The translations under genes and the position numbers were made by a program. A stretch of 64,000 bases of DNA. It comes from Fimbriimonadia bacterium (GTDB lineage Bacteria; Armatimonadota; Fimbriimonadia; Fimbriimonadales; JABRVX01). Shown one piece after another: positions 1 through 64,000 of the stretch (the stretch's first letter is position 1; the number at the start of each line of letters is the position of its first letter). Below the pieces are notes generated by a model. The model was given only the letters and a program-made list of their open reading frames with translations, made no database searches and was not told the DNA's origin. Location of the stretch: contig JBGPGO010000009.1 in the NCBI GenBank assembly GCA_041483895.1, forward strand, positions 32,001 through 96,000, given 5' to 3'.

Positions 1-3000
1 TTTCGATCCACTCTCCGCGGCTGTTCGATCCGCCGTACCAATCACTGACTTGCATCTCGATTCGATCCCCATCTACCATCGCGCGCGCACACTGTTTCCC
101 ATCGGAAATCAAGCATACGCCGGGGCCGTTAGGATAACGAAGGGAAGCCCAGTTGATGTGGCGTTTCGTGCTGCGGAAATCATTGCTGCCAAGGGGAGAG
201 TTGTCCATCGACCAGCTCCACGTTGGCGGCCATTTCGGCGACTGTGGTGACATGGCAAGGGTGTCACCGTGCTGCCTCCCTATGTGGTCTGCTGGATAGA
301 CGGAGTATTCGGCGACCCGATCCCACTCCAACTCCTCACATGGGCGCGGGACCGAGAATCGCATGCCGATCTCTTTTGCGTGGAATTCCGGGCCGGAGTA
401 GGTGAATCGGGAATGCACAGTCACCTCTCCGTTTGGTTCAATCGCGATATCATATCCGCCATCGAAATGCTCGTAGGCGCCGGTTATCGAAACATGGACC
501 GCCTCGCCATCTTGCTTGATATCGAACGATTTTGGCTGCCATGTTTTATTGTTGGGAAGCGCGTCGAACGGCTTGCCGAGCGGCATAACATGCAACATGG
601 GAAGGCTGAGCAGCACGGCCTCGTCATCCACGGTTCCCCGCCTCAGCAATGCCAGGTCACGGCCAAATCCGAGGTCGAATCGGTTTCCAAAGATGTATGT
701 GGTGCTGCCATTGAGCGCGCTGACATCCTGGACGACCAGCGGTTGGGGCGCAACCGCTGCAGGTATTGGAGTCGCGATCGCGCTTCCTATGGGCAGCTTA
801 TATCGATCGATCACACGAGCTTCTTTGTCCACAAACGTCAATGAAAGCGTCTGACCCGCCTTGCCCTCTTCGGGGATAACCAATTGACCTTTCGATCGTG
901 GGGGTACGCGGGCATCTAGCGATCCCTTCTTTGAGCCGATCTCCCACAAAACAATAATCTCCGACAGATTCAAGAAATCAAATCGATTCTCCACCTCCAC
1001 TAAGAGAGGCGAACCGGTTGCGACCATCTCTTGCTTAATGACAACAGGCGAATGGAGCTTCTTTGTGTGCCAAAACTCCGGTTTTCTCCGTCGCCATCCG
1101 TCAATAACTCCCCACGGTGCATCGCCCACCAGGCCCCGTCCCGGCATCTTATATATCTCATCCGCATACTGCCCCGGCGTGTCACCTCTCCCATACTCCA
1201 ATCCCGCTCCCGGCTTACAGAAGATGTCATCCGCCCAGCACCATATTTGCGATCCCGACACAACGGGCGACTTGGCAAATCGATCATATACTGCCAGCAT
1301 TGGCTCGATGTAATAGTCCCTGATTCCCGGATCCGCCCACAGCTCCTCGTTATCTCCCCAAATACCCTGATAGATACACAGCGATTCATCCCACATCACT
1401 GGTATATGCAAGCGTTTCTCCAAATCGTCGATTTGCGGTATTGAAATCGGATTGTGACGGATGGCGATGTCCAGATCGCCGTCCCGGTGATAGGAACCAC
1501 CGAATGGACGCGACGGGTCGATCTTCTTCATCAGATCGTGCGCGCGCCAAAAACCAAACCCCATCCCGCTCTCGTTGCAGATTGACCACATAAAAACGCA
1601 TGGGTGATCGATATCCCGCGCGAGCATCTCGGCGTTCATCTGCATGATTCGGGGCGTGAGTCTCAGATCGTCCGATCCGTCCGCCCAGCAGAAGGAGCCC
1701 TCATCCTCCACATACACACCCAATTCGTCCGCGATGTCGAGCAGTTCCGGAATCGGTGGATAGTGCGAGGTGCGAAGTGCGTTGAGATTTGCCTCCTTCA
1801 TGAGCTCCAAATCCCTTCGCTCCAGTTCGGGAGACACTGCGCGCCCGAGCAGGGGATCGCTGTCGTGATGGCAGGTGCCTTTGAACTTCGCCGGCTTCCC
1901 ATTGATCAGAATTTCCGAACCTCGAACCTCCGTCTGGCGAAACCCAAATCGTTGAGTCAGCCTCTGCACAACCTGAGAGCCGCTACGCAATTCAATTGTC
2001 ATATCGTACAGATTTGGCTGTTCGGCGTTCCACTTCTTCGGCGACTTTGCGACGAACGAGATGGGAACATCGGAGCGCGCCCACGGACCGAGGGATACAT
2101 TAGCCGGTTGCATCTCCAATGATACACCAGGCACTTGAACATTAATTGTTCCAGTGACATTGCTACCAGTTTGGTTGATGACAGAAACTGTTCCACCGAC
2201 CGTTGCGTCCTGGTAGGTTTTATCAAACTTGGTTGCAAGATTCAATGCACATATATGCACGTCGGGAACGCGATACAGGATCACTTTTCGCATAATGCCA
2301 CCGAGATGGAAGTCCGCATACATGCTCATGTGATCCAGACTATCACTGACAACTGTATGTTCTGTGACACGCACTGCCACCACATTGTAGCCAGACACTA
2401 TCGAATCGGTGACATCGATTTCAAATGGCAGTGCGCCGCCCTCATGATAAGCAAGCCGATGGCCATTCACCCACACCTCGGCGCCGCTGTACACTCCATC
2501 AAATCTCAGCATCAAACGGCCGGAACCAGCCGGCGCGCGGAATCTTTTTCGATACCCCGCGATAGAGCTGGGAGAGCGATATCCCTCCATCTCCCAATGC
2601 GCGGGCACCTTGATACCAGTCCAGCCGGCATCATCATAAGAGGAACTTTCAAATCCAGTCGGCGGGTCGAGCATGAACTTCCAACTGCCGTTGAGACTCG
2701 TTACCTTCTCATCACGTCTTATGGGGTTCAAGCCATACTGCAATCCGGCCGCATCAAATTCGCGCTCTGCGCTCTTGCCTGCCGCCGTAGCTTTAACTAA
2801 CACAACGCCAGTCAGCCCAATCGGCATCGCAACGGAGAAGATGCCGAGGGAATCGCTGCGAGCCGATGCCGACCAATGGCCCGTCTTCGATTCGCCGGAC
2901 AGCATGATATCGGCGCCCTCGTTCGGGTCGCTTCCCCACTGGTCCGTCGCGATTCCGATGACATTCCCATGCGCATCAGAGGCGATCTGTACGAACGGTT

Positions 3001-3463
3001 TTGTCACACGCGGCATCTGATAGACCTCGACCTCGGTAAAGCTCGGGCCGTTCGTGATGTTGCCGATCCGCAGACGCGACGTCTTGACCGGATCGAATTC
3101 CGAGACGACGACGCGCGGAAGATGAACATTCGGTTTGCCGTGGTGCTGGACGGTAACCCACTGCTCGTTCCGCCAAATCTGCACATCCAGCTCGATCACG
3201 AATCGGTCGTATTGGTGCAAGATAACTTGGCCGATTGAGACCGGCTTGTCCCAATCCAATTGGTACCAAACGCCGGAGTTGTGGCCGGGAATCCCGGACC
3301 AGCGCGTGTCGTACCGCCCGTCAATCGCCAGTTCCGGGACGTAGTTATCCTGGGTTTCCGATGCGGTGGCTTTGGCGTGGAGAGCGAGATTTTCCGAGTC
3401 GGCGAAGGTGTGCATTGAGGCGCCTCCCAATAGCAGCAGGCAGGTGAGTCGGTATAGGTTCAT
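1..3463 (-). CDS. Secreted glycoside hydrolase family 2 (beta-galactosidase-like) with N-terminal F5/8 type C (CBM32-like) domain; 3' end runs off the window
   Basis: Absent from the ORF track because it has no stop in the window. Manual minus-strand translation from ATG 3463 gives signal peptide MNLYRLTCLLLLGGASM, then NLALHAKATAS..AIDGRYDTRWS, and GH2 motifs DLELMKEANLNALRTSHYPP, RDIDHPCVFMWSICNES and VENRFDFLNL. Confidence 0.88.
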   Translation of the reverse strand, partial: MNLYRLTCLLLLGGASMHTFADSENLALHAKATASETQDNYVPELAIDGRYDTRWSGIPGHNSGVWYQLDWDKPVSIGQVILHQYDRFVIELDVQIWRNEQWVTVQHHGKPNVHLPRVVVSEFDPVKTSRLRIGNITNGPSFTEVEVYQMPRVTKPFVQIASDAHGNVIGIATDQWGSDPNEGADIMLSGESKTGHWSASARSDSLGIFSVAMPIGLTGVVLVKATAAGKSAEREFDAAGLQYGLNPIRRDEKVTSLNGSWKFMLDPPTGFESSSYDDAGWTGIKVPAHWEMEGYRSPSSIAGYRKRFRAPAGSGRLMLRFDGVYSGAEVWVNGHRLAYHEGGALPFEIDVTDSIVSGYNVVAVRVTEHTVVSDSLDHMSMYADFHLGGIMRKVILYRVPDVHICALNLATKFDKTYQDATVGGTVSVINQTGSNVTGTINVQVPGVSLEMQPANVSLGPWARSDVPISFVAKSPKKWNAEQPNLYDMTIELRSGSQVVQRLTQRFGFRQTEVRGSEILINGKPAKFKGTCHHDSDPLLGRAVSPELERRDLELMKEANLNALRTSHYPPIPELLDIADELGVYVEDEGSFCWADGSDDLRLTPRIMQMNAEMLARDIDHPCVFMWSICNESGMGFGFWRAHDLMKKIDPSRPFGGSYHRDGDLDIAIRHNPISIPQIDDLEKRLHIPVMWDESLCIYQGIWGDNEELWADPGIRDYYIEPMLAVYDRFAKSPVVSGSQIWCWADDIFCKPGAGLEYGRGDTPGQYADEIYKMPGRGLVGDAPWGVIDGWRRRKPEFWHTKKLHSPVVIKQEMVATGSPLLVEVENRFDFLNLSEIIVLWEIGSKKGSLDARVPPRSKGQLVIPEEGKAGQTLSLTFVDKEARVIDRYKLPIGSAIATPIPAAVAPQPLVVQDVSALNGSTTYIFGNRFDLGFGRDLALLRRGTVDDEAVLLSLPMLHVMPLGKPFDALPNNKTWQPKSFDIKQDGEAVHVSITGAYEHFDGGYDIAIEPNGEVTVHSRFTYSGPEFHAKEIGMRFSVPRPCEELEWDRVAEYSVYPADHIGRQHGDTLAMSPQSPKWPPTWSWSMDNSPLGSNDFRSTKRHINWASLRYPNGPGVCLISDGKQCARAMVDGDRIEMQVSDWYGGSNSRGEWIE

Positions 3464-3547
3464 CGCGCAACCCTTTCGACGTCGCTATCTGCTCCACCTT
3501 TTCTTTGGCCGGGCAGGAACAAACGGAACCTCGGAGAAACATGGTTC

Positions 3548-5356
3548 ATGTCCGTCTGGGTCCTTCTCTCGCTCCTGCTGCTTGCCGCGCCGGTCCGCAC
3601 GGTCACGGTTTCCAAGCGGTTCCTCATGTTCCCCGTACGGCCGGGCGCGCCGAAAGTCCGGATGGCGCTATCCGTAGAAGGGGTTTCGGTGGACGATTTT
3701 GATTTGGAGCTTGACGCGGCTGCGCCGGCGAACTGGATGGCGTTCGATGTGGGGCGGTGGCGCGGGCAGAAGGTCGCTCTGACGGGAGACGGGGTCGAGG
3801 CGATCAAGGAAGCGGACGAGATTCCGAATCTGTATCATGAGGCGCTGCGTCCGCAATTCCACTTTTCCGCGCGGCGGGGATGGCTGAACGATCCGAACGG
3901 GTTGGTTTTCGCGAACGGTGAGTATCATCTGTTCTTTCAGCACAATCCGTTCGGCACGTCGTGGGGGAATATGCATTGGGGGCACGCGATCAGCAAGGAC
4001 CTGGTGCACTGGGTTGAGCAGCCCGAAGCGATTTTTCCGCATTCGTTGGAAGACGGCATTTGGTCTGGCAGCGCGGTGGTGGATACGGATAACACGGCGG
4101 GATTTGGCAAGGGGGCGATGGTGGCTGCGTTCGCGAGTCCGGTACGGGGGGAGTGTATCGCCTATATGCCAAAAAGCCCTCCTTCTTCTTCTCGCCCACC
4201 GCGAACTTTGGCCTTGAACTCCCTCCCCCGCTTGCGGGGGAGGGGTGGGGTCGGGGATCTCTCGGAAAGCCCTCCCCTTTTTTCAGGCGGCAGCCTGGAA
4301 AAGGGGGAGGGTGGGGTGGGGGTTAATTCCGACCGCTTCATTGAATACCCCGGCAATCCGGTCGTAAAGCATGTCGGCCGCGATCCGAAGGTGATATGGT
4401 ATGCGCCGGAAAAGAAATGGGCGATGGCGGTATACGACGAGCGCGATGGGAGTCATGGAATCGCTTTCTATGATTCCCATGACTTAAAGTCATGGAACTA
4501 TCTCAGCCGCATTGATGGATTCTATGAGTGCCCGGAGCTATTTGAGATACCATTGGATGGTAACAAGAAAAATACAAAGTGGGTGATCTACGCGGGGGAT
4601 GGGGCCTATCGCGTCGGCAAATTCGACGGTCATGCATTCACTCCGGAAACAGAGAAGATTCCCCTCGCGCACGGACAGACGTTTTACGCCTCCCAAACAT
4701 ACAATGGCATCCCCGCCAAGGACGGCCGGCGCATACAGATCGCATGGGGCCGCATCGATTTCCCCGGCATGCCGTTCAACCAGCAGATGCTGTTCCCCGT
4801 CTCCCTCACCCTCCACACCACGCCATCCGGCCCACGCCTTTTCGCATATCCCGTGAAAGAGATCGAGAAACTGTGGGGACCGGCGATGGACTTGAAGAAG
4901 ATGCGCTGGGGTTCACGTCCGGCAATCCCTGCCGATCGCGAGAACCAAAGACCCCTGCGCGATGAACTGACCGTCACACCCGACCACCCGCTGGAGATTC
5001 CCCTACCCTCTCGCCAATTAGACATCAGCCTGACGATCGACCTCGATACCTCGGCCTCCGTCACCATCACTCCCTTCGGCGTCCCGATCACCTACGACGG
5101 CAAATCGATTGAGTGCAGCGGCGTTCGAGCACCATTGGCTCCAGAGCCAGCCTCGCCCCGCCTCACCCTTCGCCTCCTCATCGACACGATGTCCATCGAA
5201 GTCTTCGCCGGCGACGGACAGGTCTACCTCCCTCTCGCAGCAAATTTGACGGGCGCGACCACAACTCTCGGCATTCACAGCAGCGCGCAATCAACAATGA
5301 CAAATCTAACGATTCGTGCGCTGAAATCCACCTGGTTCAGGCAATCAGCAGATTAG
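3548..5356 (+). CDS. Glycoside hydrolase family 32 (levanase / beta-fructosidase) carrying an in-frame repeat insertion
   Basis: WLNDPNGL, WSGSAV, RDPKV and YECPEL catalytic motifs; N-terminal signal peptide. Confidence 0.92.
   Translation: MSVWVLLSLLLLAAPVRTVTVSKRFLMFPVRPGAPKVRMALSVEGVSVDDFDLELDAAAPANWMAFDVGRWRGQKVALTGDGVEAIKEADEIPNLYHEALRPQFHFSARRGWLNDPNGLVFANGEYHLFFQHNPFGTSWGNMHWGHAISKDLVHWVEQPEAIFPHSLEDGIWSGSAVVDTDNTAGFGKGAMVAAFASPVRGECIAYMPKSPPSSSRPPRTLALNSLPRLRGRGGVGDLSESPPLFSGGSLEKGEGGVGVNSDRFIEYPGNPVVKHVGRDPKVIWYAPEKKWAMAVYDERDGSHGIAFYDSHDLKSWNYLSRIDGFYECPELFEIPLDGNKKNTKWVIYAGDGAYRVGKFDGHAFTPETEKIPLAHGQTFYASQTYNGIPAKDGRRIQIAWGRIDFPGMPFNQQMLFPVSLTLHTTPSGPRLFAYPVKEIEKLWGPAMDLKKMRWGSRPAIPADRENQRPLRDELTVTPDHPLEIPLPSRQLDISLTIDLDTSASVTITPFGVPITYDGKSIECSGVRAPLAPEPASPRLTLRLLIDTMSIEVFAGDGQVYLPLAANLTGATTTLGIHSSAQSTMTNLTIRALKSTWFRQSAD
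4219..4324. repeat. Two GC-rich palindromic elements (type A 4219-4256, type B 4266-4324) inside the GH32 CDS
   Basis: Hairpins CCCTCCCCCGCTTGCGGGGGAGGG and CCCTCCCCTTTTTTCAGGC-GGCA-GCCTGGAAAAGGGGGAGGG, each followed by a G-rich tail. Confidence 0.85.
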
Positions 5357-5371
5357 CCCGTCCCAGTGCAA

Positions 5372-7732
5372 TTAGCCGCCGCCTTCCTGATCCTTCACCT
5401 TTTGTTCGTATCTGGCAATCTCGTCTAGGACATTCTTCGGCGGCTTCGAGATGCTCCATTTTGAGCCCGGAATCAGATTGTAGTAAGCCAAAGTAATCGG
5501 AAAGCCCGCTCCATCGCCTAAGGTAATTTGAAACGTGTACTCATGCGCGTCAAAACGCCTAAACTCAAGCTTCGGTTTGACATCCCAATCATCGTAAGCG
5601 ATCACTCGTTTGGCCTTTACATCGTTAGCAAAATTGTACAGATCGTAAATCTCCCAATTCAACACTTCGTCGTCATCACCCATTGTCAACATCGCATACC
5701 CTGAGTAATTCCAATGAGACAGACGGATCCCTGACTGCGTATCCTCGGATGGCATAGGTGGCTCTCGCTCCCCCCACTGGCGAGAATCAAAATTGGTGCG
5801 GAAACCACCCCCAAAGTCGGTTGAATTCTTCAGTGCAAGTAGCCGCAACTGCGACTTTCTTGGCAACTCGTTGAAGGATACCCATTCGCCGGCGAGCAAT
5901 TTCGACTTAAACTGGTTTGAAATCTCATGCCACACTCGAAGCATCTCGCGCGAGGCGCCGTGGAGAAACGGAAACTCGTTCGGATGGCCTCGACCAGGCA
6001 AGAAGTTGGTGCGTGGAGCGAATTGCTCCTCTGTTGTCATTGCGGCCAGCCGACCCAGCTTGTCCAACGAAACCGCGCCTTTGCCTACCGTCAGCTTACA
6101 GATATCGATCAGTGCGGCACGCGGTACCTGTGCCCTTCGCAATATCGGCCAGTTCTCGCTCCGAATCGATAGCCATCCGTCACGAAGTTCACACTTCGCA
6201 GGGACTCCCTGTCGGATGGCATCCAGGTAGGCGCCAACGGTTTTGGCAGCAGGAGGAGAATCATATGATGCGATGGAGGTCCCTCTGGGCATCTGCTTAT
6301 TGTTGTTCCCCCAATCATCGAACGCATCAGAAATCAAACAACATCCAGCCGACTTCGCAACAGCAATTCGAAGCGGAGCTTCGGTCCAGTTCAATGGATC
6401 ATCCTCACCGATCATTGCCAGCCTCAGGTTCCATGCCGAGTTGCGGACCTTGTCGTCGGCGGAATCTTCACCGCGCAAGGGCTGAGGAAGTTGGACTGAT
6501 TTGCCAAGAACTGGATCGCTGGAGTAGTCCTTCGGTTTTCCGGCATTGGGATCCCAGCGGAGTTCCTTCGGGTACCCCTCGCCGGTCCGAAGCCAATTGA
6601 GATGTCTTTCATATTTTGCAAACGGCAAGTCCCAGAAGTGATCCCGAAAGGCAACATCACGTCCATTCGAATCGCTGGCAATCACGAAAGCGTCTAACCC
6701 CTGTGGAGCTGGTCCGGAGGTAAAACTCAGGTAGTTGGGCTTGAGATGCTCTGTTACACCGTTCGCAACCACCAACCGGACCGACGCTATCGATTCAGGT
6801 GCTGGCAGATTTCGCGAATCCGCAAAAAGCCCTGGCTGTGAGCTGAAGTCCGGCACCATTGCAATGCGGATTTGACGGTCGGTAGTTTGGTCATCGTTAA
6901 GCATGAACGGACGGCTGGAACCGACCTCGAGCTTCTCTCTCAACCAAGCGCGAGTTTTTTCCAAGAACGCAGATGGCAACGGCAGGTCTTCGCCGCGAGG
7001 TTTAGTGCTAAACGTGATGGATTGACCGACCACAAGACGGCGCCAAACACCAATTGGTTGGCCAGCGATGAACCTTGCGACTTCCAACCGATCGGGTGCA
7101 ATTTCGTATCCAATAGACATGTGCCAAGAACCTGAATGCATGTCATTTCCGTTTGGGCTGTCGTGCACAGCGTTCTTGCTGCCACCCTCCAACCACTCTA
7201 CGTACAATGCCTTCAGCTTGGCGACGTCTTCCTCGGTCAAGAGCGCTGTCTTGCGAAAACTGTCACGCAAGTCCTGGCTAGGTTGCGCGTAAAGACTAGT
7301 TAGCAACTGAGCCTCATAATCCGCACTTATCTTGGGCTGAAAGAGCTCATAACTAGCTGGACCGATCTGTCGCCATTCCAAATTGAAATGCTCCGCGAAT
7401 TTGTTCAGAAATTCCGCGTAGGTCTTATCCGTGATGGAGGCGATTGACATGTCCTGAGCGTATGCATCAGTGACCGTTAGATGAACGCCAGTTCGCTTCG
7501 AAATATCCGCGAGCAGATCGGTGAAGCTGATCGCCAAATAATCATGGCTGAACTTTGTCTCCAGCCGAGTGTCGTCAAATTTGAATGGGCTGTACTTCGG
7601 GAGCGGAGGGGGAGGTTTCAGCGGCGCATCGTCTAATATGACCGGTTGCTGTGGGCCGCCCAGCACCTGGGTCGGAGGCACTGAGCATCCGATTAGATAT
7701 GCCAACCCGATGCCTATTGACAGCTTTAGCAT
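5372..7732 (-). CDS. Hypothetical exported protein, possible lipoprotein (786 aa)
   Basis: Long ORF; N-terminus MLKLSIGIGLAYLIGC resembles a lipobox; weak STN-like segment (SFTDLLADISKRTGVHL). Confidence 0.7.
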   Translation of the reverse strand: MLKLSIGIGLAYLIGCSVPPTQVLGGPQQPVILDDAPLKPPPPLPKYSPFKFDDTRLETKFSHDYLAISFTDLLADISKRTGVHLTVTDAYAQDMSIASITDKTYAEFLNKFAEHFNLEWRQIGPASYELFQPKISADYEAQLLTSLYAQPSQDLRDSFRKTALLTEEDVAKLKALYVEWLEGGSKNAVHDSPNGNDMHSGSWHMSIGYEIAPDRLEVARFIAGQPIGVWRRLVVGQSITFSTKPRGEDLPLPSAFLEKTRAWLREKLEVGSSRPFMLNDDQTTDRQIRIAMVPDFSSQPGLFADSRNLPAPESIASVRLVVANGVTEHLKPNYLSFTSGPAPQGLDAFVIASDSNGRDVAFRDHFWDLPFAKYERHLNWLRTGEGYPKELRWDPNAGKPKDYSSDPVLGKSVQLPQPLRGEDSADDKVRNSAWNLRLAMIGEDDPLNWTEAPLRIAVAKSAGCCLISDAFDDWGNNNKQMPRGTSIASYDSPPAAKTVGAYLDAIRQGVPAKCELRDGWLSIRSENWPILRRAQVPRAALIDICKLTVGKGAVSLDKLGRLAAMTTEEQFAPRTNFLPGRGHPNEFPFLHGASREMLRVWHEISNQFKSKLLAGEWVSFNELPRKSQLRLLALKNSTDFGGGFRTNFDSRQWGEREPPMPSEDTQSGIRLSHWNYSGYAMLTMGDDDEVLNWEIYDLYNFANDVKAKRVIAYDDWDVKPKLEFRRFDAHEYTFQITLGDGAGFPITLAYYNLIPGSKWSISKPPKNVLDEIARYEQKVKDQEGGG

Positions 7733-7801
7733 AGCTTCACCTCGACAAGTTGTAACTGTTGTACCATGAGATTGACGGACGGGCGGCAGGTTTGGTGCTG
7801 C

Positions 7802-7935
7802 TTAGGCTGGTTCAACGCAAACAATTCCATACGACCGCAACGCCGCTTCGAACAGCCTGTGGGATGCGACCTCCTCGGCGGGGGTGGCGCTTTCCGGCGC
7901 AAAAGGACCCTTCCACCCAACCTCCAAACCCTCAA
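7802..7935 (-). pseudogene. Diverged duplicate of the 3' end of the neighbouring Gfo/Idh/MocA gene
   Basis: ATPAEEVASHRLFEAALRS here versus ATPAETVASHRLFDAALQS in the 8194-9360 gene. Confidence 0.75.
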
Positions 7936-8193
7936 AAAGCCTAAAATGTAGACAAAAGTCGATATGTTCTGGTACAGTCCATTTAATGCGGACAGGCACC
8001 GGTCAATAATAAAACCTAGTCATTTATGACTATCATCCGGAACGAAAAGGATAGAACACTGCCTCACAAGTGTGGGAACGTCTAGAACGGGGTTCCGGGT
8101 TTCGGGAGTGGTGGTCGCTGTCAACGGGCTTATCCCGAGCGAATGCGAGGGATCAGACCGGTTCCGGCCACACTTTCCTATCTCAATGCGATC

Positions 8194-9360
8194 TCATAGA
8201 GGCGCGACCGTCTGTTCTTTTTCCGACTGCAAAGCCGCATCGAATAATCGGTGGGAGGCGACAGTCTCGGCGGGGGTGGCGCAGGAGAAACGGTTCTCTA
8301 ATAGTCCTTCGCGTTCTAATGCGAAAGCGCCCCACATCTGCAGGATGCAGTCGGGGAAGCCAAACTCAAAGATGCCGCCGGTGATCGTGGGCAGGACCGA
8401 CTCGTGGCCCAGGTCGGTGCGGGTCCAGCCCCCGCTGGAAAGAAAAGAAAGCTCTCCCATTTTTTCAGGCGCTAGCCTGGTAAAGGGGGAGGGTTGGGTG
8501 GGGGTTCCGGCAACCTCTGTCGTGCAAAGTCCCCACGTCCACAACGTCTTCGGCTCTTTGGTAGAAAAGCGCGCGGCGCCTTCGGTGCCATAGAATTCGA
8601 TGTACCACGTATCCGTTTCGCCGGGCGCCATGCGCTTCATCTCCAGCCGCATCGGCACGTCGTCTTGCACGGTGGTCGTGAGGATCGCATTGTCCCACGT
8701 GTCGCACTTTCCGCCGGGTCGCTCGGTGAATCCCTTCTGCAACTGCGCGAAAACGCTTGTAGGCGCGAGGCCGAGGCGGAGCGGGATGTGCGTCACGTGC
8801 AGACCCAGATCGCCCATCACCCCGATCTCGCCGCAGGTCGCCGATTGCCGCTTCCAATTTGCGGGCTTGTTCGGGTCCAAATCGCTGGAATGCAGGAACC
8901 CGGCGCGAACCTCTAGCAGTCGTCCATACGCGCCCGATTGAAACGCCCGAATCACCCGCTGCGCACCGGGAAAAAACGGAAACTCCGACGATACACGCAC
9001 GAACCGTTTGCCGATCGCCGCCTCGATGCGAGTGGCCGCGGCGAGGTCGATGCCGAACGGTTTTTCCGCCAGCATGTCTTTCCCCGCCGCCAACACGTCC
9101 AAATAGATCTGTTCGTGCAAATGATGCGGCACAGCGACGTAAACGACATCGACCTCTTTCAGGTCCAACAGCTCGCGATAGTCGGCGAAAAAATGCCGTA
9201 CGGTGGGGACGTTGCGGAACCATTCGCGGCGTTTGTCATCTGTGTCGCAAACGGCGATCAGCTCCGCCTTCACCGGCAGATCGGTGAGGGCGAACCAGCG
9301 TCCAAATGCGCTCGCCACCTCCCGACCCATCAGCCCCCCGCCGATGATGCCGACTTTCAT
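8194..9360 (-). CDS. Gfo/Idh/MocA family oxidoreductase
   Basis: GIIGGGLMG Rossmann motif, AVPHHLH, AEKP, DLGLH. Confidence 0.92.
   Translation of the reverse strand: MKVGIIGGGLMGREVASAFGRWFALTDLPVKAELIAVCDTDDKRREWFRNVPTVRHFFADYRELLDLKEVDVVYVAVPHHLHEQIYLDVLAAGKDMLAEKPFGIDLAAATRIEAAIGKRFVRVSSEFPFFPGAQRVIRAFQSGAYGRLLEVRAGFLHSSDLDPNKPANWKRQSATCGEIGVMGDLGLHVTHIPLRLGLAPTSVFAQLQKGFTERPGGKCDTWDNAILTTTVQDDVPMRLEMKRMAPGETDTWYIEFYGTEGAARFSTKEPKTLWTWGLCTTEVAGTPTQPSPFTRLAPEKMGELSFLSSGGWTRTDLGHESVLPTITGGIFEFGFPDCILQMWGAFALEREGLLENRFSCATPAETVASHRLFDAALQSEKEQTVAPL
8448..8506. repeat. Type B palindromic element inside the oxidoreductase CDS
   Basis: 53/59 nt identical to 4266-4324 by manual alignment. Confidence 0.88.
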
Positions 9361-10181
9361 AGATGCTTCGCCGCCTCTTCCGCCGTCGCGCCATCGTGCA
9401 CGATAGACATCAGAGCGCGCGTCACCCCGAACGGATTCTTATGCTGTATGATGTTGCGCCCATACACAATCCCCGCCGCGCCCTGCTCGATAAGCGCCTC
9501 CGTCCGCGACAGAATCTCAGCGTCCGTCGCCTTCCCGCCGCCCCGCACCAGCACCGGGACGCGGGCGATGCGGACAACCTCATGATACAGGCTCACGTCG
9601 TCGGTCGGGTCGGCCTTGATCACGTCCGCGCCCAGCTCCACCGCCTGGCGCACCAGGGGCAGAATTTTCTCCAGGTCGCCGTCCACCATGTACCCGCCCT
9701 TCTCGGCGTTGGGGCGAAAGACGAGCGGCTCGATCATCAGCGGCATGGCGTATCGGTCGCACAGGGGCTTTAGGCGCAGGATGTTTTGGATGCATTGGTC
9801 GGCGACTTCGGCATGGTCGGGGATTCTAAATAGGTTAACTACGACGCAGGCCGCATCGAGACGGAGCGCCTGCTCCACCGGGTCCTCGATCATTCTTGAA
9901 AATAGCGTCTTCGGCAGTTCTGTCCCATACACGTTGGCGATATCCGTCCGCAACACCAGCCCCGGCTTGTCCCTGCCGGGGACCTCCTGCAATAACCCAG
10001 CCTGACCCACAGTCAACTGAATGGCATCCGGGGCGGCCTTCACCAGCACCTCGACGCAACTCTTGAGGTCCTCGATGCCGGTCAGAAACGCGCGCTCGTT
10101 GAAGAACCCATGGTCCACCGCGACATCGAAGCAGCGCCCCGAGACGGGACTAAAGAGACGATTGAGTCGATACGATTTCAC
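9357..10181 (-). CDS. Class I aldolase (DhnA/LsrF-type fructose-bisphosphate aldolase family)
   Basis: YRLNRLF..DVAVDHG, ELGADVIKAD (Schiff-base Lys), GIVYGRNI. GTG start at 10181 is preferred over the ORF-track start 10247. The stop overlaps the oxidoreductase ATG. Confidence 0.88.
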   Translation of the reverse strand: MKSYRLNRLFSPVSGRCFDVAVDHGFFNERAFLTGIEDLKSCVEVLVKAAPDAIQLTVGQAGLLQEVPGRDKPGLVLRTDIANVYGTELPKTLFSRMIEDPVEQALRLDAACVVVNLFRIPDHAEVADQCIQNILRLKPLCDRYAMPLMIEPLVFRPNAEKGGYMVDGDLEKILPLVRQAVELGADVIKADPTDDVSLYHEVVRIARVPVLVRGGGKATDAEILSRTEALIEQGAAGIVYGRNIIQHKNPFGVTRALMSIVHDGATAEEAAKHL

Positions 10182-10224
10182 ACAAGGAAGATTCGCGAAG
10201 CGATGATAGTTCTCCTTGGTCCGC

Positions 10225-10677
10225 CTATTGTCCAGGTTTCCCCGCAATCCTCTCGAGACTCGCCTCGATCTTCTTGATATGCTCCATCAGCAGTTGGATC
10301 TCCGACTCCGCGCGTACGTTGACTTCGTAGTCGTTTTGGGCGCGGAGTTCCGCGTGGCGGCCTTGGAGGTTCTGCCCCACCATCAGCAACGGCATCAGCA
10401 GGATTTGAATCATGTTCGAAATGAACAGCCAAAAGACAAAGGCGGTCGGCGGATCGAATTGCATGCTCTTCGGCGCAAGCAGGTTCCAGCCGAGCCAGAT
10501 CACCGTCCATGCCGCGATGGCGAGAAAGAACCCCATCGTGCCCACGTGGCTGGTAATGAAAAGCGCGACGTGGTCCATGCGGCTCAATTCCTGCTGATGT
10601 TCCTGGAACACATTCCGCAGCGGCGGGTGTTGGGCGCGCAGTTCCTCCAGCGTCAACGGCTTGTCGGTTGTTGCCAT
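10225..10677 (-). CDS. DUF1003 family membrane protein
   Basis: Two transmembrane segments with FDPP..F..L...Q..LMPLLMVGQN...AELRAQNDYEVNVRAE. Confidence 0.85.
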   Translation of the reverse strand: MATTDKPLTLEELRAQHPPLRNVFQEHQQELSRMDHVALFITSHVGTMGFFLAIAAWTVIWLGWNLLAPKSMQFDPPTAFVFWLFISNMIQILLMPLLMVGQNLQGRHAELRAQNDYEVNVRAESEIQLLMEHIKKIEASLERIAGKPGQ

Positions 10678-10741
10678 TCTTTGGCCTCCGGATATTGGAT
10701 TGCCTGGAATTCTATCCTAGTTAAGGGTCACAATTCTTCCC

Positions 10742-11638
10742 ATGTTGATCGCAGTCACTCGCGGAGTTAGCTCGAGGTTCGCCGAATGCGAGCTGACGCA
10801 TCTTGCGCGCGAACCGATCAACGTGGGCTTGGCCCGGTCACAGCATGCTATGTATGCGGATGCTTTGCGATCGCTGGGGGTGGTGGTTGAGCAACTGCCC
10901 GCGGTGGAGGATTTGCCCGATTGTGTCTTTGTGGAGGATTGCGCTGTTGTGTTGGATGAGGTGGCGGTGATCGCTCGGCCGGGGGCTGAGTCGCGGCGCG
11001 AGGAGACGGCGGCTGTCGCGGCGGCGTTGGCCCAGTATCGCGATGTTCTGTGGGTTGAGGCGCCGGGGACGCTCGATGGCGGGGATGTGTTGGTTGTCGG
11101 CAGGGATGTTTATGTGGGCCGGACGGATCGGTCGAATCAGCAGGGATCGAACCAGTTGTCGAAACTCTTGGCGCCCTTTGGGTACCGGGTCATTCCCGTT
11201 CCTGTCCATGGTTGCCTGCATCTAAAGAGCGCGGTGTCGCTGTGCAGACCGGATTGCCTGCTCATCAATCCGAAGTGGGTGGATAGACGGACGTTCCGCC
11301 ACTCCCCGCAAGCGGAGGAGGGGGCCTTTCCCAAGGTTGCTGATGTGCCGAGCGCGGAAGACCCCCACCCCAGCCCTCCCCCGCAAGCGGGGGAGGGGGT
11401 TAAGGGGACGCCGCAAGCGGGGGAGGGAGTCGCCTTGCGTATCATTGAGATCGATCCGTCCGAGCCGTTTGCCGCAAACTGCCTCTATCTACCGAGTGGT
11501 GTCATCTATCCGTCGCACTTTCCGAGAACTCGATCGCGATTGGTGGCGGAGGGGGTCTCTCTGACATTGGTTGAAGCAAGCGAAGTGGCGAAGGCTGAGG
11601 GCGGCGTCACGTGCTGCTCACTCGTCTTCAATTCTTAA
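10742..11638 (+). CDS. ddaH: Dimethylarginine dimethylaminohydrolase (amidinotransferase fold) with an in-frame repeat insertion
   Basis: PDCVFVED, LDGGDVL, LHLKS, FAANCL, KAEGGVTCCS. Confidence 0.9.
   Translation: MLIAVTRGVSSRFAECELTHLAREPINVGLARSQHAMYADALRSLGVVVEQLPAVEDLPDCVFVEDCAVVLDEVAVIARPGAESRREETAAVAAALAQYRDVLWVEAPGTLDGGDVLVVGRDVYVGRTDRSNQQGSNQLSKLLAPFGYRVIPVPVHGCLHLKSAVSLCRPDCLLINPKWVDRRTFRHSPQAEEGAFPKVADVPSAEDPHPSPPPQAGEGVKGTPQAGEGVALRIIEIDPSEPFAANCLYLPSGVIYPSHFPRTRSRLVAEGVSLTLVEASEVAKAEGGVTCCSLVFNS
11304..11430. repeat. Type A palindrome (full copy 11361-11400 plus two partial copies) inside the DDAH CDS
   Basis: Core CCCTCCCCCGCAAGCGGGGGAGGG (11374-11397) is the exact reverse complement of 4221-4244; CCGCAAGCGG occurs three times. 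Confidence 0.85.
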
Positions 11639-11675
11639 GGACGCGGGTCATGTCTCCCAGGTATTCTATTGGCTG

Positions 11676-14000
11676 ATGCCACGACTTACTGAGCAGGAAC
11701 AGCAAGAGATCATCCGCCATTTGGAAGCCGATAAGCCGCTGCCGGATAAGTATCGGTTTCTGCTGTTTGCGGACAAACGCGAGGTGGAGCTGGTATGGAA
11801 CGCCAAGACCAACGAGGTCTGCTCCACCGTGCTGCCGTTTCAGGTGATAGAGCAGGTGGACGAGCCGCGGGCGGAAAAGCCGGAAGACACGGCGTTGCAG
11901 CAAGGTCTTTTCGATGAATGCGGACGCCAGCTAAAGGGCTGGACCAACAAGCTGATCTGGGGCGACAACAAGCTGATCCTTTCCTCCCTGAAGAATGGCC
12001 CGCTGCGCGAAGAGATCGAGGCGCAGGGCGGCATCAAGCTGATCTATATCGATCCCCCGTTCGATGTCGGCGCGGACTTTTCGATGGATATTGAGATCGG
12101 CGACGATACATTCACCAAAAAGCCTGGCATTTTGGAGGAGATCGCCTATCGGGATACGTGGGGTAGGGGCGCGGATTCTTTCATTGCAATGATCTACGAG
12201 CGACTAGACCTAATGCGCGATTTGCTGGCGGAGGATGGCAGTATTTATGTTCATTGTGATTGGCGGGTGAACAGCTACATACGCCTAGCTTTGGATGAAG
12301 TCTTCGGTCAAAGAAACCTGAGAAATGACATTACGTGGGTTCGTTCAACCAATCCCAAGGGTTCACAGCACCAAACCAATAATTACGATGTCTATACTGA
12401 CACTTTATTGTTCTACGGAAAATCGGACCAAAATACACCAGATTTGGATGCCATCCGAACGCCTTTGACAGCAGTTGAATTGGGGGAGAAATACTATCGC
12501 GAGGATGAGAAGGGAAAATACTACGATGGACCGATCGTCAGTTCGCAGTCAATGGGGCCGCGACCGACCCTTGTATATGTATACAAGGGATATACGCCTC
12601 CGTCAGCGGGGTGGCGCCTAACGAAGGACAATCTAGAGAAACTCGATTTGGCGGGTGACTTGGGTTGGACGTCACAAGGTAAGCCATTCCGAAAGCTGAG
12701 GGTAGAGGACGACAAAGGCAAACCAATCGGGAATTTTTGGAACGATATCTCACTAATAAACTCACAAGCTGCCGAGCGAATTGGTTATCCCACGCAAAAG
12801 CCGGAAGCGCTGTTGGAACGCATCATCAAAGCCTCATCCCATGCGGACGACCTCATCGCAGATTTCTTCTGCGGCTCCGGCACAGCTGCCGCAGCGGCCG
12901 AAAAGTTGGGGCGCAAGTGGATCGCCACTGACCTGGGCAAGTTCGCCATCCACACTACTCGCAAGCGGATGATCGGCGTTCAACGCGAACTGAAGGCCGC
13001 TGGCAAAGACTATCGCGCGTTCGAGATCCTGAACCTCGGCAAATACGAGCGCCAGCACTACATCGGCGTCAACCCTAACCTGCGCGAGGCGGATCAGCAG
13101 AAGCAGTTGGAAGAAAAAGAGGCCGCGTTCCTCGACCTGATCCTGCGGGCCTACCGCGCCGAGAAGACCGATGGCTTCAAGACGTTCCATGGCAAGAAGG
13201 CGGGCCGCCTTGTATCGGTCGGACCGATCAACCTGCCGGTAACGCGCCTCTATGTCGAAGAGGTGATCCTGGAATGCCGCAAGAAGCATATCACTCGCGT
13301 GGACATTCTAGGCTTCGAATTCGAGATGGGACTGTTCCCCAACGTGCTGGACGAAGCGAAGGCGAAAGGGACTGACATCGCTCCGAAGTACATTCCCGCA
13401 GAGGTGTTCGACAAGCGCGCGGTGGAGAAGAACCAGGTGGTCTTCCACGACGTCTCCTTCATCGAGGTCACCCCGCACGTCAAGGGCGCCAGCGTCGCCG
13501 TCGAGCTAACGGATTTCTCCGTCTACTACACGCAGGATTCCATCGCCAACGCCGAGGCGACGCTGAAAGACAAGGGAAGCAGGATCGTGGTCGAGCAGGG
13601 ACAGATCGTCAAGGTGAGCAAGGACGCGCACGGCATCGTAACCCGCGAGATCTTAACCAAGAAATGGACGGACTGGATCGACTACTGGGCGGTGGATTTC
13701 AATTACGAAAGCAAGCGGGAGATCATCCGCCAGAAGCTGGTGCCATCCTCTCAAGAAACTTTCGCGGGGTTGGAAGGACCCCAACAGGAGTTGGAACAAT
13801 ACGAGGAGGTCTGGACCGGCGATTATGTATTTGAGAACGAGTGGCAGTCCTTCCGCACCAAAAAGGACCGAACCCTGGAAATGACCAGCGTGTACAAGGA
13901 GTGCGAACCAGGTCGGCGCAAGCTGGCGGTGAAGGTTGTTGATATCTTTGGCAATGACACGATGACAATTGTCGAAGTGACGGTGGGTGCAAGAACGTAA
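11676..14000 (+). CDS. mod: Type III restriction-modification DNA methyltransferase (Mod)
   Basis: IYIDPPF, YPTQKPEALL and DFFCGSGT motifs; central AT-richer target-recognition region (~12250-12780); ATG 11676 preferred. Confidence 0.9.
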   Translation: MPRLTEQEQQEIIRHLEADKPLPDKYRFLLFADKREVELVWNAKTNEVCSTVLPFQVIEQVDEPRAEKPEDTALQQGLFDECGRQLKGWTNKLIWGDNKLILSSLKNGPLREEIEAQGGIKLIYIDPPFDVGADFSMDIEIGDDTFTKKPGILEEIAYRDTWGRGADSFIAMIYERLDLMRDLLAEDGSIYVHCDWRVNSYIRLALDEVFGQRNLRNDITWVRSTNPKGSQHQTNNYDVYTDTLLFYGKSDQNTPDLDAIRTPLTAVELGEKYYREDEKGKYYDGPIVSSQSMGPRPTLVYVYKGYTPPSAGWRLTKDNLEKLDLAGDLGWTSQGKPFRKLRVEDDKGKPIGNFWNDISLINSQAAERIGYPTQKPEALLERIIKASSHADDLIADFFCGSGTAAAAAEKLGRKWIATDLGKFAIHTTRKRMIGVQRELKAAGKDYRAFEILNLGKYERQHYIGVNPNLREADQQKQLEEKEAAFLDLILRAYRAEKTDGFKTFHGKKAGRLVSVGPINLPVTRLYVEEVILECRKKHITRVDILGFEFEMGLFPNVLDEAKAKGTDIAPKYIPAEVFDKRAVEKNQVVFHDVSFIEVTPHVKGASVAVELTDFSVYYTQDSIANAEATLKDKGSRIVVEQGQIVKVSKDAHGIVTREILTKKWTDWIDYWAVDFNYESKREIIRQKLVPSSQETFAGLEGPQQELEQYEEVWTGDYVFENEWQSFRTKKDRTLEMTSVYKECEPGRRKLAVKVVDIFGNDTMTIVEVTVGART

Positions 14001-16684
14001 TGGCCCTGCACAAGGATTTCCCGGAATCGCCATATGCAATTCTCGATCCTGCCGTTCGCTGGTTCCCCGCCGACGAATCACTCCGCGAAACCACGATGGA
14101 CAAACTGATGCCGCCGTTGGTGCCGGAACTACGCCGCAAGGTGAAGGAGTGGCGGGATAGCGGATACTCCGGCGCTACTGACACGAGCCGCAGTCTGCTC
14201 AACTGGTGGTTTTGCACTTCCCACATAATGCCTCAAGCCAACGGTCCGGATGCGGAATTTGAATACTATTTTGCCCAGCGCGAAGCGCTAGAGACCATCA
14301 TCTATCTGTACGATTTCGCAAAAGTCCAAGACAAGTACGACCTGATTCGGTATGACAGTTCGGGCGCGGTATCGGCCGGAATGTTTGATGAAACATGGCG
14401 GCGTTTTGTTGTCAAAATGGCGACTGGAAGCGGCAAGACGAAGGTTCTGAGCTTGGTACTTGCATGGAGCTTCTTTCACAAACTGTATGAACCTGATTCC
14501 GGCCTGGCGCGAAATTTCTTAGTGATTGCGCCAAACATCATCGTCTTGGATCGCATTCGCAAAGATTTCGATGGACTCCGAATTTTCTTGAAGGACGACC
14601 CTATACTTCCCGACGATGGACATGATGGGCAAAACTGGCGCAGCGACTTCCAATTGACGCTGCATGTCCAGGACGAGGTGCGCGTAACGCATCCGACCGG
14701 GAATATCTTTCTCACCAACATCCACAGGGTATATGCGGGCGATGACATTCCACCGTCCCCTGATGACGAAGATACTATGGACTACTTTCTGGGCAAGCGT
14801 CCGACCGGTGCGACAACTGATTCAAAAGTCGATTTGGGCATGATTGTCCGCGATATTGATGAGTTGGTCGTTCTGAACGATGAAGCGCATCACATACACG
14901 ATCCAAGCATGGCATGGTTCAAATCCATTGAGGATATTCATAATCGTCTCAAGCAGAAAGGGACGGCGCTGTCCTTGCAGGTTGATGTAACCGCCACTCC
15001 TAAACATATCAATGGCGCCATTTTTGTGCAAACCATCGCGGACTACCCACTTGTTGAGGCGATAAAGCAAGACGTGGTCAAGCATCCAGTACTGCCCGAC
15101 GCGCCAAGCCGCGCCAAGCTGGTGGAGCGGCATAGCGCGAAATACACTGAGAAGTATGAGGACTATCTTCATCTAGGTGTGATCGAGTGGCGCAAAGCGT
15201 ATGAAGAACACGAGAAGGCAGGGATGAAGGCCATTCTGTTCATCATGACAGATGACACTCGGAACTGTGACGAGGTTGCTGACTTTCTAAAGGGGACCTA
15301 TCCCGACTTACAGAATTCGGTGCTCGTCATCCACACGAAAAAGAACGGTGAGATTTCCGAATCTTCGACAGGGAAGGACAAAGAGGAGCTAGATCGGCTC
15401 CGTAAACAGGCCAACGAAATCGACAATTTGGACAGTCCCTACCGCGCCATCGTATCTGTGATGATGCTGAAAGAGGGTTGGGACGTGCGCAATGTGACCA
15501 CTATCGTAGGACTGCGAGTTTACGGCTCGCCGAGCAAGATACTTCCGGAGCAAACGCTAGGACGCGGACTCAGAAAGATGTATCCGGGCCGCACCGAGGA
15601 GTATCTCAGTGTTATTGGCACAAACGCATTTATGGACTTCGTGGAATCGATTCAGGCGGAAGGCGTTGTGTTTGACCGGAAACCCATGGGGGAGGGTACT
15701 CCACCGCTTGCTCCGATTGTCGTCGAAGTTGATAAGGACAATCCCAAGAAGGACATCGAGGATTTGGATATCGAGATCCCTGTCATGACGCCCCGTGTTT
15801 ACCGAGAATACAAGAACTTGGCTGAATTGGATGGCAGCTCGCTCAATCACCAAAAGGTGATGTACCTCAATTTCTCCGAAGAGGAACAGCGCGAAATCGT
15901 TTTCAAGGATATCACAACTGGAGAGATCACTCACACCACGATCCTAGACACGGCAGGAGTAGCTGATTACCGTAGTGTCATCGGATACTTTACGCAGACG
16001 ATTATGAAAGATCTGCGTCTGGTTAGCGGATACGACATATTGTATGGCAAGGTGAAGTCATTTGTACAGGGCGAGCTATTTGATCAGGCAGTGGATTTAG
16101 AGAGCCCAAACACATTGCGGAATCTGTCTGAATTGGCAGGCACCAAGACCGTGATTGAGACTTTCAAAAGGGCTATCAACGAGCTTACGATCCGAGACAA
16201 AGGCGACGCCGAGATTCGTGATTATATCAAGCTGCGACAGACGCGACCGTTCGTCGCGAAAGAACAGGCCTATGTTGTCCCGAAGAAGAGCGTTTTCAAC
16301 AAGATTATTGGGGATCGCAATTTTGAACTGCGCTTCGCAAGCTTCTTGGATGGTTGCGACGATGTGATTTCATTTGCTAAGAACTACTTAGCCGTTCAAT
16401 TCAAACTCGATTACGTCAACTCCAACGGCGAATTGACCAACTACATACCTGACTTTTTCGTAAAGACAGCAGCAAATAGTGTATTCGTCGTCGAGACCAA
16501 GGGGTTTGAAGAGATTGATCTACCTCTCAAGATGGAGAGGTTGCGGCAGTGGTGCGAAGACATCAATCGGGTCCAGTCTGAAGTCGCGTGGGACTACGTC
16601 TACGTGGATGAGAGCAGTTTCGACCGATACGATCCGAAGTCTTTTCATCAATTAATCGAGAATTTCCAGCAATACAAGAAATGA
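14000..16684 (+). CDS. res: Type III restriction endonuclease subunit (Res; SF2 helicase + PD-(D/E)xK nuclease)
   Basis: MATGSGKT, LNDEAHH, TATP, LKEGWDV, QTLGRGLR and C-terminal YIPDF..VETKG; its start overlaps the mod stop. Confidence 0.9.
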   Translation: MALHKDFPESPYAILDPAVRWFPADESLRETTMDKLMPPLVPELRRKVKEWRDSGYSGATDTSRSLLNWWFCTSHIMPQANGPDAEFEYYFAQREALETIIYLYDFAKVQDKYDLIRYDSSGAVSAGMFDETWRRFVVKMATGSGKTKVLSLVLAWSFFHKLYEPDSGLARNFLVIAPNIIVLDRIRKDFDGLRIFLKDDPILPDDGHDGQNWRSDFQLTLHVQDEVRVTHPTGNIFLTNIHRVYAGDDIPPSPDDEDTMDYFLGKRPTGATTDSKVDLGMIVRDIDELVVLNDEAHHIHDPSMAWFKSIEDIHNRLKQKGTALSLQVDVTATPKHINGAIFVQTIADYPLVEAIKQDVVKHPVLPDAPSRAKLVERHSAKYTEKYEDYLHLGVIEWRKAYEEHEKAGMKAILFIMTDDTRNCDEVADFLKGTYPDLQNSVLVIHTKKNGEISESSTGKDKEELDRLRKQANEIDNLDSPYRAIVSVMMLKEGWDVRNVTTIVGLRVYGSPSKILPEQTLGRGLRKMYPGRTEEYLSVIGTNAFMDFVESIQAEGVVFDRKPMGEGTPPLAPIVVEVDKDNPKKDIEDLDIEIPVMTPRVYREYKNLAELDGSSLNHQKVMYLNFSEEEQREIVFKDITTGEITHTTILDTAGVADYRSVIGYFTQTIMKDLRLVSGYDILYGKVKSFVQGELFDQAVDLESPNTLRNLSELAGTKTVIETFKRAINELTIRDKGDAEIRDYIKLRQTRPFVAKEQAYVVPKKSVFNKIIGDRNFELRFASFLDGCDDVISFAKNYLAVQFKLDYVNSNGELTNYIPDFFVKTAANSVFVVETKGFEEIDLPLKMERLRQWCEDINRVQSEVAWDYVYVDESSFDRYDPKSFHQLIENFQQYKK

Positions 16685-16687
16685 ACG

Positions 16688-16837
16688 CGCCGTGCATTGC
16701 GCTTCCGTCGCCTCGGGATAGTAGAGGAGCGCCTCGCCGAAGGCCAGCTCCTTGGCGTGCGTGTTCGCCGGGTTCTTGTGGAGCAGATACCCGAGGTCGG
16801 TCGCCGGCCTATGTGTGGTCGTTATCGTGAGCAGCAT
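16688..16837 (-). pseudogene. hen1: 5' fragment (~50 codons) of bacterial Hen1 RNA 2'-O-methyltransferase
   Basis: MLLTITTTHRPATDLGYLLHKNP...FG.A..YYPEATEAQCTA matches the characteristic bacterial Hen1 N-terminus; similarity stops a few bases from the res stop codon. Confidence 0.82.
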
Positions 16838-16942
16838 CGCGGGCGCGATCTTAGCACAGAATTGGGGAGTGTCAGAGTCTTGGATTTCGGCATTCGGGAG
16901 ATTTCGGTGATAGTGAATCCTGACACATCAAAGTAGCATAAT

Positions 16943-17392
16943 ATGATCATGTGGACAAAGGATACGATTGTTGAACTGTTCCGGCAGATGGAGGAGGGAG
17001 GGGATATTCCGCCCGCGCGGCAGGTGCTCAGCCGCCTGACGCCGGAGCTGGCCGCGACGAAGCTGCCGAATTGGCCGTATTCCATTTTGACCAACCTCGC
17101 GCATGCGGTTTTCTGGCAGAACAACTGGCTGGCTCATGTGAGAGGAGAACGGGCGCAATCGTTCACGAACGACTGGCGCGTGCCGGATCCGTCGGAGTTT
17201 GGCTCGTTGCGGAAGGAGTTTCTTGACGGGTTTGCGGAGGCGCGCCGAATAGCCGAATCGCAGCCGTTCGATCACAAGATGAAATCGGATGACATCGCCA
17301 TCAAGACGCTGATGTATATCGCCATCCACAATTCCTATCATTTGGGACAGATGAATTTGCTAAAGAGACAACTACGGCTAAACAAGCCATAG
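16943..17392 (+). CDS. DinB family protein
   Basis: PYSILTNLAHAVFWQ and HNSYHLGQ His motifs. Confidence 0.85.
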   Translation: MIMWTKDTIVELFRQMEEGGDIPPARQVLSRLTPELAATKLPNWPYSILTNLAHAVFWQNNWLAHVRGERAQSFTNDWRVPDPSEFGSLRKEFLDGFAEARRIAESQPFDHKMKSDDIAIKTLMYIAIHNSYHLGQMNLLKRQLRLNKP

Positions 17393-17633
17393 TTGCAAGT
17401 CCGCACCCATCAGCGCCTTGGCATCATTGCCCTCCGCCGTTTACAGATGTCCTCCGTTCCGCCGGTTCTGGTTGCTGTTCACTGCCGTACGCACTGAATT
17501 GCGGGTGACCGGGAACACTCTGTGATGTGTGCTACCCTTACAATGGACGACCCGCTGGCTAACAAGGTGGCCAACAAAGGCGCTTCGGCGGCACGGAGAT
17601 AGGGCAGAGAAACCACGATTTAGGTTCAAAAAC

Positions 17634-17708
17634 TGGAGCCGACGGTCGGATTCGAACCGACGACCTGCTGTTTACGAAACAGCTGCTCTACCACTGAGCT
17701 ACGTCGGC
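17634..17708 (-). tRNA. tRNA-Thr(CGT)
   Basis: Cloverleaf GCCGACG..., anticodon arm GCTGT-TTCGTAA-ACAGC, GTTCGAATC, CCA end. Confidence 0.95.
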
Positions 17709-17804
17709 ACCATTCGTAAAGCGGAGGGGAGTGTACCTCCCTGGCAGGCGCTTGGGCAACGAGGTTCGAATGAAACGGGACATTCCGAACGAGCAACTGC
17801 GCGG

Positions 17805-17869
17805 GCGCAAGCTAGAGCGTGCGGCTACCGGAAGATCGGAAAATGCGCAAGCTAAAGCGTGCGGCTACC
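17805..17869. repeat. Two REP-like direct repeats (GTAG-type on the minus strand)
   Basis: GCGCAAGCTA(G/A)AGCGTGCGGCTACC at 17805-17829 and 17845-17869. Confidence 0.7.
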
Positions 17870-17901
17870 TGGGGATGGTGCGCCGGGTACGATCTCTTTC
17901 C

Positions 17902-18213
17902 GTGCCGATCCTGGAATTTGTCTGCAACCGGTGCTTGAAGAGGTCCAGCCAACTGGTCGGGATGACCGCCGACGGTGGGCTGGAACCTTGTCCGTGGTGC
18001 GGCTCCACGGACATCGTGCAGGCCGTCTCGCGATTTCGGCGCGGGAAGACCGAGGACGACCGCCTTGATGAGATGGCTGACCGGCTGGAGCTGCAGGGCG
18101 AGCCGGACAGCCCTTCCGCCATGCGGGAAATAGCTCGCGAAATGGGCAAGGCGATGGACGAGGACATGTCTGACGAGATGGAGGAGATGTTCGAGTCGGA
18201 CACCGGCGAGTAG
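17902..18213 (+). CDS. FmdB-family zinc-ribbon protein
   Basis: (M)PILEFVCNRC...CPWCGS followed by an acidic helical tail; GTG start. Confidence 0.85.
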   Translation: MPILEFVCNRCLKRSSQLVGMTADGGLEPCPWCGSTDIVQAVSRFRRGKTEDDRLDEMADRLELQGEPDSPSAMREIAREMGKAMDEDMSDEMEEMFESDTGE

Positions 18214-18232
18214 ATTGCACACGGCCAGGCGC

Positions 18233-18297
18233 GGATGGCTCGCGAAATGGGCAAGGCGATGGACGAGGAGGTGTTTGAGACCGATTCGGGTGTATAG
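18233..18297 (+). repeat. Partial duplicate of the FmdB-family gene 3' end
   Basis: 32-nt exact repeat at 18133-18164 and 18238-18269, followed by a diverged copy of the last codons. Confidence 0.85.
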
Positions 18298-18300
18298 CTT

Positions 18301-19530
18301 CTACGCCGCCAAATGTAGGCAGGCATCTTCGCTCGCCTGGATCGCCTCGACATGCAACCGCCCAAGATCGCGGGATTGTGCGAGTGAAGCGTTAATTGCG
18401 CTCCAGTCGCCCCGCTCGTAGCTGATGACGCTTCGCAGGGCGGTCGCGATCTCACTTGTGGATTTCGGATCGACAAGAGCTTCGTGCACGTCCGCAGGCA
18501 GAGGAAGACCCTCAAGAATTTGCTCCATGGGTTGGTCAAGCAGAGCATCGAGGACGGAAAACAGTCCGGCGCAATAAAAATGTTCGCGTTTTGGATGATT
18601 TTTCGGAACGAGCGATTCAGCCATCCGGGCCCGCGCCAATGCGGTAACCAACAGCTCAGACGGTTTGTTCTCGATGCTGGATAGGAGCAAGATCGTCGCC
18701 ATCTGAGCCGTTCTCGTCAGTCCCAAAAATGCTACCGCCGAACGAACGGAATCGACCTCGCGCGGGCCTGATATGTACGCGCTGTGCAGAAATTTGAGGA
18801 GCCGATAGCTGAGCGTGACGTCAGCGGAGATCAGCTTGGAAACAACATCCAATCCAATTTCCGGATCGCGCAAGGCGGTAATGAGTCCCAGCAAACCGGC
18901 TCGATTGCCTGTCTTTAACTTCCCTTCCAGCAGTTCCGGCCGCATGAAATAGTAACCCTGGAAATATTCGCAGCCGAGAGCGGCGTATCGATCAAATTCC
19001 TCGTAGGTCTCGACCTTTTCCGCCAGCAGTTTTCTGCCGCCTCGGCGTAGTCCCGAAATCGATCGCCTGCACTTATCGGCATCAATCTTTGATACGTCCA
19101 GCTTCACGATGTCCGCGATGTTGAGAAAAGGATCGAGGCTCGGTTGAAACACATAGTCGTCGATAGCAATCCGAAATCCCCTATCACGGAGTTCGCGAAC
19201 ACGGGCGATTGATTCCGGAGTGGCGACGGTATTTTCCAATATCTCGAAGACCACTCGGTCCGCCGGCAGGCAGGAGAGCATGTCGCTGCCCAGCAGAGAA
19301 TTGTTCAGGTTGATAAAACAGGGCTTGTCTCCCACCAGGTGCGGCAGGCCGATCTCCATGAACGCATTGACAAGAACGGTCGCGGTCGCCCTGCCTTCCA
19401 CCTCATCGGTGACATCTGTCATGGGTCCGCGATACAGCAGCTCATAGCCCTGAACCTGCCGGTTTCGGTCGAATATGGGCTGGCGGGCCAGGCAAATGTC
19501 AGCCGGTTTGGGAGGGGCTTCTTGGCTCAT
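18301..19530 (-). CDS. EAL + HDOD domain protein (c-di-GMP phosphodiesterase-like)
   Basis: LARQPIFD..GYELLYR, FEILE, IAIDDY, LLAEKVET, FQGYYF, then an HDOD domain (GLFSVLDALL). Confidence 0.92.
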   Translation of the reverse strand: MSQEAPPKPADICLARQPIFDRNRQVQGYELLYRGPMTDVTDEVEGRATATVLVNAFMEIGLPHLVGDKPCFINLNNSLLGSDMLSCLPADRVVFEILENTVATPESIARVRELRDRGFRIAIDDYVFQPSLDPFLNIADIVKLDVSKIDADKCRRSISGLRRGGRKLLAEKVETYEEFDRYAALGCEYFQGYYFMRPELLEGKLKTGNRAGLLGLITALRDPEIGLDVVSKLISADVTLSYRLLKFLHSAYISGPREVDSVRSAVAFLGLTRTAQMATILLLSSIENKPSELLVTALARARMAESLVPKNHPKREHFYCAGLFSVLDALLDQPMEQILEGLPLPADVHEALVDPKSTSEIATALRSVISYERGDWSAINASLAQSRDLGRLHVEAIQASEDACLHLAA

Positions 19531-19597
19531 ACACCGCTATTTTCGGTAAAACATCACACATTCAGAATGAGCCGTACCCAGTAGTCTCACCGGGCTT

Positions 19598-20845
19598 CTA
19601 AATCAAATGAAACTTTGCCTGCCTTTCATCGATCAGCCGGCATTTGCCGCCGGTGAAAACGACCATCTCCTCCACGCTCATCCGGAACTCGTTTCCGCCC
19701 CATTCCGGCATGGGCTGGCTTACGGAAAGCTCCATCGTGAACGCCATGTTGTCTCGCAAGACAACGTCGCCTCGCCCCTCGCACCGCTCCTGCTCCCAGG
19801 GCAGCCCGATCAGCGGGCCAGGCTGATGCAAAAACAGGCCGAGGTTGTGGGAGTAGATGCGCGGATTCGGCACTTCTTCGCGCCTTGCGCGCGAGAGAAT
19901 GTTGGTCAGCATTTCGTTGCCGGTCAGCCCGACGCGGAATTCGTCGCGAAATATGTCCTGCAAACGGTGCACGTTGTCGAACACCTCGTACGCAAATGCG
20001 GGAGCATCCGTCTCTCCCGGTAGCAACAGGTAGCACCATTGTTGGTGATCGCTGCACAGTCGAAAATATTTGATTCCCACATCACATTGGAAAAAATCGC
20101 CCGCTCGAAGATAGGGATCATCCGATCCATACTGCAACTGCATCGCTTCCGATCGGCGGCGGATAAAAAACGGTGGGAAAGACAGGTCGAGGCCCAGATC
20201 CGCGGCGCGCTGCCGATAATGCCAGACGATGTCATCCGTTGTCGTTACCCCCGGCGTAACGACCTTGGTGCTGAAACATTCGGCGATAATAGCCTTCGCA
20301 ACGTCCGTGACCGTCTCATACAGTTCATTCTCTTCGCCTGTCAATGTCCCGGCCCAATGCACCACCATCGGTTCTGCGGACTCGAGACGCTCGACATACT
20401 CTTGTGGCAGCGCGATCACCAACTGCTGATATAGGTTCTGAGTCAATCCTCCCGCCGCCCATTGGATGCTGCCGATGTTGATCCCGATACGCTTTGGGGC
20501 TCGCTCCTTGACGGCCTTAGCCAACATCGCCCACTGCTCCGAATGGTTCGTGCCTTTCCATGGTTGTTGGAACAGTCCCTGCATGTCGGTCATCGACAGA
20601 TTGATCCGTTCGATCTCAGTTCCGGTATCGAAAAAGATAAGCATCTGCAGAATAGGGCACCAGGTATTCATGGGGCACATCGTGCTGAAGATCGGGTCCG
20701 GGTTATCCTCCTGGCAAATGATCAGCCACATATCGAACCCGCTCTCCCGCATCGCGGCAGGGAGGATCGTCTCCAATCGGCCCTTGATGAGCCCGTGGAC
20801 GACGGCGGCTTGATCTCGTTGTGGAAGAATTCGTGGCATGTTCAT
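19598..20845 (-). CDS. M24 family metallopeptidase (Xaa-Pro-like)
   Basis: GDFFQCDVGIKY..SDHQ, YSHNLG..HQPGP, MELSV..EE metal-ligand pattern. Confidence 0.85.
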   Translation of the reverse strand: MNMPRILPQRDQAAVVHGLIKGRLETILPAAMRESGFDMWLIICQEDNPDPIFSTMCPMNTWCPILQMLIFFDTGTEIERINLSMTDMQGLFQQPWKGTNHSEQWAMLAKAVKERAPKRIGINIGSIQWAAGGLTQNLYQQLVIALPQEYVERLESAEPMVVHWAGTLTGEENELYETVTDVAKAIIAECFSTKVVTPGVTTTDDIVWHYRQRAADLGLDLSFPPFFIRRRSEAMQLQYGSDDPYLRAGDFFQCDVGIKYFRLCSDHQQWCYLLLPGETDAPAFAYEVFDNVHRLQDIFRDEFRVGLTGNEMLTNILSRARREEVPNPRIYSHNLGLFLHQPGPLIGLPWEQERCEGRGDVVLRDNMAFTMELSVSQPMPEWGGNEFRMSVEEMVVFTGGKCRLIDERQAKFHLI

Positions 20846-20905
20846 AGTGTACTAGCGACTATACACGATCCAGGACAATCCGAGCAGGCGCCGAATCCGA
20901 GTCGG

Positions 20906-23900
20906 GTGGATATTGCCCTCTTTCTTGCGTCGGCCGCAGTCCTAGTCGTTGCGGCGAAAGCTCCTGCCGCAGATCGCCCGACGATCTCCCTCGACGGCGT
21001 TTGGCAATTCCGCTTTGCCCCGGACGATCGCGGCACTTCGGAGCGTTGGTTCGACGGATCTAATGGATTTGATCGAACGATCAAGGTCCCCGGCTGTTGG
21101 GACGCACAGGGCGTGGGCGAGTCTACGGACAAGCTTCGCCACAGCGCCATCGGGGTCGGCTGGTATCGTCGGATCTTCTCGATCCCTCGTGACTGGCGAG
21201 GACGCAAAGTCTGGCTTGTGGTTGGCGGAGTTCATCGGTCGGCGGACTTCTGGGTGAACGGCCGGCACGCGGGAGAGCATATCGGATATCCCACTTCGTT
21301 CCGCATCGATATTACAAACGCTCTCATCCAAGGAAAGACTCAAGCGTTGGTGATCGCGGTGGATAGTCGAAGGACGCTTGATGAAGACGCGCTCACGGGG
21401 ACCTTCGATGTGATCGACTACATGGACCTCACGTGGGGTGGGATCTTCGAGCACGTCTCGTTGGAGGCGACAGGCGACACCTGGCTCGATGACATATTTT
21501 GCCTACCAGACCCGACGATGCATAGCGTAACCGTGCAACCGTCGTTGGGTGGCGAATCCGATCGCGGTCTTACGATCGACTACACTGTGTTGGACGGGAG
21601 GCAGGTTTACGCAAACGGCACGATAGCAATAGAATCGTTCCAAATCGATTTGCCGAACGCGCCGCTGTGGACGCCCGACGAACCACATTTGCTCACTTTG
21701 GAACTAACACTTAAGCGCGAGGGCGAATCACTGGACAAGAGGCGGGTCCGATTCGGCCTGCGCCGATTGGAGGTCCGCGGTCCCGACTTCATCCTCAACG
21801 GAGAGAGGTTCTTTCTACGAGGATATGGAGACGACTTCACTTTTCCGCGCGAACTGCTTCCGCCTGCAGATGTCGGGTACTGGAAAAAGTATCTTCAGAA
21901 GCGGAAGGACTTCGGGTTCAACGGCGTGCGCCACCATTCCATGATGCCCACTGAATCTTATTTGCAAGCAGCGGATGAAGTGGGGATGCTTGTCCAGCCG
22001 GAACTGCCGATCGCCTACCAGCCGTTTTTCGATCATGCTTCGCCGACGGCGCGCGAATTATATACACGGGTCTGGACAGACTACATTCGGCAAATGCGCA
22101 ATCACCCATCCGTGATGTCCTGGTGCATGGGCAATGAACTTTGGAACGGGTTTCCGATGGGCCCGGAGCTATACCGATTGGCGAAAGAGTTGGACCCGAC
22201 ACGGCCGGTGATTGATACGGACGGCATAGGGCCAAGCATAGATCGGCTGACGCTCGACTATCATATGGTGCAGTTCGACGAGGGCCAACTGCCGTGGGGA
22301 ACGCATCGCGGCAAATATGAAATCACCAAGCCGGCGAAGCCGACCCTCGTCCACGAAATGGCCAACATTTCCGTCCTTCCCAGCCCGTCGGACATCCCGA
22401 AATATGATGGTGCAGTCAAGCCGTTTTGGTTGCAAGAGATGGCGGCCGCAGTGCGCAAGCAAGGGCTGGAGAAAGAGCTTCCCGCGATGCTAGCAGCTTC
22501 CGCGCACTTGCAGGCCAGCCTGCTGAAGTTGAACATCGAGGCGGCGCGACTCAGCCCAGGAATCGATGGCTTCCATCAATGGCTTTTCCGCGACTACTGG
22601 ACGCGAAGCTCCGGATTCGTGAATCAGTTGGACCAATCGCGGGCGATCTCGCCGAAGCAGGCGCGGATGTTCAACTCATCCGCCGTGCTGCTTTGGGATC
22701 ATGACCGGGTGAACTTTCGGTCGGGCGAAGAGATTTCCCTGCGTGTATTCCTTTCCGACTTCCGGCCTTCGAAAGAGCCACCGATCACAAGGGTTCGGTT
22801 ACGGCTGGGGGATGCGGAAGTTCTGCTGGAGCCGCCAACGGAAACAGGTGGACGTGGACTCGTCGGTCCGTGGACCGGCTCCTTGCGCGCGCCCATCCTT
22901 TCGCGACCAAAAAAGCTGGTTTTGCGAGCGACCACCGAGGGCATCATCAACGAATGGCCGGTATGGATTTTTCCACCCGCACCCGCAACTTCTGGCGGAA
23001 TCATCGTGACGCGATGGCTGACCAAAGATGTGCTCGAACGATTGCGAAACGGTGCATCTGTCCTGCTCACCGACGACCGTGAAGTGTTTCCCCAAATCGA
23101 TGCGCGGTTCAAGCCCGCATGGTGGAAGGGGGACGAAAACGATCACTCCTTCGGCAACATGTTCTCCAAGCATCCCGCACTCAAAGAATTTCCGACGGAT
23201 GGATACGGAGACCTTCAGACGTTCGCCCTATTGGACCGCCGGCCCGTCGTGGTGCTGGACCAAGTGCCGGGCCACATCGAACCGATCGTATGGTGTCTCG
23301 ACCTGCCGTGGCGCATGGCGCGAAAAGCCTATCTGTTCGAGGCGCGGGTTGGAAAGGGCCGACTTGTTGTCAGCACCATGAATCTGTCGCAGGACCCGGC
23401 GTCGCAATGGATGTTCTCCGCGCTGACCCGCTACGTCGCAAGCGACGCATGCAAGCCGAAAGCCGAGCTGCCCTATGAATGGTTGGCGGAGCGAGTCGGC
23501 CGAATGGACCTGCCGGACCGCGCGACATGGATCGAGGGGTTCCATCAGTTGGTGGAAGCCACTGAAGGCGAATCGAAATGGCTCACATATCGGGAAGACG
23601 ATGCCGTTCAATATGTAGTGCGCCAGACGGATGGAAAGCAGCGCGTCCGCTGGATGGCTACACCGGTCCCCAAGGACTGGCCGCACAAGACGGTCACCTT
23701 CGCGTGGGCCGGCGGAATCGGCTATCTCTCCCAACCGGATCGCGGATCATTCGCGCTTTCCGTCGATGCGGAGACGCTGGAAATCCCTTCGTCACAAAGT
23801 CCTCGCAATGGAACAGCGCGGACGGTTCGATGACGCTGCGCTACTTGGTGCGGCGACGGACCGGCGAGGACACGCTCGGCATCTTCTTGCTCACCCTGCC

Positions 23901-24048
23901 CGCCAACCAGGTCGCGGGCCGATCCATTGAGCTGACGCTTTCTTCCTCCGTGGAGGGTTCCCGCCGCTGGATCAGCGTGGTCCCTTATAGTGACGTGATC
24001 ACGGGCCCTAGCGCCGCCGCGGCCCCTCCGGAACTTGCACTTTTGTAA
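20906..24048 (+). CDS. Secreted glycoside hydrolase family 2 protein with an apparent frameshift near 23785
   Basis: ISLDGVWQF, VPGCW, FGLRRLEV, GFNGVRHH, RNHPSVMSWCMGNE. The main frame stops at 23833; protein-like sequence continues in another frame to 24048. Confidence 0.82.
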
Positions 24049-24436
24049 CGGGCTCATGATTGCCGCGGTGGCACATGAAGCAGGTGGCCCTGCCGTCCAG
24101 AATCTTCTCCCGTTTGTTGATGTCCTTCACCATCAGCATCATCTGCCGCGCGATTCTTTTCGTCTTCTTGTCGTCTTTCTCCCATCCGGTGTGGTCCGCG
24201 CTGATCACGTGGCAGAAGTCGCACTGCACGCCAAGCGATGCGGCGTTGGTCCGCATGATTGCGATCACCTGTTCGGCGGATAATCCCTTAAGGACCTTGA
24301 TGTTCTTCAGCTTGATGTTTGGCGGCTGCTGCCGGCCCCGTTGTGCGGCGCTGAAACAGGCGAGCAGGGCAAATGTGACGGCGACCATAAGGGCCGTCCG
24401 GGCAAAGGGAACGGCGCGTCGATAAGGCATCGGCAT
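24008..24436 (-). CDS. Small diheme c-type cytochrome (reaction-centre cytochrome c subunit family-like)
   Basis: Signal peptide; KNIKVL, SLGVQCDFCH, ARQMMLMVKDIN, TCFMCHRG (two CxxCH). Confidence 0.85.
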   Translation of the reverse strand: MPMPYRRAVPFARTALMVAVTFALLACFSAAQRGRQQPPNIKLKNIKVLKGLSAEQVIAIMRTNAASLGVQCDFCHVISADHTGWEKDDKKTKRIARQMMLMVKDINKREKILDGRATCFMCHRGNHEPVTKVQVPEGPRRR

Positions 24437-24690
24437 TGACTTCGTCTCCTGGTGTGGGTTTTTTTCCGGCGCGCTCCCCGCGCCGGCCGGATTTTACCAA
24501 ATACCCGGCAGGGGTACTCATTCCTGCCTGACACCGCTCCACAAGGGGATCGGCAGGCGGTGGGATATCGGCGTGCGGGCCCGCGGCTGCAACGGTGCTC
24601 TTCATTGTTCCGCGGGCCTTTGGGGTCGGAACTTGGTAGGATTGAAGACATTTTCTTTGACGATCGCATCGTCAAAGCCATCTTCAAATC

Positions 24691-25089
24691 CTACGACCCA
24701 TACGCCTGCGCGACAGCGAAGGAATCCTGCAACTCCTCTAACTTGCACGGCTTTCCGTCGCGGAAATGAAAGATGTGCACGAACGAGGTGGGCGCGGCTT
24801 TGCCCGTCGCCTTGCAGCGCGTGGTCATGTGCCCAATGCAGACCACGATGTCGCCATCCGCCAGGAACGTCTGCGGGGCGAACTCCTCCATGGTGCAGCT
24901 CTCGTCCATCGCGGAGAAGAACCCGGCGACGCCCTGCCTGCCGTTGCGAACGCCGTAGAAGGGGACGGTGGGCGGTCCGTGCACGGTCCAACTGATGTCG
25001 TCCGACAGGGTGTCGAGAATGGCGTTGATGTCCCCGCGCCCAAACGCGGCGTACATCTCTTTTATGGTTTGTATGTTTTGACTGTCCAT
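24691..25089 (-). CDS. SnoaL-like / NTF2 family protein
   Basis: YAAFGRGDINAIL..DDISW..PFYG..GRQGVAGFF. Confidence 0.88.
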   Translation of the reverse strand: MDSQNIQTIKEMYAAFGRGDINAILDTLSDDISWTVHGPPTVPFYGVRNGRQGVAGFFSAMDESCTMEEFAPQTFLADGDIVVCIGHMTTRCKATGKAAPTSFVHIFHFRDGKPCKLEELQDSFAVAQAYGS

Positions 25090-25204
25090 ACCGCTAGTAT
25101 AGGCGATTGAGTATGACCCGATCCTGAGCGGGGGGTTTTCTTTTTGCTGAAAATGCGTCGCAGCCAAGCGCGGCAAACCATCCGTCATGCGCCGGACGTC
25201 AGTG

Positions 25205-25795
25205 TTACCGCCGCCATGGTTTCGGCGGAATCTCTGGTAAGTCTATGGATTGCGCTCTTGCGACGTACTCCGAGAATGGCCGAACATACCATGCTAGGCG
25301 TGCGAGAATCTCGGAAAGGGAGCGGCCTGTTTTTGCTGCCATGCTATGAAGCGCGTTCGTAACGGCCGCCGGATCATGGTCGTAGAGGACTTTCAAGTAA
25401 TCGGCCGGGTGCGTCGCGCTGATACCCCAAGGTTTGAGCGCTGCAGGCGTGAAGTCCTTCACGTTAAAGGTCACGATGACTTCCGACTTTGAATGGATCG
25501 CCGCAGCGAGCACGTGGCGGTCTTTGGGGTGATTCGTGCATTCCGGAATGTACTGTTCGAATCCAGTCACCATTGCTTCGGGGAAGAACTCTTTCGCGGC
25601 TTTGATTCTGGAATCCGCAAGGGCATTTTCCCATCCAAGTATATTAATGTAGGTTCGTCGCGTCTCCTCCCAAATCTGCTCCGTCCATTTCGGCAACAGG
25701 AGTCTGGGTTCCTCGGAGAGTCGGAGGAACAGGTCGGAAACGGCCGCTTCCGCGAGCACACAGGCGTCGAGAACGACTGGAAAGTCGGCTCTCAA
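25205..25795 (-). CDS. PIN domain protein (putative toxin)
   Basis: VVLDACVL, HPKDRHVLAAA, IVTFNVKDF; start codon uncertain (TTG 25795 assumed). Confidence 0.85.
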   Translation of the reverse strand: MRADFPVVLDACVLAEAAVSDLFLRLSEEPRLLLPKWTEQIWEETRRTYINILGWENALADSRIKAAKEFFPEAMVTGFEQYIPECTNHPKDRHVLAAAIHSKSEVIVTFNVKDFTPAALKPWGISATHPADYLKVLYDHDPAAVTNALHSMAAKTGRSLSEILARLAWYVRPFSEYVARAQSIDLPEIPPKPWRR

Positions 25796-25799
25796 TATC

Positions 25800-26270
25800 T
25801 CACCGTTCTGATTCGTCGCGTTCCAATGGAGCGAAGCGGTCGTAGACGTCCGCTTCCACAAGTTCTTCCGTCATCCTGTCGAGGCCGGCCTTTCGAACCC
25901 TGCTGCGATCGTGCTGAAACTTGACAAGGTCTTTGAAGAAAACCCTGCGATGTGTCCCGGCGTGGTGAAATGGGATCTTTTCATCTTCCAGCAGACGTAC
26001 GAGATATTGCCGCGAGACGCCGAGGAAGTTAGCGGCTGCCTGAGTCGTAAAAGCCTCATTCTCATGCATCAGGAAGACAGCTTCTCTGCGCTTCATCGCT
26101 TCGACAACGGCGACGAACAGATCGTTCAAAGCTTTGGGGAGCTCGATGGTTTCTCCTTTGGCTCCGATGAGGACGGGCCTGGCCCCTCCTTCCACCACTA
26201 GGAAGAGATCTCTTAATTGCTCGGCCGACATGTCAGACGGGTCAATCCGGATATCAGCGAGTGCGCTCAT
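25800..26270 (-). CDS. Excisionase-family HTH DNA-binding protein (putative antitoxin of the PIN gene)
   Basis: FTTQAAANFLGVSRQYLVRLLE..IPF...GTHRRV. Confidence 0.88.
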   Translation of the reverse strand: MSALADIRIDPSDMSAEQLRDLFLVVEGGARPVLIGAKGETIELPKALNDLFVAVVEAMKRREAVFLMHENEAFTTQAAANFLGVSRQYLVRLLEDEKIPFHHAGTHRRVFFKDLVKFQHDRSRVRKAGLDRMTEELVEADVYDRFAPLERDESER

Positions 26271-26458
26271 GAGACAATTATAGTTCATATTCGCTATAAA
26301 CGCAACTAGTTAGATTACTGGTTATGCCATTGTCGTCGTTAGCACGGCGGCTTCGAACGGCGAAAACGGCAAACTGTCCTAACTTGGCGTGAACTCGAAC
26401 ACAGGGGCGTAAATGAGAGTCAACGCGCTTGACGTTTTTACGCAAGGATGCGTCGTCC

Positions 26459-28003
26459 TTACCACTCGCCGGTCATTCGGAAATTGATAAAGATCCTGTT
26501 CAAATCTGATATGGTAGTAATGTTGTCGCCGTCCAAATCACCATCCGGACCGCCGAAGCCAACGATGACAATATTCAGGTCGTTAAGATCGATCGAGTCA
26601 TTATTGTCAGCGTCCCCTGAGAAGCAAAACGCATTTATCGCGGGACCGGGCGAGACGACTCCAGTTATCAAAGTACTTAGATACCGGTCAGCTTTGAGGC
26701 CGATATCGAACGTCCCTGTTGGCAGAATAAGATTGTATGTGCCGTCGGAACTTGGATCAATCCGCCTCCAGGCAAATGGTTGCGACGAACCGGGTGTTCG
26801 CAGATCGTAGGTAATGGGGGGAAAAGGAGCCTCCGGCACCCTGCTCTCAAATTCGACGTTAATTTTGATTGTGTTCCTGTCTGACGACACCGCAAGGCTG
26901 TGAACGAAACCATCGTCAGCTCCGACGGAAAGACCCGCTGCGGAAAGCCATAGGGGTGAATGGATCGGCCAGCCCCATAGAGGCGAGACCGAATAATCCC
27001 ATCTGTAGTTCCCGTCTGGTCCGTAGCAATAGATCCGATCCAAATTCGTGAGATAGAAGTTTCCGAGGGCGTCGACGACGGGAGTCTGTTGGAATTGGCT
27101 GGTAAAGGTACTCTTAGACCATTCAATGGCTCCAGCCGGCGAGAACCTGATGATCTGGTTCGCGGTATCCTGCAATATGATCAAGGCATCCCCATTTTGC
27201 GCTACAGCCAAGGCTCCTGGGTATCCGTTTTGGAAATGGTACGACCACAAAACATGACCCTGAAGGTCCAAGCAGGCGACATCGTAAAAGCCGCTCGGTT
27301 GATCGACAATCTGACATGTAACGTAAAGCCGGTCTTTGCCGCAAAAGCCCAGGATATTCGGAGACTGCATGAATCCCGGGATATCAACGCTAGTCCATTG
27401 ATTGTCCCCGTCAATTCGAACGAGTTTGCACTTGCCTGGTCCTTTTGCCGACACGACATAAATTGCGCCGTCTCGTCCTTCAACTGGCTGCGAACAGGAA
27501 CCACCAACATCCACAACGGTTTGACCCGTGTAGACAGATAAAAAGTTTACTCCCGTGTCGGATAGGCTGACGAGGACACCGTCGCGCCGCACGATGGCGA
27601 AGTTCCCGTTGATTCGGTCCATTCTAATGCCATCCGCTGAGAATAGAGCCCCGCCGAGCAAGGCGAGACCATTATTCAGTAAGAATGATTTTCCCTGGTA
27701 ACTTTGGCTCGGGTAACCCCATAGAGTTGATCCATCGTTTGCAAAGGCGAACGCTCCCTCTTGCGCAGAAATAAATGTACGACCATCTTCCGTACCGACT
27801 CCAGGGAAATAGATGTAGCCGGCACAGTCGCCCTTCCAAATTTGCGAAGGTGGCTCATTTAGTCGAACAAAATCGTTACGAGACGATCCTTGTGCGTCGT
27901 GGTATGGCATTGGCCATGCCGACGGATCGTATTGGCCGTGAGCAGTTCCAGCCAGGGTGATTAGCACGGCAGCACAGAGTCCAAATTGCGATGGAGCACT
28001 CAT
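26459..28003 (-). CDS. Secreted PQQ-like beta-propeller protein with C-terminal Ig + dockerin-like module
   Basis: Signal peptide, WPMPYHDAQ, repeated DG...W blades, GDADNNDSIDLNDLN...DLDGD..TISDLN. Confidence 0.8.
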   Translation of the reverse strand: MSAPSQFGLCAAVLITLAGTAHGQYDPSAWPMPYHDAQGSSRNDFVRLNEPPSQIWKGDCAGYIYFPGVGTEDGRTFISAQEGAFAFANDGSTLWGYPSQSYQGKSFLLNNGLALLGGALFSADGIRMDRINGNFAIVRRDGVLVSLSDTGVNFLSVYTGQTVVDVGGSCSQPVEGRDGAIYVVSAKGPGKCKLVRIDGDNQWTSVDIPGFMQSPNILGFCGKDRLYVTCQIVDQPSGFYDVACLDLQGHVLWSYHFQNGYPGALAVAQNGDALIILQDTANQIIRFSPAGAIEWSKSTFTSQFQQTPVVDALGNFYLTNLDRIYCYGPDGNYRWDYSVSPLWGWPIHSPLWLSAAGLSVGADDGFVHSLAVSSDRNTIKINVEFESRVPEAPFPPITYDLRTPGSSQPFAWRRIDPSSDGTYNLILPTGTFDIGLKADRYLSTLITGVVSPGPAINAFCFSGDADNNDSIDLNDLNIVIVGFGGPDGDLDGDNITTISDLNRIFINFRMTGEW

Positions 28004-28118
28004 ACTATAAGTATACAGCAGAACGTCAAAAGAAACCAGAATCGTTCAATTTGGCCAGGCAGCTTGAGGCGACGGTTTAGGCCGGCGCTAGGAAAAACAG
28101 CTCGGCTACGCCGGTGCG

Positions 28119-28733
28119 TCAGGTGCTAACGAGTTGTCTCAGGCGTTGGCGGACGGCGCGTTTGGCCTCGCGGGCGGCGCCGTCGGAGATGTGCAGGGCA
28201 GAACAGATGGCCGCGTTCACCTCGTCGTCTGGCACAGTGAGGAGGAGGCGCGCGATCAGACGTTGACGCGGGTTGAGGGATGACTGTGCGGCGGTGATGC
28301 GATTCAGTACACGTTCCGTGTCCAACTCCCCAATGAGTTCACCTTCCCAATCTTGGGGGTCTGGCAGATCAAAGGTTCCCGTCTCGGCCATCTCGTCCAC
28401 GCTGACCATCTCGGCCTTCGCGGTCCGCTCCGATTCGCGGCGCAACTTGCTGAGCGCAAGGAAGGAGGCCTGCTTTTGCACTAGCGAGCGGAATTCCGCG
28501 TATGTTCCGGTCTCTTCGAAGCACTGGCACTTCGCCGCGCCGGCCCATACCTTCTCAAACGTCTCGGCAACCAGATCTTCAATCTCGCCCCGCAGCTTGG
28601 GGTAGTTCTGCCAGAGGGTTTTCGCGAGGTGGCTGCGCTCGGCGCGGACCAGTTGATCCATCGCCCGCCCGGCCTCGTCACCCCCGGCCCGTATTTGGGC
28701 CGCTAGTACAGAAAATCTTGTTTCGATTTCCAT
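28119..28733 (-). CDS. Divergent sigma-70 / ECF-like RNA polymerase sigma factor
   Basis: Region-2-like EDLVAETFEKVW and region-4-like SLNPRQRLI...ICSALHISDGAAREAKRAVRQRLR; RBS AAGGGAG. Confidence 0.72.
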   Translation of the reverse strand: MEIETRFSVLAAQIRAGGDEAGRAMDQLVRAERSHLAKTLWQNYPKLRGEIEDLVAETFEKVWAGAAKCQCFEETGTYAEFRSLVQKQASFLALSKLRRESERTAKAEMVSVDEMAETGTFDLPDPQDWEGELIGELDTERVLNRITAAQSSLNPRQRLIARLLLTVPDDEVNAAICSALHISDGAAREAKRAVRQRLRQLVST

Positions 28734-28765
28734 CTTCTTACTCCCTTGTGATGGCGGATGACCGA

Positions 28766-28915
28766 TCAGTCGCCGATCAGGTCGCCATCCCCCTTTCCCT
28801 TGCCGATGGTCAGGTGGGAGATATCGGACTTGCCTTTGTGTGGCTGGGCGAACGATGTGGACACGATGCCAACCCAGACGATTGCGGCAATGAGCAGCAG
28901 TTTCAAGATTTTCAT
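28766..28915 (-). CDS. 49-aa secreted peptide (below the ORF-track length cutoff)
   Basis: MKILKLLLIAAIVWVGIVSTSFA-QPHKGKSDISHLTIGKGKGDGDLIGD. SD GAGGAGG precedes it, its ATG overlaps the TPR gene stop (ATGA), and it has a Sec-type n/h/c signal ending SFA. Confidence 0.78.
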   Translation of the reverse strand: MKILKLLLIAAIVWVGIVSTSFAQPHKGKSDISHLTIGKGKGDGDLIGD

Positions 28916-29628
28916 ATTCGGCCTCCTCGGTACTTCACATGAAGCGCGGTGTACTTTTCCTTCGCGTGTCCTGATAGTATCTCAAAATCGTTGTTTTTGC
29001 CAGCCTCTTTTAGCGTGGCGTTCGATTCTTCGGCCCGGTCCAGCAGGTGGAGAATGCCCCATAGCTCCAGCCTCCAGGCGGTGTTGCCAGGGTCGATCTC
29101 CAGCGCCTTGCGGGTCAATTCGGCTGCCTTTTGCAGCTTCGCTGCTTCAATCTCTTCGACGCCCTGTTGGGTCAAAAGTTCTGCCAGGTTTCGATAAGCC
29201 GGTCCAAGGACGCTGTCGGTCTCCGGGGTTCTGTCCGCGGCGAATTGTTGGATGAGGTTTTCCAGCAAACGCCCGCACTCTTGCCAGCCTTCTCTCGATG
29301 CTTCGTGGAGGTAGGCGAGGGCCAGGTTGCTCTTCGCCGGCGCATAGTCCTCGATGGCCAGGCATTTCTTATAGGCCTCGATGGCTTCCATCATGCGGTC
29401 TTCGCGCACGGCCTGGTTGCCTTCTCGGTAGGCGGCGAGGGCTTCGGGTGATTGGGGAGCGGGGAAGATGCGCTTCCACTCATAATCCGTTTGGGTCTCG
29501 AACCGCTGCTGGAACTCGGCGTCGAGGGGCTCCTCGCCGACGGGCCGCCCTTCGCGGATGGCGAATTGGGCGGTGTAGCTGTCCCTTTTTTTCTCTTTGG
29601 TGGTCGGCATTTCCGGTTCCTCTGGCAC
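28912..29628 (-). CDS. Tetratricopeptide-repeat protein, no signal peptide
   Basis: EAIEAYKKCLAI..YAPAKSNLALAY; AYRNLAELL; KALEIDPGN. Confidence 0.82.
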   Translation of the reverse strand: MPEEPEMPTTKEKKRDSYTAQFAIREGRPVGEEPLDAEFQQRFETQTDYEWKRIFPAPQSPEALAAYREGNQAVREDRMMEAIEAYKKCLAIEDYAPAKSNLALAYLHEASREGWQECGRLLENLIQQFAADRTPETDSVLGPAYRNLAELLTQQGVEEIEAAKLQKAAELTRKALEIDPGNTAWRLELWGILHLLDRAEESNATLKEAGKNNDFEILSGHAKEKYTALHVKYRGGRI

Positions 29629-29805
29629 TTCTGCTCCACTCCTCTTGACGCAGGGTTCTTTCGGGGCGTCAGGGGGATTTTATCTTTTTTTACGTTTTTG
29701 GCGGATTCAGCGCCGGGGTCTGGGTTAGGGGCACGTGGGAAGTGGTCGGTAGGAGTGAACCCCGGCGCATCCACACTTTGGCACGCTGACCCTCGGCTCC
29801 AGAGT

Positions 29806-29837
29806 GAAGCCCCGAACCCTAGGGTTCGGGGCTTTTT
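29806..29837. terminator. Strong hairpin, probable terminator downstream of the GYD gene
   Basis: AAGCCCCGAACCC-TA-GGGTTCGGGGCTT followed by a T run. Confidence 0.6.
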
Positions 29838-29847
29838 CGAATCGTAA

Positions 29848-30138
29848 CTACAAATCAGCAATCATTTTAGATACTTCCGCGCCGTCGAATGCGCGGAGGG
29901 TTTTCGTCCGAACGTTGCCTTGCGCCGCAACGCTGGCAACCGCTTTCATGGCTGCCTCCTCATTGGGCGCGCTGATGATAGTGATAACGTCGTACTCGCC
30001 CATCGTCCAAAGCAAGGTTTCAACCTTTGCGCCGTATTTGGCTACGGCCCTGGTGAAGTCTTCGGCCCGCTTGACGGTATCTTTGATGTTCTTAACTCCC
30101 TGATCGGTCCAATTGACCAACGTGACGTATTTCGCCAT
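29848..30138 (-). CDS. GYD domain protein
   Basis: MAKYVTLVNWTDQGVKNIK...WTMGEYD...GNVRTKTLRAF. Confidence 0.9.
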   Translation of the reverse strand: MAKYVTLVNWTDQGVKNIKDTVKRAEDFTRAVAKYGAKVETLLWTMGEYDVITIISAPNEEAAMKAVASVAAQGNVRTKTLRAFDGAEVSKMIADL

Positions 30139-31591
30139 GGTAGGCCTCCTTTGATTGGTGCTTCGACGGCGTTTCCTTCCATCCTGCCAGTTTGAGGGCG
30201 ATATAGACCAGGCCGGCGGAGGAGGCGTAGTTGGCGTTGACCTGCCGTTTGGTGTCGGGGTTGATCCATTCGAAGGGCGCGCCTTGCTCGCGATGGGTGC
30301 GGATGTGGGCGATGTATTCCGACAACAGCTTTTCCGCCGCCTTGCGATCGACTTTTGATAGGGCAACGATCAGCCAGCCGGTCGGCGTCGCCCAATATCC
30401 GCCATTCTGATATTCGTCCTTGCCCGAGCTCGATCGCTCCCAATACTCGCCGCGTGGGAGATGCCGCACCTGGCCCTCTTGCACAATGGCTCCGCTGGTG
30501 TACAGCGCCAATAGATGCCGGCTGACCGCGAGGGATTCTTTTTTCGGAAGCACGTTGAGGAAGACCGCGAACGCCGACGCCCAGATGTCGTCCTGCCGAC
30601 CTAGATCTGTGGCGGAGATCATCATCGCCTCGCCGCTTTTCGTCGGCTGATAGAATGTCTTGACGATGCTCTTCTGGATCGTTTTGGCGATTGCTCGAAA
30701 TTTCGATGGGCGGTGGGATTCTTCCGATAGCTCCGCAAGGCGCACGGCCGCCTGCCAGCGCAACAGCGACGGCATGAGACATAGCCCCGATTTCCGGACT
30801 GAATCGCAGAATCCCCAATCCACCCGCCACTCAGTCTTGTCACACTGTACCAATCCTGTCGCCGGATCGGAGGCGACCGAATCAAATGCTTTCTCACACA
30901 CATCGTACAGATGCTGTTCGCCCCATCCAGTTTTCACGCTGCTCCTATAGAACGTTGTATCATGAGACAAGCGGTACTGCTCATACACCATCTGGATGAA
31001 ATAGTATGCGTCGTCTGCCGGCGGCAGAATGCCATAGCTCCCCACGCCTTGATCCACGTATGCGCCGGGATACCAGCATGCCTCGCCCTTAAGTGTGATA
31101 TGGTCGGGGATGCAGTATGCCGGTATGCGCAGACCATGATCGAACGAAAGCCCTTTCGGGCCGGGCTGGGTGGCCGCGACGACGCGAATCCAACCCTCGA
31201 CCTCCTTTTGCGGCACGAGGTCCGCGCCGAGCATCATGGCCGCGTCGCGGATCCAAAAGGCGGGGTAGTAGTTCCGGGTCCCTCCGGGAACGCGTAGCGC
31301 GTACCCCGTCGTGTTGCGGCCAGTCCCCGCGATTTCCGCCCCCGCCTCTACCATTGCCGAATCCACAACTTCGTGGGCGATGCGGTGGAGATAGTCGAGA
31401 TCGGAATCGATCCTCGCCGGCGAAATCTTATCGCGGTTAGAGGCGGCGTGAAGCATGCATGCGTGGACCGTAACCATGAATAACACGTATCGTGTGGCAG
31501 ACTGGCGCAGCGAGCAAGAATGTGACGCGATCAGCTTTGGAAGTTCGTCGCTTTTGTTCGGAAGCAAGTCAAGCATCTCCGGATGATTCAT
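30092..31591 (-). CDS. Six-hairpin glycosidase-like protein (start uncertain)
   Basis: YPAFWIRDAAM, WGFCDSV, YQNGGYWATP, PFEW; (alpha/alpha)6 glycosidase-type motifs. Confidence 0.7.
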   Translation of the reverse strand: MNHPEMLDLLPNKSDELPKLIASHSCSLRQSATRYVLFMVTVHACMLHAASNRDKISPARIDSDLDYLHRIAHEVVDSAMVEAGAEIAGTGRNTTGYALRVPGGTRNYYPAFWIRDAAMMLGADLVPQKEVEGWIRVVAATQPGPKGLSFDHGLRIPAYCIPDHITLKGEACWYPGAYVDQGVGSYGILPPADDAYYFIQMVYEQYRLSHDTTFYRSSVKTGWGEQHLYDVCEKAFDSVASDPATGLVQCDKTEWRVDWGFCDSVRKSGLCLMPSLLRWQAAVRLAELSEESHRPSKFRAIAKTIQKSIVKTFYQPTKSGEAMMISATDLGRQDDIWASAFAVFLNVLPKKESLAVSRHLLALYTSGAIVQEGQVRHLPRGEYWERSSSGKDEYQNGGYWATPTGWLIVALSKVDRKAAEKLLSEYIAHIRTHREQGAPFEWINPDTKRQVNANYASSAGLVYIALKLAGWKETPSKHQSKEAYHGEIRHVGQLDRSGS

Positions 31592-32048
31592 GGCCGAACT
31601 GCCGCATCATTTCGACCAGATCATCAGACATGTGGAAACTTGTCTTACGCAATTTCGTCAGTGCATCTGGAAAGTCGATGAGCCGTTGCTGGCCGGCGAT
31701 TCTGAGGACGCCGAGTGTGCCGATTACCTTTATCCCTTGCCGCTCGGCTACCGCCCTGGCGGCGAGCTCATCAACGATAAGACCTACGCCGAGATCAATT
31801 GCCAATGCGATAGCTGCCGCTTCGCCGGCGCCAAGGGCCGGAAATCTCGATGCATCTCCCTCTCGCACGTCAATCCAATCAGGAAGTTTCGATACCCACA
31901 CCTGAACCGCCTGTGGAGTCCGTGGATGCGAAAGCTCCGTAATCACTTGTGTTGGTACCACAATTGAACCGAAGATCGAGTGCAAAAGCCCGATGAAGTC
32001 AATTTCGACAAGATAACGAAGAGGAGAGGTATCTGAAACAATGATCAC
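31569..32048 (-). CDS. DUF3368 family PIN-domain protein (putative toxin)
   Basis: IVSDTSPL, LGAGEAAAIALA, VDELAAR..A...GIKVIGTLGVL. Confidence 0.9.
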   Translation of the reverse strand: MIIVSDTSPLRYLVEIDFIGLLHSIFGSIVVPTQVITELSHPRTPQAVQVWVSKLPDWIDVREGDASRFPALGAGEAAAIALAIDLGVGLIVDELAARAVAERQGIKVIGTLGVLRIAGQQRLIDFPDALTKLRKTSFHMSDDLVEMMRQFGHESSGDA

Positions 32049-32323
32049 CGATCGATCAATTCCTCATAACTCTTGCGATCTTGTTCGAGCATCTCCGGCG
32101 TGTATTCCTCGATTAGGCCGGAACGCGCAAAGAATTCGTCGCGATCGAGTTCGCCGTCAATACCCAATAGCTCGGCAGCCTTTCGCCGAGAAATCAGGCC
32201 TTCCCGCACGGCTTCGATGACCAATGCTTCAGAGGCCCACTGAGGCAAATTGGCTTCTCCCCGCTGCTTTGCAATCAGTTTGCGGAATTCTTCTGGAACC
32301 TCGACAGGAATAACGGTATTCAT
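32045..32323 (-). CDS. UPF0175 family protein (putative antitoxin)
   Basis: EAVREGLISRRKAAELLGI; its stop overlaps the start of the PIN gene. Confidence 0.82.
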   Translation of the reverse strand: MNTVIPVEVPEEFRKLIAKQRGEANLPQWASEALVIEAVREGLISRRKAAELLGIDGELDRDEFFARSGLIEEYTPEMLEQDRKSYEELIDR

Positions 32324-32348
32324 GGCTTCTTCAATCGACCACAGTGTA

Positions 32349-33521
<1,173 letters not shown>

Positions 33522-33633
33522 AGTCTACCAGCCCAATCCGTCCTCAGTTCTGAAGCCAGGCAACAATTGCGGGAACTTGTTTCAATGCCTGCCGGTCATA
33601 TTCAATACATAAAATTTCATTTTTGGGGGCATC

Positions 33634-35586
33634 ATGCGAACGAATGGATTATCACGCACCCTGATCCAGTCGGCAATCGTCGCCGTCGCCATGACGGCGT
33701 TCCAGGCGTCTGGCCAGAGAGCCGATTACCAATCCGAAACTGCCACGTTACGCGTTCCGTTCCTATTGGATACAACCGAAGCCATGCTCGCGAGGGACCG
33801 TCTCATGCCGCCTCCGAATGGCATCCAGGTGATTCGGAACATTTTCCAAATCACGGAGGACGAGCGCGAGGGTAAGGACGGAGGAAAGAATCCGTTCCAG
33901 GAAATCATCCCCGGCAAATATTTTCCGGGACCGAGCGAGAACGGCGGAACTCCGGGGGATCCAAATATGGCGGCCGGCCCGAACCACGTCATCGCATGCA
34001 TCAATGGTTCGATTCGATTCTATACCAAGGCCGGAGGCCTGACCTTTAGCGTGAATCCAGCGTCATTCTTCTCCGGACTCGGCGTCAGCCTCTGCTGCGA
34101 TTGCCGATGCTTCTATGATCCGGGCTCGAAGCGATTCTTTATCATGTACTTGGGGTTCGACGGCACCAACCACAGCTACTACGAGGTCGCCGTTTCGGAC
34201 GATGACAATCCTAACGGGACCTGGGCGAAATGGGTGCTGAACTCCAGCATGAACGGAACAACGCTAAGTAACTTTTGGACCGACTATCCTGGGTTTGGAT
34301 ACACTTCCGACACGCTGATATGGACCGGAAACATGTTCCCGATTTCCGGAAGCGGCAACTATGGCAAGATTCGCATTGCGGGAAAGCAGCAGTTCCTGGA
34401 CGGCTCACCCACAATAACATATACCGACTTTTGGAACTTTACAAACCCCGCCGGTGGCACAGCGTTCAGCCTCCAACCGGGAAGAACCACGGGCGCCGCG
34501 AATGTGCCCGTTGTGGTGAACGTGAGCGGCACCAATCGGGTGAATGTATTTGCCATCCAGAACCCATTGACAGCGCCCGCCCTTGTCAAGAAGTCCGTCA
34601 CTGTCTCATCGTTCGGCGGTCCAAGCGGCGGTAAGCAGCTGGGCACGACAACCAAGATCGACATGTTGGACAGTCGTGTATATGATGTCAATGTGCGCGA
34701 CAACATGATTCTCGTTACGCATAATATTTCAGGCGGCGCAGGCAGTCGCGTTCGATGGTATGAGTTGGATGGCAGCAACCTGCCGACAAGCGTTACCCTT
34801 GTGCAGCAAGGCAATATCGAGGACCCATCGTACTTCACCGGCTATGGATCGCTAAATAAGAACATGTACGGCACGATCGGTACCGGCCTCACTCGTACCA
34901 GCGCGACGGAGCACGTCGGCGTGTATTACACGGGACGCGAAGCCGGCGACGCACCGGGCACCATGAAGCCGATGACGCTCAAGCGCATCGGTGTCGCATA
35001 CAACGGCGAGAACAGCGGCGCAACCTCCCGCTGGGGCGACTACTGTGGCGGGGCTCTCGACCCGGATGATTTCACCTTCTGGGCGATCGGGATGGTGCCG
35101 GTATCCTCCGGCGCTTGGGGAACGGAAATCTACGCCTATACAATCGGAACCCCGGCGAACTTGGCCGGCAACATCCATTTGGATAGCTTTGTGGGCAGTA
35201 TCATCGGACAGGCTGCAACGCTAGAGTTTCGAAGCCCCGGAACCACCAACGTTTTGCATAGCTATCCGATTTCATTGAACGCCGGCGGTCTTTACATCAT
35301 CCCGGCGGTCGCCGTGGGAACGTTCGATCTCGCCATAAAGTTTTCGCATTGGCTCCGAACGATTCTGCCCTCGGTCACCTTCGCCCTTGGCGACAATTCG
35401 GTTGATTTCGATACCGCTAACGGTGACGCCGACGGCGACAACGTGATCGATTTGTTCGACGTCAACGCTGTTTTTGTGGTATTCGATTCGACGGACCCAT
35501 CCGGAGATCTGAATGGAGACAAAGCTGTCAATCTGGACGACCTGAATATCGCCCTAACAAGATTCGGCATGGCTGGACCGCCCTAG
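33634..35586 (+). CDS. Secreted beta-rich protein with C-terminal Ig + dockerin-like module
   Basis: Signal peptide; PGDPNMAAGPNH, WTDYPGFG, RWGDY; tail KFSHWLR...NGDADGDNVIDLFD...DLNGD..VNLDDLN. Confidence 0.8.
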   Translation: MRTNGLSRTLIQSAIVAVAMTAFQASGQRADYQSETATLRVPFLLDTTEAMLARDRLMPPPNGIQVIRNIFQITEDEREGKDGGKNPFQEIIPGKYFPGPSENGGTPGDPNMAAGPNHVIACINGSIRFYTKAGGLTFSVNPASFFSGLGVSLCCDCRCFYDPGSKRFFIMYLGFDGTNHSYYEVAVSDDDNPNGTWAKWVLNSSMNGTTLSNFWTDYPGFGYTSDTLIWTGNMFPISGSGNYGKIRIAGKQQFLDGSPTITYTDFWNFTNPAGGTAFSLQPGRTTGAANVPVVVNVSGTNRVNVFAIQNPLTAPALVKKSVTVSSFGGPSGGKQLGTTTKIDMLDSRVYDVNVRDNMILVTHNISGGAGSRVRWYELDGSNLPTSVTLVQQGNIEDPSYFTGYGSLNKNMYGTIGTGLTRTSATEHVGVYYTGREAGDAPGTMKPMTLKRIGVAYNGENSGATSRWGDYCGGALDPDDFTFWAIGMVPVSSGAWGTEIYAYTIGTPANLAGNIHLDSFVGSIIGQAATLEFRSPGTTNVLHSYPISLNAGGLYIIPAVAVGTFDLAIKFSHWLRTILPSVTFALGDNSVDFDTANGDADGDNVIDLFDVNAVFVVFDSTDPSGDLNGDKAVNLDDLNIALTRFGMAGPP

Positions 35587-35817
35587 AGTTCAATGGCGTT
35601 TGTTAAGTCCGCATTGCGCTCATGAGAGACAATTGGGAACTATCATGAATCGAACCTCAGTCAAGCAGTCCCAGCGCAAGGGTCGGCCGGATTGACAAGC
35701 AGGTAGTTTGCTATGGAAACGGGACCGGGCCAATGGCCCAGTCCCATTCCATTTCGAGCAACATTTCCGGCCAACAGCCCGCCGCCATCGTGGAATGGAA
35801 ACTCCGGAGGTGGGCAG

Positions 35818-36990
35818 ATGCGACTGTGGATGGTGGCGGCAAGCCTGTTATTTTCAATATGCGGTATCGCGCAGGAAAAGCTCGATGACCGCGCCTACGA
35901 TTCGATCACCGCGATCGTTACGAATACAAAACTCACGGGTGATGAGGCGCAGAAGATAGTCGACGCCTTAGTAAAAGCAGCGGTAAGCGATAAAAAGATA
36001 GAGCAAGCCCTGATATTTCGCTCGAGCGCCGCCCGGCTGATCCAGCGGGCAGGCCCTAGCGGCAGCCTCCTGCTCAGCCAAATGGAGGACAAGTTTTCCG
36101 ACAGCGCTTGGAATTCATTCAAAACCCTCAATAACACCTACCGGCCGGACGGTGTGCTGCCCGCGGCCCGCTATTCCAGCATATCCGCCGGGACCGTACG
36201 GAAATGGCTCGAAACCAACGAGACGAACTACGTCTATAACTCCGGGGCCAACGCCGTCGTCAGGAAGTATTCGGAACTCCGGGAACAAGGCCGCAAGCCA
36301 AGTGAAGCCCTCACGCGGATTCTCGACGCGGAGGATCCACTCCTGGATAGCGGCCTGAAATGCCTTCTGGATCAGATGCAGTCCGTTGGCGGATGGGCGC
36401 TTACAGGATACGATAAGAATGACGCAATCAAAGATACCTATGGGTTTCTCGAGGGCTACTATGCCACCTTCCATCCCGACGCGCCCGATATCGCAGGCGT
36501 TCCGAAGGTCTGTAATCCGAAGGGTATGATATCCGTCCGACTTGTGGAAGCGATTCGCGCTGACAATTCGCACATGATGGTCCCGATCCGGCCGATCATC
36601 GACCGTGCGCGAGAAACGGTCAAGCAGCCAGACCATAAGGCTCCCTTGGGAGGCTATAACCTCAACGGCAATTGGGTCGAGAAGGGCACCACCAATCGTT
36701 ATCAAATCGTCCACGAGGGCGACCAGGTCAGCATCATTCGCGTGGAGGCGAAAGGAAAGAGTCCCGCCGGCGACGTCGTGTTCATCGCGGACCTCGGCGC
36801 CAAACTGCCATCGGGCGACTTCAAGAGCAAAGGGAAGTGTTATCCGCGCGGCGGGGAACGGAATCACTACGATACCAGCCCGGCATGGGACTGGTACCTA
36901 GGTGGGTTTACCATCGAGAACAAGGACTACGTCGTCGCGGAGTGGATCGGCGGCTATTCCGGCAGCGTTTGCCTCGTACGGGTGAAATAG
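35818..36990 (+). CDS. Hypothetical secreted protein
   Basis: RBS GGAGG before ATG 35818; signal peptide MRLWMVAASLLFSICGIA. Confidence 0.7.
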   Translation: MRLWMVAASLLFSICGIAQEKLDDRAYDSITAIVTNTKLTGDEAQKIVDALVKAAVSDKKIEQALIFRSSAARLIQRAGPSGSLLLSQMEDKFSDSAWNSFKTLNNTYRPDGVLPAARYSSISAGTVRKWLETNETNYVYNSGANAVVRKYSELREQGRKPSEALTRILDAEDPLLDSGLKCLLDQMQSVGGWALTGYDKNDAIKDTYGFLEGYYATFHPDAPDIAGVPKVCNPKGMISVRLVEAIRADNSHMMVPIRPIIDRARETVKQPDHKAPLGGYNLNGNWVEKGTTNRYQIVHEGDQVSIIRVEAKGKSPAGDVVFIADLGAKLPSGDFKSKGKCYPRGGERNHYDTSPAWDWYLGGFTIENKDYVVAEWIGGYSGSVCLVRVK

Positions 36991-37061
36991 TCGCCCGACG
37001 TGTTCGTTTGTAGTTAGAATAAAGGGCATAGTCGGGTCGTATTTGCGTTCATAATCGGTCT

Positions 37062-38285
37062 ATGCCCAAGTTTGACCCGATCGAGTCGTTTGCCGACATG
37101 CAGCATGAATTTGGCGAGCATGGTGGTGTCAACATGTCCATCGAGGCTAGCACCACGTTCACATTTTCAGACCCGAAAATCATACCAGAGATTTTCCACG
37201 GCCACCTCGGACCCGACCAGGGCGGGTGCTACCTGTATGGCCGCCACTTCAATCCTACCGTGTACGTCCTGGGCCGTGAGCTCGCGGCGCTCGAGGGGAC
37301 GGAAAGCGCCTATTGCGCTTCGAGCGGAATGGGCGCTATCGCGGCGACCATCTTGCAGCTCTGCGACCATGGCGACCACGTGATATGCAGCCACACAGTC
37401 TATGGCGGCACGTTCGCCCTCCTGCGCGAGTTCCTCCCCGCGAAGGCCGGCTTACGGGTCAGCTTCGTCGATATCAGCAACCATGCCGAAGTGGAGGCTG
37501 AGTTCACCGGCCAAACCAAGGTGCTCTACTGTGAAACCCTTTCCAACCCCACTCTTGTGGTCCCCGACCTTCCCGAGTTGGCGGAGATCGCCCACCGTCA
37601 TGGCGCGAAGCTGGTCGTCGATAACACTTTCTGCCCGCTCATCGTTTCCCCGGCGCAACACGGCGCGGACGTGGTCCTCCATAGTCTCACCAAATTCATC
37701 AGCGGTTCTTCCGACATCATTGCCGGGGCCATCTGTTCGAGCAAGGAGTTCATTGCGGATCTGATGAGCGTGCATATGGGCGCCCTCATGCTTCTCGGAC
37801 CGACCATGGATCCGCATGTGGCATTTCAGCTCAGCCTCCGCCTGCCGCATCTCGGCATGCGGATTACAGAGCACAGCCGCCGAGCGCTGATTTTCAGCGA
37901 ACGACTTACCCAGATGGAAGTCCACGTCGTCTATCCTGGACTTCCAAGCCATCCGCAACATGCTCTGCTAAAGCGGCTCTCGAACGACCAATTCGGCTTT
38001 GGAGGCATCTTCGGCATAGACATGGGGACGTCCGACCGCGCCGACGAATTGATGCGAATCCTGCAAAACAAATACCGCTTCGGATATCTAGCCGTAAGTC
38101 TCGGCTACTTCGACACGCTGATGTCCTGCTCGGCCACGTCAACGTCCAGCGAAATGTCCGACGAAGAGCTTAGGGAGGCGGGGATTTCGCCGGGACTAGT
38201 GCGCATCTCGATTGGATACACCGGCAGCGTGGAGCAGCGCTGGTCCCAACTGCATGCCGCGTTGCGCGAACTTGGGGTCGGTTAG
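37062..38285 (+). CDS. Methionine gamma-lyase-like PLP enzyme (Cys/Met metabolism family)
   Basis: HEFGEHGGVNMSIEAS, YGRHFNPT, SSGMGAI, VVDNTF, HSLTKFISG, AVSLG, GLVRISIG. Confidence 0.9.
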   Translation: MPKFDPIESFADMQHEFGEHGGVNMSIEASTTFTFSDPKIIPEIFHGHLGPDQGGCYLYGRHFNPTVYVLGRELAALEGTESAYCASSGMGAIAATILQLCDHGDHVICSHTVYGGTFALLREFLPAKAGLRVSFVDISNHAEVEAEFTGQTKVLYCETLSNPTLVVPDLPELAEIAHRHGAKLVVDNTFCPLIVSPAQHGADVVLHSLTKFISGSSDIIAGAICSSKEFIADLMSVHMGALMLLGPTMDPHVAFQLSLRLPHLGMRITEHSRRALIFSERLTQMEVHVVYPGLPSHPQHALLKRLSNDQFGFGGIFGIDMGTSDRADELMRILQNKYRFGYLAVSLGYFDTLMSCSATSTSSEMSDEELREAGISPGLVRISIGYTGSVEQRWSQLHAALRELGVG

Positions 38286-38306
38286 CGGGTAAGATACCGC
38301 GTCCAT

Positions 38307-38384
38307 CGGGGCGTAGCGCAGTTTGGTTAGCGCGCCTGCTTTGGGAGCAGGAGGCCGCCAGTTCGAATCTGGCCGCCCCGACCA
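38307..38384 (+). tRNA. tRNA-Pro(TGG)
   Basis: CGGGGCGTAGCGCAG..., anticodon arm CCTGC-TTTGGGA-GCAGG, CCA end. Confidence 0.95.
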
Positions 38385-38397
38385 TCCCTGGATTCGA

Positions 38398-38485
38398 TGG
38401 CGGAGAGGGTGGGATTCGAACCCACGGAGCCTCGCGACTCACCGCATTTCGAGTGCGGCGCACTAGACCACTATGCGACCTCTCC
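38398..38485 (-). tRNA. tRNA-Ser(CGA)
   Basis: GGAGAGG acceptor stem, CCGCA-CTCGAAA-TGCGG, long variable arm, CCA end. Confidence 0.95.
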
Positions 38486-38488
38486 CAT

Positions 38489-38564
38489 TGGCGCCCCCGG
38501 AGGGAATCGAACCCCCGACGCCTTCCTTAGGACGGAAGCGCTCTATCCACTGAGCTACGGAGGC
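38489..38564 (-). tRNA. tRNA-Arg(CCT)
   Basis: CTTCC-GTCCTAA-GGAAG anticodon arm, GGTTCGATTCC, CCA end. Confidence 0.95.
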
Positions 38565-38672
38565 ACTGGTGCGCACGAATCTAGCATGGGGCATCCCGAG
38601 AAGTCAACATAGCAATCGGAATGGCCCGCCTGCGAAGGATGTCGACAGAACGGGCCACCGAAAAGATCGCGT

Positions 38673-39935
38673 TCAATAACGGAACGTTACTTGAATGAAG
38701 CCGTAGTCCGAATCATGATCGTTGCCGCTGTTCAGCGCTTTGATGAGATCGCCCGGCATAAATCGGGCATAGCCGAATCGCAGCTGCCAGCTTGGATTGA
38801 ACCGGTACCAAAACTGGAGGTCGAGCTCCTTGCCGACATCCCGTCCGGAACTCCCGGTCGGATCTTGGAAAATGCCGTTCGATCCTGAATTGGCTCCGCC
38901 GTCGTTGCCGTACCATGCGTCCTTTTCGTTATCGAGTTGGAATATCTGGTAGGACACGGCGCCCACCAGTTTCTGGGTCGGATGCGCGGACAGCTCGAAG
39001 CTGACGTATCGCAAGTTGCTCAAGCCCTGAAAATCGGCGATACCATAGTAGTTATGGTTCGATGGATAGAGTTGGTCGAACGTCTTGACCTTGCTGTCGT
39101 TCGGATCCCCGCCGGACGCGAACGTCCCCTCAACCTCAAACCGGGGCGACCAGCGGCCCGTGAAGTTGTAACCCAGGTCTACACTTGCCATTGAGGCCTG
39201 AATGTCACGGCCCTGGTTCTTCCCAAACTGTGCGGCCAACTGCGCCTCCAGTTCGAAGCGGTTGGTAAATTCATGCTCGAACCGCCCGCCCAGGGTGCTC
39301 TCATCAATGTCGCCCGCCCCGCCGGATGTGTGCTTCTGGAACCAAAAGACATCGAGCATTCCGCTCTTGCGCTTCCATGACGAATAAAGGCCGAACAGGT
39401 CCGGGTGCGTCGTGTCGGCGCCGTTGACGCCCAGCGTTCCGCCGAACCCCGTTACGCTCCAGTTGCCTCTCTTATAGTCCAACCTGCCGGAGTCCCACGA
39501 ACGCGCAGTGTAGTCCCAGTCGTTCTCTCCGACCAATCGCTGATCCCCCAGCGAAATCGTCTGACGGCCGCCGGTGAAGGTGAAACCCTGATCCTTCTCG
39601 GATTGCCAGCGGAAATACGCTTGGAACAGGTCGAAGTCGTGCGTGTTATCGTTTCGCGGCTCCGACCAAAACTGGTCAAACGCCTCTTGCGGTTGAACAA
39701 AGAGCGTAATCCCCTGGCTCGGGTTGGTCATCCCGAATCCGACGCGAATCCGGCCGAACAGGTCCGAGCGGTTGTCGTCGTTTCCGGAGAAGAAATCGCG
39801 GTCGTTGGTGCCCAGGCCGCGAACGCGGGCTTCAACCGAAATCTTGGTCTCCCAGTCGGTATCTGCCGCCCAAGCGCCAAGTGAAGCGGCGACAAGCAAA
39901 GTCGCCAACGAGTACCGAACGCCATTCCTTAGCAT
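38673..39935 (-). CDS. Alginate-export (AlgE-like) family outer-membrane beta-barrel
   Basis: Signal peptide; LFQAY, GRQTISLGDQRLVG..W....SWD, ASGGD..TFDQLYPSNH, DVGKELD; aromatic C-terminus. Confidence 0.82.
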   Translation of the reverse strand: MLRNGVRYSLATLLVAASLGAWAADTDWETKISVEARVRGLGTNDRDFFSGNDDNRSDLFGRIRVGFGMTNPSQGITLFVQPQEAFDQFWSEPRNDNTHDFDLFQAYFRWQSEKDQGFTFTGGRQTISLGDQRLVGENDWDYTARSWDSGRLDYKRGNWSVTGFGGTLGVNGADTTHPDLFGLYSSWKRKSGMLDVFWFQKHTSGGAGDIDESTLGGRFEHEFTNRFELEAQLAAQFGKNQGRDIQASMASVDLGYNFTGRWSPRFEVEGTFASGGDPNDSKVKTFDQLYPSNHNYYGIADFQGLSNLRYVSFELSAHPTQKLVGAVSYQIFQLDNEKDAWYGNDGGANSGSNGIFQDPTGSSGRDVGKELDLQFWYRFNPSWQLRFGYARFMPGDLIKALNSGNDHDSDYGFIQVTFRY

Positions 39936-39967
39936 ATCGTTCCTCCTTGATATGGCCTCGTAATACC

Positions 39968-42859
39968 CTATGGTACCGCAGAAACAGTCTCGCGCTTACG
40001 GCCTCGCGGTTTCGGCGAGACCTGGCGACCCTTCAACATTCGGGCAAGGTACCGGCCTGTATACGAATCTGCGGCCCTCGCCACCTCTTCGGGCGTCCCC
40101 GCCGCAATCAGCCGGCCCCCCTTCGTGCCCCCTTCCGGCCCCAGGTCCAATATCCAGTCCGCGGTCTTGATCACGTCCAAATTGTGTTCGATGACCAAAA
40201 CCGTGTTCCCTTGGTCTACCAGGCGGTGCAGCACGCCCAGCAGCTTGCTCACGTCCTCGAAGTGCAACCCCGTCGTCGGCTCGTCCAGGATGTATATCGT
40301 TCGGCCTGTGCTTCGCTTGGAAAGATGGTCGGCCAGCTTGATCCGCTGCGCCTCTCCGCCGGACAGGGTGGTCGCCGGCTGGCCGAGGCGAATGTATCCC
40401 AAGCCGACGTCTTTCAACGTTTCCATCTTTCGCTTGAGCGGCGGGACCGGCCCGAAGAATTCCAACGCCTCTTCGACCGTCATGTCCAGCACCTCCGCGA
40501 TCGATTTCGACTTGTACTTCACCTCCAACGTCTCGCGGTTGTACCGTTTGCCCTTGCACACTTCGCATGGCACGTACACGTCGGGCAGGAAGTGCATCTC
40601 GATCTTGATAATCCCGTCGCCTTGGCAGGCCTCGCATCGGCCACCCTTGACATTGAAGCTGAACCGGCCGGGCTTGTATCCGCGCACTCGCGAGTCGGTC
40701 GTGCGGGAATATAGGTCGCGGATCATATTGAACGCTCCGGTGTAGGTCGCCGGGTTGCTGCGCGGCGTCCGTCCAATGGGCGATTGGTCGATATCGACGA
40801 CCTTGTCGATGTGGTCCAGCCCCTCGATTTCCTTGTGCGCTCCCCAGACCGCGCGCGTTCCGTATACGTGGTACATCAGGCGCGGGAACAAGGTCTCCTG
40901 CACCAACGTCGACTTCCCGCTTCCCGAAACGCCGGTCACGCAAATAAAGACGCCCAGCGGGAAATCCGCGTCCACATGCTGCAGGTTGTTGGCTGTGGCG
41001 TCTCTCACACGTATCCATTTATCGTTCGGTTCCTTCCGCGTCTCCGGAATTGGTACCGACCGGTCGCCGCGCAGATAAGCGCCGGTGATGCTCGCTTTGC
41101 AGTTGATCACATCATTCACGGAGCCCTGGGCCACGACATAGCCTCCATGCTCGCCGGCCCCTGGGCCCAAATCGATCACGTGGTCGGCGGTCCGAATCGT
41201 CTCCTCGTCGTGCTCAACAACGATAACCGTGTTGCCGAGATCCCGCAGGCGCTCCAAAGTTTGGATCAGCTTACGGTTGTCCCGCTGATGCAGTCCGATG
41301 GAAGGCTCATCGAGAATATACAGAACGCCCATCAGCCCGCTGCCGATCTGGGTGGCAAGCCGGATGCGCTGCGCCTCCCCGCCGGCGAGCGTTCGAGCCG
41401 TCCGGTCGAGCTGGAGATACCCGACGCCCACTGTCGCTAGAAAACTGAGCCGCTCCGAAATCTCCTTCACCAACCGTTCCGCAATGGTCAACTCCCGCTT
41501 GTTCAATAACCTGGGCAGCCGGCCGAAAAATTCCTCGGCATCGTCGACGGTCATCCGCGTGATCTGCGAAACATTCTTACCGACAATTTTGACGGCAAGC
41601 GATTCGGGCTTGAGCCGATCCCCGTGGCACGTCGGGCAGGGAAGCTCGGTCATGTACTGCTCCAAATCCTGCTTCACCCAATCGGATTCGGTGCTTTCGT
41701 ACTTCTTTTTCAGGATATTCGTGATGCCGGGAAACTCGGTCTCGAAGAACCGATTGCGGCCATACTGCTTGCCCAACCGGACCGTCACGCTGCCATCCAC
41801 GCCGTCCATCAGCGCATCCCATTGTTCCGGCAACAGGTCCCGCAATGGGGTCTTCGTGTCGAACCCCATCCGTTCCGCCACCGCCGCGAACAGCTCGGGA
41901 TACCAGGACTTTTGCTCACCGCTCTTGTGGACGAATGGGGCGAACGGCCCATCATCGAGCGCCTTCGACATCTCCGGCGCAACCAAAATCGGATCGAATT
42001 CTGCCTTGAACCCCAGGCCGGTGCAATCCGAGCACGCGCCATACGGGCTGTTGAAAGAGAAGCTCCTCGGCTCGATCTCGCCGACGCTGATATCGCAATC
42101 CGGGCAGGCAAACGACTCGGAATAGGTCCGCTCCTCGTCTCCTGGTCCCAACACAACCAGCATTCCCTTGCTCAACTTCAGTCCGGTCTCAATCGAATCC
42201 GCCAGCCGCCGCTCGATCCCCTCTTTTACGACGAGCCGGTCGATCACAGCCTCCATCGTGTGCTGCTTGTACCGGTCCATTGAGATCTCATCCGTGACCT
42301 CGTACATCTGCCCATCCACCCGGACGCGAACGAACCCCTGGCGATGGATGTCGGCCAGCACCTGCTTGTACTCCCCCTTCCGGCCCCGCACTACAGGAGC
42401 CAAGAGCTGAATCTTGCTCCCCTGCGGCAGGTCCATTATCGCGTCGGTGATCTGCTCGACGGACTGGCGAGCGATCGGCTTGCCGCAATTCGGGCAATGG
42501 GGGGTTCCGACGCGGGCAAATAGCACCCTTAGATAGTCGTAAATCTCGGTGACGGTGCCGACCGTGGAGCGTGGGTTCTTGCTGGTCCCTTTCTGGTCTA
42601 TCGAGACGGCTGGCGAAAGACCGTCGATATGGTCCACGTCGGGCTTGTCCATTTGCCCCAAAAACTGCCGGGCATAGGCCGAAAGGCTCTCCACATACCG
42701 GCGTTGACCCTCGGCATAGATGGTGTCGAATGCCAGGCTGGACTTGCCTGAGCCGGACAGGCCGGTGATGACGACCAGCCGGTCCCGAGGTATTTCAACG
42801 GTAACGTTCTTGAGATTGTGCGCCCTAGCGCCAACCACCACAATCTTGTCCTGCGACAT
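39968..42859 (-). CDS. uvrA: Excinuclease ABC subunit A
   Basis: GARAHNLKN, two Walker A motifs GSGKS, zinc fingers, LSGGEAQRIKLA. Confidence 0.99.
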   Translation of the reverse strand: MSQDKIVVVGARAHNLKNVTVEIPRDRLVVITGLSGSGKSSLAFDTIYAEGQRRYVESLSAYARQFLGQMDKPDVDHIDGLSPAVSIDQKGTSKNPRSTVGTVTEIYDYLRVLFARVGTPHCPNCGKPIARQSVEQITDAIMDLPQGSKIQLLAPVVRGRKGEYKQVLADIHRQGFVRVRVDGQMYEVTDEISMDRYKQHTMEAVIDRLVVKEGIERRLADSIETGLKLSKGMLVVLGPGDEERTYSESFACPDCDISVGEIEPRSFSFNSPYGACSDCTGLGFKAEFDPILVAPEMSKALDDGPFAPFVHKSGEQKSWYPELFAAVAERMGFDTKTPLRDLLPEQWDALMDGVDGSVTVRLGKQYGRNRFFETEFPGITNILKKKYESTESDWVKQDLEQYMTELPCPTCHGDRLKPESLAVKIVGKNVSQITRMTVDDAEEFFGRLPRLLNKRELTIAERLVKEISERLSFLATVGVGYLQLDRTARTLAGGEAQRIRLATQIGSGLMGVLYILDEPSIGLHQRDNRKLIQTLERLRDLGNTVIVVEHDEETIRTADHVIDLGPGAGEHGGYVVAQGSVNDVINCKASITGAYLRGDRSVPIPETRKEPNDKWIRVRDATANNLQHVDADFPLGVFICVTGVSGSGKSTLVQETLFPRLMYHVYGTRAVWGAHKEIEGLDHIDKVVDIDQSPIGRTPRSNPATYTGAFNMIRDLYSRTTDSRVRGYKPGRFSFNVKGGRCEACQGDGIIKIEMHFLPDVYVPCEVCKGKRYNRETLEVKYKSKSIAEVLDMTVEEALEFFGPVPPLKRKMETLKDVGLGYIRLGQPATTLSGGEAQRIKLADHLSKRSTGRTIYILDEPTTGLHFEDVSKLLGVLHRLVDQGNTVLVIEHNLDVIKTADWILDLGPEGGTKGGRLIAAGTPEEVARAADSYTGRYLARMLKGRQVSPKPRGRKRETVSAVP

Positions 42860-43116
42860 TCGCCCTCCCTGCTTGGCAGAATCCCCATTGTACCAAATAA
42901 CGTAGACGCTTGTTCATTTTATTTGGCAAGCCCGCATCGGAATCGCACTTTCTCTCACGATCTGTTGACTCTTTACTTGATTTAATGCTGACAGGGTATT
43001 ATTTGCACGCTTGTCCAGAACGTTGACCGTCGATTTCCGTCGTCATCAAGGTTTAGTCCTGATCGATCGATAGACCGGCCCGAGTTCAGGATAAAGACAT
43101 ATTGAGAGAGTAATCA

Positions 43117-43407
43117 ATGAACATCTATGTAGGGAATCTGTCGTTCAATGCGACCGAAGGCGATTTGCGAGAGGCGTTTTCGCAGTACGGCGAAGTCACC
43201 TCCTGCTCTATCATCACGGACAAATTCAGCCAGCAGTCCAAAGGTTTTGGCTTTGTCGAGATGTCAAACAAGGAAGAGGCTCTGAAAGCGATCCAGGGTC
43301 TGAATGGCCAGGAGTTCGGCGGCCGAGCGCTCACCGTCAACGAAGCGCGACCGAAGGAAGATCGGGGCGGCGGCGGTGGCGGAGGCGGGCGAGACCGCCG
43401 CTGGTAA
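43117..43407 (+). CDS. RRM (RNP-1) RNA-binding protein
   Basis: IYVGNLS, SKGFGFVEM, TVNEARP, Gly-rich tail. Confidence 0.95.
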   Translation: MNIYVGNLSFNATEGDLREAFSQYGEVTSCSIITDKFSQQSKGFGFVEMSNKEEALKAIQGLNGQEFGGRALTVNEARPKEDRGGGGGGGGRDRRW

Positions 43408-43490
43408 TCGCTCCTTTTTGACATACGACAGGCGGGCGCCTCGCAAGTGCCCGCCAACTGACCAAGCCTAAGAAGGAGCCAACCTAAATA

Positions 43491-44396
43491 TTGGAAGTTC
43501 ACACAACCAGCGGAGAGGGCCAAGAGAAAAGGTTTTCCCACGCATATTTCTTTGCGGTCACTGTCACGCAGATTATCGTCTGGTTCTCGCTTCTCTATTG
43601 GCCGCTGAAGCAGATTTGGCCCGACATCTGGGAACGCCAACTCGGCGCCGGATTTGGCAAGATCATTCTCGTCATCCTTGCCACCCATCTGGTTCTCTGC
43701 TTTTTCGAATTCTTCTTTCACCGGTACGTTTTGCACTCCGTTACCCTTAGCTTCTTGGCGGTATTTGCGAAAAAGCACCGGCATCATCACGGTCTCACAC
43801 ATGTCGTCGAGGTGCATTCGCCTGATACGGGAGAAGTCACGGTTCGAAACAAGTATCCGATCGTCGAGCCCGAGCAGCACGAATCGGCGGCATTTCCCAT
43901 CTATGCGCTCGTCAGTTTTTGGGCAGTCTTTTCCCCGGCAATCCTGCTCTCGCAATGGCTGATGCCACACGTGCCAATCGTGGTCGGCGGCTACCTGGGC
44001 GTCGCGTGGTCCTATTTTCTGTATGAGACCTGGCACGCGATCGAGCACCTCTCCTATGAGGAGGTGTGGGGTCCCCTCACAAAGGGGCGGCTTGGAAAGT
44101 TTTTCCGGCCGATCTACGGCTTCCATCTGATGCATCACTACAATCCCAAGTCGAATGAAGCGATTTCCGGCTTCTTTGGACTGCCGCTCGCCGACTGGCT
44201 GCTCGGGACTTTCCGAATTCCCAAGGTGTTGCCCCTCCATGGCGAAGCTCCGGATCCAAGCCTTTCCAAACCAGTCAAGCCCATGTTCCTCGTTCGTTGG
44301 ATGGATACGCTTTCCGATAGTTGCGAGAGGAAATATCAAAAGAAGCGTGGAAAAAAGGCCCTGCGCCAGCACCAACTCGCCTCCGCCGGCAAGTAA
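43491..44396 (+). CDS. Fatty-acid hydroxylase / sterol desaturase-like membrane protein
   Basis: His boxes HRYVLH, HRHHH, HAIEH and HLMHH with transmembrane segments. Confidence 0.72.
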   Translation: MEVHTTSGEGQEKRFSHAYFFAVTVTQIIVWFSLLYWPLKQIWPDIWERQLGAGFGKIILVILATHLVLCFFEFFFHRYVLHSVTLSFLAVFAKKHRHHHGLTHVVEVHSPDTGEVTVRNKYPIVEPEQHESAAFPIYALVSFWAVFSPAILLSQWLMPHVPIVVGGYLGVAWSYFLYETWHAIEHLSYEEVWGPLTKGRLGKFFRPIYGFHLMHHYNPKSNEAISGFFGLPLADWLLGTFRIPKVLPLHGEAPDPSLSKPVKPMFLVRWMDTLSDSCERKYQKKRGKKALRQHQLASAGK

Positions 44397-44424
44397 CGGC
44401 CGGCCATGCTAAAATCTCACACCT

Positions 44425-44994
44425 GTGAGACGGACCGATCCTGCCAAACTGCTTTATCGATGCCAAAACGGTGACCAGGCCGCATGGTCCGATCTCGTCG
44501 ACCAGTTCCAGAATCTCGTGTACTCCATCCCATCGCGAATGCGTTTGAGGCCTGACGACTGCGCGGACGTCTTCCAAACCACCTTCCTACAGCTATCCCG
44601 CCATGTGGATCGGATACAATCCGGCGAGGCGCTGGCAAAGTGGCTGGCGGTAACCGCGACGAGAGAGGCCCTGCGAATCAGACGTCTGTCCGGTCGGGCC
44701 ACCCTCGAAACCGACCTCGGACCGCGCGGATTGTCAGAAGTGGTCGCAGACGAAGAGAGGTCCGCCGAGAAAGCCGCCTTCGCCGCGGTTCAAGCCGACA
44801 CGGTGCGAAAAGCCGTGCTGGGACTGCCGGAGCGATGCCGTGAGTTGATAATGTTGTTGTTCTTTGAAGACGAGGTGTCGTATTTGGAGATTTCGGACCG
44901 CCTCGAGATTCCGCTGGGGGCGATCGGACCAACCCGGTCTCGCTGCCTGGACAAGCTACGAAGAATGCTGGATCGAGAAACCTTCGAGGATTGA
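44425..44994 (+). CDS. ECF RNA polymerase sigma factor
   Basis: GDQAAWSDLV, DVFQTTF..L, WLAVTA, LPERCREL, SYLEISDRL..PLGAIGPTRSRCLDKLR. Confidence 0.93.
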   Translation: MRRTDPAKLLYRCQNGDQAAWSDLVDQFQNLVYSIPSRMRLRPDDCADVFQTTFLQLSRHVDRIQSGEALAKWLAVTATREALRIRRLSGRATLETDLGPRGLSEVVADEERSAEKAAFAAVQADTVRKAVLGLPERCRELIMLLFFEDEVSYLEISDRLEIPLGAIGPTRSRCLDKLRRMLDRETFED

Positions 44995-45033
44995 AGGTAT
45001 CTTTCGGGAGTACATTCCCTCTATTAGGCTGAG

Positions 45034-45585
45034 ATGAAGAAGAACTGTAAGGAAATCTATGATGAGCTGGTAGCGCTCGCCCTCGGAGAAAAGGGTGGCC
45101 AGGCCCGCGATCACCTCGCGGAATGCCAAAGCTGCCGGAAGCTGCTCGCCGAGCTCACCGATGTGGTCGAGGCATTGAAGGCGCGCTTTGCTGACGCTCC
45201 TGCCGCGCTGATCGAGCATGTCAAAGCGATCCGCATCGGCGAGCGCAAGACGACTCTGGCCCGGCTGGTCAGCACAAGCCTTAGTCTCGCTGGCGCGCGC
45301 GCAGAAGAGGCCGATTCCTTTCAAGCCGTATACGAGTACGCGGACGGCCAGGCAAGGCTGATGTATGTCCGGCAAAATCGCGGCTGGGAGGTCCTCGGCC
45401 AGGCGGCCAACCTGGTTTCTTGGCAGACGGGCGGCAAAGAACAGACCGCCCGCGCCGACGGAAGATTTAGCTTCAAGGCATCCAACCTCGACAAGACCGG
45501 CGTCCGGTTGCGACTGGCAGACAAGGATGTCGAAATCCCGCCCGTCGGTAAGGAGCTTTCCGGTGACTTCGGCGGAGCTTGCTAG
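45034..45585 (+). CDS. Putative soluble anti-sigma factor with N-terminal zf-HC2 motif
   Basis: HLAECQSC (HxxxCxxC) directly downstream of the sigma gene; no transmembrane segment. Confidence 0.68.
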   Translation: MKKNCKEIYDELVALALGEKGGQARDHLAECQSCRKLLAELTDVVEALKARFADAPAALIEHVKAIRIGERKTTLARLVSTSLSLAGARAEEADSFQAVYEYADGQARLMYVRQNRGWEVLGQAANLVSWQTGGKEQTARADGRFSFKASNLDKTGVRLRLADKDVEIPPVGKELSGDFGGAC

Positions 45586-48220
45586 CCGGCTCGAAACGGC
45601 CACCTCGTCGGAAGCTCGCTCGCTGATCAAGAATGCCCCGGCCGGCAGCGGCGAGGCGTTTTTTTGGCGCGTTGTTGAGCTATCGGCTTCCGACCCCAGC
45701 GCGGCGGAACGGCTTTCCCGGCATTGGAAGGCGGTGCTTGCTAATGGCGATTCGCTTGCCTACGCCTATCGGGCCAAGGCGGTCGGAGAGCGGCTGCGCG
45801 GCAAATGGCTCGAAAGCGCGGAATCCTTTCAGAAGGCGGGCAGAGCGGCCAAGAACCCTATTGAGAGACTGACCTTCCAACGAGGCGCGGTCGATTCACT
45901 GGGCAGGGCGGGGAGGGTCGCTGAGGCCGTCGCGCTCGGCAAGCGGCTCATTCGCGGTCTCGACAATCGCAAAGAGACCGTCGAGGCTGCCAGAGTCCGG
46001 CTGAACGTCGGCAACGCGCTGCTCTGGGCCGACGAATATGAAACGGCCCGAACGTGGCTGAAACAGGCTTGGCAAAGCCTCCACAAAGCGGGCGAAGCGC
46101 GGGAAGCCTCAGCCGCGCTGCTCGGTCTTTCCACATCGGAATTCTATGGCGGCGATCCGTCCGCCTCCAGAGAGTACGCCCTGCAGGCACGCGACTGGTT
46201 CCAAAATGCCGGCGAGCCGTACTTTGCGCACCTCTGCGAACTCAACCTCGCTCAAGAGGCCATTCTCCGGGGACGGGGCGATGAAGCGCTCGACATGCTG
46301 CTTGCCATGCAATCCCTTCACAGTCAGACTGTGAAGGGATTGCATGGCGTGGATGCCGCGCGGCTGGAAGAGTTCATTGGCGACGCTTACTTTTCTCTCA
46401 ACTTGTGGCAAGAGGCCGAACAGAGCTACCGGTCTGCACTTAAGACGCCGGGGCTGCGAACGCTGCCCATGAACGTGGCAAACTGCCATCTTGGGATCGG
46501 GTTGGCTCTCGCGGCCAGGGAAGACGCCTTGGCGGTTCGGTCCCTCCGCCGAGCCGCATCGGACTACGAGAAGCTGAAGAATTGGGCATGGAACGGCGCA
46601 GCCCGAACGGAGCTCGCGCGTTCGCTGGCGATGCAGGGCAAGGCGAGCCTCGCCCGCTCCGAGGTCAAATCTGCGATTCGGACCTTGACGCGCGCCGGCT
46701 CCCCGTATCACCTCGCCTCCGCTCGATTGGTCGCCGCGGGTCTGGGCGATGAGAACTCCCTGGCGTTGGCAGAAAAGGACATAAGAAAGTACCGATTTGA
46801 CGCGCTCGCTTGGCAGGTGCATTCCCTCCGCGCTCGCGCCGCGCCGGAAGGCAAGCGGTTCCCACACTATCGCCGGATGTTCGCCTCCATCATCCAGGGC
46901 CGCTTGCGGACGACGTCGACTCTGTCTCGCGCGGCCTATCTGCGCGATAAAGCTGACGCCCTCGGCGCGTATCTTGCCGAACTTCTCACCAAACCGACGG
47001 ATGCCCGCATAGCGGAGGCCCTCGATGTCGTCGTTCAATCGCGTTCCGCCGCGCTGATCGACGAAATCCTCTCTTCGGCTGCGCCTATGTCTCCAGAGAC
47101 CGTTCGACAGATCGAGCGCCTGCGCGAAGAACTAAACCGTACCGGCGGTTCGACGACGCCGGGGAGCCGAGCCCGGTTTGCGCCGGCCAATCCCGCCCGG
47201 CTGGCGGCTCTCCAGCGGCGATGGACCGAGGCGATGCGCTGCTTTCAACCGGCTCTTCGCAGGCCGGTCCAACCGTCCGAAATTGCATGCACCGTGTTGG
47301 CGGAGACCAACGACGGCTACTACGCCATCCATCAAGGCCGTAGGGTTCGCCTCCCAATATCGGTCGTCGAGCTAAGAGAAGAACTAAAGTGGCTCGAATT
47401 CGACCTGCTGGGCCCGATGGCGATACGTGATTCCTGCCCAAAGTGCGTTCTTAGCAGCCTGGCCAGCCTGCGCAAGGTTCTTTTGGAGCCCTGGTTGGAA
47501 CCCGGGAGAAGCGTCGTTCCGCTTTCGCCCGACGGCCTGTTATGGCGAGTTCCCTGGCAGGCGCTTCTCAATCTCAATGGAACGGATGCCGAACCGCTGG
47601 TCCTCCCAAGTCCCCTATTCGGCCTCGATGCCTGTTGCGCGCGCCTGCCCAAGAGCCCGAAGGCGGCGCTATGGCTGTACGAAGCGCCGGACCTGCCCAA
47701 CATCAAGACCGAGGCGGAGGCCTTCCTGAAGCGCTTCCCGAAAGCCAAGATCGTCCGGACCCGCGCCGAAGCGATGGAGCCGGGCCGATACGATCTGGTT
47801 CATGTCGCCAGCCACGCCCGCAATCTTCCGGCCAACCCCATGTTCTCGGCGATACAGTTGGAGGACGGCTGGCTGCACGCCGGTGAAATCGCCCATTGCG
47901 GCGTACGGGCGGGACTGGTGACCCTTTCCGCATGCGAAACCGGGCGAATCAGTCTTTGGTCCAAAACCGAACCGGATGGGCTAACTCGCGCGTTCCTAGC
48001 TTTGGGAGCGCAAGCCGTCGTCGCCAGCGCATGGAATCTGGACGATATCATGGCAAGCGAGATGATGGCGGTCTATTATGCTGGGCTTACGGGCGGCGAA
48101 ACGGTCTCTCGATCCCTATCGGCAGCCCGGCAATTTGCGAAAAAAAGGCGGCCGCACCCGTATTATTGGGCTCCGCTTTTGCTATTTGGGGGTTATCATA
48201 GAGTGGGAGGGGCGGAATGA
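45563..48220 (+). CDS. TPR + CHAT (caspase-like protease) domain protein
   Basis: N-terminal TPR helices; PDGLLWRVPWQAL, VHVASHA, LSACETG, AVVASAW, HPYYWAP; GTG 45563 follows AAGGAG. Confidence 0.9.
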   Translation: MTSAELASRLETATSSEARSLIKNAPAGSGEAFFWRVVELSASDPSAAERLSRHWKAVLANGDSLAYAYRAKAVGERLRGKWLESAESFQKAGRAAKNPIERLTFQRGAVDSLGRAGRVAEAVALGKRLIRGLDNRKETVEAARVRLNVGNALLWADEYETARTWLKQAWQSLHKAGEAREASAALLGLSTSEFYGGDPSASREYALQARDWFQNAGEPYFAHLCELNLAQEAILRGRGDEALDMLLAMQSLHSQTVKGLHGVDAARLEEFIGDAYFSLNLWQEAEQSYRSALKTPGLRTLPMNVANCHLGIGLALAAREDALAVRSLRRAASDYEKLKNWAWNGAARTELARSLAMQGKASLARSEVKSAIRTLTRAGSPYHLASARLVAAGLGDENSLALAEKDIRKYRFDALAWQVHSLRARAAPEGKRFPHYRRMFASIIQGRLRTTSTLSRAAYLRDKADALGAYLAELLTKPTDARIAEALDVVVQSRSAALIDEILSSAAPMSPETVRQIERLREELNRTGGSTTPGSRARFAPANPARLAALQRRWTEAMRCFQPALRRPVQPSEIACTVLAETNDGYYAIHQGRRVRLPISVVELREELKWLEFDLLGPMAIRDSCPKCVLSSLASLRKVLLEPWLEPGRSVVPLSPDGLLWRVPWQALLNLNGTDAEPLVLPSPLFGLDACCARLPKSPKAALWLYEAPDLPNIKTEAEAFLKRFPKAKIVRTRAEAMEPGRYDLVHVASHARNLPANPMFSAIQLEDGWLHAGEIAHCGVRAGLVTLSACETGRISLWSKTEPDGLTRAFLALGAQAVVASAWNLDDIMASEMMAVYYAGLTGGETVSRSLSAARQFAKKRRPHPYYWAPLLLFGGYHRVGGAE

Positions 48221-49824
48221 GATTAGTCCTGTTCGCACTGTACTTTGCGCTCGCCGTCGCGGCGTCGGCGAAAATGCAATATATAGCTCGCATGAACCCC
48301 GGCGTCGATCCGAGTGTCGTGGAACCGTTCGGGTTCATGGTGGCAGATACGATAGCCGATTCGCCGTACGTTCTTCTGAAGACGCCGCCGGACTGGACCT
48401 ACGCACAGGCGGACGTTGCCCGGGACCTGCTCGCCGCCAGTGGCTTTGTCGCGTGGGTCGAGGACGATTACGCCTGCGCGATTCCCGAGCATGGCGGGGC
48501 GGGAAAAGGCAGCACCATCGGCTCCGTCTCCGGCCCCGATACATTCAAGATAATGAATGCCGCCGCACTCACCATGGTAAATTGGCCGGGCGCGGACTTC
48601 GGTCAGCGGTCCGGAACGACGATCGCCATTATCGATACCGGTTTATCTCCCAACGTCCCCTCGCTGTGGACCGGCGTGGTCGCCACGCTAAATACAGTGG
48701 AGCCCGGACAGCCTGCCTACGACATTCCTCACGATACCGACAGCTCCAAGAATGGTGTGGTCGATGAAGGGCTGAGCCATGGGACGATGATTGCCGGCAT
48801 CATCGCCTCTATGGCCCCGCGCTCGCCCCTGATCATCGTGCGAGCGCTGGACAGCGACGGCGTGGGCGATGCCTGGAACATTATTAAAGGGATGATTTTC
48901 GCACTCGATCACGGCGCGAAGGTGTTTAACCTCAGCTGGGGGAGCGCGGACGATGTTCCCGCGATCTATGACGTGATGGTTTGGGCGCAGTCCACGAATG
49001 CCGTCTATGTCGCTTCCTCCGGCAACCTCGGACAGCAGTTGGCTTGGAACCCGGCGCAGGGGCCGCATTGCATCAGCGTGACCGGAATCGATTCCGCCAG
49101 CGTGAAAACTTCATGGGCAAACTGGGACGGCAGCATCGATGCCTGCGCCCCGTCGATGGATCTGTTTAGCTGCTGGTGGGATGGGACCGTCGGTGTTTGG
49201 TCGGGCACTTCGTTTGCCGCACCGTTGGTGACGTCGGCCGTCGCCCTCGCTTTTCAATACAACCCGACATGCCCCGCCGCGATGATGATCGAAACCGTCA
49301 CGACAACCGGGACAAATGTGGACGGCCTGCCCGGCAATGAGGCGTTCGCCGGCCAGATCGGCACTCGGCTGAATATCCAAGCCTTGCTATTGGCCACCGC
49401 ACTGCATTCCACAATCTCCGGCATTGTTACTTTCGAATTCTTGGCCGGCCCGATTCCTTCTTCGATCCCAATGGAGGTGAACTGGGATGGGATCGATCTG
49501 GGAGAGATGCAGGTTCCATTGGACGCCACCGGTGCATTCTCGCTCGATCTGCCGGCGGGGTCCATCACGGTGGAGAGCAAAACCACGCATTGGTTGGAGC
49601 GCTATCAAGGTTTCGATACGAGCGACGGCTCGATCGACGAGGTTGTGTTTGACCTGTACAACGGCGATGCCAACAATGACAATGTCGTGGACCTAAAGGA
49701 CCTGAACATGTTGTTCATCGAGTTCGGCGAGCCGACTCCGATGGCGGATCTGGATGAAGACGGGATCGTCTCGCTGGGCGACATCAACATCGTGTTCATG
49801 AACTTCGGCCTTGAAGGCGCTTAG
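48217..49824 (+). CDS. Secreted S8 subtilisin-like serine protease with C-terminal Ig + dockerin-like module
   Basis: Triad IIDTG / HGTMIAG / GTSFAAP, oxyanion SSGN; signal peptide; ATG overlaps the CHAT gene stop. Confidence 0.92.
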   Translation: MRLVLFALYFALAVAASAKMQYIARMNPGVDPSVVEPFGFMVADTIADSPYVLLKTPPDWTYAQADVARDLLAASGFVAWVEDDYACAIPEHGGAGKGSTIGSVSGPDTFKIMNAAALTMVNWPGADFGQRSGTTIAIIDTGLSPNVPSLWTGVVATLNTVEPGQPAYDIPHDTDSSKNGVVDEGLSHGTMIAGIIASMAPRSPLIIVRALDSDGVGDAWNIIKGMIFALDHGAKVFNLSWGSADDVPAIYDVMVWAQSTNAVYVASSGNLGQQLAWNPAQGPHCISVTGIDSASVKTSWANWDGSIDACAPSMDLFSCWWDGTVGVWSGTSFAAPLVTSAVALAFQYNPTCPAAMMIETVTTTGTNVDGLPGNEAFAGQIGTRLNIQALLLATALHSTISGIVTFEFLAGPIPSSIPMEVNWDGIDLGEMQVPLDATGAFSLDLPAGSITVESKTTHWLERYQGFDTSDGSIDEVVFDLYNGDANNDNVVDLKDLNMLFIEFGEPTPMADLDEDGIVSLGDINIVFMNFGLEGA

Positions 49825-51485
49825 GGATCGCCGACCGCGCCGTAGTTGAGGAAGACGATGCTGATATCTTTGACGTCCACCATTCCTGATTCGTCGAGGT
49901 CGGTGAAATCGGTGGGTGTGGTGGATCCGTAATCTACGAAGATAGCGGAGAGATCCACAAGATCGATTCGGTTGTTCCCGGTCGCGTCGCCATTGATTAG
50001 GGAGAGAACGGCCGATTCCGCGGGCGCCGAGCGCCGCAACCAGTGGGTCTGTTTGAGAGAGATGTCAACCGGTCCACGCGGGACTCGGATGGTAAAGACT
50101 CCCTGATCATCGAGCGCAACATCCTCGCCGCCGAAGGGCCGGACCGAGCCGCCGTGACGAACATCCAAAAACACCTGGCTCGGCATAGCGCCCGCCAGTC
50201 CGTCGAAACCGATGCTCCCAGATACTTCGGTAGGTCTCGTATCGATGCGGAAGATGTCCCGCAGGCCGCCGGTGTCGCCCTCTACCAGATTCGTCGCATC
50301 GCTCTCCAGCGCGAACATCCGGCCATCCTCGCTGACGGCGGGCGCGAAGGAACTCTTGTCTCCCGCAACCCCTGCTGACGAAGCGCTGATGCATTCTGTC
50401 GCGCTGGTTCTGCGGTCGTGGACGAAGGCGTCGGTTTTGCCATTGGTGTCCCCGGCGGCGAGGTTCGCAGCGTCGCTCTCGAACGAGACGTACCTGCCGT
50501 CGAAAGACAGGGCCGGCCACCGCGAATTGTCATTCCCTTGGGCGCCATCCCACGATCGGGACACCAATTCGGTCGTTCCGTTCGCCAAATCCCGAACGAA
50601 GACATCCATTTTGTTGTTGGCGTCTCCCGCCACGATGTCCGAGCCGCCGCTATGGAATGCCACCAACAGCCCGTCTCCGCTTACAACTCCGCTGGCCGCG
50701 CCGCCGACGCTGGGTGTTCCACTTTGAGAAACGCTTGCGCAGACGGTGGTTCGCATTAGCCGATCTCGGACAAAGGCGTCGCTCGTATTGTTCTTGTCGT
50801 TCGGGACCAGGTTGTCGGCGTCGCTGACGTAGGCCACGAAGCGGCCATAGGCGGAAATGGTGGGCCGATACGATCCCTTGTTGCCGCCTTTGCTGATCAT
50901 TTCGAGCGTTCTTTCCTGCCGATCGTAGAGGAAGATGTCGCTGGCGGCGTTCGTATCGCCGAGGACGAGGTTGCTGGCGTCGCTTTGGAACGCCACGTAG
51001 CGGCCGTTGGTGCTGATGGCGGGCTGCCAGGAGTTACCGTTGGCTTCTGCCCCATCCGCGGCCACGCTGATTCTCTCCGTGAGCCCGGTATCGACGTCAT
51101 GGACGAAGATATCGTTGAAGCCGTTTGTGTCGCCCGCTACTAAATTCGAGGCGTCGCTTTGGAACGCGACATGGAGCCCGTCGCCGCTGAGCGCCACCCG
51201 CCACGACTGGCCGTTGCCTTGGGTTCCGTCGCTCGCGACGCTCACCCGGATTGTCTGCCCGGTCGCAGCTTCCCACACGAACACATCATAGGCGTTGTTG
51301 GTGTCTGACTCGACCAGTTTCGAGGCCAGGCTATCGAAAGCGACGCGGCTTCCGTCGGCGGAGAGACTGCACCGGACGCAGAGCTTATCGGCCGCTGCGG
51401 TTGTCCGCAGCACGTCGAATTGGGCGGTAGCGAGGCTGGGAACGAATAGTAGACAAAGTACGTCTAATACAGAGGGTCGCTTCAC
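49821..51485 (-). CDS. Secreted TolB/PD40-like beta-propeller repeat protein with C-terminal dockerin-like module
   Basis: Repeated S.DGR.VAF.S.A.NLV.GDTN...D.F..D; tail KQTHWLR..NGDATGNNRIDLVDL. Confidence 0.88.
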   Translation of the reverse strand: MKRPSVLDVLCLLFVPSLATAQFDVLRTTAAADKLCVRCSLSADGSRVAFDSLASKLVESDTNNAYDVFVWEAATGQTIRVSVASDGTQGNGQSWRVALSGDGLHVAFQSDASNLVAGDTNGFNDIFVHDVDTGLTERISVAADGAEANGNSWQPAISTNGRYVAFQSDASNLVLGDTNAASDIFLYDRQERTLEMISKGGNKGSYRPTISAYGRFVAYVSDADNLVPNDKNNTSDAFVRDRLMRTTVCASVSQSGTPSVGGAASGVVSGDGLLVAFHSGGSDIVAGDANNKMDVFVRDLANGTTELVSRSWDGAQGNDNSRWPALSFDGRYVSFESDAANLAAGDTNGKTDAFVHDRRTSATECISASSAGVAGDKSSFAPAVSEDGRMFALESDATNLVEGDTGGLRDIFRIDTRPTEVSGSIGFDGLAGAMPSQVFLDVRHGGSVRPFGGEDVALDDQGVFTIRVPRGPVDISLKQTHWLRRSAPAESAVLSLINGDATGNNRIDLVDLSAIFVDYGSTTPTDFTDLDESGMVDVKDISIVFLNYGAVGDP

Positions 51486-51543
51486 AGGATAAGTATCGGC
51501 GGCAAACAGGCAAGAAAAAGTCCCGGAAAATGGCTGATTTGGC

Positions 51544-51573
51544 TTGACTCCGACTATGGGGCTTTGCTACAAT
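51544..51573 (+). promoter_or_regulatory. Sigma-70 promoter of the 16S gene
   Basis: TTGACT-N18-TACAAT with an extended -10 TG. Confidence 0.75.
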
Positions 51574-51683
51574 AGCCCTCGCCCCTGAAATAGGGGGCGA
51601 ATGAGTTCGTTGGAAACTAGGTAGGTAAGCGAGCGCAGGTCCAAGTCAAAACAATGAGGGACGTAAGTGAATAACAAACGTTT

Positions 51684-53208
<1,525 letters not shown>

Positions 53209-53294
53209 TAAAGGAGTTACTCACGATACTCCTTGTATCAGGGACCGCGTTCACCCTACCTAGTTTTCAGCGAATTCCCGACAGACGCCGGACC

Positions 53295-53858
53295 GTGATG
53301 GGTTCGGCGTTTTCGCATTTGGAGGGCAGTTTGGACCGAATATTGCCACAAATTCAATCTTGGTTTGCCGCAAAAGAGAATCAAATCCAGTTGTTTGCTG
53401 ATTTGGATACGCGCGTTGAGGGATGGTTCAAAGGCGAACTCTTAACGCTGTTTTCCGAACTGGAGCAACAGGGAAAAATCCAAGGATTTCGCCGGGAGGC
53501 CAATCTAAGCAGCGACCAGAGGAAGAGAATTCAAGTTGATGTTGTAGTCCAAATCGACGGCGAACCGCATCATTGCGAACTGAAGGCTGCGTGCATCAGC
53601 CGGGCTGCAGGTACTCCTCGAAATCTCCATTTCTATTTTAGAGAGGATCATGTTGGATTTCAGAAGGATCTGGCAAAGCTTGGATTGCTCAACGTTCCAA
53701 ATCGATGGCTGATCGGATTCATATATCCGGCGCCAACAATGGCCGAATGGCAACGCGAAATTCTATCGTTATCGAAAAACCATGGACAATGGCAGTGCCT
53801 GACGTCTCCTGACTGCAATGTGCCACTCTTCATTGCCCTTTGGCGTGCTGATAGTTGA
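53295..53858 (+). CDS. Hypothetical protein, possible PD-(D/E)xK nuclease fold
   Basis: AT-richer ORF; VEGWFK..REA...VDVVV....CELKA pattern. Confidence 0.55.
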   Translation: MMGSAFSHLEGSLDRILPQIQSWFAAKENQIQLFADLDTRVEGWFKGELLTLFSELEQQGKIQGFRREANLSSDQRKRIQVDVVVQIDGEPHHCELKAACISRAAGTPRNLHFYFREDHVGFQKDLAKLGLLNVPNRWLIGFIYPAPTMAEWQREILSLSKNHGQWQCLTSPDCNVPLFIALWRADS

Positions 53859-53914
53859 AAGTTAGCGACGCAAGGAAGCCGGCGAAGTCGCCTTGAAAGA
53901 ATGCGAGAAATAAA

Positions 53915-54187
53915 ATGTACACGTTGATTCATGACGATGATGAAAGGTATTTCAATTGGCTCGCAACGAATCCGCGAGGCTTTGTTGTCAATTCGTATCT
54001 ACGACCAATCCCGAGTTATCTGGTGCTTCACAGATCAACCTGCCGCCATATCCAACGGCGAAAAGGCAAACGGTCGACGAAGGATTACATAAAGATTTGC
54101 TCCACGCAGGTTGATGAGCTTAGAAACTGGGCTCGGGACGACGTAAATGGAAAGCTGGTGGCGTGTGGATCATGCCACCCCAATTAG
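53915..54187 (+). CDS. Small hypothetical protein, putative Zn-binding
   Basis: LHRSTC...KICS...CGSC. Confidence 0.6.
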   Translation: MYTLIHDDDERYFNWLATNPRGFVVNSYLRPIPSYLVLHRSTCRHIQRRKGKRSTKDYIKICSTQVDELRNWARDDVNGKLVACGSCHPN

Positions 54188-54223
54188 GGCGTTCAACTCG
54201 GCAGCAACCTCTGTGGCTGGATA

Positions 54224-54754
54224 CTAGACGCTCCACCGGAATCCGCATGAATTGCATTCCCGGTGATACAAGGCTTGTCCTCGACGAGCCATCATGGGTG
54301 ACATCAAGGCCAGGGGCCAAGCGAACATACATCCCAAGCAACAAGCCCCATGCTCCATGGATCGATCGACTTGGCCCGGAATCCTGATTTGTCGAATATT
54401 TCGCGATTGACACTGTGGGCAGAATCCTTTGCCCGTGTTGACATTGAAGACTTCTTGCGGAGAGTACTTTTGCTTCAGCTTTGCCAGTTGAGAATTCTGG
54501 AGCATTTTCACGAATTCTGCACCGGTATCCGATTCCATGGATTCCGAGTACCTTGAAAACGCCTTTTGACATTCGTGTTGACGCCGGACAATTTCGTCGT
54601 GCTGTCTTTGCGCTTCCTCTACGGCGACGTATCGACGGCAGTCATCGCAATATAGTTGAGCGTCCGAAACCGCCCGCGGAATCTGTTGACGACATCGCGG
54701 GCAGTAAACCGGCTTAAGTTCATCTTCCGGAGTGAAGTTCATGCCTGTAGTCAT
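54224..54754 (-). CDS. Cys-rich hypothetical protein (double zinc ribbon, LITAF-like C-terminus)
   Basis: CPRC/CDDC and CPQC..hydrophobic stretch..CNSC. Confidence 0.6.
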   Translation of the reverse strand: MTTGMNFTPEDELKPVYCPRCRQQIPRAVSDAQLYCDDCRRYVAVEEAQRQHDEIVRRQHECQKAFSRYSESMESDTGAEFVKMLQNSQLAKLKQKYSPQEVFNVNTGKGFCPQCQSRNIRQIRIPGQVDRSMEHGACCLGCMFAWPLALMSPMMARRGQALYHRECNSCGFRWSV

Positions 54755-54788
54755 GCTACCCAATCTCGGTGTTTGGTAGAATGTCCTT

Positions 54789-55040
54789 ATGAGCAAGATG
54801 TTCAAGCTGCTGCTGGTTCTAACTCCTCAGCCGGAGGGGGGATATACGGTCACCTGCCCGGTGCTTCCCGAACTGGTCACGGAGTGCGACACGCCGGAGC
54901 AAGCGATCCCCAACGCCCAGGATGCCCTAGAAGGATTGATCGAGGTCTACCAGCAACTCGGGAAGCCCTTGCCCCCTGTTCTTTCGGACGTAGCGGAAAA
55001 CACCCCGCTGTGGATTGAAACGCTTCTCAAGGTGTCATGA
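54789..55040 (+). CDS. hicB: HicB family antitoxin
   Basis: EGGYTVTCPVLPELVTECDTPEQAIPNAQDAL. Confidence 0.9.
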   Translation: MSKMFKLLLVLTPQPEGGYTVTCPVLPELVTECDTPEQAIPNAQDALEGLIEVYQQLGKPLPPVLSDVAENTPLWIETLLKVS

Positions 55041-55249
55041 CCTACTCGGATGTCGTAAAGAAGCTCAAGAAGCTTGGATGCGAGGAAGTCGTGCGGAAGA
55101 ACCCAGGTTCCCATCGCTATTGGCGCAATCCGGCGAACGACCAGATAACGAGTGTGCCGGATTGGGGATCCAAAGATTTGCGTCTTGGCACCGTCCGGGC
55201 TGCAATCCGATCCCTCGGGATCGCGTGGGATGATTTCCGGCAGGCGTGA
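55037..55249 (+). CDS. hicA: HicA family toxin (mRNA interferase)
   Basis: KLKKLGC....GSHRYW...VPDWGSKDL..GTVRAAIRSLGI; ATGA overlap with hicB. Confidence 0.9.
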   Translation: MTYSDVVKKLKKLGCEEVVRKNPGSHRYWRNPANDQITSVPDWGSKDLRLGTVRAAIRSLGIAWDDFRQA

Positions 55250-55586
55250 GGGGTTGCCGATCCTACGCGGGCCTTGTGGTCGGCACATGTGAGTCATTCC
55301 GTAGCCGCGACCTCGAGTGCCGAAACCTGTCGTTCGTTTCATGGTCAATGGTCGCGTTCCATCGTATCGACTGCCTTCCATGCGACCACTGGCGGTATTG
55401 GCTTCTGGACGATGTCGGCAAACGGGGTCGCGGCTACCGGGGGTTGGCAGGGGACGGGGTTTCGGAGAGAGTGGGTTCGGACGGATCGGACGGATCGGGC
55501 ATTTTCGGGGAGGTGGCGGCGTGAAGAGTGAGCCCGAACGCGGCCGTTTGGTGGTCGGTGTGAATCGAAGGAAATTTCCATGCGGT

Positions 55587-55615
55587 GGCAGATTCCTCAC
55601 TCCGTTCGGAATGAC
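55587..55615. repeat. Short palindromic intergenic repeat (second copy at 57454-57482, related copy ~8132-8154)
   Basis: GGCAGATTCCTC(A/T)CT(C/T)CGTTCGGAATGAC occurs twice. Confidence 0.75.
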
Positions 55616-55623
55616 ATGAGGCT

Positions 55624-55894
55624 GTGTTCGGGTCTTGGATATTGGCGGGCCGGGGGTATCGGAAGGAGTGAACCCGAACACATCCTTTTCGTCGTGGTCG
55701 GGTCTTGGGTGTTGGCGGTCCAGGGGTATCGGAAGGAGTGAACCCGAACACATCCTCTACGTCGTGTTCGGGTCTTGGATATTGGCGGGCCGGGGGTATC
55801 GGAAGGAGTGAACCCGAACACATCCTTTTCGTCGTGTTCGGGTCTTGGATATTGGCGGTCCGGGGGTATCGGAATGAGTGAACCCGAACACATC
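55624..55894. repeat. Tandem array of four 70-bp units with terminal inverted repeats
   Basis: Units start at 55624, 55694, 55764 and 55834; each reads GTGTTCGGGT...ACCCGAACAC (one substitution in unit 2). Confidence 0.92.
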
Positions 55895-55958
55895 GTTCTT
55901 GGGGTGGAGCTGAGCTGATCCTTGGCCTTGTTGCGGGTGGGGCGAACGGCCTAATAGG

Positions 55959-55988
55959 TTGACATTCGTCTACTGCTTATGGTACAAT
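55959..55988 (+). promoter_or_regulatory. Consensus sigma-70 promoter upstream of mrr
   Basis: TTGACA-N18-TACAAT with an extended -10 TG. Confidence 0.7.
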
Positions 55989-56060
55989 ACGTTTTTTCTA
56001 ATGGTCCTTGACGGCGTTCTGATTTGAGCCTGGAATTCTTCAACTTGGAGGGAAGATGCG

Positions 56061-56948
56061 ATGCCTCGTGACGGGGGATACAATTGTGATGACAGCGATA
56101 GGGTGAGCGGCCTGGAACATGATTCGGCGGCTGCGGAGTGCGCGTGCCGCAGTGTCCTCCCGCCGACGAATCACGCGAATAGGGTTGCCGAATCCATTCC
56201 GGGGATCAAGGCCATCTTGCTTCCCACGCTCCAAGCGGTCGCCCGAGGCATGGATGCTAGGGTGCAGTCGATGGTTGGGTATTGCGCGCAGAGGCTGGGT
56301 CTCGTTCCGGCGCAACTGAGAGTACGCGCCGCGAATGGGCGACCGACCTTCGCCGCTCGCGTTTACTGGGCGCTGACGCAATTGAAGTCCGCCCGGCTGG
56401 TCGTCAATTCCGGCCGCGGGATATGGAATGTTACGGAATCCGGACGCTGGCTGCTGGCGAGCGAACCGGCAGAGGTGAATGTCTGCGCTATGAAGCGGAG
56501 TCCGGAGCCAACCGCTATCGATGTCGAGGCGGCGCAGTTGCTCCGCCAGTTGGAAGGCACGACACCGGTCGAATTCGAATCAATCCTGATGAAGCTGTTG
56601 GCCCGGATGGGATATGGGCGCCACCATCCCGGCTCCGCAACGCTTACGAGCAGAACTCACGACAGGGGGGTTGACATTCGAATCAGGCAGGATTGGCTTG
56701 GGTTCAACGAAATCTGCGTTCAGGCGAAACGATGGAAAGCGCAGAACGTAGGGCGCGTGGATATCCAGTCCTTTGTGGGAGCGCTGACTGGCGAACGAGT
56801 GACCAAGGGCATCGTTATTACGACCTCTGGATTCACGAAGGGCGCCCGGGAGTATGCGCGCCTTCTGCGGGATATTCACCTGATTCTCATCGATGGTTTG
56901 ATGCTGGCGAGGCTGATGCTCAATGTCGGTCATGAGACTTATCTGTAG
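56061..56948 (+). CDS. mrr: Mrr family (type IV) restriction endonuclease
   Basis: Mrr_N (RVYWALTQLKSARLV..GRGIW.VTESG) plus catalytic domain (FE..L..MGY, DRGVD, VQAKRW, GIVITTSGF, LIDG). Confidence 0.85.
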   Translation: MPRDGGYNCDDSDRVSGLEHDSAAAECACRSVLPPTNHANRVAESIPGIKAILLPTLQAVARGMDARVQSMVGYCAQRLGLVPAQLRVRAANGRPTFAARVYWALTQLKSARLVVNSGRGIWNVTESGRWLLASEPAEVNVCAMKRSPEPTAIDVEAAQLLRQLEGTTPVEFESILMKLLARMGYGRHHPGSATLTSRTHDRGVDIRIRQDWLGFNEICVQAKRWKAQNVGRVDIQSFVGALTGERVTKGIVITTSGFTKGAREYARLLRDIHLILIDGLMLARLMLNVGHETYL

Positions 56949-56972
56949 GTTCGCGTCAGGTAATCTGGGAAA

Positions 56973-57440
56973 ATGATCAGCACCGCGAAAACGGTTCAGG
57001 AATATCTCGACGGGTTGCCGCCGGATCGGCGCAAAGAGATTGATATCGTCCGGAAAGTGATAAAGAAGAATCTTCCCAAGGGCTATGAGGAGGGTGTACA
57101 GTACGGAATGATCGGCTACTACGTCCCGCACTCTCTGTATCCGGCCGGTTATCACTGCGATCCCAAGCAGCCGATTGGTTACATCGCGCTGGGTTCGCAG
57201 AAGAACTATATGGTCATCCATCTGATGTGTGTTTACGGCGAGTCGCCTTTGTCGAAGTGGTTTCAGGAAGCCTACAAAGCGAGCGGCAAGAAGCTGGACA
57301 TGGGCAAGGCGTGCGTGCGATTCAAGTGCGCCGAGGACCTTGCGCTGGATGTGATTGGCAAGGTGATTTCCAAGGTTCCGCCGGAGACAATGATCGCCAA
57401 GAATGAAGAGGCGCGGCAAAGAAAAAGCCGGAAGCAATGA
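56973..57440 (+). CDS. DUF1801 domain protein
   Basis: TVQEYLDGLP, LPKGYEE..QYGMIGY, SQKNY, LDMGKACVRFK. Confidence 0.88.
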   Translation: MISTAKTVQEYLDGLPPDRRKEIDIVRKVIKKNLPKGYEEGVQYGMIGYYVPHSLYPAGYHCDPKQPIGYIALGSQKNYMVIHLMCVYGESPLSKWFQEAYKASGKKLDMGKACVRFKCAEDLALDVIGKVISKVPPETMIAKNEEARQRKSRKQ

Positions 57441-57535
57441 GTTAGGGTTCGAGGGCAGATTCCTCTCTTCGTTCGGAATGACGCTACTGGAGGCTCCCGG
57501 CAGGAGCGGCCCGCGAAATCGAGTAAACTGGCCCC

Positions 57536-57811
57536 ATGACTGTGACGCAAAGAGAGACAATTCGCAGGGTAACGGAGCGCCACCGGGTTCGCCGCGTGCG
57601 GTTGTTTGGTTCCCACGCAAAGCAATCGCAGACGCTGGTCAGCGATCTGGACCTATTGGTCGATCTTGGACCTGAGAGAACATTGTTGGACATCGTGGCG
57701 CTCAAGCAGGACCTTGATGAGGCTTTGCAGATGCAGGTTGATGTGGTGACGGAGCAGGCTCTTTCCCCATACATCCGGGATCAGGTCCTGCGCGAAGCAA
57801 TCGACTTATGA
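57536..57811 (+). CDS. Minimal nucleotidyltransferase (MNT) antitoxin
   Basis: LFGSHAK...SDLDLLVD...VDVVT. Confidence 0.9.
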   Translation: MTVTQRETIRRVTERHRVRRVRLFGSHAKQSQTLVSDLDLLVDLGPERTLLDIVALKQDLDEALQMQVDVVTEQALSPYIRDQVLREAIDL

Positions 57812-58143
57812 GCTCCGACGCCGCATATTTGCAACATATTCTTGATGCAATCACCGCAATCGAAACCTATTCCAGCACTGGCCGTAATCAATTCGAGGCT
57901 TCAAAGATGGAACAAGATGCGATTATTCGGAACTTTGAGATCATCGGCGAAGCTACGAAGAAGCTCAATCGCACGCTGACTGCGCTTCAACCTTCCATCC
58001 CTTGGAAACAGATTGCAGGCATGCGCGATCTGTTGATTCACAATTATATGGGCGTCGATCTCGAAGCGGTCTGGAACGGCATCGTGCGCGACCTTCCGCC
58101 ATTGAAAGTAGCGGTTCGAAAAATGCTGGCGTCGCTTGACTAA
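57808..58143 (+). CDS. HEPN/DUF86 family toxin
   Basis: EIIGEA, IPWKQIAGMRDLLIHNY (Rx4H-x-Y); ATGA overlap with the MNT gene. Confidence 0.92.
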   Translation: MSSDAAYLQHILDAITAIETYSSTGRNQFEASKMEQDAIIRNFEIIGEATKKLNRTLTALQPSIPWKQIAGMRDLLIHNYMGVDLEAVWNGIVRDLPPLKVAVRKMLASLD

Positions 58144-58247
58144 CAATTGCCGTCTCGCGTGCCCAGAGTGGTTGCCGATCATACGCGGGCATTTGTGGTT
58201 GACAATTCCATGGATATCGGCAAGACGGCCCGCGTCTACTGGGGTAC

Positions 58248-59009
58248 TTAATTTGGATTCCAGCCCTGGAAGGAGCCGGAGACGGAGATGCCGTGGTCGT
58301 CGAACAGCAACACATCCAGGCCGATCGGGAAAAGCGATTTCTGGAACTCGTAGTTGGCGATCTGCGCGACCTGGGAGATGAGCGATTCCGCTGAGTTGGG
58401 AATCAGATAGACAAAGTCCCGGCATGGCAGCACCGTATACACCGGAAATCCCATCTCCTCCTTTATCCGTTTCAGCATCGCGCCGGCAAACACAAACGAC
58501 GCCTTGAGAATCGGATCCGCACCGATGGTATACAGTTTGTGCCCCTCCACCATCTCATGCCCGATCTCCGCCTGCGCCGATTTTGCGTTCAAGTTGCCCG
58601 CCGCCTCTCGGAACAAATCTTTCGTCGTCACGCCCCACTTTTCGCACAACTGGGGCGTCACCCAACTGACATACCCATGTTTCGGAAAAACATAGGACGG
58701 CACCAGCTTAATCATCCCGCAGATGTCCTCATGCTCGATGCCGGTTATTTTCATCCCTTTTCCCTCGACCGTCCATACAATGCCCGGCCGCGCTTCCTCC
58801 CATGTCGAAGGCATCACTGGCGCATCTGCCATCACGCCGGCCAGGAACTGATCGAGAAAGGCGGGATCGTCCGACATAGACTTGGAGCGCACATACATCG
58901 TGAAGGTTATATCTTTGTAGGTCGCCACCAGCCTGCCCGGCGCGATGCCGACGAGTGAGCAGTCGTTACGCTCAAACGCGTTGAAAATAGCCTGTTCCGT
59001 TGCATTCAT
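58248..59009 (-). CDS. Hypothetical protein
   Basis: Protein-like ORF with W.VT..DLF..A..NL and PCRDFVY; start uncertain. Confidence 0.6.
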   Translation of the reverse strand: MNATEQAIFNAFERNDCSLVGIAPGRLVATYKDITFTMYVRSKSMSDDPAFLDQFLAGVMADAPVMPSTWEEARPGIVWTVEGKGMKITGIEHEDICGMIKLVPSYVFPKHGYVSWVTPQLCEKWGVTTKDLFREAAGNLNAKSAQAEIGHEMVEGHKLYTIGADPILKASFVFAGAMLKRIKEEMGFPVYTVLPCRDFVYLIPNSAESLISQVAQIANYEFQKSLFPIGLDVLLFDDHGISVSGSFQGWNPN

Positions 59010-59243
59010 TCTAACCGCGATCATATCACAACGTTGTGAAAACGGGCCTACATTTCCGGCTGAATCCCCATTTGAATACAGGCCGGCGCTCCCAGAATGC
59101 GGTTGGGTCGGACAAATTCCCACGTTAGGATCAGATAAAAATACTTGCCATCTTGGCAAATCAGCGATATGATGTAGCTCGTTTGATTGTTGACTATTGC
59201 TCCTGGATGAAATCGCTAGTTAGCTAGATTGAAAGGAAGAATC

Positions 59244-59771
59244 ATGAGACATCGATCTTTGCACCTAGCCCTTTCGCTTGCCTTCGGCGCGTTTGCCGGG
59301 GCGGTCCACGCTACGCTCTTCACTGCGAGCATGGACGGACTACAGGAAAACCCTCCGACTGGTTCGCCGGCGGTGGGATACCTTACCGGGTCCCTCACTG
59401 GTGGTCCCGGAAGCTGGGTCTTCACCTACTCCTATAGCTACTCCGGATTGACCATCGGCGCGACGGCGGGGCACATCCATAACGCTCCCGTCGGCGTGAA
59501 TGGCGGGGTGAAGCATCCCTTGGACATTCAGCCGACCGGAACTTCCGGCGGGCCGTTTCCGGGAGACTGGCGCTTCGACGACGGCACCGGTCCGTTGTCG
59601 GACTTTCTCGCATCCGAGATGTTGATCGAGAGGACCTACGTTAACATCCATACGTCAAATTTCCCCGGCGGGGAGATTCGCGGACAACTGAGAGTCGTGC
59701 CCGAACCGAGCACGGTCGTTGCCCTATTGACCGGTGTTGGCGCGCTCTTTGCGAGGCGAAGAAAGTCCTGA
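59244..59771 (+). CDS. CHRD-domain protein with PEP-CTERM sorting signal
   Basis: GLQENPP, AGHIH, YVNIHTSNFPGGEIRGQ; VPEPS-TM-RRRK. Confidence 0.93.
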   Translation: MRHRSLHLALSLAFGAFAGAVHATLFTASMDGLQENPPTGSPAVGYLTGSLTGGPGSWVFTYSYSYSGLTIGATAGHIHNAPVGVNGGVKHPLDIQPTGTSGGPFPGDWRFDDGTGPLSDFLASEMLIERTYVNIHTSNFPGGEIRGQLRVVPEPSTVVALLTGVGALFARRRKS

Positions 59772-59785
59772 TATAGCATCTGGTG

Positions 59786-59813
59786 AGAGGCTTCCAGGGC
59801 GGGGGAAGCCTCT
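59786..59813 (+). terminator. Hairpin after the CHRD gene (diverged copy at ~60822-60848)
   Basis: AGAGGCTTCC...GGAAGCCTCT. Confidence 0.55.
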
Positions 59814-59898
59814 ACATTTGTGTACTAGTGTATTTTTTGGACCTGATCCTGGCTCTATGCGGTTACGGCATTTGGCAGTAAACTAAAGGGGGCAGACA

Positions 59899-60672
59899 AT
59901 GAAATCGGTCTTTATATATCTCCTCCCATTGATGGCGGCGGGGGGAGCTTTCGCTGCGACGGTCGATGTCCACATAGTGTCCAACAACTACTCACCACAG
60001 CATGTCACAATCAATCAGGGAGACAGTGTCCGCTGGATCAACGACGACATTGCGATCCATACGGCGACCAGCGGCACCGGTTACGTGCCAGACGGTGTAT
60101 TCGATACCGGTAACCTGGCACACAACGAGACATCCACCATACCATTCAACACGCCGGGCACCTATTTCTACTTCTGTATCCTGCACGAGGCGTTGATGGT
60201 GTTTGGGAACGACTACAGCGTTATCGTCAATGCGCCGAACTCGTCACTGAGCGGCAACATCGAACTCGATGGTTACTCGGCCGATCCGACTGGGCTGACC
60301 GCGACCCTGGAGTTTCGAACTCCAAGCACGACCAACGTGATCCACAGCTACCCGATCACTTTGAACGGTTCGTCCAACTACTCGGTCGCATCAGTGGTGG
60401 CGGGGACCTGGGATGTGGCAGTCAAATTCTCCCATTGGCTCCGCAACAAGGTCACATCCAAGGTGATCGTGGCCGGCGCGAATACGGTCGATATTTCGCA
60501 GCTCAACGGCGATGGAGACATGGATAACGCCGTGACGCTCGGTGATCTAAACTCTATCTTCATCAATTTCGCCGCACCCGATCCGGATAATGATCTGGAC
60601 GGGAGCGGCCAAGTAGACCTACCGGATTTGAACATTGTGTTCATCAATTTTGGCCAGGCCGGCGTGAGTTAG
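59899..60672 (+). CDS. Secreted cupredoxin (plastocyanin-like) + Ig + dockerin-like protein, copy 1
   Basis: GDSVRWIN..HTATS; YFCILHEALM type-1 Cu ligands; KFSHWLR, NGDGDMDN tail. Confidence 0.88.
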   Translation: MKSVFIYLLPLMAAGGAFAATVDVHIVSNNYSPQHVTINQGDSVRWINDDIAIHTATSGTGYVPDGVFDTGNLAHNETSTIPFNTPGTYFYFCILHEALMVFGNDYSVIVNAPNSSLSGNIELDGYSADPTGLTATLEFRTPSTTNVIHSYPITLNGSSNYSVASVVAGTWDVAVKFSHWLRNKVTSKVIVAGANTVDISQLNGDGDMDNAVTLGDLNSIFINFAAPDPDNDLDGSGQVDLPDLNIVFINFGQAGVS

Positions 60673-60689
60673 TCCTACTCCTTTATGCA

Positions 60690-60806
60690 ATGCGGGAGGG
60701 CCGGCGGATCATCCGTGGGCAAATGAACGTCGTGCCCGAACCAGGCGCGGTCGTTGCCCTATTGACCGGTGTTGGCGCGCTGATCGTGAGGCGGAGAAAG
60801 GCCTGA
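60690..60806 (+). pseudogene. Duplicated 3' end of the CHRD gene (PEP-CTERM-only mini-ORF)
   Basis: MREGRRIIRGQMNVVPEPGAVVALLTGVGALIVRRRKA versus EIRGQLRVVPEPSTVVALLTGVGALFARRRKS. Confidence 0.78.
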
Positions 60807-60933
60807 TTCCGCACGTGGTAGGAAGCTTCCAGGGCGGGGGAAGCCTCTTCATTTGTATACTGGTGTATTTTTTGGCACCGATCCTGCCTCTGTCTGGTTA
60901 CGGCATTTGGCAGTAAACAAAAGGGGGCGGACA

Positions 60934-61707
60934 ATGAAATCGGTCTTTATATATCTCCTCTCATTGATGTCGGCGGGGGGAGCTTTCGGCGCGACGGTCG
61001 ATGTTCACATTTCTGGCTTCAACTTCTCGCCGCAACATGTTACGATCAATCAGGGAGACAGCGTCCGGTGGATCAACGACGACATCATTATCCACACGGC
61101 GACCAGCGGCACCGGATTTTTGCCGGATGGCGTGTTCAATTCCGGAAACCTTAGCCACAGTGGAACATTCACGAAGATGTTCAACACAGCAGGCACATTC
61201 TTCTATTATTGCGGCATTCACACAACGATGATGGCGCACGGCAATGATTACAGTGTCATCGTCCAGGCGCCCAACTCTTCCCTTAGCGGCAACATCGATC
61301 TGGACAGCTATGTTGCGAGCCCAAATGGGTTGACGGCCACGCTGGAATTTCGGACGCCGAGCACTACAACCGTGGTGCACAGCTACTCGATCACGCTCAA
61401 TGCTTCTTCCAACTACTCGGTTGCAAGCGTCGCGGCCGGTACGTGGGATGTGGCGGTCAAGTTCTCTCATTGGCTCCGCAACAAGGTCTCATCAAAGGTG
61501 ATAGCTGCCGGCGCGAACACAGTCGATATTTTTCTGCTCAACGGCGATGGAGACATGGATAACTCCGTCACAATTAGCGATCTCAATTCCTTATTCATTA
61601 ACTTTACTACGGCCGATCCCGATAACGATCTGGACGGAAGCGGGCAAGTGGACCTACCGGATTTGAATGTGGTCTTCATCAATTTCGGGCAGTCTGGCGT
61701 GGCGTAG
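60934..61707 (+). CDS. Secreted cupredoxin + Ig + dockerin-like protein, copy 2
   Basis: Same length (774 nt) as copy 1, offset 1035 nt; YYCGIHTTMM. Confidence 0.88.
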   Translation: MKSVFIYLLSLMSAGGAFGATVDVHISGFNFSPQHVTINQGDSVRWINDDIIIHTATSGTGFLPDGVFNSGNLSHSGTFTKMFNTAGTFFYYCGIHTTMMAHGNDYSVIVQAPNSSLSGNIDLDSYVASPNGLTATLEFRTPSTTTVVHSYSITLNASSNYSVASVAAGTWDVAVKFSHWLRNKVSSKVIAAGANTVDIFLLNGDGDMDNSVTISDLNSLFINFTTADPDNDLDGSGQVDLPDLNVVFINFGQSGVA

Positions 61708-61718
61708 GTTGCTGTTCT

Positions 61719-61855
61719 GTGCCGTGGTCTTAGGGCGTCGGTGATTTCACAGTTGCCGGCGTGCGAGGACCACGGCACAACGGGGTGGTTACTACGTGCC
61801 GTGGTCTTAGCTGGTCGATGATTTCACAGTTGCCGGCATGCGAGGACCACGGCAC
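61719..61855. repeat. Two 60-nt units with terminal inverted repeats
   Basis: GTGCCGTGGTC...GACCACGGCAC at 61719-61778 and 61796-61855. Confidence 0.88.
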
Positions 61856-61867
61856 AACCGGTTGATC

Positions 61868-63064
61868 CTATGTCGGCGAGACAAGCTTCTTGATCAGTTG
61901 GTGGCCTTCCGGAACATATGGCACCTTTTCTTCCAACGCCCGTTCGTCGAAGGGGATGATGTTCGGCTCCCGCGCCAAGGAATCGAAAAGCAGATAGGGG
62001 ACCGGGCCGGGGGCGTGGGTGCCGAGCTCGACCGGCGTCGCGTGATCGGGGACGATCAGCATCCGGAACCGCTCGCCGCGAAGCCCGTCCAGCAACGTCC
62101 CCACCACTTTTTCATCGATCTGCTCGATGGCGTAAATTTTCTCCGGAAAATCCTTATGATGCCCCGCCTCGTCCGGCGCTTCGATATGGATGTACACAAA
62201 ATCGTGGGTCTCCAATAACTCCAATGCCGCCCGCGCTTTCGCCGCATAGTCGGTATTGACGTAGCCCGTCGCCCCCGGCACGTTTGCCACGGTCATCCCC
62301 TGCAACGCCCCAAGACCTTTGATCAGATCCACCGCCGCGACCACCGCCCCGCTGACGCCCCAGGTCAGATCGAAATTGGGCAGCAGCGGCGCGCGGCTCT
62401 GCCCCCACGGCCAGATCATGTTCCCCGGCATCATCCCTTCTTCCAACCGTTGGCGATTGATCGGATGGTCCATCAAAAGATTGATCGAATCGTCGATCAG
62501 CCGCCGCAGAACCTGGTCCCCATCGCCCTGCGGCAATATCGGCCGGAACGGTTCCCCCACATGATCGTGCGGCGGTTCTGTGTGGAGGTCGAGCGGCCCA
62601 TCCTCCCAAACCAAGACATGCCGATAGCCAATCCCCGGATGGAACCGCAACGATCGAGTCCCCAGCTTCTCCGCGATCAGCTGCATCAGAGGCTGGGAAT
62701 GCGCGTCGGGGATGTTGCCGGCGCTGTGGTCCAAAATCCGCTCGCCGTCAGTGGAGATGAGCGAGCAGCGGAAGGCCAGATCCGTCGGTCCCAAATGGAT
62801 TCCCAGCGCGGCGGCTTCCAGGGGGCCCCGGCCGGTCGGATGCTCTCGCGGATCGATGCCCATAAGCGACATGTTGGCGACATCGCTGCCCGGATACATC
62901 CCTTCCGGGACGGTCAATACGATCCCAACCTCGCCGGTTGCGGCCAATCGATCCCAGTTTGGAGTTCGGGCGGCCTGCCACGGCGTCTTGCCGTCCAACT
63001 CCAAAATAGGGCGGTCCGACATCCCATCCGGCACAACAACTATGGTTTTGACGTGTTCTTCCAT
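61868..63064 (-). CDS. apgM: Cofactor-independent phosphoglycerate mutase (ApgM type)
   Basis: PDGMSD, PGSDVANMS, TGRGPLEA, HIEAPDEAGH, PDHATP..TH. Confidence 0.92.
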   Translation of the reverse strand: MEEHVKTIVVVPDGMSDRPILELDGKTPWQAARTPNWDRLAATGEVGIVLTVPEGMYPGSDVANMSLMGIDPREHPTGRGPLEAAALGIHLGPTDLAFRCSLISTDGERILDHSAGNIPDAHSQPLMQLIAEKLGTRSLRFHPGIGYRHVLVWEDGPLDLHTEPPHDHVGEPFRPILPQGDGDQVLRRLIDDSINLLMDHPINRQRLEEGMMPGNMIWPWGQSRAPLLPNFDLTWGVSGAVVAAVDLIKGLGALQGMTVANVPGATGYVNTDYAAKARAALELLETHDFVYIHIEAPDEAGHHKDFPEKIYAIEQIDEKVVGTLLDGLRGERFRMLIVPDHATPVELGTHAPGPVPYLLFDSLAREPNIIPFDERALEEKVPYVPEGHQLIKKLVSPT

Positions 63065-63119
63065 GAACCCCTGGTATCTCCCGAATAATCCCAGCACAAT
63101 CCACAGGCGTTAGGACCTG

Positions 63120-63148
63120 TTGACAACGGGCCGCACTCTTGGTACAAT
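63120..63148 (+). promoter_or_regulatory. Consensus sigma-70 promoter for the HNH gene leader
   Basis: TTGACA-N17-TACAAT with an extended -10 TG. Confidence 0.8.
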
Positions 63149-63321
63149 CTATGACTAAGTATGACCCAGATGCGCCTGATACATTCATATCGGTGGCGGA
63201 CCGGCTCTTGGTTCGCCACACGCAGATTGTCCCAACGCGGGGCCGTTTTCCCCGCGACTGTGTCAGTCTGCCCGTGTGTGAGATGCGCACCGGGCAGTTT
63301 TCTTTTGCGGAGGATCGGCGA

Positions 63322-63855
63322 ATGACCGGAACAGACGTTCTCTTGCTCAACAACAATTACGAGCCGCTGAACGTGTGCTCCTTTGTGCGCGCCTACACAT
63401 TGTTGTTGCTCGGCAAGGCGGAGATCGCGCATCGGGATGGGGTCACGATCCACACCGTCTCCGGTCCTTTGATCGCGCCTTCCGTCCTGCGCATGCGCTA
63501 CCACGTCAAGCGTCCCATGCCGCAGCTCAAGCTGTGCCGTCAGACCGTTCTCGCCCGGGACCACCACACTTGCCAGTATTGCGGCCGCCAGGGCAGGGAC
63601 CTAACCATCGATCATGTTGTGCCGCGCCGGCATGGCGGTCCGCATTCCTGGGACAACCTTGTCGCCTGTTGCCGCAAGTGCAACCTGAAGAAGGCGGACA
63701 AGCTGGCGCACCATGCCAACATGAAGCTGATCCGGTCGCCTCGGCGTCCATCCTACGTGCCATATATCAGCCTGGCCAAATACATGAAGGCTCGTGGCAA
63801 TGAGACTTGGCGCATCTACCTTCCGGTTTTCGAAGACTTCGCGCTCCCCGCGTAA
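63322..63855 (+). CDS. HNH endonuclease (McrA/HNH_5-like)
   Basis: VLLLNNNYEPL, RDHHTCQYCG, TIDHVVPR..GG..SWDNLVACCRKCNLKK; RBS GGAGGA. Confidence 0.92.
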   Translation: MTGTDVLLLNNNYEPLNVCSFVRAYTLLLLGKAEIAHRDGVTIHTVSGPLIAPSVLRMRYHVKRPMPQLKLCRQTVLARDHHTCQYCGRQGRDLTIDHVVPRRHGGPHSWDNLVACCRKCNLKKADKLAHHANMKLIRSPRRPSYVPYISLAKYMKARGNETWRIYLPVFEDFALPA

Positions 63856-63973
63856 CGCTGCCTTCCAGGCGGCATTGGGTCAAGGTGCTGGCAGGATGCC
63901 AGCGCTCCCGAAGACAATGCCGGCAAGATGCCGGCGTTACGTTTGGTTTTGCCGCCTGGAAGGCGGAGTTGCG
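63851..63973. repeat. Cluster of REP-like palindromes
   Basis: GCCTTCCAGGCGGC with its reverse complement GCCGCCTGGAAGGC; CTGGCAGGATGCCAGCG and CCGGCAAGATGCCGGCG. Confidence 0.65.
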
Positions 63974-64000
63974 TGGGGTAAAATCGGTCTGATGGCTTCC

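Follow-up and report, generated by a model that had tools for sequence, protein, structure and literature searches.

Does a TPR gene that is followed by an open reading frame (ORF) for a small secreted peptide and by a sigma factor gene form a peptide-signalling cassette in a diderm bacterium? The question is raised by a locus in the window, the 64-kb (64,000-nt) stretch of DNA analysed here, in which a TPR gene, a peptide gene and a sigma-like gene lie in this order on one strand (Table 1). The genome also encodes BamA and LpxC, which indicates an outer membrane and thus a diderm host, a bacterium of sediment.

Organization of the locus

A preliminary description of the locus had proposed three co-directional genes, and the ORF coordinates, all on the minus strand, bear out this order. 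The 49-codon ORF does carry the GAGGAGG Shine-Dalgarno sequence and the ATGA overlap ascribed to it: the TPR stop codon and the peptide ATG share ATGA (28912–28915). In the relatives, TAAGGAGG stands where the peptide gene's GAGGAGG stands in the window. The sigma ATG follows the peptide gene after a gap of 32 nt. The same description called the third gene a divergent sigma-70-like gene, which holds for its sequence but not for its orientation, since it is co-directional with the TPR and peptide genes.

Table 1 Coordinates of the cassette and of neighbouring features in the window.
Feature	Position	Strand	Remarks
12-bp stem-loop	29807..29834	minus	Directly after the upstream GYD gene; RNA fold
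Motif CCTGACG-N16-CGTC[AT]A	29645..29673	minus	Predicted ECF promoter, directly before the TPR Shine-Dalgarno sequence
TPR ORF	29628 (GTG)–28912	minus	238 aa, or 232 aa if read from the in-frame ATG at 29610
Shine-Dalgarno sequence GAGGAGG of the peptide gene	28922–28928	minus	6 nt before the peptide ATG, within the final TPR codons
49-aa pro-peptide gene	28915–28766	minus	From ORF, coding score, selection and homologues
Predicted Sec signal peptide, residues 1–23	28847..28915	minus	Cleavage SFA/QP
C-terminal KGDGDLIGD, residues 41–49	28769..28795	minus	Predicted active signal
ECF-type sigma gene	28733–28119	minus	204 aa; sequence-divergent

The minus-strand segment containing the stem-loop (29780–29850) folds at −29.2 kcal/mol, and the hairpin likely shields the cassette against read-through; it is absent from the list produced by the terminator scan. 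The only site returned by a sigma-70 promoter scan lies before the gene downstream of the cassette. The TPR gene is single-copy, and no second copy of the cassette was found in the genome. A trpB-like gene (named from sequence) lies upstream both in the window and in a second genome of the family, G001, and none of five candidate viral contigs was confirmed; the shared neighbour and the lack of a viral relative fit a stable chromosomal locus.

Coding evidence for the small ORF

The 49-codon ORF is a genuine gene and is under purifying selection. With a hexamer model trained on the same genome, its coding score is +19.5, compared with −59 and −23 for the other two frames, and it is the highest among the 20 ORFs with a Shine-Dalgarno sequence and a signal-like N-terminus drawn from 3450 small intergenic ORFs. 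Among four related loci, which are close kin, the peptide gene has pS values of 0.16–0.32 versus pN values of 0.02–0.07, and for its last seven codons the comparison of the relatives with the window gives a pS of 0.54 and a pN of 0.09. A profile search with 39 candidates yielded 7 homologous proteins, including three more divergent ones (E 0.08–1.0). As called, these proteins are 46–54 aa long, which fits the 10–100 aa range of RRNPP pro-peptides.

All seven peptides consist of a signal-like N-terminus, a variable middle and a tail of the form K.K.DGD[IL]IG[DG]. Residues K39, K41, D43, G44, D45, I47 and G48 are invariant among the seven homologues; one peptide continues for 5 additional residues beyond the tail motif, and some terminate in Gly-Gly. 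The N-terminal region has a basic n-region and a hydrophobic core, with A23 and P25 invariant in the seven homologues, and this n/h/c anatomy agrees with the signal peptide that had been proposed for the small ORF. As a proxy, we considered 17 weak profile matches in other genomes, nearly all of them within longer proteins, of which 15 begin no more than 8 aa from an M. Judged by anatomy and by this proxy, the pro-peptide probably has the Sec signal expected of RRNPP systems. The mature peptide had been expected to be hypervariable, an expectation that fails: only the middle varies and the tail is near-invariant across the seven homologues, which argues against strain-specific pherotypes. For the binding tail we therefore dropped the idea of a hypervariable pherotype. 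A reading of the small ORF as a RiPP precursor was also set aside, since no modifying-enzyme-like gene is conserved alongside it.

The TPR protein and its predicted complex with the peptide

In the Pfam search the TPR protein scores above the cut-off for TPR_19 (26.1 versus 25) and no HTH family is listed, consistent with the earlier remark that it has no obvious HTH. No known anti-sigma domain was found in it with Pfam or NCBIfam; the protein has no membrane segment, and the N-terminal arm of the window protein contains no Cys. The structure model (pLDDT 83) begins with an arm of low confidence (residues 1–44 mostly below 50) that extends to about residue 45 and is followed by a helical TPR domain. 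The arm is nevertheless conserved, with 16 of the 32 residues in positions 9–40 invariant. Structural matches to the model are generic TPRs with Z up to 17.9, below which stand PlcR (Z 14.1, rank 31, rmsd 3.4, 168 aligned residues) and the Rap protein of pLS20 (Z 13.8, rank 40, rmsd 2.6, 167 aligned residues). No known RRNPP receptor was present among 60 of the 91 PDB sequence matches to the TPR protein, and the TPR and sigma profiles showed no relatedness. The TPR protein is a predicted peptide receptor and a candidate anti-sigma factor.

A co-fold of the TPR protein with the peptide had been suggested as a check. The TPR protein (alignment A1) together with peptide residues 20–49 (alignment A4) scored 0.89, 0.89 and 0.86, compared with 0.00–0.01 for three controls, which included no other TPR; the pass may stem from likeness to solved TPR–peptide complexes. 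The mark used is reached by 116 of 157 solved pairs and by 2 of 215 mismatched pairs. The runs share at least 46% of their contacts, with a peptide pLDDT of about 42–44, and the confident interface includes just residues 41–49 of the peptide, i.e., the conserved tail. Invariant residues make up 20 of the 31 positions in the TPR interface and 66 of the 201 positions outside it (p = 8e-4), although this conservation of the pocket is not independent of the model because the alignments were fed to it. In the co-fold model the invariant residues N65, N95 and N141 touch peptide residues 45–48. Arm residues 41–49 help to shape the predicted pocket, which provides a possible route for allostery. Overall, the modelling supports binding, with the tail predicted to sit in the TPR groove.

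The sigma factor and a promoter-like motif

From its structural model, the third gene encodes an ECF-fold sigma factor. The best Foldseek match is E. coli sigmaE (1or7, E 3.4e-4), followed by M. tuberculosis ECF complexes, and the matches include sigmaE, SigH, SigL and SigW; an Atlas feature search returned sigma-like clusters. The protein contains Sigma2 and sigma4 domains only, the layout of ECF (group 4) factors. Its sequence is divergent, with a match to TIGR02937 (E 7e-6, score 25.7) under the cut-off of 42.9 and no match in a sequence search against the PDB. The acidic region-2.2 motif (EIED/DVED) is retained and is followed by an invariant CxC, a GAAREAKRAVR helix in region 4 is invariant (alignment A2), and the Trp that is the usual consensus in region 2.3 is missing. 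The genome contains about 28 sigma-like loci.

The motif before the TPR gene is present in all five cassette loci, with a spacer fixed at 16 nt and variable in sequence, and it is kept even though the upstream gene differs (GYD in the window, a hybrid kinase in the relatives). It forms a near-palindrome (TGACG...CGTCA). The available part of PMC3426412 gives a CGTC −10 element and a 16-nt spacer as an ECF promoter pattern and describes ECF factors as usually autoregulated and as sharing a transcript with their anti-sigma factor. From sequence, we infer that the neighbouring sigma probably reads the motif.

In genome G000 a perfect site lies within 120 nt upstream of 4 of the 3360 called genes, one of them belonging to the cassette that supplied the motif; other spacers from 12 to 20 nt gave 0–1. 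When 27 of the 28 listed sigma-like loci were scored, only the cassette had a site with fewer than two mismatches, a perfect one. Two of the three other perfect sites in G000 are also present upstream of the orthologues in the other genus, where the spacers differ; the fourth perfect-site gene had no match in 5 genomes. Gene A (146 aa), which like gene B is not linked to the cassette, opens an operon that also encodes DUF6754 and a Poly_export lipoprotein (polysaccharide export); each of 41 genomes contains an orthologue of it. Of the 30 gene A loci obtained, all three from the family and none of the other 27 have, 29–30 nt upstream, a site with a 16-nt spacer and no more than 1 mismatch; in two non-family loci a 1-mismatch site occurs at a spacer of 15 and 66–100 nt away. 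Gene B, with matches in 17 of 41 genomes, encodes a Gly-rich protein of 616 aa whose N-terminus is signal-like. Perfect sites precede it in G000 and G002, i.e., in both testable family loci (a contig end truncates the locus in G001, and one locus has no match), and the motif was found in none of 13 weaker homologues. Three gene B loci in other families carry a different ECF-like motif, GTAACG-N15-CGT. The negative rows include L072 and L096, both from G036, and dropping both changes nothing.

Genome-wide counts showed no enrichment of the motif at spacer 16: with at most 2 mismatches, 17 genes were found at spacer 16 versus 4–17 at other spacers, so that there is no excess, and counts in G001 and G002 were not above those of reversed controls. 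A looser pattern gave 27 and 30 sites in G001 and G002, respectively, and only one further weak candidate. Since motif and cassette are confined to one clade (two genera), their co-occurrence counts as one evolutionary event. The conserved sites suggest that the cassette may be autoregulated and may control a small envelope regulon.

Conservation and range

A word search identified 10 TPR proteins, 9 of them homologues at 58–63%, together with 6 sigma proteins, 5 of them homologues at 56–62%. Strong TPR matches were confined to the three genomes of the window's family among 41 related genomes, and full-length peptide matches and strong sigma matches to the same three among 228 genomes of the order; a search of 400 genomes of the phylum gave no strong sigma match. 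The peptide gene lies directly behind the TPR gene in four of four distinct related loci (L002, L003, L006 and L007; L016 duplicates one of these and was left out of the count), and the sigma gene is next in all three loci that reach far enough. The expected conservation of a small ORF and a sigma gene beside TPR homologues was thus observed. In one related locus a 147-nt insertion separates the TPR and peptide genes. Two divergent peptides lie on contigs equal in size to those of TPR homologues, and the mis-called N-terminal extension of one peptide, P0021, matches the C-terminus of the TPR protein P0003 read in its +1 frame; it fits exactly one of the 10 TPR C-termini, and the other 9 do not fit. 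A hybrid histidine-kinase-like ORF (named from sequence) precedes the TPR gene in all four relatives. The window has the GYD gene upstream and lacks that kinase, whose best match in the genome is at 29%.

A TPR profile search of 1.84 billion representatives returned one family cluster (E 1e-134), beyond which the matches were generic TPRs only, from 7e-13. The TPR family is one 50% cluster without a close outgroup. None of the seven weak sigma matches among the 400 phylum genomes has TPR–peptide neighbours, and most adjoin ORFs that look anti-sigma-like from their sequence; no signal-like small ORF was found near two weak TPR matches. The range of the cassette is narrow, covering one Armatimonadota family, two genera and about ten receptor sequences.

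Proposed circuit and alternatives

We place at just under one half (about 0.47) the probability that the cassette is a self-inducing peptide circuit of the Rap-Phr kind in which the TPR protein is a peptide-released anti-sigma factor. The peptide would be exported via Sec and then trimmed, and the trimmed form would re-enter the cell through an Opp-type importer. Each of the three family genomes encodes one family-5 (Opp-type) peptide-binding protein, which in G000 is followed by two genes that appear permease-like from sequence. The conserved tail is predicted to dock in the groove of the TPR protein, which would hold the ECF sigma inactive through its conserved N-terminal arm; peptide binding would move the arm and free the sigma, and the freed sigma would transcribe the cassette and a few cell-envelope genes. 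The most far-reaching form of this reading has in our view somewhat less than an even chance: such a circuit would serve quorum sensing in a diderm, with a stand-alone TPR protein without a known anti-sigma domain as the peptide-released anti-sigma; the ECF sigma would both activate its own cassette and turn on polysaccharide-export and surface genes; and RRNPP logic with a sigma output would have arisen outside Bacillota.

Several features count against the circuit: (i) The 26-aa peptide needs trimming and a second crossing of the inner membrane. (ii) The invariant tail leaves little strain specificity. (iii) The TPR protein lacks a known anti-sigma domain. (iv) There are about 28 sigma-like loci and no genome-wide enrichment of the motif. 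(v) The three gene B loci in other families have a different ECF-like motif.

The cassette could instead be a cell-autonomous monitor of protein export or of the envelope, without a cell-to-cell signal, in which the unexported pre-peptide, or recycled periplasmic peptide, binds the TPR protein and sets sigma activity. A diderm envelope makes exchange between cells harder, a near-invariant tail suits a monitor better than a pherotype, the candidate targets are envelope or secreted proteins, and one homologue has 5 extra residues past the motif. However, the gene layout fits RRNPP pairs by the criteria in the available text of PMC10075063, an Opp-type importer is found in all three family genomes, and the conserved Pro at +2 and the variable spacer would suit stepwise extracellular trimming. 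We consider such a monitor unlikely. The TPR protein could also act as a co-activator or chaperone of the deviant sigma, with the peptide switching the circuit off; AimR-AimP is a model for such peptide-driven negative feedback. A sigma that falls under the family cut-offs and lacks the region 2.3 Trp might need a helper, and the absence of a known anti-sigma domain from the TPR protein agrees with this role, but the sigma keeps its acidic region-2.2 motif and both domains, and the co-transcribed partners of ECF factors are typically anti-sigmas (PMC3426412, in part), which leaves a helper role distinctly unlikely.

The TPR protein and peptide could also be a Rap-Phr-like pair whose target is another protein, e.g., a response regulator, with the sigma as no more than a co-transcribed neighbour or the motif as the operator of another dimeric factor; to this reading we give only a small chance. 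The hybrid histidine-kinase-like ORF, so named from sequence, before the TPR gene in all four relatives, the near-inverted repeat in the motif and the many other sigmas in the genome would all fit. Yet the window has no upstream kinase (best genome match 29%), the sigma equals the TPR protein in conservation and in its restriction to the family, and among the scored sigma loci the perfect site occurs at the cassette only. Finally, the peptide could be a secreted product unrelated to the TPR protein (structural, antimicrobial or decaying) and its predicted binding a generic TPR artefact. C-terminal tails of many kinds are established ligands of TPR grooves, PlcR and Rap rank below generic TPRs among the structural matches, and the Gly-Gly ends of some homologues are compatible with this. 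We nevertheless regard it as very improbable in view of the translational coupling, strict adjacency and joint distribution of the genes and the concentration of conservation in the residues predicted to dock.

Relation to known systems

The preferred reading, a peptide-released anti-sigma, invites comparison with RRNPP systems, for which the available text of PMC10075063 specifies a pro-peptide of 10–100 aa, a Sec signal, a receptor of ~250–500 aa, TPRs, and the two genes as direct neighbours. The cassette agrees with four of these five features and narrowly misses the receptor length, with 232–238 aa in the window and a borderline 247–253 aa in the homologues. The host, a member of Armatimonadota, lies outside Bacillota, the phylum that, with its mobile elements, hosts RRNPP pairs. 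Gene order, signal-bearing ORF, predicted complex, diderm host, ECF fold and a likely autoregulatory promoter favour the RRNPP-analogous module in a diderm that had been put forward, and its hypervariability does not stand. The cassette would work like an RRNPP pair, but we do not class it as a member; it shows no clear descent from known receptors.

Rap-Phr of Bacillus, as described in the accessible part of PMC3763537, likewise combines a cytoplasmic TPR protein without HTH with a small Sec pro-peptide gene directly after it, places the C-terminal peptide residues in the groove (predicted here) and exerts control through protein–protein contact. The receptor of the cassette is shorter (232–253 aa), with a disordered conserved arm in place of the three-helix bundle of Rap, and it has no sequence-level link to Rap; the host is a diderm and the likely target is a co-encoded ECF sigma. 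RNPP receptors grip peptide backbones through asparagines, and the active NprX heptapeptide is SKPDIVG (both from the same part of PMC3763537). An Asn-lined TPR pocket, modelled here, would be shared with NprR-NprX and PlcR-PapR, and the D-hydrophobic-hydrophobic-G tail of NprX recurs as DLIG/DIIG, a likeness of four residues that may be convergent. NprR and PlcR carry an HTH and bind DNA, whereas no HTH was detected in the cassette TPR protein.

With ECF sigma/anti-sigma pairs the cassette shares the Sigma2-sigma4 fold and likely autoregulation. The CGTC −10 element and 16-nt spacer are common to it and the ECF41 promoter type, from which its −35 element (CTGACG) differs. TPRs occur as C-terminal extensions of ECF42 and in an ECF267 anti-sigma (10.1101/2019.12.11.873521, in part). 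In contrast to these pairs, including ECF42 and ECF267, the cassette has a stand-alone, soluble TPR protein, without a zinc-finger or another known anti-sigma domain, and a dedicated peptide gene; the available part of the same source names no dedicated exported peptide gene for ECF42 or ECF267. In DdvA-DdvS of Myxococcus xanthus, an ECF sigma is under anti-sigma control, as proposed here, but DdvA is transmembrane, unlike the cassette TPR protein, which has no membrane segment and has an adjoining peptide gene (PMC11506125, in part).

A search of mainly open-access literature found no description of a peptide–TPR–sigma cassette. The cassette is a genuine variant, undescribed as far as this search shows; its computational support is good and its range narrow. 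The available part of PMC10075063 treats cytoplasmic peptide-receptor signalling as a trait of Bacillota, and that of 10.1101/2019.12.11.873521 suggests that soluble anti-sigma factors are under-detected; if the proposed circuit is correct, the former would reach a diderm phylum and the latter would gain a new type. Because the system has few parts, all of them specified (receptor, ligand tail, sigma, promoter and three candidate targets), it could be rebuilt in a laboratory host, where peptide control of the sigma would be directly testable and which could yield an orthogonal peptide-inducible switch.

Genes associated with the predicted promoter motif

Gene A, the first gene of an operon behind the predicted ECF promoter motif (CTGACG-N16-CGTC[AT]), has orthologues in 41 of the 41 genomes of the order. 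Gene B, whose 616-aa product has no match in Pfam or NCBIfam, has upstream of it a copy of the motif that is a full palindrome. A lipoprotein-like gene is a possible fourth member of the regulon: in G001 and G002, the other two genomes of the cassette-bearing family, CTGACG-N16-CGTCC lies upstream of it (L130, L144) with spacers that differ, and its counterpart in the window's own genome, G000 (G000:C13:226-681), has a site with three mismatches.

Homologues of gene B in other families (L095, L097, L101) carry GTAACG-N15-CGT 12–20 nt before the gene, an ECF-like motif distinct from that of the cassette. A looser form is also found upstream of three genes in G000.

Coordinates of the TPR gene starts, motif-associated genes and cassette neighbours (G000, genome of the window)
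Feature	Location	Description
TPR gene starts	window 29628 and 29610	two in-frame start codons
Gene A operon, behind motif	G000:C11:20787-25952	146-aa, 106-aa, DUF6754, Poly_export lipoprotein, two membrane-like ORFs
Gene B	G000:C1:478567-480417	616 aa; signal-like N-terminus, long Gly/Ser repeats, Trp/Tyr-rich C-terminal domain
Two signal-bearing proteins	window 26459-28003 and 33634-35586	C-terminal paired D-x-D-G-D repeat domain
Two PIN-domain-type gene pairs (one predicted)	window 25205-26288 and 31569-32542	on either side of region

Variation within the cassette

In all five loci (window, L002, L003, L006, L007), the TPR gene has another start codon in frame, either ATG or GTG, 6–8 codons into the coding sequence. 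Because the motif is only ~17 nt upstream of the first start, translation of TPR from a sigma-driven transcript may begin at the second, and the protein may then have a shorter arm, the conserved low-confidence N-terminal part. The sigma factor (window 28119-28733) has a CxC (C69, C71) in the loop that follows region 2.2; this motif is invariant across the family and is a possible redox or metal input.

In the related cassette L003, a hairpin-forming insertion of 147 nt separates the TPR stop from the peptide start (L018 12952-13098); it is bordered by duplicated TAAGGAG and leaves the SD of the peptide gene unharmed. L017 and L018 carry related copies directly 3' of the sigma gene, and none is present in G000. 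The insertion resembles a MITE or a REP-like element.

Genes around the cassette

The paired D-x-D-G-D domain of the two signal-bearing proteins resembles a dockerin-like calcium-binding tail. One of their genes (26459-28003) comes next after the cassette but is not kept beside it in relatives; a sigma-70 site of consensus-like sequence overlaps the start of this gene. One flanking gene pair consists of HTH_17 and PIN_3, and the other is predicted from its sequence to be of the PIN-domain type. A few kilobases downstream in G001 (L017 17920-19841), ORFs give the impression, by their sequence, of a P-loop ATPase defence module.
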